Below are positions 1 to 64,000 of a DNA stretch of 64,000 bases, piece after piece. The notes below the pieces were generated by a model, which did no database searches, was not told where the DNA came from, and saw nothing but the letters and a program-made list of their open reading frames with translations. The translations under genes were made by a program, and so were the position numbers. The stretch is from the NCBI GenBank assembly GCA_964057225.1, contig OZ059897.1, forward strand, positions 15,872,001 through 15,936,000, written 5' to 3'. The stretch comes from Auanema rhodensis (lineage: Eukaryota; Animalia; Nematoda). Positions within the stretch are counted from its first letter, which is position 1. Each line of letters begins with the position of its first letter.

Positions 1-3000
1 CAACAATCACTATCTCTTGATGCCGTGTTGAGGGATGATTTGCCCGTAAGTTTCGATGTGTTTACTATTTTGTTTGTGTGCCTGCAACTCCTCCATGTGC
101 CGGGGTGCAGGCTGGCACCGCGAACGCCGTTTTCACTTCATCTTTTGGTTGTCTTGTGTCTCTCTCGTTCTCAAGCGATCAGGCTGCTGGGACAGCAGCA
201 GCCCTGTCCTTCCCTCCCCCAGGCCGATTGCCCCCTCTCTCTTTTTCTTTCTCATCTCACTTCATCGTGTTCTCTCTCTCCTCCCCACATTGCACGTTCG
301 TGTTTGTTGAGGGGGCCGCTTCGCAACCGCTCGCGCTCTGTCCTTTCTTTCAGGACATAGTAAGTACCAGCCAGCCAGCCGCATTGACTGTCTCACTTTT
401 CTCTTATCCTCTCCAATACTAAACTGTTCTCTCATTCGATTAACTCGTCGTCAGCGCGCTCCGTCCGGCGTATAGTGCCTCTCTATCGTCTTTGCCCCAC
501 TCGTTCTATAGATTCTCTTCATTGCTACATAGTTAGAGCTTGGTTTTTGGTTCAAACGACAGACACGCAGAATTCTCAGGTTGTCTGACTATCAGCTCCT
601 CCCAGCCAACTATTTGTTGGCCGTTTAGAACGCTGTCCATATTTTGCATCAGCAGCATAGTCTCCCGGCGTGGGACATGATTCGTCTCAAGTAAACCACA
701 TCTACCTCACCTTTACCTCCAACTACCTCAACTCATCTACCTCATTTGCTGTCCTCACTGGACTAAGCAGGTTTTCTTTTTTCCCTGTACAAATATCGTC
801 CTTAGGAACTTATTCGTATATCCCAGTTTTCCTCTGTGCTTATAGCTGGTAACTATATTCTTATTACCTTTTGCTGTATCAAACGGATATTCTGTGAACT
901 ACCTCTACTTATTCGCCTCCATTCGAGATCTCTTACGCAAATTCTTTTATTTTCTTTTATGAGCTCTAGCGGAATTCCTATTGATTCGACCAAACGTGCT
1001 CGAAAGTCATCTGAACCTCAGAGAATTGTCTTGAATCCTATAAAATCTCCTTCTACGATGAACTCTAACAATACTCCGTTTTCCTCACTCGGTGATATTT
1101 CATTGGCACAGCTGCAAGCAGCTATCAACGGAGCTTCTGCATCCAACGGTGCCGCTCAAACTACGGATCAAACCATGATCTTTAACCTGGCCAGTGCCAT
1201 TGCTATGAACAGTTTTCTAACTTTGCCAAATCCTAATAACCCTCTCATTGCGAATGTGGCTAAAATGATTCTAAGTTTGAATGTTCTTAATCAGCAAAAT
1301 GATTTGCTTGGAAGCAACAATCGTACTGATCCTTCTCAGTTAGGCAGTGCATTGATGTCGCCAATGCTCCTTCAGCAGTATGCTTCCACAATTGGAAGAG
1401 GCCAACCTTCGCAATCTGCAGCTGCATCTACTCCACAGCAAGCACTGCCGACGTCACAACCGACTTCACTAGGCTCTTTCCAACAACCACTGAAGAATTC
1501 ATCGGAGAACCAGCGCAAGCGATCGCTCGGAAACGAGCACACAGCTCTAGATACTAGCGCAAAGCGGGTCTTTGGCGAAACTGGCGCTGGAGCTGTAGAT
1601 AATCAGCCGGCTGTGCCGGTATCCAAAGACGACATCGAGAATTCACTTATTCGAATTCTTAATGAAGAGATTTATAACATATATGATGAGACTTTAAAAT
1701 CGGAACCCCAAGATCCGCCATCATCTCCTGGACAAGCTGCATTGATATCTGAAAGCAGACAGAGTAGTGGCTCCGATAGTAAAGGAGTATGCCGGTCAAC
1801 TCCTAATGAAGAAATTCCTATCGAATCAATGAGTCTTTTTGAAATTCTTGATTTACTCACTAGTGAAACTTCCGCAGATATTAGCTCATCAGGATCTGCT
1901 TTCCGGAAAGTTTCCAGCAAATCTGAAATTGGTTCTATTGCTAGTAGTTCATCGGATTCATCTCAGTGGGGGAATACTATCTCTCCTCCAAACAGCTCTC
2001 CCCAATCCTTTGCTGAATTGTCCCCTTTGTCTAATGATACACAAGCTCTGATTCAAGAAGTTGTGCTCAACCTCAAAAGTTCCATCGAGTCTGAAAAAGA
2101 GGTTTGTTCTTGCTTTCATGCAATTTTGTCCTACGAAGCCCTCAACAACTCTGTCGTTCTTTCTATATGTCCTTTATTGGCCTTGGTTTGTTTACTGCTT
2201 CCACGTTGTTTGAATGCGCTATGCGATTTTATCGGTTCAGCTGCAATTTCAAAAATGTTGGGCCCTGAGAACTTTAGAGAACCAAGAAAACATCGAACAA
2301 TTTTCATGTTTTGTCCAAAATCAAAACATTTTATTCCTCTTTCTCATTGATTTTTGCAGGCACAATTCCCAGTATTATGGCGTGGGCAAATTTTGATGAA
2401 GCAGCATGAGACATTGGTCCAAATGCACCTAATTCAAGGCCGAAAGGACTTTGTAACCGATTGCCTTGGCGATTTGGTTGATCAAGCTACCATCCGAAGC
2501 AATGGACCGAAACCGAATATGCGTATTAATCAGCGCATGCGGGCTGACAACAGCCACGTACAGAGTGAGTTAATTCGAAACCTTGGCAATATAATTTCCT
2601 GATTATTTGTAGATCTGCTGCTGAAATTAAACAACGGGTTCGGAAGTGCTTGTCTATGTGTACCTATTGGTTTCACTAGAGAGGAATGTAACATTAATAA
2701 CGACGCTATGAAAACTCAATTTATGGACTATTTCTCCAGCAAAGGCGCTGCTGGAATTGCAAATATTCCTCGAAGTGTAAGTTTTACTGAGATCGTGTGG
2801 ATTTTTATTTTTTATTTTCAGGAAAAGATTCCAGCAAGCCTCGTATATGTATTCCCTCCAAATGATTTCACTGAGAGCTACATGAAGACATATTCCGAAA
2901 GTTTATTCGAACGAATACGCCGTGCTGCCCAAAACGGCGTTGTCCCTTACCTTTTTCTAGTAATTGTTCCTTCTGATGAACCTTCCACCACTGCCCAAAC

Positions 3001-3007
3001 TGACTAG
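1..3007 (+). CDS. din-1: Spen/SHARP-family SPOC-domain nuclear receptor corepressor (DIN-1-like), 5'-partial, spliced
   Basis: Phase-consistent exon chain: <1-45, 354-359 (microexon), 629-690, 970-2101, 2360-2564, 2613-2776, 2822-3007. The C-terminus is a recognisable SPOC domain (FPVLWRGQILMK..VQMHLIQG; MRINQRMR; FMDYFSSKGAAGIANI; VYVFPPNDF; PYLFLVIV), preceded by a Ser/Gln-rich low-complexity region. An in-frame ATG at 959 could start a short isoform. Confidence 0.8.
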
Positions 3008-4662
3008 TCATTCTCCTGTTCTATTTGTAGCTGATATTATAGTTTAAGCGTTAAGTGAAATAGGTTAGTATGGGACAACGAGCACATACGGTTTTTCCCG
3101 GTTTGTATTATACATATTTACACTTTCTATCTCTATAACTCTAACAGGTACATTTGTTGTTTTACTTTATTTTTCCTCGTTTTGTTTGTTGTTCAGTGTC
3201 TTATACATGTTTGTCTTCTATATTCGTGCGATAGCGACTACCATTTATAGTTTTCCTTCAACTAAATATTTTCTCCTGTGAGTGCGTTGTATTTATGCCC
3301 CCTTCCCTTTCCTATTTCCATTTTTCCCAATAACCAAATAACAATTTATACATCTTCTATACAAAAATTACCTGACCCTACCCCAGTTACCCCCGTTGTC
3401 CCTCCATTTTCATCTCAGCTTTTATTAAAATTCTGTAGTTTTTGTATCATATGTTTGGTTATCGTTGTCGGCTTTCCTTGCCGCATGCTCAGAGATATAA
3501 AAATAAATTATAATATAATTGAGTTTTTTTTCTTTTATTTGGTAATAGATATTCGTGTATATTGTTTTTTATTCCCTACATAAAGTGCTACTAATCGATA
3601 TCAGCACAAAAATCGATGGCATCTCTTCAATGAGCGCTTATCAGCATTAGTGGAGCGCTCAGAGGTTTCTAGATAAGCGTCTAAGAACTCCAGGTTTGTT
3701 ACCGATAGATGACCCTTAAGTTTAAATTTTCTTGAATAGTATGATTGTTCCAAGATAAGAATTGTGATGTTATGCTTAAAGAAGTAATCCTCGAAATAGT
3801 ACATTCATTCGTGCATGTTTGTTACATTTGCCGTTCGTTCGTCCTCATTTCTTCTCCCTTTGCTGCTTCGTCCGGAGGGAAATTGTTGCGAATGAATTGA
3901 CATACGGCCTCTGTATGTCCGTCTGAATGTCTATTTGTTGGGCCTCAACATGCTTGCATCGCTCTTTTCAATGACATTGGTAGAAACGGATCTATACGTT
4001 TTGGAGGAAGGGAAGGCCACAAGCCTCTTGTGCGAGTATGTCACTCTTCCAATGCCATAGTGTCTTTTTTTTGCTTTTGTGGCTTATTTTCTACGCTCGC
4101 TCTGCCCATTACACAGAGAAGGAAAGGATATGAAAAAAGAGAAAGAGGTGAGTAGGGCAAACTAGAGAACGAGTGAGACAGAGAAACAAGGGTGAACGGA
4201 AGACTACGAATGAAATTAGAGAATGTGAAATAGCGGAGAAGCGAGAGTAAGGATAAAGTTATGTTGCGTTGGTTTTGACCAAAGGGCCTTTGAGTCCATA
4301 AACGATGGCGGTTTGAGTCAAAGAACACGACAAAGAACGAAAAGACAAGACTTCTTTGTATACAAAATGAGAACAACATCTGTTTGAGAAGAAATAAAGA
4401 GCAAAAGAACAAGAAAAGTAAAGGCAAGAAAATCGACACAACATGTAAGGTAGATACACAGATCTAATTTCTATCACCAAGTTTAAAGATAAATTACTTT
4501 CAGAAACTATGTTTACGTATGACTATTATAACATCAATTGAAGCGGAGACTAGTTATGATCACAAGTAGTTCTTAGGATTGCTCTTCTGTTCCAAACAAC
4601 ATATCTCTTCATATAGTAAGATGTTTTTTATGTTTTCCCATGTCTCCTTATGATATACTACA

Positions 4663-7600
4663 CTAAAGCGTCTTGAGCTTCGAGATGCCCAGCTTATCGG
4701 CCAAATCGTTCTGCAACAAAAGACAGGTAATTAGATGTGGAACAATAAGAACTGGAAAAGTCCTAACCAATGAAACCGATGATAATAGAAAAAAAGAAAA
4801 GAAAAGTTGATACGAACCGCGAATTGAATTTGGTTTGGATGATAAGGTATACCTCCAAGACTGGTGACCAACTCCTCGTGACGTCTTTCCATATCACCAG
4901 GGACTTCTACAGCATTGCCAGCTTCAGACTGAAAATAGCTGCATATACGCTGACCAATCATCAGTTTTTGTGTATTGACTTCAAGCTTCAAGCACAAATT
5001 CAATATATTTCATTTTTTAATATATTTTAAAGCTTCCTCTGCTCGAAAGTAGTGTCAATACTACCATTCCTTTTTTAGATTCAATCTCTAGTTTGACCCA
5101 AATGCGAAGGTCGACTGTTGGGGGCGCTGGGTGTTACTCCGTCAACTATTTCAGTTGGGTTAAAATGAGATAAAAAGAACAGAAGAGAAACAAAGATAGA
5201 AAAGAAAGAAGAACTAGAGAACGACAGCGAAACGGATGATTCGTTTTTCATTTCTTCAGTTCTGTTCAGATCAATCTTCTTCCACTCTGGCTCGTCATCT
5301 CAACTTACTATTCCTAAACATCGAGTACGAGTGTATTTTTTCTTATTTCTCTTTAATCTTTTTTATTTCGTTGTCGGCTTTTTGCTCAATAACCATGTTT
5401 CAGATTGCCCTCTTTCGATGAGGTCATGCAAGAATAAAAACAACTCATACGTCATGGCCAGCTGTACCATAGACTAGTGCATTCAAGGGACTGCTACTTC
5501 TACTCTTGCAATTAGCCAACACGAGATGGGAAAAAGATCATTTCAAGAATCATTTTCAAATTTGGTGCTTAACAAGCATAAGAAAACTTTCAAAACTTGA
5601 ATAAAAAAATCAGGGATTTATAATGTATAAATGCATAGTATTTGAGTCTCAGTTTGAAATTTTCTCTCAAATTGTTGCGTTGCAAAAGGTACAAGGTCAC
5701 CATTAACTGTGGGATCTTTGGAAAACCATCGTTTCACTCTATTCACATGCTTTCACATCGTGTGCCATCAACTCTGCAAGAGAAGCGGCAAATGTAACAT
5801 TGGAAATATACTCGTGTTAAATGGAGAATGTTATAACACAAGAGAAATAGACAGAGAGATAGATAGACAGATAGGAAATAAGAGCGGTGTGTATTTCACA
5901 ACACAATAATTCCTCATCATCATCATCATCATCATCATCACCAACGTTGATGTCGTCGACATCACTCCCCAAATCATCAACAGCCACAGCATCCTGTCTC
6001 ATATTATGCTTTCCTCTAATCGCATTGCTTACTATTACCTCTCATGGATATGTTATATCTCTTTCACTACATGTATGCATTATATTCATGCTGTATCTCA
6101 CCTGAGGCAATTCACGCATTGTTTTCATCAATTCTTGAATGCGGTCTGAAAATCCTGGAGCAAACGCATTGGGATCAACAGCAATAAAGCATTGGCCCTG
6201 AAAGAAAATGAATAGAAGATGCTGACGGGATCGACATAGAAAAGGCAAAGACTGAGTAGATATATGTATCTTTGAAAGTGGGACAGGAAAGCAAAGACAA
6301 GTTGAGGAACTTCGAAAATGTCAAGTGGCATTACTAATGCATGCTTTATTAATTACAGAATAGAGACACACGCAAAAAATAATTGATTCAATGTGTTGAA
6401 TAGAGAAATAAACAAGAAGAAGTATGAGAACGCTTCAAATATTCTTTTCTATTGCGAACCAAAAATGATATAATAAGGGTGAGAGTATTTCTATTCAAAG
6501 TTCTATGCAGAATCTCGACCGTATGCAGCATGGGAACTAACTACCCAAATTAGGATGAGAACACAGATTTACAAGAATTACTTTTGCTCCCACACTTTAG
6601 CTTTCGTTGGTCAAATTACCAATAGCGCCAGATGTCAACAGCGAATACATTACAAATTTAGAAAGCAAAAAAAAAAACAAAGATTTTTGTACTTTCTGAT
6701 ATTAACAGTACTAAAATCTGGTTCAGAAATCATCTTTACGCCAAAGATTGACGAGAGTATGACAAATGACAATGTTCGTTATGATCATGGAAAAGGGTAC
6801 AGCTAAACAACACCCAACCAATCAAAAAGCTTCAAAGAACTTCGAATATAACAAAATCAGTTCATCAAAGGAACACATATTCCCTGATTGTCAGCTATGT
6901 TTAAATCATGATGAAATGATCTTATTTTATATTTATCACTTTGTATCATTGTTAATGTTCCCAATTATATCCCTTTTCTGCATCGGACAGCATTGATCAT
7001 ATATTGATGCTATGTATGATAATCCAATTCTACTTAATTTGGTAGTATGTCTTTCGGAAATATAGAAGCTTTGACCGCAATTTGGAAATATCACCACAAC
7101 ACAAGCAAATTTACTATTGCCAGGTATCTATGCAGATAGCTGTTCGACGAGGGAGAGGAAACAAAATGAAGGGCTAAGGGGTGTTGGTAAAAGGGAGCGG
7201 CAAAGGAAAACCAAGAAATATGAACGAGGGGTTTCGATGGCAAATATTCCAAAAAGATGCAAAAAGAAGACTAAAAAACAGAGATCTCACAAAGAAATTA
7301 GTTGAAGTTTGATATATGCAATAAAACTGAGAAAGAAAATCAATTTTACACAAAGTTATAATCAAAAGAAAAAATTTAACTAAGGAGAAAAAAAGGAATA
7401 AACAACAAACATACCAAATCTGCGTCCTCGGTTGAACTCATCCATTTACGAACATTAGGGCCCCAATGAGCTCCGCCAAGAATTCCACAAAATATTTCTA
7501 CCAAAGCACATAAGCCATAACCTTTGTAACCACCTGAAAAAAATTCTTCTTTGCGATAGCTTCCGGAAAAACAAACAAACCGCTTAATTCAGTTCCACCA

Positions 7601-10600
7601 AGAGGAAGTAGTCCACCACCCTGAAGGATTTTTTCAGGATTTTCCGATCGCTTTCCACCCTATATGATAAGAAAAAAAATTCTCAAAAAAAATAATAATA
7701 TATATTGCACCTTCTCAACTCCCCATGATTCTGGAACAGTCTGACCTTTTCGTTTAGCTATTTCAATCTAAAAATTCAAAAAATTAAAGTAACTTTAAAA
7801 TGCAAGATGAAAACATAAAGTTTAAAGCTATTTAGCAGATTAAAACCCTGGTAAGTTCATATACATATAAGCAGATGTACGAACTTCAACTGGAATATTT
7901 CACTTATAGCTCAGTGAAAGTTCACGTAATCAGTTTAGCTTTATGCTATAACAAGTTTTCATTTATAATTGCAGTTCAGAATTTTAGAAAAACATATTTT
8001 GAAAAAAAAATTCAGAAATTTGAAAACTGAGACTTTGCTAACTGAATTACTGAGTACAAACCCAACAACAGGAAAAAAAATCTTAAACCAATTGAATGAA
8101 TGCTTGAGAACAAATCCTCCTGAATAATAAATGCCATGGAGATAGCTCTTTAAAAAATTAACAATGGAAATCAAGCGATATTCCAAGTTCTTTATCAAGA
8201 CTTTTATTTTCTTCCTCCGTTGTCGTATCTTCAATTGTTAAGAAGTCTCAAAAGTAGATTGACGCAATTCCTAGGGGCTATTGGGGTCAACTGAACTGAC
8301 ACCACCTTATCTAGTCCGGAAAGCCACAACGTATAAACATATTCTCCAGACTGTTCTCGGGATCACCATACCATCACATACATTCTTCTCTTCTATGTAG
8401 TATGCACCTGTTAATCTCCATATATATAATTTCGAATCTATTATAATTGCATATATATCGTTAAGCTGGAAAACACAATTCCATTTTATTAAAATTATCC
8501 CATTTTTCTAATTTTCAACCATTTTCTTGTTAAATTCTGAAGTAAATTATTGACAAAATTTCGAATTAATTATATCATAGGACTCAGCTGATAATCTGTG
8601 TTGAACAGAAATCAAGGAACAAATATATTTCAATTCCTTCATGGGTTGAAATACAAGTATTTACAAGTTGACAAAATAGTGAGATAAAGCAATAGATTCG
8701 AACAAATTGCCATATCAAAAGCCTCCTAACCAGTATTTTTCTTTTAACATCCAGTTGTTACATCATTGTTTTTCTCCAAAAACCAATTGGCTGATTTACT
8801 TATTTCCAATCTTATACATACGTGCTGGCTACAATATTCCAATTTTTCTTTTTATAGAGCTATTTCGTGAAAGAGAAGATCTCTTTTCCTGAATTTCGGA
8901 AAATGGACAATGAGACTCGCAGGACACTATCCGAAGTGCCACAGTATAGCATGTCAAACAATGGAAAACTGATTTCCATTATACACAGCTGGATCATAAG
9001 CCAAATTTGTCAGCCATTCATTAATCGGTAAGCTACTTTTTCATTCTCTAATCTTTTAATTCTCAACCATTTATTTCAATTATTACAGTTTTCTGTCAAC
9101 TGTCATTGATAAATCTACTGAAAATCTATGTCTAATGATACCGATAACCAAAAGCCAGCGTCATTTTGGGCGAACAGATTATGAAGCCAATAATAATAAT
9201 GAAAAGGGGTAACCGAGCATAAAATTGAAATTTACATATAACTAAAATCAAATTTGTGAATTAAGACGAACTATTTGCGAAAAATTTTAGCAATTTGTAC
9301 AATTAATTAATAAACATTTTAGGCCAAACGATATAGTGACACTATATATCGACAACCCTCTCTGGATGACTTGGAAATTGCTATTAGACCCAAAAATGGG
9401 TTTAGGAGAATCATATATGGATGGCGCTTGGAGGGCAACACCCAGTCCTAAAGATTTTCTGGATGTTCTCATTCGCGCAAAAAGTAAGTCAAACTCAAAA
9501 GGTTTTAATCGATTTCTGCAAGATTCAGTGCTATTTAATACAGAAGAACATGAAATTGATACTAACACAAAGAGAAAACTAATATTCCCCTTTCCAGAAC
9601 AAACCTCTCGGAAACAGCTAGAACAGAGCTCTAATTCGATTAAAATCAAACAATATTTTCTGACAACGACTATGAAGGTGATTAGAAATGTTGCTTGGTT
9701 CGTCAACTACGTCCTCCATAGACTTCGTGACAACACCGTATATCAGAGTGCGAAAAACATCGAAGGTATATCGAAAATCTTTGTCTATTCATGGACATCG
9801 AAGGTCAATGAATAGTTAGAACAACATTGGGAACTTGAATACCATTCAAAAACTTTGACTTAATTGATTACGAACTTTTGAAAATAGAGGGATCAAATTA
9901 TTACAAGATAAATTTCAGACCATTATGATCTCGGAAATGATATGTTTGAGATTTTCTTAGATGAATCTATGACTTATTCTTGCGCTATTTTTGAAGGCAA
10001 GCATTAACTTTCTTGAACATTCATTATGATCAGTACAGATACCGTCAAGCCTCATTTGATGTCCTTAAGAGATGCTCAATACAAGAAAATTGATATTCTC
10101 ATTGATATGCTGGACTTAACAGCGGATCATCATGTTCTAGAGATTGGCTGTGGTTGGGGAGCTTTCGCTATTCGGGCAGTTCAAGTACGTTATTCTTGTT
10201 CAAATCGAAATGGCATGACAAAGGAATTTTTTTAGAGAACTGGCTGCAAGTGGACCGGCTTAACTATATCTCATGAGCAATTAGCTTGGGGACAGGAAAA
10301 GGTTAGAAAGGCTGGTCTGGAAGAAAATATTACATTATTGTATAGAGACTACAGGTTACACATATCGCCACTGTATATATTTTACATATACATATTATTC
10401 TAGAAACGAGACGGGTACATATGATAGAGTTGTGTCAGTAGAGATGGTTGAAGCAGTTGGACAAGCATTCCTTGGACAATATTTCCAAATAATTTCAGAC
10501 CGCTTGAAGCCAGATGGAAAAGCTGTCTTACAAGTAAAACGTTTTCTTTTTCGACAAAAGGGAGCCAGTTTGTTTAAGGGAATTGTTTGCCCAGATTCAT

Positions 10601-12511
10601 ACTATGAGAGGTACTGTCGATCATCAGATTTCATTAAAAAGCATATCTTCCCTGGAGGACATATGCCATCTCGAGGTATTTCCATAGTAGACTATGCAAT
10701 AATTTTCTAACATTTTTTTACCTCTATAGGAGCTATTCGTCTTAATTTACCCAAAAACATTCAATATATGGAAGAACGCAGCATTGGGCTTCATTATTCT
10801 TGCACTTTGGACCGTTGGTTCAAGTAAGATAAATACAATTTCATTGATTAAATACAAAATTATAGAACATGGATAGAGCGTAAACCAGAATTGAAAGAAT
10901 TAGGAATTTCAGATAAATTCCACAGAAAATGGCAATTTTACTTTTGTTTATGCTCTTCACTATTTCTACATGGGCATATTGATACTATCCAATTCTCATT
11001 GAAGAAAAATAGAACAAACTAGGAACTATGGAAATCTGTCATAGCTTTAATGCACTAATATTCGATCATTATCATTCTTTTTATTAATAAATTAATACCC
11101 AAGCGTACCTTTCCAACAGCCACCGTAGTTGTGGCCATATCCAGAACAAATGAGTCATTGTTCAATCCTTTAGCAGCTAAACTTAAAGGATTTGTACCAA
11201 GTGCTGGCTTTGCAGCTCTTGTTGGATAGCAGACTGGTGATGTATTAGTAAATGCCAATCCCTGAAGTATCGAAGATACTGATTGTAAAGTCAATACTAT
11301 ATTACCATAAGACCTTCATTCATCGCTCTCATAGAATAGTGAGCAGCAATACCAAAGTGATTGGATCCTTAGACAACATTTTAAAAAACGTTAGAATAAT
11401 ATTACACCTTTTGCCACAACCCATCCTACACCTACATCCTTAGCTTTCTTAACTGCTAAATCCATACAGAAGTTTCCGACAACAGGACCAAGAAGATTGT
11501 TCCCATTTACCCAACCTGACGCGGCTTTTTCCTAAAAAACCAACTTGCCAAATCTAATAAAATGTTATTACTAACATTTAGAATGCTCGGAACGCCAGCA
11601 CCAGCTGTGACTCCCTGCTGTAGATCTCTTACATACATATCTAAAGTTAAATCTGTTCTCCCATTAAATCAATGATATACAGACCTAATCTGTTAAGTCC
11701 ATGACTGTAATGACCTCGAACATCACCGGCAACCAAAACTTCAGCCAGTTGAGCAGCATGTGATTGATTAGCGCCAGCCGTTTCTATGCACCTTTTCATG
11801 AAGTTTAGCATCTGTTAGTGAACGATACAAATGGAACTATAAATCCTAATAACTTACTTCATCGTATTTTACCACTTGATCATCTGCTTGAACTTGAGAT
11901 GCGAAAAATCTCGGTTGAGCCAATGCGCGGAGCGCACTGATTTTTCCATAGCAGAACCCTGTATTTTATTGCTTACTGATCTAATCGTACGATAAGTAAA
12001 GATGATTTTCGATGTTCATATTTTAGAAAGTAATATGAGGCTATTAAAAGGTTATCACCTGGTGATAGAAGTGCACATTATTCCATATAGCATGCTCTGT
12101 AAGGTTATCGAAAACAAGAAAACTTATAATTGTTCGAAGTTTTAAACTATAGCTGTTAAAAAACTCCACTTAAGTGTATCGTTCTAGATGATACGGAACT
12201 GAAGGTCAAAATTCTGACACATGTCAAGAACTTCAAGTATACACTCAGAGATGTATAATTGGAATAACATTAATGGAATAACTCAAAACGTTAACTATTT
12301 GAGCAAATTTGAAATGTCTTAAAATTGATATATTGTTGATCATCATCATTATTGATAAAAATAAATTTTTTTTATCGAACTGCACTATACAGTTCAAGAA
12401 GCAGGGCTTACAATTTAATTGGATTCAATAACTATATTCAACTAATTATGTGATAAGAAACTTTAAATAAATGAAACTTTAAAAGAAATCACCTGCACGT
12501 GTTACTAACAT
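4663..12511 (-). CDS. Malate/L-lactate dehydrogenase type 2 (Ldh_2/AllD-like family) with predicted mitochondrial presequence
   Basis: Spliced. First exon 12511-12493 (MLVTRA) joins in phase to 11958-11858 ([21 protein letters not shown]). Family motifs: [72 protein letters not shown]. Stop TAG at 4665-4663. Confidence 0.88.
5914..5940. repeat. (TCA)9 microsatellite in a dehydrogenase intron
   Basis: Perfect trinucleotide run seen directly; it explains the poly-S and poly-D ORFs in the track. Confidence 0.9.
8903..11022 (+). CDS. fcmt-1: Cyclopropane-fatty-acyl-phospholipid synthase-like SAM methyltransferase (fcmt-1-like), nested antisense in a dehydrogenase intron
   Basis: CFA-synthase motifs: [94 protein letters not shown]. 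Start is ATG 8903 or 8951; stop TAG at 11020-11022. It lies wholly inside host intron 7768-11108. The symbol is from recalled family identity. Confidence 0.85.
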
Positions 12512-12948
12512 CTTGCTATCGCTGTAATGTCGACTGATCTATTGATACATTGAAAAGAGATGGTTCAAACATAAACTGCTCTGTGGCTAAAAAAATCTGC
12601 TCGAATGCTAATTTTGGGACTGGTATACTGAAGTGCTAGGGTATGTTCAGCTGATTTTTTGATCTTATATAGCTTGAACTATCTTGAATTTTAATATTTT
12701 GTTTTCTGTAAAGTAAGATTTATGAACTTATTGACATACTATGTAATTTTTAAACTTTTTTATTTAATTTTTATTAAAAATAGGTATATTCTTCAACATT
12801 ACATACAGTATACCATTTTATAAATTATGTTTTTCTTGTGTTAAGCTTAATATCTCAGTTTTTGGCGATATTAATGATACTTGCAATATAAAAAAATACA
12901 AATTCTAGATTTTCTCAAAGCCCTTGATTTATCAGTCTTTGATAAATA

Positions 12949-15900
12949 ATGGGAGGAAAATTTCGGCACCGTGTAAATGGCAAAGCCAAAATCAAAGTGC
13001 CTAAGGGCATGACGTAAGGAGTATTCTAAATTTTAATTTTAATGAATTTTTTAAAGATGTGAAAGTAATCCCACAAAAAATAAGCATCGTCAGCATGCAT
13101 TATCTATCAGAAATTCTTCAATTATGCAAAATGATTTAGTTGCTGTTGACGATAGACCAATTATGCCATCAGAAAGTATTGCTGATAATTTTGTAAGTCG
13201 CAAGCCACTGGTTGTTGTTGAGTTATTTTTTTTAAGGAATCTATGTCTATTGGACATGGAACATCGAGCAAGAGTATGGTATCCGAAGGAGGCTTATCTA
13301 AATTCTCAGAGTTTACAAGCTGTACGAATCCAGCTTTCGAATCCGTTCATCGTATTTGGAAGTAAGCTTTCTTATTTAATTTTTTTTGTTTTCTGTTCGA
13401 GAATCGGGCAAGGCTTTTCAAGTTATCTTGTTAAGGTCTGGATCCTCCTTGCATACGGAGGTTATCTCGGTTCTCGCTGCTGTTGCCGAGCTCATCAGGG
13501 AGCGTAACGGTATTTTATTACCCTTTGTTCATCATTTATTTGAATTCTACACAGGAAAAGAAACTGATGTTGAATATTTCTCTGCTCTTTTAACTGCCTT
13601 GGAAGGAGTTCCTCTTGAGGATACTGCCAGGACCGCTGCTACAAGTTATCTCTTACATTTGATTGTAAAGAGAGTTCCAAAAGAAGTTTTACAGTCTCAA
13701 TTCACGAGAACTACTCAAGTAATACTGTATCACTAATAATTTTTAAATATATAATATTCCAGATTTTATACACGAAACTCTTGGAAAATGCCGAAAATTC
13801 AGATGGTGCCGTGTTAAAAAATCTTTTGTCTGCTCTTGGGGTTATTTTACGAGTACAACCTTCTGTGGTTTGGAATAATGCCAACACCAGGTTTTGTTTT
13901 GTGTTATGTTTTGTTTTCTTATAGTAACTTTTTAGGAATATGATAGTATCGGTTGCGGCGTTATGCAATCATGAAAAACCTTGGGTCCGAACAATGTCGA
14001 GAAGGGTTGTTAGGGCTGTTTTAACGGATCCTGTAACTGCTATGGATAATGGTCTTCATGTTGCTTCTGCTGGCGTAGGACAATTCATTTTAACTCAACT
14101 TGAGTCCTCGTTGGGAACTCAAAATGGTGCTATGAACGCTGTTCGACATCTTTGCCTTTTGGAAGGAATAATGCATAAAATGCCTTCAAACTTATTTAAA
14201 CAATTAACTGAAACTATTCTTAAAACGTTCACGATCGCTGACTCTATGGTGAAGCTTTACACGATCAATCAAAATATACAACTTTTTTAGGTCAAATGCT
14301 CAGCTCTTCAATGCATGCATAGGGCTCTTCAACGACAACCTTGTGATGCAGCTTTACCTGTTGATACTAATGTACTTCTCATTAATGCTTTAGCGTAATA
14401 TTTTATAAACGTATCGAAACTAATTTTAAAAAATTACAGTCAACTTTCTCCATCACCGTCTGATATTGCTGTGAATGCTTATTGGATGCAAGCTCTGGCT
14501 GAAGCTCATGTTTGTCTGACTGCGAAGTCGCCTCAGAGGTGCTATCAACTACTCCCAACTACGTTCCAAATGATCGTCAAGATGTTTGAAACAGGCAATG
14601 AGCAGCTTGTACAAATTACTTACCAGGTTGGATATTCCTATGTATTTTGTTAATTGAATTTTTGAAGGTGATCTCCCGACTTGTTGAACGATGTGTTCAA
14701 GATCATGAAGAATCTGCTCGCTATCTCTTAACTCTGTTGAATGATGCCCTAACTCTCCAAACTGCTCAAGTTTGGAAGTTCATTTTAAGGTTGGCTGAAG
14801 ACGAACAAGTTTATTTAATACTTAATATTATTCAGGTCACAGATGCGTTTATATGAGACTGCAGGAGAAGGGATTATTGGTCCTGAGTTTACTAAAGCAA
14901 TTGAATCGTTAGCAGCTCTCCGTCAGAGCGATCAATGTTTCTGCAAGGCAGAGCTTGATTTTGTATGTATTTGCAAAGATATCTTTTTTATTATAATCAT
15001 TTAGACAATAGGATCTGCTGTTCGACATGTTGGAGCTGCTGCTGTTTTGAATGTTCTTAGTCTTCAAATTGATCCAGATGCCGCTATTCTCTCCACTGAT
15101 TTTCCACGATCTTGGCTTATTCCCGTCCTCCGTGTAAATATTCATAATGCTCCTCTGTCATTATTCTTAACATTCTTCCTCCCACTTGCTATCAAAATTC
15201 ATAGGTAAGCATTTTTATAAAATTAAAAATCTACTTTTAAATTTACAGACGTTTACAATCATTAGATCCTCTTCCACAGCGTCTGTTCAATACTCTGCAA
15301 ATGCAATTATGGGAGCTTCTTCCCTCATTCTGTGAATCTCCTTCCGACCTTGAGAAATCTTTCCCTGATTTAGCTCCAGTACTTCCATTCTTTTCTAATT
15401 GAGTATATATATATATATATATTTAGGTAATGGGTGCTGCCTTAAACGAACGAAAAGATTTACGATTAATAATTTTGACTGCTATTCGTAGAGCTTTGAA
15501 ATTCGCACTTCAACCGGACGCTTCTTCTGAAAGGGTTGAGGTAGTAATTGTATGAAAATTTAATCTAACATTTACATTTAATCATAGGTGATGGCGAGAT
15601 ATGCCAAAAATTTTATGCCTCTTCTTTTCAACATGTACATTAACACCTCCATCGAAGGAGAATATGATGACAAGGGTGTTAGGTACCATAATATTTTTTT
15701 CATAATGTTTAGTTATTTTAATACAGACTAGCTGTTTTGGAAACTATCAGAATATATACAGAAGTAGCACCTGCTGATTTAATTGCAAGATTCATAGACT
15801 CTGCCATTTCAAAGTATTCCGAGAAAGAAGAGGGCAAAAACGTTTATATGAAAAAGGTAGGATAGATCTTGTTTTTAGATAATTTTTTATATATTTAGAC

Positions 15901-17978
15901 TAGAATCTTGGATCTTATGTGCTGCTTAGTTAGATTTGCTCAATCGGCAGCAGTTGATAAAGTGTTTGATATTGTTCTGCCATTTTTCAAGAATAGCGAA
16001 GGACATCAAAAAAAAGCTTTCAGAATTTTGGAAGAAATTATTCAGAGAAAGTAAGGATTGTTTTTTTGTTATGGTTCATTAGTTAATTTTATTAAGATCT
16101 TCTCCTTCTCTTTCCAATTTCTTTGAACGTATTCAATCAGAAATTGACGATATAATCTCCCTCCCTATTTCTATTATTTCGCTCCCCGCTCGTGCTTCAT
16201 TCATTAGTTGCATTAATCTACTACTTGACACCTTTGAAGATTATCAAGCTCTTACCAAGTTTGTTTCCAAGGTTTTGAATGCAATCATTCTAACGTTAGA
16301 TAAGGTGATAATTTTTTTATTTTACTTTTTCTATGTACGATTTTTTTTAGAATAACAGCACTCATGCACGTGCGAATGCAAGCAAGCTTTTACAAAGCAT
16401 TTGCAATAAGCTTATTGCTGTTGCATCTGAAGCAGGGTAAACTTATCTTCAGAAGTTTTGTTTTAATATTTTCTGTTCAGGGAAACTCCATCAGGCGCTT
16501 TGAACCATGTTCTCAGTGGTATTTATGAATTAGCTGCCATAGTATCAGGAAATATTATGGAGGTTGATCTAGGAGTAGCTAGATCTACCCTTGTGGCTCT
16601 GAATATAATTGCACAGAAGCAATTGAAAGTTTTGAATGTGTCTCATCTTTCAAGAATTGTTTCGCATGGTGCTTCTTGGATTGGAGACGGTAGGGCTCCT
16701 GTACGAATTCTGGCCATCAGGTGAGCTAATTTATACTTCGCCTTTTATCTTGTATTGTATTTATATTAGATTGTTGCGTGTTCTCACGCAAAAAATGCCT
16801 GAATTTGCTATGCATCAATATAGAGAAATTCTTTTGAATTCCATATTCGAAGGTCAGCTCACTTGCGATCTTACTGTTAAGGTATTCAGTCCATTTAATA
16901 AACTTATATGGGTATTTCATTTTAAGGTTCGTAAAGCAAACCGACTTTTACTTGAAGCTTTGATGGAGAAATTTGGTTTTAATGTTCTGGAGAAATATAC
17001 AAAGAAAGAGGAATGGCTTAAACAAATGAAAAATATTGAGAAAATCAAAAGAAGAAAGGCTGCAAAAGCAACTGGAGAACCTATGGAAGCTGATAGTGAT
17101 GATGGTATATTGTAACATGAGCTTATGTAGTTAATATATGTTTCCAGAGGGAATGAGCACCGTTGGATCTCGTGTTAGTAGTACCCGCACCGCAAACGCT
17201 GATACTATTTTGGAACTTTTGGAAGATAGTGACGAAGATGATGATAGTGAAGCTATGCTTGAAACTCGTAGCAGAGCGGGCAGTGTTTGGTTGAAGGAAG
17301 ATGCCGATGGAGATGCTACTGACCTATTGGATAACAATAACCTGATTAACAGAGTTAGTCGTTGTGTAATAAGGTTTACCTAATGGCAATTTAAGGTTAC
17401 AACTTCTGATCCAGCACTCATGGCAAGAAGAAAAGCTAAGATGATGGAAAAGAAAAAAGATTCTACATTCAAATTTACTAAGGATGGAAAAATTATTATT
17501 CTTGACGAAGATGGTCAGTCTAGAAACAGTTAAAATTAATCAAATATATATGTATTGAAGATGATGAAAACCCTCTTGGAGTTGGGCGTAAAAGGAAAAA
17601 TGGATTGGATGATCTTGATGACGATATGCCTAAAAGAGTTGGAAAGAAGCGAAAAGATGATAGTGATGTTGAGTCTGATTATGAAGATTCTGATGAAGAT
17701 GAACCTGTTAAAGTATGTTTGTTGTCAAGGTTTCTTTGATTAGTTTTTTATTCCAGAAATCAAAATCTACTGTCTCAAATGCATCTTCTTACCGCCCTGG
17801 TGGAAAGGGTATACATAGAGATCTTAACAAAGAAAAGAAGAAGGGAAAAGGAAATGTACAACCATATGCTTATATTTCTTTGAAACAAAAGTCTGGGAAG
17901 CAAGATATTAGAAAGATTTTAAAAACGCAAAGAAAAAGCGGAAAAGGTGTAGCCAAGCAAAATAAGGGTATTAATTAG
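12949..17978 (+). CDS. RRP12: RRP12-like HEAT-repeat ribosome biogenesis protein
   Basis: N-terminal MGGKFRHR..CESNPTKNKHR; KETDVEYFSALLTALE; NUC173-type region (IGSAVRHVGAAAVLNVLSL..RSWLIPVLR; QLWELLPSFC); C-terminal YRPGGKGIHR..KGNVQPYAYISL. Many short introns. Divergent from the dehydrogenase, with ~440 bp between the ATGs. Confidence 0.88.
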
Positions 17979-18139
17979 TTGTTTAGATTCAAAATTGTTA
18001 TTGTTTATTTTTATTTTTTGTTTGTTATTTTGTTCTGTTGTTTGTTATCCAAATTGATTGTGATATAAAATGGTTTAAAAGTAAGCTTAAGCATTAATGT
18101 ATAAGTAATTAGAAGCTAGCTGCAACCTGGAGGGCAGCC

Positions 18140-18153
18140 GTTGTCATGGTAAC
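18140..18153 (+). promoter_or_regulatory. X-box (RFX/DAF-19 site) GTTGTCATGGTAAC
   Basis: 14-bp match to the X-box pattern GTHNYY AT RRNAAC, ~125 bp upstream of the ATG of a ciliary transition-zone gene. Confidence 0.85.
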
Positions 18154-18277
18154 AAAAGCTGGTTCACTAAGGAGCGCTTGGCATTACGGCAGCTGTTCCA
18201 GATTTTTGCGATCTTAACCACCAGTATCATTCATACTATTCTTCTAATAGGAAAAATTTTCTAAATTTCACTTCATA

Positions 18278-21200
18278 ATGGTTATACGACCACCAATTGA
18301 AAGTTGGTCTAGACCAGAGTTAGAAGATAAATATCACTCTATTATTGATAATTATCGAGAACTTCAAAAGAATAATAAAGAGTTGGAAAAGAAAGTATCA
18401 CAGTAAGTCCATTTATTCTTTTTGTATTTTGTATTTTTATCTACCAAGGCTAAATAGTAGATTTCGAAAATCTATCTTTGAAAGAAAAGCTAAAGAAGAT
18501 CATACAATAGAAAAAGAAAGATATGATGAACTTGTCAGGGATAATGAGCTTTTATTAATGAAAGTAAGATCCTCTTTCAAAATTATTTAATATATGCTCT
18601 TTTGTCAGTTAAAAACAGCAAAACATCAACTTCTCACTTATACTGCACCCAATGCTCGATCTACAACATATTCTGCAATGACTGTATGTTCTATTTTATT
18701 ATTACATTTAAAATTCTAAACATAAAAAACTTATTGGAGCATAATTATTAGGCATATATTAAATTGGTTGTTTTTTTACATTTCCAATAAGTTTTATTAT
18801 ATATTTTTTTGTACCATGATGTCAGCTTCCCAATTAAACATTTTTAAACGGTTCGTTGAACATGCTAAAGTACAATGCGAAATTTCAAATTCATATACAT
18901 ATGTAAAAAAAAACTTTTAATATAGATGATGATACTAATTCAGGGGAGGTTGGCTTCTGTACCTATGTCAACTGTTAGAAAAAATATTTCAATAGCACTA
19001 TCAGATAGAAGTCACAGAGGACAACAGCATGATGAGAACACAGGGAAAGGATCTGAGAGGTAGTTATATATAATAAATAAAACTATACATATAGATTTAT
19101 TGTAGAATGTCCAGCAATAGAAATCATGATACTAGTTTATCTGAGAAAGCAAACGTAATCAAATTGAATCGTACACTCCGTGAGAAAAATGCACAAATAG
19201 CTGAACTTCAATATGAAATAGAAAGATTAACAACGGTTAGATGAGAGTTATTCAATTAACATCTTAAATTCAATATTTCAGCAGCTACAATCTATTCGTA
19301 CAGATTTAGATGGTTATAAGTCGCAAACAGTTATTAAATCTGAAAATGATTCGTTGAATACCGAAAAAATAAAAGAGTCACAGCTTACTCATGAGAATGA
19401 ACTTGCTAAAAGAGATTTAGATATGGTTCGCAAAGAGTTGATAGTTCTCAAAGAGGCTAACGAACGACTTATAAAACAGTAAATTTAGTGCTAAAATATA
19501 TAACAAATATGTGATTTTTTAGGTCCTTAAACTATGAATTTGCTGACGGCGCTAATGACATTGTTTCTTTTAAGAAAGAAATTGTGGTTTTAGAAGAAAA
19601 ACTACGTGAATCGGAAAAGATTGAACGAGAAACAGCAAAGAAGAGACGTCACGAACGTCGTCAATATGAAGAATGGAAGCAACATTATCGCCAAAGGATT
19701 AAAGCTCTAGAAAGTAAAGAGCAAAATCGAGTCTCTGTAAAGTAAAAGATCATTCACGATTTCAATTAGAATTAATCAAAAACTTTCAGTAAAGTTAGTT
19801 CGTACGAGCAGGAATTTGATATCACACCGCGAAGCGACATATCTCATATAGATAGAGGTTCAAAGAGACGAAAACAGAAAGTATAGCAACTATTTTTTGA
19901 CATATTAATAGTATTAATACTGTAGGCTGGCCAAGAAATCACTGATGATATTCTTCTACGTCTTTACAATGATGTTGCAGGTCTTCTTGAAGCTCATAAT
20001 GGTGGACCAAATGCAAATGACTTCTTACTAGATGGTGGCCTTGATTTAAAATCAGCTGAAAAGTAATATATTATAATTGGAGATTGATCTTAACTACGTT
20101 ATATATTTAAGATGGCAAAAAATGTACGCCGAACTTTATGATGAACTTGAAAAGGTCAGGAATATGTTGTTAATACAGCATAACATAAATCAAAAACAAA
20201 ATACAGAGGTTGGACTATAAAATAGTAATTTAGTGAGCTTTAATAAGTTCAGATTTCTGTATTAAATGAGGAATGTGAGAGGTTAAGAGTCACTGCAGAA
20301 GAAAAGTTAAACGACATGAGGGATCAGTTGAAGAAAAAGCATCAAGAAGTTATATTGTTAGAAGAAAAAATCAGATCAATTGCTTATGCTGGACAAAAAC
20401 CTGTAACTTTTAATGAAAATAGTAGCAAAGTGGGTTTGAATTCCATTTTTAATTTAACACAACGATTGAAAAATTGGCAGAAATGCTTAGCAGTTGCACA
20501 AATTTTCTTTCGTGCAGTCATGTCCGAGTGGTTAAGGAGATTGACTAGAAATCAATTGGGCTTTGCCCGCGTAGGTTCGAATCCTGCTGACTGCGAAACT
20601 TTTTGCACTTATTCTATTGAATTTGTTCTATTTGAAGTAAAATTTTTTTTAGACATCAGATGATTCTTTGACATCTGAGCTGTCGATTCGGCTCTTGTCT
20701 CTAAGATTTACCAAATCATACCATGCTGCTATAATGAATTCAGAATCATGTCCATCTTCGGTGTTTCTATCACTTGAATTTTTCGATTTTGAGTTACAAA
20801 CTACACCTCACCTGCAATTTCTTGAAAAACAACCAATGGATCATACAACAATATACAACCTTGTTTGTTCAAATTTATTACTTCACTATTTACAAACGGT
20901 ATTCTTATTCCAAAAAGAACTTATAATAAATTTTTGTATTCAGAATGGAATTACAATCGAATTGTACCGTCCACATTCAAATAGCTATCATCAGTTAGGA
21001 ACTTCTGTAATAAGTTTGGCCCCTCTGCTTAGAAAGGTTGTTTTGTAACTTGTTTTCAGATAAATCATTATAATTTCAGAAAATTAAAAAATATGAAGGT
21101 ACTGCGAACGTTATTGACATAAAGTCTGGACATACCATAGCCGCAGTAACATATGAGATCACATTAGGGCAAGATTTAAATGAAGCTATAACAAGTTATA

Positions 21201-23618
21201 AGGTGGTTTTTCATTGACAAACATGAAAATTCAACAAGTTAATTTTGTCAGCAAGCAGAACGAGCCCAGACATTACTACCTCTAAACATAAAGTCTGATG
21301 ACAACATGTCGTTTGATTACCTCATTATTCAAACACATCGATGCTCGGGAATTCAAAATGAAGATAGAAGTGAGAAAAAGTACATATTGAATCTTTTCTT
21401 TTTTTCATTTAAGGATCGCTTGAACTGTGTTTGGTTCACGAGCTTCTATCATTCTCCCCATTCTTCACTGATCCAATAATCGCAACGAACTCTACGGTTG
21501 AATTTGGGTCAAAGAAAGAATGGCCTATTCCTTCTGAGCAAATTAAACACTTAAAAGATCAGGTACACAGTTACAGATTCTATTTTTGTAATTTTGCCAA
21601 TATTCTCTTTATAGGAGATAATATTCTTTCTTGTTAACACCTCAGATGATAAGAAAGGTGATGGTATACTAGGCGTTCTGTCTCTGCCATTTGCACCTCT
21701 TTTGAACCAACAAGCTATAAAAGGATCATTCAATATGAAAAAAGTAAGTTGATATCATTTCACAAATTTCGATATTTGTAAAATTTTTATTGCAGCCAGA
21801 TGGTGCAGAGTCAGGTCTGATATTAGATATCAGTGTATTTTGGAAACACATCCCATTAGAAGATACAAATAACAACAGAATGAATGCTACTACTATAAAA
21901 GTATAATATATGGTTTTTAAAGCAAGATGGAATTGTCGATTTCAGAGAGAACAGACCGAGAGCGGCATGGCTTCTAGGCCAATCAATTATGAATCTTCTA
22001 ATTCTTCTTCAACAAATTCATCACCAGCTAGAACATTAGGACAACGAAAACCATCTGTTATTGAAAGCCCAGAAGAAGAATTATGGGAATTTCCAAGAAC
22101 GTAATATTCATTTCGTTCGTAATGTATCTCTAATTCTTTATACAGGGTAGAAATTGTACGAAGCCCGGCATCTTCTTCTCGTTCATCATCCTCATCTGTA
22201 ACGACCGTTGAAGAAATAACGAAAGATAGTACACCAACGCAGACGGCAATGCAACCTTATGATATTGAGAATAAGGATGATTTCTCTTCGCCACCAAAGT
22301 TGCAATCACCTTCTGAATCAACATCATCAGATGATAACAGTCAGAATTCTACGGGAACATATACTAAAGAAAAGCCTAATGTTACAGGTGAAAATCTATA
22401 TCATTATTTGAATAAACGATACTTTGAAGATATCCAAGACGAAAGCATCGAATCTGATGGAATGACAGTGGAAAACGAAAATACAAGAGAACGTGAGCGT
22501 GATGAAATTCGCAGTTTGCTAGGAAATTTGCCTCCTATTGCCAAACCTAGACTATCCAAGGTGAAATTACAATAGTCAATATTGGAATGTTTTAGTTTCT
22601 TTAAGATTCAGTCAGATTTTGATTCAGCCAACATTTTCAAGTTACCAATCCAGCACCAAATTATTGATACGTTATCTGACGATGGAAGTGACCATAGAGA
22701 TATAAATAAAATGAAAAGAAATGTGGTTTTTACCCAGCCTCTGCATCAGTCTATCTCGCGTATGTAATTCATTGAAAACTTCTAATATTGAACTTTTCGA
22801 ACTTTTCTTATTCACTATTAGCAAAAATATTACAGCTAGTGAGAGTTCATCGCTGGCTTCGCCAACAAGTAAACGGGATAAGCCTGTTGTACCTCTTCCG
22901 GATGATGGCGGAAAAAGTGTTATCAAATCTGTTCCAAGACCTTTGGAGGTATCAACTATACACTGTATGGCGAAAATTTAATTTTTTTGAATGTTTAGAT
23001 TGATTATCCTATGGATGACACAATAATAGGAACAGTTACATTATATATAGATCAAATTTATAATTTTGAGTATTCACCACTTATGCATCCAAGTTATAAA
23101 AATATTAAATTGTATATTGACTGGTACGTTACATTCGAATTCCGTTTTACTAAGCTTCTGGGTGTAGGACATTCTTGGACTTCCCTCCGGAAGACTGTCG
23201 TGTTATCGGCAGTAAGCTTTTGGATCATACTCAACAACCCCTTCAAATTAAATTTAATTTCAGGAAAGGTAAGAAAAATTATTAAGTAATCAGCTAAAAC
23301 TTGAATTCAGAATATCATTTGACTAGAAAGCGTGTAGCATTATTAGAGCAATACATTGAGCTACATAATAAGTTAGAATTTTGTTTAATGACGGATACAG
23401 AAGAGGACAGTGAAGAACTAGCAGTGGCTTTATTGGAATTAGTTAGTAATCCAAGTGATCAAATACTTACGTTATCACGTTAGTTCTTTTTAGAGTAAAT
23501 TAAAATTCAACAATGATTTTCAGTTTTGGATGTCAGCGGGATCAAGTATGCAAATATTGATTTAGCTCTATTTTACAAGGAATCCATATTCGAAGAATCG
23601 AATGTTACCAGTCTTTAA
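18278..23618 (+). CDS. mks-5: RPGRIP1L/MKS-5 ciliary transition-zone protein (coiled coils + C2 domains)
   Basis: N-terminal RPPIESWSRPELEDKY, a long coiled coil (ELEKVRNMLLIQHNIN), C2 motif FLSLEFFDFELQTTP, and a C-terminal C2-like region. Upstream X-box. Stop TAA at 23616-23618. Confidence 0.85.
20514..20595 (+). tRNA. tRNA-Ser (anticodon AGA), intronic in mks-5
   Basis: 82-nt cloverleaf GCAGTCA..TGACTGC-G with A box TGTCCGAGTGG, anticodon arm ATTGA-CTAGAAA-TCAAT, long variable arm, and B box GGTTCGAATCC. A T5 run follows at 20600-20604. It sits within intron 20430-20652. Confidence 0.97.
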
Positions 23619-23843
23619 TAGCTGAAAAAAAATTTCGTAAAACTATGATGAAGGTTAATAAACAAGAGCAAATAATCTAGTAAGAATTCGATTTGAATAT
23701 TATAATAGTATCAGACTTAAAATTTTATGATAATCTTAACAGTAAAGAAGTCATTTTCTTAACAATAAGCAACAATATGAAATAACAATAAAAATCTCTA
23801 ACTAGATTAGATTTAGTATCTAAAAAGATCTGTAGTACCCGCT

Positions 23844-24596
23844 TCAGTATTCCTCAGGATTCAATTTCCTTGGTTTAATAGTGTGATTTTCAGCAGCACC
23901 TTTAGGATATTGAATAGCTTTAGGGTACGGCTCACCAAATAATGTATCATGAAGTTGAACCTATTAAAAAATATGAAAAAAAAAAGAAGAAAAAAAATTC
24001 ATACATTATACTTAAACTCTGTGTCATCAGGTATTACTTTTCTGCCTTCGCGTTCAGCCATTTCTTTTGTTAAAGCAACTAGACTCTAAAAGATTACATG
24101 GTTCAAAAGAAGAACATTAGAAAAGATCCACCTTAAAAGTTCTGGGTTCATATATTGCAAGCTGAGATAGAACAACATTATCTAATAGGATATGAGCTTT
24201 TTCTAAAAGATTGCGAAAATGCTTGTATTCAAAATTATGTTCTTGCAATGCAGCTTCTACTCTTTCTTGAGCATACTAAAGAAATTTTAACTATATATTA
24301 GTGTTAAAGATTAATATCTTACAAATTTTTCCAATTTTGGTTCATCATGTCGTTGCATTTCTAAGTAATTAAAAATTTTATCCTGTTTCCTATATGCTCC
24401 TTTAACTGTCGTTCTTTCTGAAGCGTATTGCCACTGAAAAGAATAATTATTTCAAAGTAATAAACTAAAAGTCTACCGCTGTGAATCTGTTAAGTCTTTC
24501 TCTGGAAAGCCATCTATCAGCTTTAGGAATCACATGGAACGGATGATAATTACTATTAACAATTCTCCTCAGAGATAATGCTGCGGACAGCCTCAT
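23844..24596 (-). CDS. mrpl-20: Mitochondrial ribosomal protein bL20m
   Basis: Spliced translation MRLSAALSLRR...RVEAALQEHNFEYKHF..ILLDNVVLSQLAIYEPRTFKSLVAL matches the bL20/MRPL20 signature. The ORF track misses it because its exons are short. Confidence 0.85.
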
Positions 24597-25338
24597 TCTA
24601 AAGATTTTCTTTTGGATCTTGTAAAACAAATTTTACATAAAAGCAAAGAAGAGAACGAATATTATCCCTAACACTTCTTTCGAAAAAAATATATCTACTT
24701 ATATATATATATTATTCTATAACTAATATCTCCAATACATGCTAACCAGAGCATGCATAATCCTGGCAAACAGCCAGATCTGAGGCCAACCAATCGTGGT
24801 AGGACCTTTTGCACTCTCTCGCGCGTCTAAGAATCGATACTATGGTTGGATACCAGCCAAGTGTAAATGTTGTGAATTTTCACCAGGAAGTGTTAGTATA
24901 TCGTAATATAAAACTTTGTATTTTTAAAACTAATAGTGAAATTGTTAATTTATCTATGATTTCAAAAATTTGAAATAATATGTTTTTCATTTCATTTTTG
25001 TATTTGCATCTTTGAATTTCAAATAATTTGGTACGCTTTTTTTTTGCTTTAGGTCATACTTTGGTTCTAAATTCTGATTAGAACATGTTATGCTAAGAAT
25101 GTTTTGTATTACTTACATTTGAAATTTTTCATGTTTTAAAAATATTGAGGTTTCCTTTTTTAATATTTATTTTGATATGATAAAAATGTTGCTTCGTGGC
25201 TCGAATTGAGAAGTTGATTTCTTTCATTTTATGACTCCGCATCCTTATCAACGCTTGTTTTGTTCTTTTCACGAGCTTAATTTCTAGCTATACGCACAGT
25301 AAAGTGTGCCATGATCCTGAGGGATACAAGATAACCAA

Positions 25339-27389
25339 ATGTATAATCCAGCGTCTGCAAGAAGGCCAGTAGGCAGCATGCAACCTCCGCAGCAAAGCCA
25401 ATGTGAAATTCAGTCGAGAGAAAAGTAAGTTTTTTCAAAAATATATATTGTTACTTTTGATATGTTTGTCTATATTTATTAAATTTTGATGGTTTAGGCT
25501 TGCTACATTCGTATATGAATATTTATTATTAAGCGGAGCTCAAAAGTCTGCTGAGGCTTTCAAGGAAGAAATAATCAATGTAAGTAACCAGATCAGTTTC
25601 TTGTTATGTAACTTTAATATATGTTATAGAATATTCCAAGTGCTGTTCACTTGAAAACTGCAGATAGTGGACCAGGGTTTCTACAAAGTTGGTGGCTGTA
25701 AGTTTTTGATTGCATGTTCTTTCTTTAAACAGCTTTTTTAAGTGTGTTCTGGGACCTTTACTGTGCAGCTCCTGAGAGAAGGGATGGCACTTCTGCTGAA
25801 CCTTCACAAGAAGGCAAAATGTTTTATGACATAGTAAGTTTGGGAGATTTCAAGAAAACTCAACTTTAACATTGTGATATAATCTAATGTTCTTTTTTCA
25901 GTTTGTCCAAGGAGGTGGGGGATATGGCCCAGGGCCCATAATGAACGGAATGCCAGGGATGGTTCGTAGTTTAAAAAATATTTTTGTTTTACATTTCTGA
26001 AATATTTTGTTATCGATTATGCAGTGGGCCTGGTGAATGCCTATTATGAGCTTCTTCTGACTCTGTCAACAATGTCTTAGGCGAAGGGGCGAGGTCTAAG
26101 TTGACCAGTTAGAATCAGAGAAACTGGGTGTGGTAGACACGGGAAGACGTATAGAGATGCAGAGTGGCTGATGGGGGTCAATGGTGGGCAAAAACAGGCC
26201 ATGTTCTGTAATGCCATTTGAAATTCAGCATGATTGAGTAGAAGTTAACAAATATTTATGCAGAGAATTCTTATTAAGTCTCTTAGATACAGATAAACAA
26301 AAAAGTAAAATATAAAAGCATCTCCAAAAATGACTGTTAGGGAGAGAGGGAGAGGAAGATAAATCTCATTATCAACTCCGAAGGGAATTGTTCAGTCAAT
26401 AACTTTTTTCAGTTCCCTCCAGGAGGTGGACAAATGGGAATGCCTGGACCTGAAGGAATGATGCCAGGTAATTACTTCAGAAACAGTTGAGGCTATTTTT
26501 TCAATGTTAGGATTTCGAGGATTTCCTCAGGGCAGACCAGCCCCTCAAGGTCCTATGCCAGGCGGCTATGGGATGTTTCCAGGTGGGCCTGATCCAAGAG
26601 GGATGCCGCCACAGAGAATGCCTCCAAATAGCATGAGAATGCCTAATACATCTTTTGCCCCTGGACCTGGAATGAGGCCAACACCAGGTCCACCACCACC
26701 TCAAGGTTTGTTAAAAACAATATGATTATATTAATCGTATTTTTAGCTATGGGCGGATTCCGTGGACCTCCCTTCATGGACTCGCCAAACCAGGGGTTTC
26801 CACCCAATGCAATGATGCCTAACGGCATGGGTTCACAAGCTCCAATGTCTATGGCATCGCCCGGTATGCCTCCTGGTCCTCCAGTTGTTCCTGATGGTTA
26901 CGGGATGATGGGTATGCCAGCTAGTTCTTCGTCTATGCCTCCCGTAAGAAAAAAAACGTCTTAGTTGAAATAATGTTTTTGTTTAAGTATTGCATGGGAG
27001 ACGCTTCCGTTTCTGTCGGTAATAATGGTATGCCTCCAACACATACAGATGGCTCACAAATGATGATGATGAATAGTGAAGAGATTAAACAATCTCCAGC
27101 ATCTACACCGCATGGGATAAATGGAGGTACCCCTGCCCCAGGATCTGCTCAAAGTGGCCAACCTCCTTCCTCGGGGACGCCAGTGGGCCCACCTAATGAG
27201 GATAAACCGGGAAGCAATAGCAAACCTGTAGGAAATAATACTGTTTTCCAGAATTTCGTTGTTTTTTTATAGGAAGATATGGATGAGATAAGCAAAATCA
27301 AGCAAGGTCTTATGGATGATTCTCTCAACTTCACCGAAACAGCGACAGCCGAGCAAACTGGTGCGGGTGGTGGAAGCTTCTATAACTGA
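25339..27389 (+). CDS. sam-10: SSDP/SSBP2-4 family LisH/LUFS transcription cofactor
   Basis: REKLATFVYEYLLLSGAQKSAEAF (LisH) and PGFLQSWW..FWDLYCAAPERR, followed by a Gly/Pro/Met-rich region. C-terminal DEISKIKQGLMDD; stop TGA at 27387-27389. Confidence 0.88.
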
Positions 27390-28210
27390 GCAGGAAATTG
27401 TTCAGAACTTCAATAATTATATTTCGAAATTGTGCCAAAATCCGATCGGATGATGTGCGAGCATCAAGTCACCTCCTTTCCAAACGGTTACTTATGCATA
27501 ATTCTTCTATTGCGCCTCTTTTTTTTACTACTTTTACCTCTTATTTTTGCTGATATATGGTCCCACGTATATATTGATATGTCATGGTGCAAACTATAAT
27601 TTTACTAATTTGCTTCTATTGAGTGCTATTTATTTTATTACTGAATTCTTTGTATTATGCTAGTAGTTCTACTCATATCAAATCGAGCCGCGCTGTGCGT
27701 AGTAGAACACTCTGGGTTATAGCGTTAGTCTTAATCTTCACTTATTATTATAATTATAATTATTTTTATTTTTTTTAATAATGAACAGCCCAAAGCTGTC
27801 CAAAAGAGCTGACTATTTGATATCTCTTTTGACGCGCATCTCTCATCGTTACTAATTTTTAAAATTTAACACTAACTGTAGTACTGCATTTCATTCACTT
27901 GTGCGAGGAATTAATATTCCTTTTCCCCATTTAGCCTTATCTTATTGCTGCATTTGTATATGGCTTTATTACATATTGATTTTCCATGTTTGAGTCCTCC
28001 AGCTGATGATTTACAAATATCTCATTGGACATATTCCACTTTTTTGCGCTCTCTATATCTTTCTCTTTGAAGTTTACCAGAACTCCTAGATTTGTTCGCA
28101 CCCCAGATGTATACGTTCAATAATTACAACGCTTAATGTGTCGTGGGCTTTGGTTTCCAGTTTTTTATGTTATTCTTAATACTTTATCTTTCCGTAATAA
28201 TGTATTTAAG

Positions 28211-28302
28211 AATAAAAAATATGTCGGTAAAAAACCTAGAACTCGTTGATACGAGCATGTATTTATGTGGGAGATGTTCTAAGGCTAATTTTATCATTGC
28301 AG
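28211..28302 (+). promoter_or_regulatory. Operon-type intercistronic region: AATAAA followed ~86 nt later by an unpaired 3' splice (trans-splice) site directly before the mac-1 ATG
   Basis: AATAAA at 28211-28216 and TTGCAG|ATG at 28297-28305; the spacing is typical of SL2 operons. Confidence 0.55.
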
Positions 28303-31993
<3,691 letters not shown>

Positions 31994-32192
31994 TTGTTTA
32001 TCTTTTGTCTTTGTTGATGTTGTTGTTATTGCTTTTAATTGTTTTCTGTTATTTTAAAATCAATATTATTGCATATATTTCTCACACATTCAAATAGGTT
32101 TACATGCCTTGTCACTACCTTTCGATTCAAATTCTATTTTTATTTGTTTATAATAATTTTGCATAGTTGCGTGTATATTTATTCCTTTAGTG

Positions 32193-35100
32193 ATGACCAG
32201 CTGGGAGCCGAATCAGGAAGAACTCCAACAGGTAATTATTGGGTTTAGAAATTTTGTGTAAATCTTATTCTAGGTGCTCGCCCTTCTCCACCATTCAACT
32301 TCATCGGATACTGAAGTGCAAAGATCAGTACAACAAAGGCTTGACCAGTTGAATGGTCATCAGCAGTTCTGTTGTTATCTTGTTTATATTCTCAGCTCTT
32401 TATCAAATTCAGAAGAGGTTTTTGATTTTGTATACTGTTTATTTGCAAACTTGTTTCATTCTAGCAGTCACGGTCACTTGCGGGACTTATTCTGAAAAAT
32501 AATATTCGAACACGATGGTTGCAGTACCCTGCCGACATCAAGAAATATGTACAGCAAGAAACTCTTCGAAGTATTGCTGATAACTCACCGTTAGTGAGAG
32601 CTACAGTTGGAATTATTGGTTAGGAAGTTTGAGTTTTTTTTGTTTAGATTAGTATATGTTTCAGTGACTACCATAGTCTTGGAGCAAGGAGTGGAAGGTT
32701 GGCCAGATTTATTACCAACCTTGAAACGAATGTTAGAAGAAGATAGCAATCCTTTCATGCAGGAGGTAATACATTTTTCTCATTGATCTGACTACGTTTC
32801 ATATTTTTAGGGAGCTCTTGGAGCAATTCAGAAAGTATTTGAAGATTACGGAGATAGATTACAAAATGATGTAGCGCAACCTCTGATGCTTCCAATATTG
32901 CGATTTTTTAACTCAACAAATGGAAAAATGAGGGGACTTGCAATGAGCTCATTTAATAGTATATTAATGATCAATAACGACCCTATTATCCCAATCATTG
33001 ATCAGTACCTTCCATGTTTGTTTGAAAGAGCTCACGATACTGACGAGGTAACATTTTTGAAATTTCTTTCATATATACTACATTCTTTAAAGGAAGTTCA
33101 ACGGCAGTTGTGTAGGTCATTGTGCTTACTATTAGATGGTTTTTTGCCAAACCTTGCTCCTCATTTTCCTAATGTCATTGACTATATCATTATCAAAACT
33201 GGGGTATAGACTTCCCTTTTCAATTCACTTTGATATTAATTGATTTTCAGGATTCAAATGAAGCTATTGCTTTAGAAGCTTGTGAGTTTTTCTTGTCTCT
33301 TGCTGAGAGTCCAGATATTTGTAAGCCTACGCTAAAAGACGTATTGCCAAAACTAATACCTGTTCTTGTTAAATGTATGCGTTATTCTGAAGAAGATATA
33401 ATTTTATTCAAGGTATCTGATGTTATATTCAAACATGAACCAAATTGAGTTTTGTTTCAGGGTAATTGCGATGATGACAGTATGGTTCCTGATCGTGAAG
33501 AAGATATCAAGCCACGCTTCCACAAAGCTAAAGATGTGGGAAACGTAAGTTATTTTGTATCTTATTAAGTGCTTTATAAATTAATTATAGGCCGAAGACG
33601 AAGATGACGATGATGATGATGAAGCAACTGCTGATTGGAATATTCGTGAGTTATGTGTAGAGTTCTGTTTATTTATTTGGTCTCTTGCTAGGTCGATGTT
33701 CTGCTGCTTCTCTTGATGTTTTAGCAAATGTGTTCCGAGAGGATCTCTTACCTGTTTTATTACCGATTATAAAGGAAACACTGTTCCACCCAGAATGGGA
33801 AGTCAAAGAATCTGGAATTCTCGCTCTCGGTGCGGTTGCTGAAGGATGTATGCAGGGACTTGTCCCATTCCTTCCGGAGCTCGTTCCATTCTTGTTAAAT
33901 ATGCTTCAAGATGCTAAACCTTTAGTTAGATCCATTACTTGCTGGACTTTGTCTAGATTTTGTAGTTGGGTTATAGATGAAGCAGCTGATACATTTTTCT
34001 ACCCTCTTTTGAGTGGAGTAAGTACCAAATGTATGCTGTTCTTATCAGGTTTTTCAGTTGTTGCAACGAATTTTGGATAATAACAAGAAAGTACAAGAAG
34101 CTGCTTGCAGTGCTTTCGCTGTGTTTGAGGAAGAAGGAGGAGAATTTCTTATTCCTTATCTAGATGAAATTATCAATACATTAGTTAAAGCCTTCTCCAT
34201 GTATCAAGTACGTATTTTATCTGTAAAGACATATATGTGTGTTTCTATTTAGGCAAGAAATTTACTCATTCTATATGATGCTGTTGGAACTTTGGCAGGA
34301 TCTGTTGGTGCAGCGATGCGAAATCCTGCCTATGTGCAAATGCTTATGCCACCCCTGATGGAAAAATGGATGCGTTTGGGAAATGATGAAAAGGTGAGCA
34401 TATTATTTATTGGACATAAATTTTTGTTTTATTCTTCAGGAATTATTTCCTTTGTTGGAATGTGTATCAGCAATTGCTTCGTCAACGGCAGTGGAATTTA
34501 TACCATACACAGAGCCAGTTTTCAATAAGTATATTCTATTTATATACTATTACTGATATTTTTTTTCGCAGATGTGTGCATTTGATTGAAAAATCAATGG
34601 AAGCTTGTATTCAAGCTGCTGCTAATCCTGATCACTTTGAAATGCCTGATAAAGTTCAAAATTTTCTATTTCTGTTTTTGTAACGTGGTTTTTTAGGATT
34701 TTCTTATTGTAGCACTTGATTTATTATCTGGATTAGCGGAAGGTTTATCTAATCGTATTGAGCCTTTAGTGGCTAACAGTAATCTGATACATTTAGTTGT
34801 AGCTGCTGCTATGGTAATTAGTAATCACATTTGTATATAGAAATTTCATATTGCAGGATGTTTCGGGAGAAGTTCGTCAAAGTACTTTTGCATTAATTGG
34901 TGATTTAGTTAAAACTTGTTGGACACATGTAAAGCCTTACATAAGTAGTTTGTCTTATTTATTTATTTTATTATGTTATTTGAATTAGATACCTTCGTTC
35001 CTGTTTTGACGTTAAGTTTTGATACAGCTCATGTGTCAGCGTGTAACAATGCCGTCTGGGCATTTGGGGAAATCGCCGTTCGAGCAGGACCTGAGCTAAG

Positions 35101-35715
35101 ACCACTTGTTGCTCCTATATTACCATATCTTATTCGAATTATGACCAAGCCAGACATGCAGAGAACACTACTAGAAAACACTGGTGAGTACTTTTAAACT
35201 ATGCCTTGATATAGAGTTGATTATAGCAATTACCATCGGGCGATTAGGTATTCATTGTGCAGAAGATGTAGCTCCGATGATGGGCCATTTTATTAGACCA
35301 GTATGTTTAAGTCTTAGAAACTGCAGGTAGTTATTGTATTTCTTATTTCAACGAAGCTTTATCTTACAGAGACAACTTTGAGAAAGAAGGTGCATTTCGT
35401 GGAATTTGCGCAATGATCAATATCAACCCGCAAGGACTGATTAATGTAATAAAGTTTCATTTCTCCTTAACTTCTATTTTTTTTAGGATTTTATTTTCTG
35501 GTGTGATGCCATAGCTTCATTCCAAACTATAAAACCAGACCTTAAAGAAGCATTTATCAGAGTAAATACCTAACTATTGTTATATTTATTAATTTTCTTT
35601 TTTTTAGATTCTTGTAGGATTCAGAAATCACCTCGGTGATGATAATTGGAACTCATATACGGGGCAATTCCCTGCTCCATTACGGGAAAGATTAGCTAAT
35701 TTATATAATATTTAG
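32193..35715 (+). CDS. imb-2: Transportin-1 / importin beta-2
   Basis: [18 protein letters not shown]; acidic H8 loop [30 protein letters not shown]; [14 protein letters not shown]; [12 protein letters not shown]; [12 protein letters not shown]; [13 protein letters not shown]; [13 protein letters not shown]. Stop TAG at 35713-35715. Confidence 0.93.
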
Positions 35716-37248
35716 ACGGCATCCATTTCTTATTTATCTTCCCTCGGCTTCCACAGGTTGTTAGTAAGACGCCATTTATTATTTACTGCTAGGCTCGTAC
35801 ATGATCTAGCTTAACTTCGGAGAATATTTTGGTTTTCCTTATCTCTTCACTGCTCACTAATTCCTTTCTATTTGGCATATTTTATACCATGACTTATTAT
35901 TGATAGATGATTAGTGTTGACCAATTTTATACTATCTATATTTTGTATATTTCAATCAGATCATAGTTTTGTGTAGTTACACTCCGGTAACTTCTCTGTG
36001 TCCTAGCCGCGTTGTTAATTTGTTGTGATTGTTTTTATAATACGGATATTGACTAGAGTAGAAAAGACATTTGCAGGTAAATCCTGAATATTTTAGAAAT
36101 TGGAAAACATTCAGCAACCGCTAATGATTTTTCCAATAATTGTAGAATATCAGAGATTTTCTTGTCGTGTCGGATGTTGGTTGTCCAGTCCTGTGCCCCT
36201 GTTTGTGTGATTTTTTGTTCAAGCCGGGTTTTTCTAATTTACCTATTACTTTATTAACACCTCCTAATTTTGGTGGTCAGGTACTATTATTAAGCTGTCT
36301 TTCTGAGAGAACCTTTATTAATAGGTAGTTTAACCGGTCGTCCACGTTGCTATATGTGAATATGTGTTTTCCTATTCCCGCTCCATGTTATTACAGTTTA
36401 GACTAAGAGAAATCGCCCGAATTTATCCTTCAGATTTTGAAGAAAAGATGTATATATTTTCATGTTTTGTATTCCGGGTGACCTCTGTCAAACTATAAAT
36501 AGAATTAATACCCTTAATCAATATTCATTTTGATTCAGTTCTAAAATTCTGCGAATTGTATCGGTTAGATTCTCTTGGCAGAGTACAACGATTCGAGGGC
36601 GGTTGTTTTCCCTCTTTTGCTTCTTCGTTTTGCACCCTATATCATTCTTTTCTGATCTCTGTCGGTGCTTATAGATTTTTCACTTTATGAAACAAAAATT
36701 CAGCTATATCTACCGCGTCCCACTTTTGTGTCTCACTTTCGTGTAAAAAACTAAGCAATATCTTCGGGTAGTATAAGTTGGGTACCTTAGTCGGAACTTG
36801 TTGTGCATATCAAACGGTGTGCTTCTATAGTTTCCGGTATAAAATAATGCAACTGCTCACTAATGTGTATGGTTGATTCTAAAAACCTATTTGTTTGTGA
36901 TTTTTGATCGTCAATCTGTATTGGTTTTACTAGCCATTAAATCATGGGGTATTTATTCATTTAATAGTCTTAAGATTTCCTTAGTAGTTGAATGAATGTA
37001 TATTCTCATAGAATATTATTCGTTGCGCTCTCTTAAGTTATAACATGTACTGCCTAACTAAATATTAGAATACGTCAGCGTCATGTGAAATATGTTTTGA
37101 ATTAATTTTATTAAAGTATTATTTTAAGAACATTGATCCTTTTTTAGAAAGCATTGCATATTTCCCCAATTTTTATTTTTCAAATAGTAAAATAGGATAA
37201 CATTATAAGTAAAATTATTGGCTGACAAATTCAGGATAAAATAAATAT

Positions 37249-37824
37249 TTAAGCGATGAGAATGTCATCACGACACTTAATAGTAGCATAATCAAGTTCA
37301 TGAGAATTCTTTTTTGCTCCAAGAACAAAGTTTTTAACACGATGGCAATCATCTTCAACCCTGTAAATGATAACTTGAAACAATAATACAGAAAAGAATA
37401 TCTTACTTGTATTCAACAGCGAATTTCCCTCCTTCATTCTTAGTTTCTCTAGGAAGAGTGTTAACGTCGTATTGGATACCCTCACGAGATTCATATTCAG
37501 CAATCTTGAAAATGTTTCAGAAGATCTTGTCATAATTGAGAGAAGTACTCACAGCATTGTGGAGAAGCTCTAAATTTGTCTGCACAGTAGCTGGATCAAA
37601 TGGCTTGATGCTGACAATTGTAACAATAACTGGTTGTTGAACATCAGTGTAGTCAGATTCATCAATGCTTCTACGTCTACGAACAGTTGTAGCTTCCACG
37701 GTAGTTTGTTCAACCGGAGCACAAGCCTAGAAGAAAGCTCAGAAATAGTTTGAATAAAATAAGTTACCGAAATGGCTGTAACTGCCATGGAGAGAAAGAC
37801 GAAGGCCACCAATTGACTATTCAT
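37249..37824 (-). CDS. Small secreted protein (146 aa), copy 1
   Basis: Mirror image of the + copy: signal peptide, RRRR furin-like site, and a C-terminal domain with two Cys; 4 exons. Confidence 0.8.
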
Positions 37825-38184
37825 TTTCAGATATTCAAAATTTTTTGAATGATGGCTCAACTGATTTTGAACAACCTTATATACCAATCACAGACAGTCA
37901 TATTCAAGACATTATATGAAAAGTTTAGAAATATGAATGACCACCCATTAAGAATCTGAATAAACATCATTAATATTATATTTATAATTGAATATCTTAT
38001 AAATATATTTTATTGTGCTTTTATACAGTGGTTATATATATGTATATAAATGGGTTATTTGCTTTTCGCCAAATTTTATTGGTAGTGACCAGTGCAATGT
38101 CTTGAATATGACTGTCTGTGATTGGTATATAAGGTTGTTCAAAATCAGTTGAGCCATCATTCAAAAAATTTTGAATATCTGAAA

Positions 38185-38760
38185 ATGAATAGTCAATTGG
38201 TGGCCTTCGTCTTTCTCTCCATGGCAGTTACAGCCATTTCGGTAACTTATTTTATTCAAACTATTTCTGAGCTTTCTTCTAGGCTTGTGCTCCGGTTGAA
38301 CAAACTACCGTGGAAGCTACAACTGTTCGTAGACGTAGAAGCATTGATGAATCTGACTACACTGATGTTCAACAACCAGTTATTGTTACAATTGTCAGCA
38401 TCAAGCCATTTGATCCAGCTACTGTGCAGACAAATTTAGAGCTTCTCCACAATGCTGTGAGTACTTCTCTCAGTTATGACAAGATCTTCTGAAACATTTT
38501 CAAGATTGCTGAATATGAATCTCGTGAGGGTATCCAATACGACGTTAACACTCTTCCTAGAGAAACTAAGAATGAAGGAGGGAAATTCGCTGTTGAATAC
38601 AAGTAAGATATTCTTTTCTGTATTATTGTTTCAAGTTATCATTTACAGGGTTGAAGATGATTGCCATCGTGTTAAAAACTTTGTTCTTGGAGCAAAAAAG
38701 AATTCTCATGAACTTGATTATGCTACTATTAAGTGTCGTGATGACATTCTCATCGCTTAA
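38185..38760 (+). CDS. Small secreted protein (146 aa), copy 2
   Basis: Exons 38185-38241, 38283-38456, 38505-38602 and 38649-38760 give MNSQLVAFVFLSMAVTAISA-CAPVEQTTVEATTVRRRRS..VIVTIVSIKPFDP..GGKFAVEYKVEDDCHRVKNFV..ATIKCRDDILIA*. TATA box TATATAA at 38126-38132. Confidence 0.82.
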
Positions 38761-38921
38761 ATATTTATTTTATCCTGAATTTGTCAGCCAATAATTTTAC
38801 TTATAATGTTATCCTATTTTACTATTTGAAAAATAAAAATTGGGGAAATATACTATATTTTTATATATCACATCGATTATATCAATATTTATTTTGAGAC
38901 TGAATGTTATGAGATTCTTCA

Positions 38922-41900
38922 TTACTTTTTTTCTTGTTTTTGAAATCGTTTCAAGATTTTCTTAACATTTTGTAAATAAAACTGTTTGGTGTGTGGATGA
39001 ACAGGAATATCAAATATGATAGGATCATTTTTCACAACTAAATTCTCATCGCATTGACTGCAGTTTATGAATTTTGTATATCCATCTGATGTACAACCAT
39101 ACCCTAAACAAACAAATGTATTTTTTCACTATTAAAAAATAATTTTACCTTCATGAATATGGGAAAATACATGATATTTTGGTTTTATTCTCTTAGTAAC
39201 TGAATTTAACAATTCTACACAGCCCATACGCTGTCCATTAGACATCATGTCACCATGACCTAAAAAATGATTCAAATATTTTATTATTTTTTACATTATA
39301 CCTAAAGGTGGAGTGTGTGTCAATAGAACATCTACTCCTGAAGGAATCTGATTCCATTTATCCAGTAGTGGTTGACCACGAGGTAAATTGAAAGCCCAGT
39401 TATCTACACGGGGCTGCCTGCAAGATAAGCAAAATTATTTCTAATTTAAAAAAATAGTACTAACCAAGGGCTTCCATATATGGTTATACCAAATAATTCA
39501 ATTACAGAATCTTCTAAATATATTCCATTCGTGATTAATGGTTTAGGTGATGATAATTTTGCTGAACTTAAAGCAGTTTGTAAAGCCTGTTTCAAAGCCA
39601 TTTCTTTGGCTTCTGTCTCACGATCTGCAAAAAAAATAAATTGTTTCAAATATTTATTTTGCCTAAGCATTTTTTAAAATAAATTGAAAAATTTTAAAAC
39701 TTCAAAATTAATATCGATATCGATTATAATGAAAATTAACAAACTCGATGATCTAAGGAATCCTTCGTCAAATGTACATTCATTATTTCCAGCTATAACT
39801 ACTTTATATGCATGCTTTAACTGTGCTGAAAGTAACAGATATAAAAAAATATTTCAATATTTCAAAAAGCTCCTAAACAATAATTTAAAAGTTATTTACC
39901 CAAATTCTTATTGAAATTGTAAACTTCTTTCGGTAGACCACAAGTTGTGAAATCTCCAACAATAAGCAGTACATCACCGGGAGGGATGCAATGAGGATCT
40001 AATCGAAACCCGTGAGAACATCCTATCAAAATATTTTCTTTCCAGATTTTTTTGATTTACAACTTACCAATACACACAAATCGAACATGATCAGGTTTTA
40101 TCGGAGTATCTAGCTTCATCTATAACAAAATAAAACATTTTTTCTGTGGTGGGACAGTGAATGAGATTAAGAAAATCGTTTTCAAAACAAATACATCATT
40201 AGTCATTTTGTTCCTCACCTGTCTGACTGGTTTAACAGGCCGTTTTTCCCGGAGCATTTCCCATGCTAAAGTTGGATCTTCCGTGTACTGATGTGTATTA
40301 ATCTGAAAATTTATTCATTATCAAAGTTATGTCTCATGAATGCGTTTTTTTCTGTTTCCAGAATAATTATCCCAGGACTTAGAATTTTAAAAAATGGGCT
40401 TACTGCCAAGCAGAACATAGTTTTCTATTATTCAAGCTGGTAACAAGAGTTAATCAAATAATTGATTCGCAATTATTGACTTGAAGCTTAAAATTAAAAT
40501 AATTTCTAAGCTTATATGCTATATATAAATTTAAAATACATTTGATTTTGGTCCTGATGCTAAAGATTCACGACGAAGGTTTGAAATTCGTCGTCTTTGT
40601 TTTTCAGCTTCTTTGGCAGCAGCATTATCTTTTATAATTGAGGTAGTTCCAAAGAAATTAGTTGATTTGGAGAACATCCTTACTGTATAAAACTGGAATA
40701 TAGCTATTGTTTTACAAATGTGTTAAAACAAAGATGTAAGAAACTAAATCATGGCATAACCATGCAAAATGAAAAATAAGAAAATTGAACAAATCATGAA
40801 AGAAAAGAAAATGATATGAAAGCTTAACACATGCAGCGGTATCTTGAGAGAAGCATCTGTGATACTTCGTTCGATACAATCCGTCAGCTAGTTACACACT
40901 TATATACTCAATGAGCTAGATGAACCAATTTTTAAAATGGAAGTTGTTCTTGAAGTCAGCTGACAAAAATATTGTGATTAGAAACTGAACTTTGATGAAC
41001 TTAAGGCATGAAATTTTATCAGAAAATTGGAAAAGAGAGGATAGAAGAACGTTCAAGTAGTGTTTTTTGCTTCCAAACAAGACTACAACAAATTGAAATA
41101 TTTTTCGAATCTTTAACGTTGATGATCGAATGGTAGGGCATACGGTGGGGAATGCTCACGGTGCTGAAGCTCATAATGATGGTCAGGTGGTGTGGAGGCA
41201 GAAGATCGTAGAAGACAAATGGGAAGAAAATGAGGTGAAAGCAGAAGATGAACGACTGCGATACCGGATAGATAGATACAAAAACCAATTAAATCTGATT
41301 GAACTGAAAGATGAAGAGCTAACTCTGATATATCAAAAATTCAAACTTCGAGGCATATGAGCATTTTTTCTCACTGATACAACTTGGAACACGTCCATGT
41401 CATTCACTTTGAAAGGTGTAAAAAACTCGAAAGTGACGTAAAATACTGTTTAAAGCGTATATATGCTAAAAAACAAATGAAACATAATAACTTTTTGCTT
41501 AGTGTTAACTCAATCGAATATATTCTAGTAATCTATTTGGATTTTAATATAGGCTTAGAATGTTTTTGAAACAAAATTTTTAATAAATAGTTATTCAAAG
41601 GTCTAAACTAAATGGTTACGTATTGATAAAGCAACATTACATCTTTCTACAAATTATTTCCTGTAGCACCTAGATATCTTGATCAAATTTAAAATATCCG
41701 AGTATAATGCTCATATGAATAACTTGATTTATCTTTATTTTTAAAAAAATATCAAATAAAATAAAAAAGCAGATGAAAAGAATAAAAAATACTTCCGGCG
41801 GGGCAAAGGAAGTAAAAATGATTCAAAGAATCAATTGCTTCTGAATGGGATCATCATCATCCCTAACACTCAGAGCAGAGAATTTATCATCATGTTGGTC

Positions 41901-43745
41901 ACAAATCACCAGGGAAAGAGAGAATAGTCTCAAGGGATAGATAAAGAAAAGCACATGCCAAGTGATCTCTACTAATCTTTCCAAAAATACATCTGTTAAA
42001 GAGTATCCAACATTAAGGGTTTTCACTATTTTTTTTGTTTTCTTACTATATATACTTATTGTATACTGTACTTGTATACATACATTATATCTAAAATACC
42101 GTAATATATAAAATAAAAACGTTTACCAATGAAAAATAAGTGAATTAGTTCAAAATAACCTTTTTACAAAATGATTTAGCTAAACTTTTGAACTTTATTA
42201 AAAACTTTGACCTCACTCTTCAACATTTTGGGTAGTAAAGCCTTGTGACAAGATTGAGAAAGTGATGAGCAATTGTTCTTCAATTTGAAACATGTCTTAG
42301 TGAAAAGAAATTTACGTTTTGCACGAGAGACTTTTGAAATTTGGACTTCAAATTTAATTGTTTTTCAAAGTATTATTTTATTTTAAAATCATCGATCAAA
42401 TTAAGAAAATGAATTGATGAGACGCTTCAATTACATAAACTAAAAATAAGAGATAAAAAAAGCAAAAAAAAGATAAAAATAAAACTGTTTTCTATTTTTA
42501 ACAAAAAAAATGACAAAAGAATAGTTGCTGAAGTTCTATAATGTCTATTTCAATTGAGATATAGCATTAATGAATAAGAGCTTATACACAATACTAAATG
42601 CAATATTTCGAATATGGAATTAGGTGTTCTCATAGCTTGAACTTCAGAAAAATAAGTTTCACCCTCAGTGGCGTTCTTCAAAGCAATTGTTATATCCTCA
42701 TGATTGATATAACAGTGAGATCTAGATAACGCCTCGAAAATCACAATTGCTTCACCGGAATCTCCCGATCGATCAAAAGCATTTCCAAAAATATTATATA
42801 TTATATCATTTTATCGTAGTCCTTGAATTCTTTTAGCATAATTCATTGAGTTCCGATCCCTTTAAAATATTATAACAAGGATTTTAAATGATAATATTTG
42901 TTCCAAACAACTTTATTTTAGTTTTATGTTGTCGACATGTCACCGCACAGAGGTCTTGATCGGAAAAAGCTTACAAGTGGCGAGAAAAAAACAGCAAAGT
43001 TTTCAACTTTTAGTTCAAAATAGTCAATAAAATAGTGAAATTATACTTTATATCATATTGAGATTTATTATCTACGATATCTCAATGATCAAAGGGCAAA
43101 TTAGAAAAAATAGCGTTAATCTAATTTATTTTAAGCTTAGAACTTTTTTTTGAAAAAATAAATGATTAACGAGCAAAAGAATAAAGGCTTTCGATGTTTT
43201 TTGAAGAAACAAAGATGAAACTGAAGAAAATCCAAAAATACTCAAGTATTAGATTTAACAATACGGTTATAACTCATAATTCGAAAATGTTAATAAGTAT
43301 ATTGTATACCTCTCGTTCGCCTGCTTGCTTAGCCCCACGATCTGAGGTACTACTAGAATGCCTTCTCAGTTTTGAAACAAATGAAGGTTCCGTCATTAGT
43401 AGCAAAGAAGGACCTAAAATACAATGAAATTATACAATTATTAATGTTTTCCATTATATCAAAAAGCTCACGTCGATGATCCATAGTAATAGATTGAACT
43501 CGCTGAGGTGTAGATTCATCTTCTAAAGGTTCTAGGAGCCCATTCGATCTTCGCCGTCGCATTTGGCTCTATATTCAAAAACTCGTGAAAGCATTTCTTT
43601 AAGTAAAATACAAAATTAACTTACTGGATCATCTCTTGTGATTACAGAATGTCTGAAAATATTTAAAACAATTACACATGTATGCATAGTTAAATTACCT
43701 TCTGTCTCTTTCTATTGACACTTTAAGTAATGCTGGACTCAGCAT
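38922..43745 (-). CDS. Calcineurin-like metallophosphoesterase (MPPED/239FB-like), with alternative N-termini
   Basis: Motifs RFVCIGCSHG, GDVLLIVGDFT, VIAGNNE, IYLEDS, IYGSPWQP, WAFNLPRG, DVLLTHTPPLGHGD, MGCVELL, HVFSHIHEGYG. Stop at 38924-38922. Short start ATG 40677; longer start ATG 43745 via four upstream exons. Confidence 0.82.
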
Positions 43746-46335
43746 TTTATACTAAAAATATTAGAATAAAGAAAAAATATATGCCGACTTAATTTTAAAA
43801 AACGATAACTAATATGATGAATGAAATGTTTAACAGAGAAAACAAGAAAGAAAAAACGAAACATTGACTGACTTTGATTGAAATTGATCAACAATATGAC
43901 GAATGTTGTTGATGTTAAAAAAGAAAAATGTTCATAAGTATGTTTTACAAAACTATTTTATATATCTAATATGCATAGCTACAATTCTAACTTTAAAAAA
44001 ACCACAGAAATTCAGATGAAATATTGTATGAATCATGCAGCTTGTTGTTTATTCAAGGAGGTCGGGAACGTTTTCGTAAATAACAACAGTAATTACTTAA
44101 TTTTTTCTGGAATGCATGATAAGCAGTTGTTTTATAAGAAGCTACTAATTAAACGAAAGTAAATTTAAAATTCGATAAAAGACGGGAAAAAAGAAGATAC
44201 TGAATATCCAACTAACCTGAGAACATTGTGAGGTTTTTTTGTAAAACTTCACATTAATTCAAATAATCTCGAGCAAGTGACATTTGAATCTAATTTGTAT
44301 CATAAAACAGAATGGACTCATTAAGCTTCTTTAAAGTGAATAAAGCCTAAAAGTATGCTAAGCAGAAAAAAACTTGCTGGACTCAAGAATTAGAAAAATA
44401 GTTCTCCAAGTTCTTTTCAGCAGCATATACTGATAGCTCTACAGCACATATGCAACTTTTTGCTCCAATTTACATGGTAGAAAAGTGAAAAAAACAAAAA
44501 TAAATAAATCAATCATGAAAAACAGGTGAAAGATTTATTGGCAAATATTTTTCACCTCATCCTTCACTTCATCACAGCTACGTGCTCTACCATTGGGCAC
44601 ATCAAAGAAATTCAGAAACAATAACTGTTTGATGTTATAAATTACTTTGAATTTAGTAACAACGATAATGTTATAATGGTTTGTGAATACACTGACAACT
44701 TAAATATATACTTCCTTCTTTCAGTTTTGGTAAACTAGTGGCTGATTTGATGGCGAGAACTCAGCATTACAAAAATTTTGAACATCAAAGAAGTTTTTAA
44801 GCTGTTCTTCTTTTTGCTCTCATTTTGCAGTTTCCAAGAACGTTTGAAAATACAACAAGTATATGTGAAGATGTTTTTAAACCTTATACAAAGTTTGGAA
44901 TGAAAAAACTAGAAGAAACATAAGGCTTCTTTTATTTTTTTTTGTTTTGTTTAATATTCAATAAAAGAAAGGGAACATGCGGAAAAGTTTTGAGGGTGGA
45001 GGACAAAGGGAAAGGGAGAGAGTAAGTAAAACCGAAATAAATCGAGGAAAATGACATGAGCACTGCCTCAGTTCTAATACCAATAAACTGATAGATATTA
45101 ACCTGAGGCAAGAAAACGACAAGTAAGAAGAGGAATCGGCAACACAGCAAAATTTTGACATCGTTCTGTCACAACAGTTGTCTTACCAACAGAAAACAGA
45201 GATAAATGGATGAATCTGTCAAAGAAAAAGGTAAAAACTACAACATGATAGTTTCCTTGTTAGAATCTAATTTTTGGGTAAAGATATGACATGTTGTTCT
45301 TTTAAACTTATTGCAATTTTCTTTCACGAATAATTAAAACACCTGAAATGGATATCGTAGTACATATTACCTAATCAAAAAACAATTTTTCAAATAAAAC
45401 ATGAAAACTAAACTCAATGAAAGATGTTCATTTAACCCACAAAATAATTATCAATAGTAACTGTACACACTTCAGTCCATATCCTATGATTCCCGAACCA
45501 TGAAAATTAATATAAAATCTTTTATTTTAAATTAAATATCATAATGATGGATAAGACTTTAAAATTGCAAACTGGTGCCGCTATCTAGCTCGTAGACATC
45601 TTATTGAATCTCGAAACAAATTAATTTAAAAAACAATATAAAGGGCAAATAAAATTGAGCATTTGATAAGAAACAGAAGATACTTCTGTTGAACTCTCTG
45701 CTATCAGATAGCAGTCAGCAAGCTGTGAATATACCTACTTGCGAAATGTTTGTAAGCTATAATATCTTAGAAAAAACTGTTTTCAAACTTAAAGACGACG
45801 AGCAAAAGGCGTAAATGATCACTGATTGCCACCGTGGGATGTTTGATCAAAAAAAGCTGATTAGATGTATCTGAAAGTGTCAGCTGGCTTTTTCATTGCG
45901 CTCTTTCGACCTCTTTGGGATATTCCAATGCATTAATCATATATTTTCTCGTCTCTTTTATCTTGCATCTGATTTCAGAAATGACCCTTTATCTCCTTTT
46001 TATCACCACTTCTTTTCACCATAAGATTTTATTGCAACACGATTGATTTCAAGACTTTAAGTTAAGTGAGGCAAGATTTCACCTAAATCATGAGTTTAAC
46101 ATGAGATCAATTCGGTCCAAGATAGGGTGAGAGATGCGAATTTCTAGAAAAAAACTGTTTAAAGCGTAATCACAAAGGTCAACTATCAAAAACCCCATTT
46201 TCAATTAAAATTGTGACTGTTGATAAAGTGTCTGGACATAATGATGAAATGGTCAGCTGAAAGAAAGGATATTCATTTCGAAAACCATAGAACACAATAG
46301 CTGAAGAGAAAAACAGAATCACAATCATTTTTAAT

Positions 46336-47470
46336 TTATGTGTAAGTTGCAGTATCCTTGTCAAAATGTCCAATATCTCCCATCATTTTCAACGATACTC
46401 TTCCATTAGGTCTTACTACCAGCCATGTTAAACTGCAGTTACCCAGAGAGATTCGCAGCCATCCCTCTGGAGGAAATTGCAGAGCTCTGAAATAAATTGA
46501 GTGAAGTTATTTACACATGCGAATCAAAACCTGCAAATGAAGTATCTAATCACATTAGCATGGCATACAATAATTTCATAAGAATCCTGGGTTTGTCTCG
46601 GTGAAGCTCTATGAATATGGCGACGAAAAGCTGATTCAATACGGGCTCCTTCAGAAAAGAACTCCTCAATAAAACAACTCAAACAAATATAAAATATTTG
46701 CAAAGAAAAAAGAATGAAAGCAAGATACCGAGTGAGATGGTCGGTAATGAGGTGTGTCTGGAATGGGAGGATATGGCGGACCTTCTTCTAGTAAAGAACA
46801 GGAAGATCTGAAGTAGTATTAAAAATAGTACATATACAAGAAATACTACTTCTTCAGATCAGCAGGCATTTTAGTTAAAATTAGATTCGCTGTTTCTGTA
46901 GCTCTGTTCATTGTTGACATTACGAGATTATCAAATTGAATTCCGGAAGCTGCTAATCGTTCGCCCACTTTAAGAGCTTGCTCGCGTCCTTAATGAGAAA
47001 GTTAAAATGATAGGTTTTTCTCAGAATACCCAGATCGGTCAGAAACTTAGATTCAGTTTGTAATTGATATTGACCATGCCGAATCAGAATTATATTACGT
47101 GTGGCAGTCGCCTAAATAAAATAATTTTCATAATGAATGCGCTTCAATAAAATCACAGTATTTTCTTGAAGCATTTTCTTTTTTTCCTCCTCCGAGACAA
47201 CGTTATATTTTTTTGGATCAACTAAATGACTAGGAGCACGGCTTAAAGAAATATATAAGAGCATAGTTTAAATCAACAATATATTTACAAATCCCAATTG
47301 TCATCCCAAGTTCCACGAGGAAAGTGTTCATCAAAAGAAGCGCGTTCGGTGAAAGCTGCTGACTTACTCAAGGCTTCACGGAAACCCCAGTTGTCGTTGG
47401 TATAAGCGTAACCACCAACAGCACCAGCTACTGGTACAACTACACGAAGTATTTTTTTTATTGCGGCCAT
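46336..47470 (-). CDS. pgam-5: PGAM5 mitochondrial Ser/Thr/His phosphatase
   Basis: N-terminal membrane anchor, WDDNWD (WDxNWD) motif, [70 protein letters not shown]. Confidence 0.93.
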
Positions 47471-48599
47471 ACTCTAGAAAATAAAATAAAAATTAGCAAT
47501 AAAATGTTTTATAAATTAGGGAGACTAATCATAATAAATATCACTATCCAAGTAATGGTTTTCTGTACTTTCCGATAAGAAAATAGATAAGAAACAGTGA
47601 AACAACATATCTAGATTTCTAAACTTAAAACATCATTGGTTGAAACACATCAAAAAACTGCAAAGATATTTTTCCTAGTGTAAAGTACAGGGGATTATTA
47701 TATAAGACAACTAACAAATAATCATTTTTACGCTCGTAAACGCCGTGCGTCATTGAAACCGTAGATTAATCTAAATACGATTATCATTTGTTAAAATATT
47801 AATAGGCAATGTAAAAGTATACTTGATCTTCATCGTATATATTAAAACATTCAATTGTGTTATATTCGCTAAAACACTCCTCATATATGCTGAGTATTAA
47901 AGCAGCATAACATACTACTGTACAGATGATTGTCATTAGGTTTTATTTGAACACAGGTTGTTGAGAAGATCATATATGTATTAAATCTACTACATAACCT
48001 TAAACAGACGTAATTCTATACAAAATTGTATTATAAAATATATTGGAATAAAATTACAACAAAAAAATTTCCATTTAATACTTGTTGGTTACAAAAACAA
48101 TGTTAGGTATGATTTCTTAATGCTTAGGATATTTTTTTTTGCTAAAGCAGCATGAGATTTGGGACGTATAAAATAAACGTGAATATACATAACTCAATAC
48201 CATTAACCAAATCACCTTTAATTGGATAAATAAATTTTCTCCTAACTTTAGTTTCTTGAACCTTAAGAGAGTGGAGGAGTAGTCCAACAGTATAAGATTT
48301 AATATATTTTAATTCCATTATGTACGCATATCTTCGTGTTCGTTTTTTTTTGTTGGTTTTGAATTTTGTAAACTTCACGATTTTTACGTATTTTTTTAAA
48401 TTTATGAAGTTTATTTTCTCTCAAGTCGATTCAAAAAAGATACATCTCTATTTTTACTGTTCTCTTGATTTGTTTTAGCTATTATATTGTTATTTTGATA
48501 ACTTATTAGGAATAACTTGTCAATTACAGTTGGATATTCTCTATTGTTTTCAGTATTTTAGTTTAATCATTTTTTTATTCTTTTTTATTAAAGTTTCCA

Positions 48600-51500
48600 A
48601 TGGATGATATAACCTCGGAAGAAGCTAAACCTACTGAACTATTATTGAACGAGGAAGGACTAAACCCCGTAGCTGTACCTCAAACTGCCGAAAGTGCTCC
48701 CGGTCTAGATGATCCTACTACTTCTGTGACCGAAGACGCACCTGAATTTGCTGCTATTTTTGAAGAAAATGCGTCTTATGGTAAGTTATTTAAGTTTTTT
48801 TTTGATTATTTTTTTCTTCAGAACGAGTGAACTTCACTTTGAACACGGAGTTATCAGCCGTCAAAGATCAATTAGTACAACTATCGGCACAAAAGGAACA
48901 GCTTCAACAACAGATTACTTGCATTGGTAATAAAAATTATTGTTTTTGTAGAAATATCATTTTCCAGGAAATGAATTACAAGAAAGATCTCGGCTATTCC
49001 GGCAAATGGAAGCTTCCCGAAACGAGCTTTCATTTAAATGCACTACACTGGAAGCTGAATCTATGAGGGTTAAAAATGATAAGGAAGAGAGGGATAATAT
49101 AATTAAAAATTTAACTAAAGAAAAGCATACTATAATAAGTTAGTGCTGAAACGTTGAGAGGGCTGAATCTTATATTTTCAGCTGAAAATCTCCAACTAAA
49201 AGATGAAGTTAAGAATATTGCAACGGAAAAGTCTAATCTTGCATTACAGTTACATAACTTAGAACAAGAAAAGCGAAATATTGCGGTACAATTTTGTTTT
49301 CTTCTTTTTTTTAAAATTTTGATTTCTATAGTTCGAACGAGAACGAGCTCAGACTGACAAAGCTCTTTATGAAGAATCGAAAAAGTGGTTTATGAAAGAA
49401 ATAGCTGATAAAGATAGTGCCATGACAAAACTAAGAATGGAAATTGTATTTTTCAATTATATATTAATTTTTAACTTATTTTGTTCTCAGAGTGCTATGG
49501 AAATTAAATGGCAAAATGAGCGAATGGACTATGGCAAGCAGCTGAAAGAACTCAAGATACAATCGAACAAGCTTCAGGAAATGTTGGATTTAAAAGAAGA
49601 CTCATTGTCCAAGAGCATTTCTTCCATTGAATCGGTAAGCTAAATTAATGAATTAATTAAATGTTATCAATTCGCATATTTAAAGAGAGAAGCTGATCAT
49701 CGCAAAGAGATTCAAAATCTTGAGAGGGAGATGCGCGCTAGTAAAGAACTTACAGAATTATATAAAGATTCTATGGATAAGGCTGAGCAATGCGCATCTG
49801 AGTTTAGGTAGTTGCATTTTTCAAAACACTATTAAGCTGATAATTTTAGAGAAGCTTTGAAGACCAAAGAGTCACTTGCCCAATCTACAAAGGTTTTGAT
49901 TGAAGAACTGAGACATGAGATGGAGGTTGACAAACAAAATTATATGAGTGATTTGCTTGAAAAGGATGAGCGCATTAGAGAGTTAGAAGATGAAATCCAA
50001 AAGGCTAATGAAATGTTGAAAAATAAACATGCAGGTATTGAAGGCCGGGTTATATTTAAAATTGTCGTTGCTTAGTATCGTTGAATTTAACTGAAGATGA
50101 ACTTGCCAACCTCTCACCTGCTGCAGCCGAAACTTCCAGATTTGTTAAGGGGGGCATGACTTTAACTGGAATGATGAGGTTTGTTTTATCACTAATAATG
50201 TAAATAGGTTAAGCCATTTTATAGAGAACAAGCCCGTTTAGCCGGTGAATTAGCTGCGGAGAGAGAAAGATCTTCACAATTGGAGAGTGCTATGAAAGAA
50301 ATAGTTGAAGATATTGAAAGTATTAACATTTCGTCTTAGTTTTTTAACATACACTTTTAGCAAATGCACCTCATCTTCTTCATCAAAAGCAACAGATGGA
50401 TAAATTGTTTGATGAAAATAGTAGATTGAAAGAACAATTGGAATCTGCTGATCAGAATAGATATAAGTTAGAGAGTAGTAGAGATGCCGCAATCAGAGAG
50501 TTGGCATTCACCCGAGCTGAATTAGAAAAATTCCAAAGAGATTTGATGGACTTAACAAAGAAGGTATGTATTTAATTTGAAATTTAAATTATTCGGATCT
50601 TTCAGCATCAACATCTCTTATTTGTTCTTGAGAAAGAGCGAATGGTTCGAGATACTAACAGCCCACCACCTTCAGATGACGATGATCGCTTATTGTATGA
50701 TAGCATTGTCCAACTTCAAAAGTAGGATAATGAATGTTTTCACCTTATTTCTATAATCCTTTAAGGCGTAATATGCAGCTGGAGTCTGAATTAGCTAGTG
50801 AGAAGGCTTCTGCTGGACAAGCTCTGATGGCTGCCCAAAACACTGAGTTAGTTAATTATATAATAGATTTATATTAAATTTATGAAATGAGCAGAATGGA
50901 TAAACTGAAAATTGAATTGGAAACTCATATTTCTACCAATGAAAGACTCTCTGTGCAGTTGGAGCAAATGCAAACTGCATTTGACACTGTAAGCCTTTTT
51001 ATTGTGAATTTCAAACTCACGAGATTTTAGCTTCAAGAACAGTCTAAACGCTTATCTGCGTTAGTTGAGGACAATGTTAGTGCCGCTGAAGCAAGATGCG
51101 CTCGACAAAAGGCTGAGGATGCTATAGCCGAGGTTTTTTTTCTCTAGAATTGTTTCTATTGAATGAAAGTTTCAGTTACGATCAGCCGAGATGAAGATAG
51201 CTCGTTTAGAAGAAACTGTTAATTATCTGAAAGAAGAAAAAGCTATAAATAACAAGTAAAATTTATTTGTTAGGTTGCTTTGCAGTTGCTAAACTAATAA
51301 TTTCAGAACTAGTGAAGAAAAAATAGCTGCTTATCAATCAACGATTAATGAATTGTCTCAAACAAGAGCTAAGCTAGAAGCTGAGTTTGAACAGCAAAAA
51401 CAGATAGCTCTAACATCTTCTAAGGTTCTTTTGCTTGTTTTTCATGTTACCAGTAAATATATATATATATAGGAACTCGAGCTTATTGAAAAGGAAATTT

Positions 51501-54500
51501 CACAAACTAAAAAAGATTACGAACAAGCTGTGGCTGCTGAGCAGGCTGCGAATCAAAAACTTTCAGATTTTACAGCCAAGCATATTGAAATGCATGATCA
51601 GTATACTACTTACAAGTATACCTATCCGTATTTTACCTATTTGATCATAAATGTTTAGAATTAAATACACTGTTCTTGAGGAGGAACAGAAGCAAGCGAA
51701 CCTATTGATTGGTAGATTACAAGGACAAATTGAACTCTTTAAATCCACTTCTTTCGCTGATCAACAAATGGTATTTGCTTTTTTTGTTTTGAGCATTATA
51801 ATTTTGGTTCCAGATGTCGTCATTGACTGAGTTATCTACAAGATTATCGCGAATGGAAGCTGAAAAACAAGTTCGTCTTGGTAACCAAGTAGAGGTCAGT
51901 ATCATCAGTATTTGTACTTAATTTTACATTGAAATTAGGTTATGCAAATGGAAAGTGAGACTTTGAAAACTACTGCCGCTAGAGCTACTGCTCAGCTAAC
52001 CCAAGCGAGAAATGATGCTAAAGTTCAACAGGTGCTTAGTAACCACTCTAGTTTTAAGCTATTTATGTTTTAGTACAAATTAGAGCAACATATAACCCTT
52101 CTTGGAACTCAGCTATCCGAAAAAGAAGAGCAACTTCGTGTTTCTGATTTACAACTCAATGAGTTAAAGGCTCGTTTAGCCAGCATACAATCGCAGTATT
52201 CCGGTGAAGATAATACTGATGGTATGCATATATTCATCTATAAATATTTTCCTAATTCACCCTTTAGATATGAGTCCGGAACGATTAAAGAAAGAATGCC
52301 AACAATTAAAGAACCGTGCACAATATCTTGAGAATCAATGTGAAGAATTAAAGAACAAACTTTCAGCTGCTGAAGTTGAGGTGGCTAGAAAAGAAGATGA
52401 GATGACGAAGTAAGGATTTTGACATTTATAACGTTTATAATTCTGTTTAAGACTGTTTACGCATAGTGGTAAGATGGAGACTGGTCTTGTCGAAGCTCAA
52501 AGAGTAGGCGTACTTGAGAGAGCTAGACTTGAAGACCGCGCTCAGGCGGCTGAAACGTAATTATGATCTGAAATTTATCACAAACTTAATCCCACTTGCA
52601 GAAGAGCTGATGGACTCAGTGTCACTATCAGTGAGCTACGTACCGCTCTGGATACTAAAGAGAACGAAATCGTCGACCTTCGCATTAATCATCTGAAGGT
52701 TTTACTTTCATTTCTTCCAAAAATATGAATTATTTAGAATATTAATGATCTTCAACAACGTGTTGACGTTCAAGCTCAAATTATGAGCACCAGTGAGGAT
52801 GAAATCAAAGTGTGTAAAACAACAATCGAGAACATGAAGATTGAAATGGAAAAGAAAGAAGCTGAATTTAATGCTGTAATTACTATTATAAGTGGTTTTA
52901 TCTCATTTTTTTTTGCATTAGATGGTTGATGAGGTTGCTACAGCTACTGAACAGTATGGGGATGTGCAAGCAAAATTATCATTATTGGAGGCACGTATAC
53001 AAGCAGAACAAGAAAAAGTATTCCAAGCACAGGAATCAACAAGAATCGTAAGACTTTTGTTGTTATGTATCTATGTATTTATTTAATGTTTTTAAGGCTG
53101 AAGAATGTCGTGCATCAGCGGAAAATAGCTTGGCTCAGCTCACCAAGAAAGTTGAAGAGGACGAAGTTAAATGGCAAGAAATTATTCAACAAAATAGTGC
53201 TCGTGTTGCAGAATTAATTAAGCAATATGAAGAAGTATTCAGTACATGTAAAATAACTTCAAATCTTTTTTTTTTAAGCTTATTGTCAAGTTTGGTTCTG
53301 AAGAAAGTGTAGCTCACGATCCTGAACTACCTCAATCCGTTATTTGTTCTCAACAGGGAGTCATACAGTTTTTGAGGGACGAAAAAGAAGCTGTATGGAT
53401 TATATCGTTGATTATTTCATACCCATTCATGATTTAGACCTCTAATAGAGCCATGAAGTCCGAAATAGAAGTTCTCAGATTAAGAGCCGAAGCCAGAGAG
53501 TTGTCATCTGGAAGGGACGAATTAGTGAATAAAGTGAAACGATTAGAAATTGAAGCTGGTGTTGCTGGGGAAGCTTTGGCCGAAAAAGCTCAACTAGTAT
53601 ATTTTTCTTTAAAGTTAAAATTCGAAAGTTATATTTTCAGCTCAAAAAGGTTGAAGAGTTACTCAGCTTCCAACAACAATGCGTGAGAATACAAGGTGAA
53701 AAGGAAAGACTTGTTCAAGTTTGTACCGAAAGTCAGAAGAAGGTTTTGTGTAGCAGCATAATATTGAAACGTTTGTTTGTTTTTAGGTTAAAGATTATGA
53801 GGCTGAGATTGAAAAATTGAAACAAGAAGTTGCTAGTTCTCTTCAACATGCTACTCAACAGGAGGCTCAAACTGTTAAGCTTCAAAAGGAGTTGGAAATT
53901 TTGAATGAACGGCTAGGATCCATGCGTCAAGAAAAGACAAATCAACTAGCGTATGGTTCTCGAAAAATGTTAGGTTTTCATGTTATTTTTGTAGTGCTCA
54001 AGTTGAACAGTTGACCGCAAAAGTTCAGCTTCTCACTAAAGAAAATCTGACACTCGCTGCTCAAGAGTAGGTTGACGCTTTTCTAATATTATACATTGTT
54101 TTTTTTGAGGAAGAATTATGAAGGTTACAAATCGAAATTTGAACAAGCCCGTTCTTTGGCCATCAAGTATAGAGATCAGGTTAGATTACAAATTACTTTA
54201 TTATTGTGTGATTTTCATTATTAATATTATTATTATTAGTCATGATTATTGTGAGAACAAATTAATCACTAGTAGTAGTAGGGGAATTTCTTCTATCCAA
54301 GAACACGCCCTGCTTCTCCTCCGGCGAGAAGATCGAAGAATTTACTTTTTCTATTGGGGAATAGTGGGTTATAGAATGGATCTTGTAATTTGAATTTCGG
54401 CTCAAATATAGGAAGAGGCGAAAGTGTGGGCAGATCCTTGCTTTTCTTATCTAAATAGAAATAATATAAAAAAATATTTTTTTCCAAATTACCTTCTGGA

Positions 54501-57500
54501 AGTTTAATCTTTGGTAATGGTTTCATTGTGAACATCTTCATCAAAGGATTGGGAGTGAAAGGATTAGATAATTCCAGAATAGGCTTTTCCCAATCTGCGA
54601 ATATAGGTGGAGGTGGAGGTGGAGTGAGCTGTATTTGCTAAATTGAAGCGTTAAGAACAGTATAATAGAAGATTGGTGATACCTGGTTTAACTGACGTTT
54701 CTCCCGAATGTTCCGTTTATCTCGTGAGAAGAGTAATCTCTCTAGAAGATCCGGGTCGAAAAGCTTTGGCTGTGGGGTCGGTGCTGGAGTGGTCGTAGTT
54801 CTTCGCAGAGATGGGAAAAAAACTGCCAATGATTTTTCAAGTATGCTCTGAACATATTCAATCGAAGGGTGAATGTCTTAGAAGTAGATTTTTACCTGTT
54901 TTTTAGTTGTTGGGGCCTGGGTAGTGGTAGTGGTTGTAGTTGGTATAAATGTGATTCCAGTCATATCTTTTGATAGAGAATCAAACTGTCTTTGCCATGG
55001 CTCGATATAAGGCCTTAACAGTCTTTCGATCAATGGAGGTTGTGGGGTTGTAGTAGTAGGTGGCTTTTGAAGTCGTTCGAATATTTCGAACAAGCTCTTT
55101 GAACTTGAAAGGGGACTCTAGATGTTTCATTACAAAAAAAGTATTTCTAACTTTTAATACTTACCTGTTCCTTCTCCTTCTTTATTTTCTCTGCGTAAAC
55201 TCTAGCTTTTGCGTTTTGCTGCATCATATCAAACATATCCATAAATGGAGACATCAGGGGGGCAATAATCTCATTAGCATCTATATCTGATTTCCCAGAC
55301 TAGAATAAATTATTTCATATAAACGGACAAAAAAAACAAAGAGTTACTGGTATAGCTTTGTAGTCTTCGAATCTGATCCGATTGAAAAATGGCTCAGAGG
55401 GATCCTTACGTGCATAGAAAGGTTCATCAGCCTGAATTAACAGAGGCGAAAGCAAAAGTAGCAACCAAATCAACATGCTGTTGAAGAAAATGAACAGAAA
55501 GTGCAAGAATGGGGTCAGCGGGGGAGACAACTTTCGTTTTCTGATGGGCAATAAGAGCGGATTCGACACGGATATAGCAGCTATCAGATAGGGCAAGTCG
55601 CTATTGTTTGAAAAACGAGGTGGCCAATCGGGTTTCGAATTATCATAATAGCTAGCTAGAACGAACAATAAAAGACATTAATTTTGATTTTTATATTTTT
55701 GTATTTAAGCTTGCTGCTGAGAAGCAAAAACCTGGAGCGACGGGGTAATTGAATTATTAGTGATATAGTACATATAATATATCTGTTAAGATCTGGTGAG
55801 GAATTCGAAAAACTACAATCAGAGAAAAAAGAATTGGAAACTAAACTGGAAGAGCATGTGAAGCAGGTCACCGATCTGAATTCCGAGAAACAAGTATGCA
55901 ACATATTATTAATAGCATGAAGAACTGAGTTTTAGAAATTTTTAACTGAACTAGATATGAAATCTAATGAGATTAAAGAGTGTCACATTCGGCTCCAATT
56001 GTTAACAGCTCAATTAGGTAAAATCAAAGCAGAGCTTGCCGACTCGCACAAAACCATTAAGGTTTGCTCATGTTATAAAATTGATTTTTAATTTTATGCA
56101 ATCGATTTAGGGGTTAGAAGAGAAAAAAGGGTCTGTTCCATCTACAGAAAATGATCAATCCTCATTGGTATTGGCTTCAACTGCATCACTTCCTGGAACT
56201 AGTGCAAGGTAAATGACATTTGTAGGAGATTCTTCTATGAATTTATTGTAGCACAGCACGTGTTGCTGCCGCCTCACTATTTTCAACTACATCATCATTT
56301 TCAAGCGTAAGTTTTATGATTTAAACTAATATAAATATATTTTGTAGTATCCATCAAGTGTTGGAACTTCTTCGGTGGCTTCCACATATACTAGGCCTAC
56401 TGGTTCGGTGAGCTAATTTCATAAAATAGTTGCGAAACATTAATTTTGATAGGTATTTGAATCATCTAATATTTCTTCCAACACTGTTTCGGCCACGTCT
56501 GTCGCAGGTCAGAGCAATCAGGTATCTGGCAGCATTAATGTCGGAGATGAGTCAATTGATGAAGTTCTCAACGGTATTCCGTACAACCAAAGTTTTTCTT
56601 AATCTAATCTAGTAGGAGGAGAATCAAGAGATAGCGCAATGAATGCACCTGTCTCAAGCACTGATGCCGGAAGAAAGCGCCCTGCCGCTGAATTTGGTGC
56701 TGATTCTGAAGTAAAACGACAACGGGAAAGCCCTAATGAAACAGTTACCAGCAGTGAGCAAGCCGCTGTTCTTCAACGTAAGATTTGTAGTAAACTTTAG
56801 AATACAATGAAAATTTCTCAGATGAAAATGCAGCAGCTCCACCTCAAGAGGACGAAAATAGTAGCAGTCAAGATGCTATTGTTTTCCCTCCAGAGGAAGA
56901 TCACTCTGATGATGGAATTCATCACGATTTAGCTGGAAATGAGGCTTGTGACCACTTCTTGAAGTAGTACTTATGAGTTTCTTTGTAGGGACTATCTGAT
57001 GAAGAGAATGAAGGTTTAGGAGAAGACTATGATGATATTGCTGGACTTGATCAAGATGTTGAGGTAAAACATTACCTTTTTGGTTTTGTCTTTATTAAGA
57101 AATTTAGGAAATTTCTGATGACGGAGATGTTATTCAAGTTGACGACGATGATGAAGAAGGAGTAGAAGGAGAGGAAGGCGAAGATGAGGATGACCTTGGT
57201 GCTGATGCAGGCGAGGATGAGGATGATGATATTCTTGAAGTTCCTATTGATGGTATAGTAACGTAGAAAGAACACATTAATTTTCTGAGTTTTATTAAAG
57301 AACATTCACGTTCTGCTGCTTCTCTTGATCAAGACAGGGAAGCTGCTTCTGCTATGGAAGAAGCTGATGATGAAGAAAGAGAATCTGTTGACAGTGGAGC
57401 TATTCATGGTGAAGTCTCTGCTTCACATCCTATCGCTTCCAATGTGGATTTAAGACCACAACGGGCTCCAATTGTGTTTAACGTTGAAAGTGACGATCAA

Positions 57501-57672
57501 TGCTCTAGCAGGTATCTTTACCACTGAAGACATTTCTCATTTTTATACTTATAGTAATGAAACAAATACTGTATCACAACAAGCATCTGTTCTTCGTGGT
57601 GGGCGAGGGGGTCGTCCCCGACGAGGGGTTCCTCTCTATCAAAGAGGTCGAGGAAAACGCGGAAATAAGTAG
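48600..57672 (+). CDS. npp-21: Nuclear basket nucleoporin Tpr/Mlp/Megator
   Basis: Very long coiled coil with the Tpr motifs LSPAAAETSRFVKGGMTLT, SIVQLQKRNMQL, VIQFLRDEKE and ARSLAIKYR, followed by an acidic region and an RGG-rich C-terminus. Many short introns. Divergent from pgam-5. Confidence 0.85.
54293..55476 (-). CDS. osm-8: Secreted Pro/Thr-rich mucin-like protein (OSM-8-like), nested antisense in an npp-21 intron
   Basis: Signal peptide MLIWLLLLLSPLLIQA, TTTT/P-rich tracts, dibasic RDKR and REKR sites, and C-terminal LQDPFYNPLFPNRKSKFFDLLAGGEAGRVLG*. It lies inside host intron 54180-55709. The symbol rests on recalled architecture and on recalled linkage to npp-21/pgam-5. Confidence 0.7.
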
Positions 57673-57905
57673 ATAGTTTGTCACATTCCCTAATTTAAAA
57701 ATTAATTACTACTCTCGACTTTGTATGTTTTAAATTACTTGGGTTAGAATAAAATTAATGTCTGCACAGATCTTCTGTAAAGAACGTATCACGCGTATTT
57801 TCATCATTGTATCAAATGGCTTTTATCAATAAAATATTTACTAACTTTCATTGTCACTGTGCTTAATCAGTTAACAACAAAAGAATTTAAAAATGGGTCA
57901 GTGCA

Positions 57906-58208
57906 TTTGTTGCAACCCACTACTCGATCCAGGGAAAATTCAATTTATGTTAGCAGTTGTATATAGCACGACAATAAAAAGTAGACCATGAAGGTGTATA
58001 AGTATAAGCCTAGGCTTATCCACTACCTAGAGTTGCGCTTAGGCTTATCCACTACCTAGAGTTACGCTTAGGCTTATCTACTACCTAGAGTTACGTTTAG
58101 GCTTATCTACTACCTAGAGTTACTCTTACGCCTATTCACAGCATTTGAGAATACTTTTTTCGAGTAGTTAAAAAAACAAAGATTTGGAAATTTTGGGGTG
58201 GCAACAAA
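57906..58208. mobile_element. Possible degenerate MITE-like element with 13-bp inverted termini enclosing the minisatellite
   Basis: TTTGTTGCAACCC (57906-57918) versus GGGTGGCAACAAA (58196-58208): a 12/13 inverted match. No clear target-site duplication seen. Confidence 0.3.
58004..58134 (+). repeat. 29-bp minisatellite (~4.3 copies) containing TTAGGCTTA, starting with a 16-bp palindrome
   Basis: Unit ~TTAGGCTTATC(C/T)ACTACCTAGAGTT(A/G)CGC. TAGGC recurs at 58011, 58040, 58069 and 58098, with a degenerate copy at 58127. Palindrome ATAAGCCTAGGCTTAT at 58004-58019. Confidence 0.92.
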
Positions 58209-58716
58209 ACCGAAAGACGTTTGTATGCACCACATCCTGTAAACGTTCATTCATTACATAAACTCAGATGAACATTAACGATTATAAAAAATAGATCTCA
58301 AGAAATATTTTATTCAAGGTTATTTTACTAAATTTTTTTACCTACTTAAGGTACATTGAGCAAGCATGGCTAGGCCACGTAAAAAAGTGAACAGTTGGGA
58401 TTTTAACCAGGACCCGCCGACGAGAAGGCGACAGTGAAGTGAAATTTAAAAAAAAAAGTAAAATCACAGGAAATAATTGAAAACAATAATTGTGGCAAGC
58501 AAATCATAGAATATAGACTATAAAAAGTGATGAAGAGGAGACACACAGATGTGAAACAAAGATATCACAATGGCGATCAATTGAATATACAAAAGAGATA
58601 AAGATAAACTATATATGAAACGAATTTGAATGAATTCACAGCTTAATTAATATGTTTTCTATAGTTAATTTTACAAATTCTTATTTTACAGATTTTGATT
58701 ATAGAAGAGATCAAGC

Positions 58717-61700
58717 TCATTTCTTCTTAGAACCACCATCTTCTTCATCGATGGTTGACAGAGTTACATGGTAATCATGTCCTTCTGAAGATGACGAGTT
58801 CGACGCCGACATCTTCGGAGGCGCTTCAAACATCTCTACTTCAGCACCTTAAAATAAATATTTCATATAACGATTCTCCAATCAGATCACAAAGTTTGAA
58901 GGAAAAAGCATACGTTGTTTGCGCTGTGATGGTGGAGCTGGGAGATGATTGGATCCATCAACTGGCGTTAACTATAAAAAAATGAAGTAATTAAATAAAT
59001 CGTCAAAGATCATACCTCTGGTTTGGGTCCGATTAAAGATAACAACACAGGGAGAAGACATAGTCCATTGAATACTCCTAACATAACCAATACAGACATA
59101 ACGATGAAGAAATATTTAACGACAAAATCGAATTGTGAGAATACCAGCATAACAATACCTTAAACAGAGGAAATTTTCAGTAATAAAAAATTTAATTCTC
59201 ACCAAGAAGAGTAGAAATAGCTCCGTGGAATACTGGAACAAACATGTGCTGCAAGCAGGAATCTAATCGATCATTCACAGTTCCGAGAGCAGTTAAATAA
59301 GCCAAAACGACGTGAGCTGTGAACTCGACACCGATACCAACAGCACAGATAAGGGTGACAGCAGAAATAGGATTCATCTTTATGCCCACTAATCCCATAA
59401 ATCCTCCGAGTTCAATAGTGACAATAACGACAATAACCATTACCTAAATGGCGATAATCAAAATCTGAAGGTTAACATTGAAACAAACCATAGCAGCAGC
59501 TTGTGGATTGAACATCAAAATGGAAATGACGGTGAATACAGCAAAAGCAATAATACAGATGGCACAGAAGAGATTCCAGCGAAGGTGAAGGTATTGCTCC
59601 CAGAAAGTGAAAGCTAAACCGCTTGGGAAGTTAGGAAGTCCTTTTTCGGTATAATCTTCGCAGATTGCTCTTATTTCCTTGATCATTTCAACAATTGGAG
59701 GAGTATCAGTGAGTCCAGTTTGATAATAAGGAATTTGGGAATAAAGCAAAGGACGTGCAGGTGGTACAACAACTTCTTCCTTAAAATAAATAAGTATTTT
59801 CTTGAATTCTAAATTAATTAGACATACAGGCGCCATAGCCCAGCCAGGTGGAACAGGGAAAAACGAAGCTTGAGATACATAGTACATCATATTATCAATG
59901 TTGTACCATCCAGTAAGGTAATTATAAAATCCTTCAGGATTAATAATTCCGTCCTCAGCAACAAGCTTTACAGTTCCAATCTGAACATTATTCAAAAATG
60001 TAATTGAAACATTTTCATAATAACTTACTCGTCCAGTACAGTTATAATGATGTCCGAAAGAGCAGACCAAACGGCGAGCAATGAGAGCCTCAGGAGCTGG
60101 TTTGTTCTTTCCTTTCATAGGTAAACCAGTAACAGGATCCATCGTTCCTGCTTTCAATTCTTTGTCTAGAGCAACATCCAGAGATTTCAGCCAAGTTCGC
60201 AACAATGACATCCAATATGGTTGAAGTTTTCCATCAGCTTTAATCATGTAATCGGACTTTCCTAAAATGAAATAATATTTTATGGAAAGATTTCAAAGTG
60301 ATTGCCTAAAGATTCTCGATATTCTTCGATCAATCCTTGTTGATTGGGGATATCAATAGTGCCTCCTTTAAGAACGGCAAACATAGGGTAGAAGGAGAAA
60401 TATTTTTCACGAGCTCTAAGGAAAGCTGCAGGTGGAGTGTTCTCTGGTAAAACATCTGACAACTCTAATCCAAGAGTTGAACTGTACATTCCATATAAAC
60501 CGAAAACAACTGCAAGAGTTGTGCATCCAACAACAAGCCACTGTAGAAAAAACAAACATATTTGGTAAAGAAACCCGTAAAACTTACTTTAACAGAGTTT
60601 TTCTTCAGAGCGGGAATATAGTAATTAGTCAAGAATCCTCCTACAGTATACCAAGGTTGGCTACGAGTGAATTCTGTAATCTCAGCTGGCTCCATGTACT
60701 TGTGTTTTTCCTTCTAAAACGAAATGTATTTTCCATCTGACATAATTAAAAAACAGTTACCTCTTTCTTTGCCTCATCTGGTCGAGCTCCACGGCTACAC
60801 CAAACCAGATCCCTTTGTCCTCTTCGTTGTCTACGAAGATCCAAGCCAATGAAAGCAGGGAAGATGAACATCAAGGAAGCCAAGTTGAAAGCCAGAAGGA
60901 TAGCAGTCTATTTTCGAAGAAATAATAGTATTAATATCTGATTCTATTTACCTGAGAGCAGAAAGAACGAAGTGCAGGGATTGGAAGAACGTACCCAGCA
61001 ACGAAAGCCAAAATATTATTGATAGAAGTTACCATAACAGACATTCCAGTTTCTTTGAGAAGAATTCCCATTTCATTTCTGTTACAGATATTCACAATTT
61101 CGTCATAATTATGGAGGAGCAGGAACATATCATCAATTCCAAGACCCAATGTGAGGAAAGGAACAATCTATAATGAAAAACAATTGATTTTCATCTTAAG
61201 GTGATATTGTGTACCTGAGTTGTAGCAGCGTTGAAGTTGATTCCTAAAGCAGTTGTAACTCCAAGTCCACAGATAGAAGAGTAAGTGACCAAAAATACAC
61301 CAACAACAGCAAGGAAGACATTGGATTGAATAGCCAACCATCTTCCTTCAATTCTAGCTTGAGTGAAAATAGCATAAACAATCTGAAAACTTTATTTTAT
61401 CCGAATATAATAAGTATTAATATGTACCATGAGACCGTATCCAATAAAGATAATAGCATAGTTGAATTGAGAGAATTCTTCAAGCATATCTGCAATAGAG
61501 GTAGAAGCCAAGGGATGGTAAACTCTCTTTTCAGGATTCTGTAAGTAAAAGCGTATCATCTGCATTCCTTAAAATGAACTACCTCAAGATTTGCCTTATG
61601 TCCATATAGTTTCTTAGTAAAGTTTCTTTGCCAAGCAACGATGATATCATTTGCCCATCTTGGATTCCATCTGTGAGTGTCAAGATTAGGGTGAAGGTCT

Positions 61701-63919
61701 GGTTTTCCCTCCTGTAGAAATATGTGAAATAAGAATTATACAATATTTTCTGTATACCTTAAATCTAAGATAGACATCAAACGGACTAGCTACAAGGAAA
61801 ACACTTTGTAAAGCTTCAGCAGACTGAAGCTTATTATCTCCTCTCTTGATTCCTCCGATAATGAGATCTTCAGGCCATTCCATAATATTCTTACCGAATC
61901 CTTTGCAACCTCCATGCATTACCTATAAATTACGAATTATTTTCGCTATCAAGAATTACAAAATGAATCACCTCTCCATAATCAGGATAACGTGGAAACT
62001 CTTTCTCTGTTAAAAATTCTCCCCATCTGTCAGGATTTTCTTGCATCCATTCAAGTAATGAAGGACCATACTCAAGACAGACTGTATCTTTTTTAGCAGT
62101 TTCTTTCTTAGGCGCAATAGCTAAAATATTAAAATTAATAATTTTAGAGGTTGAAATCTTCATATTCTTACTTCCATTTCCATCAAGACCGGTAATATCG
62201 TAATCCGCATCGTCTTCATAGTTATAGTAATCATCTTCCTTAGCTGCTGTCGTTGAGGTCTCCGTTGCTACAGATGGATCTGCTCTTTTTCTTCTTTTTT
62301 TTCCTAATCAAAAAAATTAAAAAACGAACTTTACATTTTTATACCGAAGATGTCATTGATAATAGATTCAGTCAAAGTGCTGGAATCTTTTGGAGTAACT
62401 TCTTTAGCAAGAACTACAGCTTCAAGTGTGATTTTCTCTGATTCATCTTTAGCCATATTCCATTCATTAAATTTCTTCAAGGCATTGCACTTATCAAAGT
62501 AATTTGGTGAAGTTGGTGGACAATCGACATCAAGAGGGTCGATACATGGACGGTCGAGATAAGCTGCTCCAATTCCAGCCTGTAAACAAAATTTTGCGAT
62601 GAAAAACAAAAATGAAATCCTTACTCGTTCGAAGAAGTTTCCGATTGGTCCTAGATCAAAAAGACTTCCAACTTCACTCATTACAGCAGTTGGATCAAGA
62701 TTTTTCCATGTAACATTACCCTTTGGAAGAGAAGAAATAAATCCAGAAATTTCTTCACTAAAACAATAGTGGTGTTTCAATAATATTAATTCAAAATTTT
62801 TTACAAACCCTAAGTTAAGAGGTGGACGAGGTCCTAATGGTTTAGCTCCTTCCCAATAACAATCAATAGGTGTAATCCAAATACAAGGTATGATTTTATC
62901 CAACAACGTCGACATAACTTTGGCTAGTGGACCAGAATTGAAACTTGGGCTAGGTGGCTTGAAACAAATATCGGATAAAGTCCATTTCCTACAAAACCAA
63001 AATTAACTGATGATTAAACAGTGCTATACTGACTCTCCATGCATCTCAACGGAATATTGAGCAATTTCTTCCATCAAATCAACGTGTTTTAATAAAGATT
63101 TCTTTGAAAGAACATTTTCTCCTTCATAGCTGGGAGTTTGAATAACAACCTGTAAGGAAAATCGGATAAAATAATTCATAGGTAGTCCAAATATACCTGG
63201 AATCCACCACCTAAACCATTTTCTCTTGGAATTTCGGGTGTATGTCTTTCGTGTGATTGTTGTTTATGTTTTTTCTTGTTAGTTGTTGCATTTACAGGCC
63301 CAACATTAGGTGGTGGCGGCGGAGGTTCCGTAACATCTCTTTTAATCTGAAAATTTCATGAAATAAGAGTTAATAGATGAGAGACATACTCTCATAGATT
63401 CTTCTTGTACCCGTGAGAGAAATCCAAGCTCTTCGCTCAAACGTCCTCCTTCTGTAAATTACATGATTTAAATTTTTTTGTTGGAATTTTGCCTCACGTG
63501 AAACCCATAATTTAACGATATCTGTCTCAATTATGACATCTTGTAAACCAGCGCAGCAGGCAGTATAAACCAAAAGACTAAATTTGGAAAATAGAACAAA
63601 CAATTAGAAAAGAGAAATGTATAACATACGTAACAACAACAGTAGACCATGCCCATTTTTGAACAAAACATCCTATGCGGAATAACCATAACTGGAAAAA
63701 GGCACGTGCATACAGTCCGGGTCGAGCACCTGTAGCAACTCCCTGAAAAGCCAATGCAATAACATTGAAATAAATCAAATATTTTGATTTCATACCCTAT
63801 TAATCTGTTGAAGTGACATATCAGCATCGCACCATGTTGGCGCATGACTGAACTTTTTCTTCCATGCTTCTGAGAAATCTCCGGAATCGAAGTTTCCAGT
63901 TAGCTTATTGTCCAGAAAC
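58717..63919 (-). CDS. ptc-3: Patched-family RND/sterol-sensing-domain protein (PTC-3-like), 5'-partial
   Basis: [124 protein letters not shown]. Stop TGA at 58719-58717. An acceptor near 63920 implies further exons beyond the window. Confidence 0.9.
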
Positions 63920-64000
63920 TGAAAAAAAGCAAAAATATAAAGAAGTAGAAGATTACATGAAATTGTTTTCTTATAAAACGGATGAGGACTTCATTTTGAT

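Follow-up and report, generated by a model that had tools for sequence, protein, structure and literature searches.

Conserved stretches of intron surrounding unproductively spliced sites, which are targeted by nonsense-mediated decay (NMD), are reported from nematode genes (Mitrovich and Anderson 2000), with C. elegans genes for ribosomal proteins and SR proteins as examples. A second class of comparable sequences, the conserved non-coding elements (CNEs) of worms, was established with three Caenorhabditis species, and its members were interpreted as DNA enhancers (Vavouri et al. 2007, PMC1852409). Worm CNEs have a mean length of 69 bp and an identity of 96%, are intronic in 30% of cases, and have a G+C content above that of the genome. 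They sit near developmental regulators, and the intronic ones usually lie upstream of alternative start sites (PMC1852409). The nematode telomerase RNA, terc-1, is hosted in an intron of nmy-2 (PMC12921731).

The window analysed here is a stretch of 64,000 nt of Auanema rhodensis DNA, and it contains a 450-nt intron of sam-10 that resembles each of these systems in part. Like the nematode NMD-site introns, the sam-10 intron has a segment that exceeds the exons in conservation, starts at a splice site and includes an alternative site giving a stop; unlike in those introns, the use of the alternative acceptor and the decay of its product are here proposed, and the host has no known RNA binding. 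The sam-10 element shares with the worm CNEs its length, an identity of ~96-98% over saturated neutral divergence, an intronic position, G+C richness, a developmental-regulator host and the lack of a match to known RNAs (PMC1852409). It differs from them in that it is known from two full sequences, adjoins the splice donor, and carries substitutions that preserve RNA pairing. Like terc-1, it is a candidate structured non-coding sequence within the intron of a protein-coding gene; unlike terc-1, the sam-10 intron contains no GCCUAA-permutation template of at least 8 nt on either strand, and no conserved H/ACA end.

The host gene is the SSDP/sam-10 orthologue, with exons showing 92-94% protein identity to CAI4228564/5 of Auanema sp. 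JU1783. The exons were compared singly by reference, unjoined, and the full-length comparisons used database proteins; the query with exon 26988-27227 returned only Logan fragments in the protein word search. The JU1783 locus (L005; GCA_943334845.2) was reached via full-length orthologues found by protein representative, followed by a word search. It is syntenic with the window, with the NVL/mac-1 gene downstream of sam-10. The gene structure (Table 1) is that of the contigs of two runs (X5 and X13), which are taken to be RNA because their contigs are spliced. The canonical junction, 25961>26412, had a depth of 280 and 181 in the contigs of these two runs.

Table 1. Features of the sam-10 intron and its surroundings, in window coordinates.
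Feature	Position	Strand	Sequence or evidence
Conserved block upstream of sam-10	24792-24880		At least 93% identity to JU1783 over 60 nt
sam-10 exons	25902-25961; 26412-26467; 26511-26705; 26747-26943; 26988-27227; 27273 onward	+	Spliced contigs, two RNA runs
Donor-spanning helix	25958-25963 / 26009-26014	+	GAUG-GU (hyphen at the exon end) with GUUAUC; predicted pairing
Sole long intron of sam-10, 450 nt	25962-26411	+	Spliced RNA contigs
Weak 5' splice site	25962-25967	+	GUUCGU; identical in both Auanema species
AU-rich 63-nt segment	25962-26024	+	3' end UUAUGCAG; 87% identity to JU1783, global alignment
Candidate alternative 3' splice site	26022-26024	+	CAG; UUAUGCAG kept in both Auanema species
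Candidate closing helix P1, 5' strand	26028-26033	+	GCCUGG; JU1783 GCUUGG; RNAalifold
Ultraconserved core, 89 nt	26036-26124	+	95.5% identity to JU1783, global alignment
Conserved hairpin	26055-26114	+	UUCUGACU/AGUUAGAA, GUCAAC/GUUGAC, distal stem; both species
P1, 3' strand	26124-26129	+	CUGGGU; JU1783 UUAAGC
3' half of the element as preliminarily described	26125-26210	+	56% identity to JU1783; better-kept patch AGAGAUGCAGAGUG at 26153-26166
3' intron part, unconserved	26211-26411	+	Up to the used acceptor UUUUUUCAG; 26% identity to JU1783, length differs
First coding exon of NVL	28283-28374		At least 93% identity to JU1783 over 60 nt

The 450-nt intron is an outlier, since the four downstream sam-10 introns measure only 41-45 nt each. 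Its G+C content is 50% in 26020-26210, while the stretches of intron that border this centre have 19% and 31%. The equivalent intron is 356 nt long in JU1783, 62 nt in C. auriculariae, 4.2 kb in Mesorhabditis belari (L006:3112-7307) and ~2.6 kb in C. elegans (L009:~2656-5227), and is absent in Diploscapter pachys. A distant relative represented by a 34-kb Logan contig (L001) reads GMNGMPGM-FPPGMPGMPGPDGMM uninterrupted and is therefore without an intron at this site. The long introns of M. belari and C. elegans showed neither an Rfam family nor a homologue of the Auanema core.

In the global gene alignment with JU1783, the coding exons were 73-90% identical and the five short sam-10 introns 42-57% identical; both the AU-rich segment behind the donor and the core of the long intron lie well above the short introns (Table 1). 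A local alignment of 26035-26121 gave 85 identical positions of 87 (~98%), and the core has exact runs of 48 and 30 nt in common with JU1783. Only three blocks reached at least 93% identity over 60 nt in 9.2 kb of synteny, and the sam-10 core is the sole intronic one. The 5' edge of the conserved block is exactly the 5' splice site. Judged by sequence comparison, the ~165 nt at 25962-26124 are a genuine conserved non-coding intronic element under strong purifying selection. As far as seen, this element is restricted to the Auanema lineage, full intron sequences having been compared for two species (the window and JU1783). Two further relatives (D and E; X15 and X16) each had 2 of 43 sampled intron 31-mers in common with the window, which is compatible with the exact runs of the core and is a hint only. 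Relative D has an intron at this position in its X15 contig, and the last 296 nt of it gave no alignment at 80% identity or more. The preliminary description had placed a functional non-coding element at 26020-26210. The presence of such an element was borne out, its 5' part being better kept than the exons; its extent was not, as the conserved span (25962-26124) overlaps the described one only by half.

The block at 24792-24880, which precedes the start codon of sam-10 by ~460 nt, is ultraconserved non-coding sequence, with an exact run of 51 nt and 83% identity over 24772-24907. It is intergenic in the JU1783 annotation, has no Rfam match, and probably serves sam-10 as a promoter, 5'UTR or enhancer element. 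The motifs that it has in common with the intronic core were at chance level only and unconserved. The first coding exon of NVL/mac-1 showed ~98% nucleotide identity to JU1783, with exact runs of 35 and 30 nt. This identity is far above that of the other coding exons, which suggests extra constraint at the 5' end of the mRNA.

The explanation that we tentatively favour is that 25962-26124 may be a cis-acting pre-mRNA module, restricted to Auanema, for the splicing of this intron. It is favoured because the conserved block starts at the donor, the donor is weak, an acceptor giving a stop is kept, and pairing on the host strand is preserved. Where C. auriculariae and M. belari carry GUGAGU, the donor of both Auanema species is GUUCGU. 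As the preliminary description had pointed out, the candidate acceptor CAG lies 63 nt from the donor, a distance inside the 41-67 nt range of the other sam-10 introns. With the exon before the intron ending in phase 0, use of the CAG would read TGG GCC TGG TGA. A stop is predicted after three codons in the window and after seven in JU1783, and the locus thus has a conserved alternative site giving a premature stop, as a poison splice site (AS-NMD) does. The 31-mers in common with relatives D and E are also compatible with this explanation.

Under the splicing explanation, the donor would be kept weak, and the alternative acceptor, at an intron-typical distance, would when used put a stop just after the LUFS domain. 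The near-invariant core of ~90 nt, with its hairpin directly behind the CAG, is probably a protein-binding platform or a small local fold, on which a regulator might act and to which RNA pairing may contribute. A shift of splicing from 26412 to the unproductive acceptor, or intron retention, would lead to nonsense-mediated decay and would in this way set the SSDP level.

The RNA contigs temper this proposal. The productive junction was dominant in runs X5 and X13 (depth 181-280, against 3-6 for unspliced RNA), and no contig of either run contained the 25961>26025 junction; contigs lose rare forms, and the junction is therefore a minor species at most. An unspliced contig of X5 spanned the whole intron at a depth of 5.7. 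One X13 contig covered 26129-26380 alone, at a depth of 3.2, starting just 3' of the conserved block. No discrete RNA coinciding with the element was seen among the X5 and X13 contigs, which cannot show RNA ends. The RNA contigs therefore contained neither the ~190-nt RNA nor the 25961>26025 junction that had been proposed for this intron. The proposed acceptor and early stop are kept in JU1783, while their use was not seen in the contigs; a structure-gated poison exon, as suggested in the preliminary description, remains a live hypothesis in modified form. SSDP is not known as an RNA-binding protein, so that there is no evident regulator and autoregulation would be unexpected. A search of the literature on SSDP/sam-10 splicing found nothing relevant.

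The analysis of 26025-26130 by RNAalifold gave three helices, namely P1, a small hairpin at 26035-54 and the hairpin at 26055-26114. Four of the six P1 pairs are changed in JU1783; all are preserved, one of them by changes on both sides, and P1 alone among the 54 shared 6-bp helices of the region has more than two changed pairs. In the donor-spanning helix, a G:C pair is replaced by A:U in JU1783 (a two-sided change) and a G:U pair by G:C. The hairpin at 26055-26114 carries two substitutions, G26083U in the loop and A26114G in the basal pair (U:A to U:G). No substitution within P1, the donor helix or the hairpin disrupts pairing, and two of the changes are two-sided. Several of the pairs are G-U, so the pairing works only on the host-sense strand. 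The helix changes are all transitions opposite G or U, a kind that easily preserves pairing. In the 3' arm of the hairpin (L005:4740-4756, corresponding to 26107-26123 of the window), a near-repeat, AGUUAGA / AGAAUCAGA, can pair in two registers with UCUGACUCU, and A26114G makes the second register perfect in JU1783.

The statistical tests of these structures were not significant. The consensus fold of 26025-26130 had an SCI of 0.89 and a z of -1.65, with 10 of 150 shuffles as good. The conserved-structure test gave a z of -0.9 for the whole conserved block, and the column-shuffle test a z of -0.23 for the donor helix region (25950-26030). The local 106-nt fold was unremarkable in the window species (z -0.25). 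The loops and junctions of the core are as invariant as its stems, and the hairpin at 26055-26114 also folds on the minus strand. The smaller local RNA model predicted for 26025-26130 has some support, but its statistics are weak. The invariant loops and the hairpin that folds on both strands fit a constraint at the DNA level equally well, and, for the splicing explanation as a whole, the comparison comprises two full sequences.

A close rival, possible though on the unlikely side, is that the element acts as DNA, as a worm CNE that would be an intronic enhancer of sam-10 or of an internal promoter. In the internal-promoter version, transcripts would begin within the intron, in its unconserved 3' part, and would be spliced to the acceptor at 26412. 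Worm CNEs are defined by a length of at least 30 bp, a non-coding and non-repeat nature, ~96% identity over diverged neutral sites and no correspondence to a known RNA. The sam-10 core has 89 nt at 95.5-98% identity versus 42-57% in the short introns, is non-coding, is single-copy in the window and the loci searched, and is Rfam-negative. The element fits the class in size, identity, composition and type of host gene, SSDP being a developmental transcription cofactor. The second ultraconserved non-coding block upstream, the conservation of the loops and the strand symmetry of the hairpin agree with an enhancer, as do putative nuclear-receptor-like half-sites, AGGTC(A/T)/TGACC, found in the core by eye. 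The start of the X13 contig just 3' of the block would suit an internal promoter, but at a depth of 3 this may be sampling, and no spliced-leader-joined or intron-initiated contigs were seen in X5 and X13. That C. elegans and M. belari likewise have a long intron here speaks for this rival as well. Against an enhancer, the block adjoins the splice donor and includes the conserved acceptor, and the substitutions in P1 and the donor helix keep pairing via G-U, which is sensible only in RNA.

A more elaborate proposal, which we regard as unlikely, joins the predicted structures into an Auanema-specific splicing switch. The helix 25958-63/26009-14 would mask the weak donor, a three-way-junction RNA of ~100 nt (26028-26129) would lie behind the poison acceptor, and the two in concert would sense a factor and control, via nonsense-mediated decay, how much of the Ldb1/Chip cofactor SSDP is made; or this ~100-nt domain would leave the intron as a small RNA of a new class.

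Taken by itself, an intron-hosted non-coding RNA of ~100 nt (26028-26129), closed by P1 and bearing the hairpin, either of a new class or as a microRNA-type precursor from the spliced intron, seems quite improbable. The compact three-way-junction model with its covarying closing helix is in its favour, as are an identity near 98%, like that of small structural RNAs, and its place in the lone long intron of sam-10, upstream of four short ones. The libraries examined probably would miss a species of 100 nt. No contig coincides with the element, however, and conservation extends through the 5' flank as far as the donor, which would be needless for a trimmed intronic RNA. A covariance model of the 26025-26130 domain found nothing in the sam-10 loci of M. 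belari, D. pachys, C. auriculariae, C. elegans and the L001 relative, and no second copy elsewhere in the window. Pattern scans of metagenomes for the core were empty.

The Rfam, snoRNA and telomerase searches were also negative. Rfam 15 gave no match in 25900-26450 above noise, even at an E of 10, and none in the sam-10 loci of JU1783, C. elegans and M. belari, so that the earlier suggestion of an intron-encoded RNA found no counterpart among the known classes. The only Rfam match at the gathering threshold in the 64-kb window was a tRNA-Ser(AGA) at 20513-20596 on the plus strand. Box C/D snoRNAs have a C box (RUGAUGA) and a D box (CUGA) adjoining a terminal stem; no C box is present in 26020-26260, and CUGA occurs at 26057 and 26168 only, away from P1. 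Box H/ACA snoRNAs have two hairpins, an H box (ANANNA) between them and an ACA 3 nt from the 3' end. In the sam-10 intron, the conserved hairpin is followed by the H-like AGAGAA (26117), but the region of the 3' hairpin is only 56% conserved, and the ACA at 26194 is AUG in JU1783.

The template of a nematode telomerase RNA is at least 8 nt long and is a permutation of the TTAGGC complement (PMC12921731). No such 8-mer was found on either strand of the intron, and the nearest instance is one antisense 7-mer at 26076. A cluster of TTAGGC/GCCTAA 8-mers was present elsewhere in the window, at ~58005-58100 on the minus strand, and is an interstitial telomeric repeat tract. A microRNA precursor is expected to be a hairpin of ~60-70 nt with a stem of ~22 bp, to be better conserved in its arms than in its loop, and to yield small-RNA reads from the arms. 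The hairpin at 26055-26114 forms in both species, has a 5-nt asymmetric bulge and a z of -1.08, and its loop is as conserved as its arms; there was no Rfam microRNA match. A coding exon was rejected, as stops are present in all plus-strand frames, and a 1-nt indel gives the two species different read-through frames. A dispersed repeat or transposon was rejected, as no second copy was found in the 64-kb window, 10 kb of JU1783 or the other loci searched. The orthologous position and the purifying selection speak against a neutral relic of a repeat.

The preliminary description had interpreted 26020-26210 as a multibranch RNA of ~190 nt in which the basal helix would cover the CAG and so control a poison or terminal exon. 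The helices that it listed are in the minimum free energy (MFE) fold of this segment, which has -64.5 kcal/mol (z -2.68 against shuffles) on the plus strand and -43.7 kcal/mol (z -2.24) on the minus strand. In a regression of MFE on base composition over 1330 windows of 191 nt from both strands of the 64 kb, the plus-strand fold came out first (z -3.47; runner-up -3.26), a rank that is helped by the choice of the element borders by eye. The fold is thus strong for the segment alone; when the intron is folded as a whole, it does not surpass shuffles (z 0.04), with UGCAG taking a different partner and the basal helix replaced.

Alignment with the orthologous intron showed that this fold is not common to JU1783, in which 39 of the 57 predicted pairs are kept and 18 are broken, mostly in the outer helices. 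The losses include the helices GGCCUG/CAGGCC (3 of 6 pairs broken) and UGCCUAUUA/UGGUGGGCA, the GUGU-ACAC hairpin, and about half of the pairs of the long helix 26038-57/26170-90. Conservation of both strands has preserved the inner pairing ACUCUGU/GCAGAGU (26060-66/26159-65). The consensus fold with JU1783 had an SCI of 0.45 and a z of -0.31, with 58 of 150 column shuffles as good, and the JU1783 counterpart region folds at a z of -1.38. The borders of the unit resemble AG and GUAAUG, which would delimit a cassette of 183 nt, but the GUAAUG at 26208 reads UAUAAG in JU1783. On these alignments, the 190-nt multibranch fold is no part of the conserved element and is largely refuted at the level of conservation; with junction support also absent in the RNA contigs, a multibranch-gated exon is very improbable.

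A strong fold in a single species, here the first of 1330 windows, can thus be largely irrelevant, even where a conserved element half overlaps with it. The dosage of SSDP matters for Ldb1/LIM-homeodomain complexes in neural development, and a control element of sam-10 is therefore a sensible target for functional tests. The introns of this genome are trimmed to ~45 nt, so that a long one signals function, and sam-10 bears this out; the most conserved sequence of the whole gene is non-coding.
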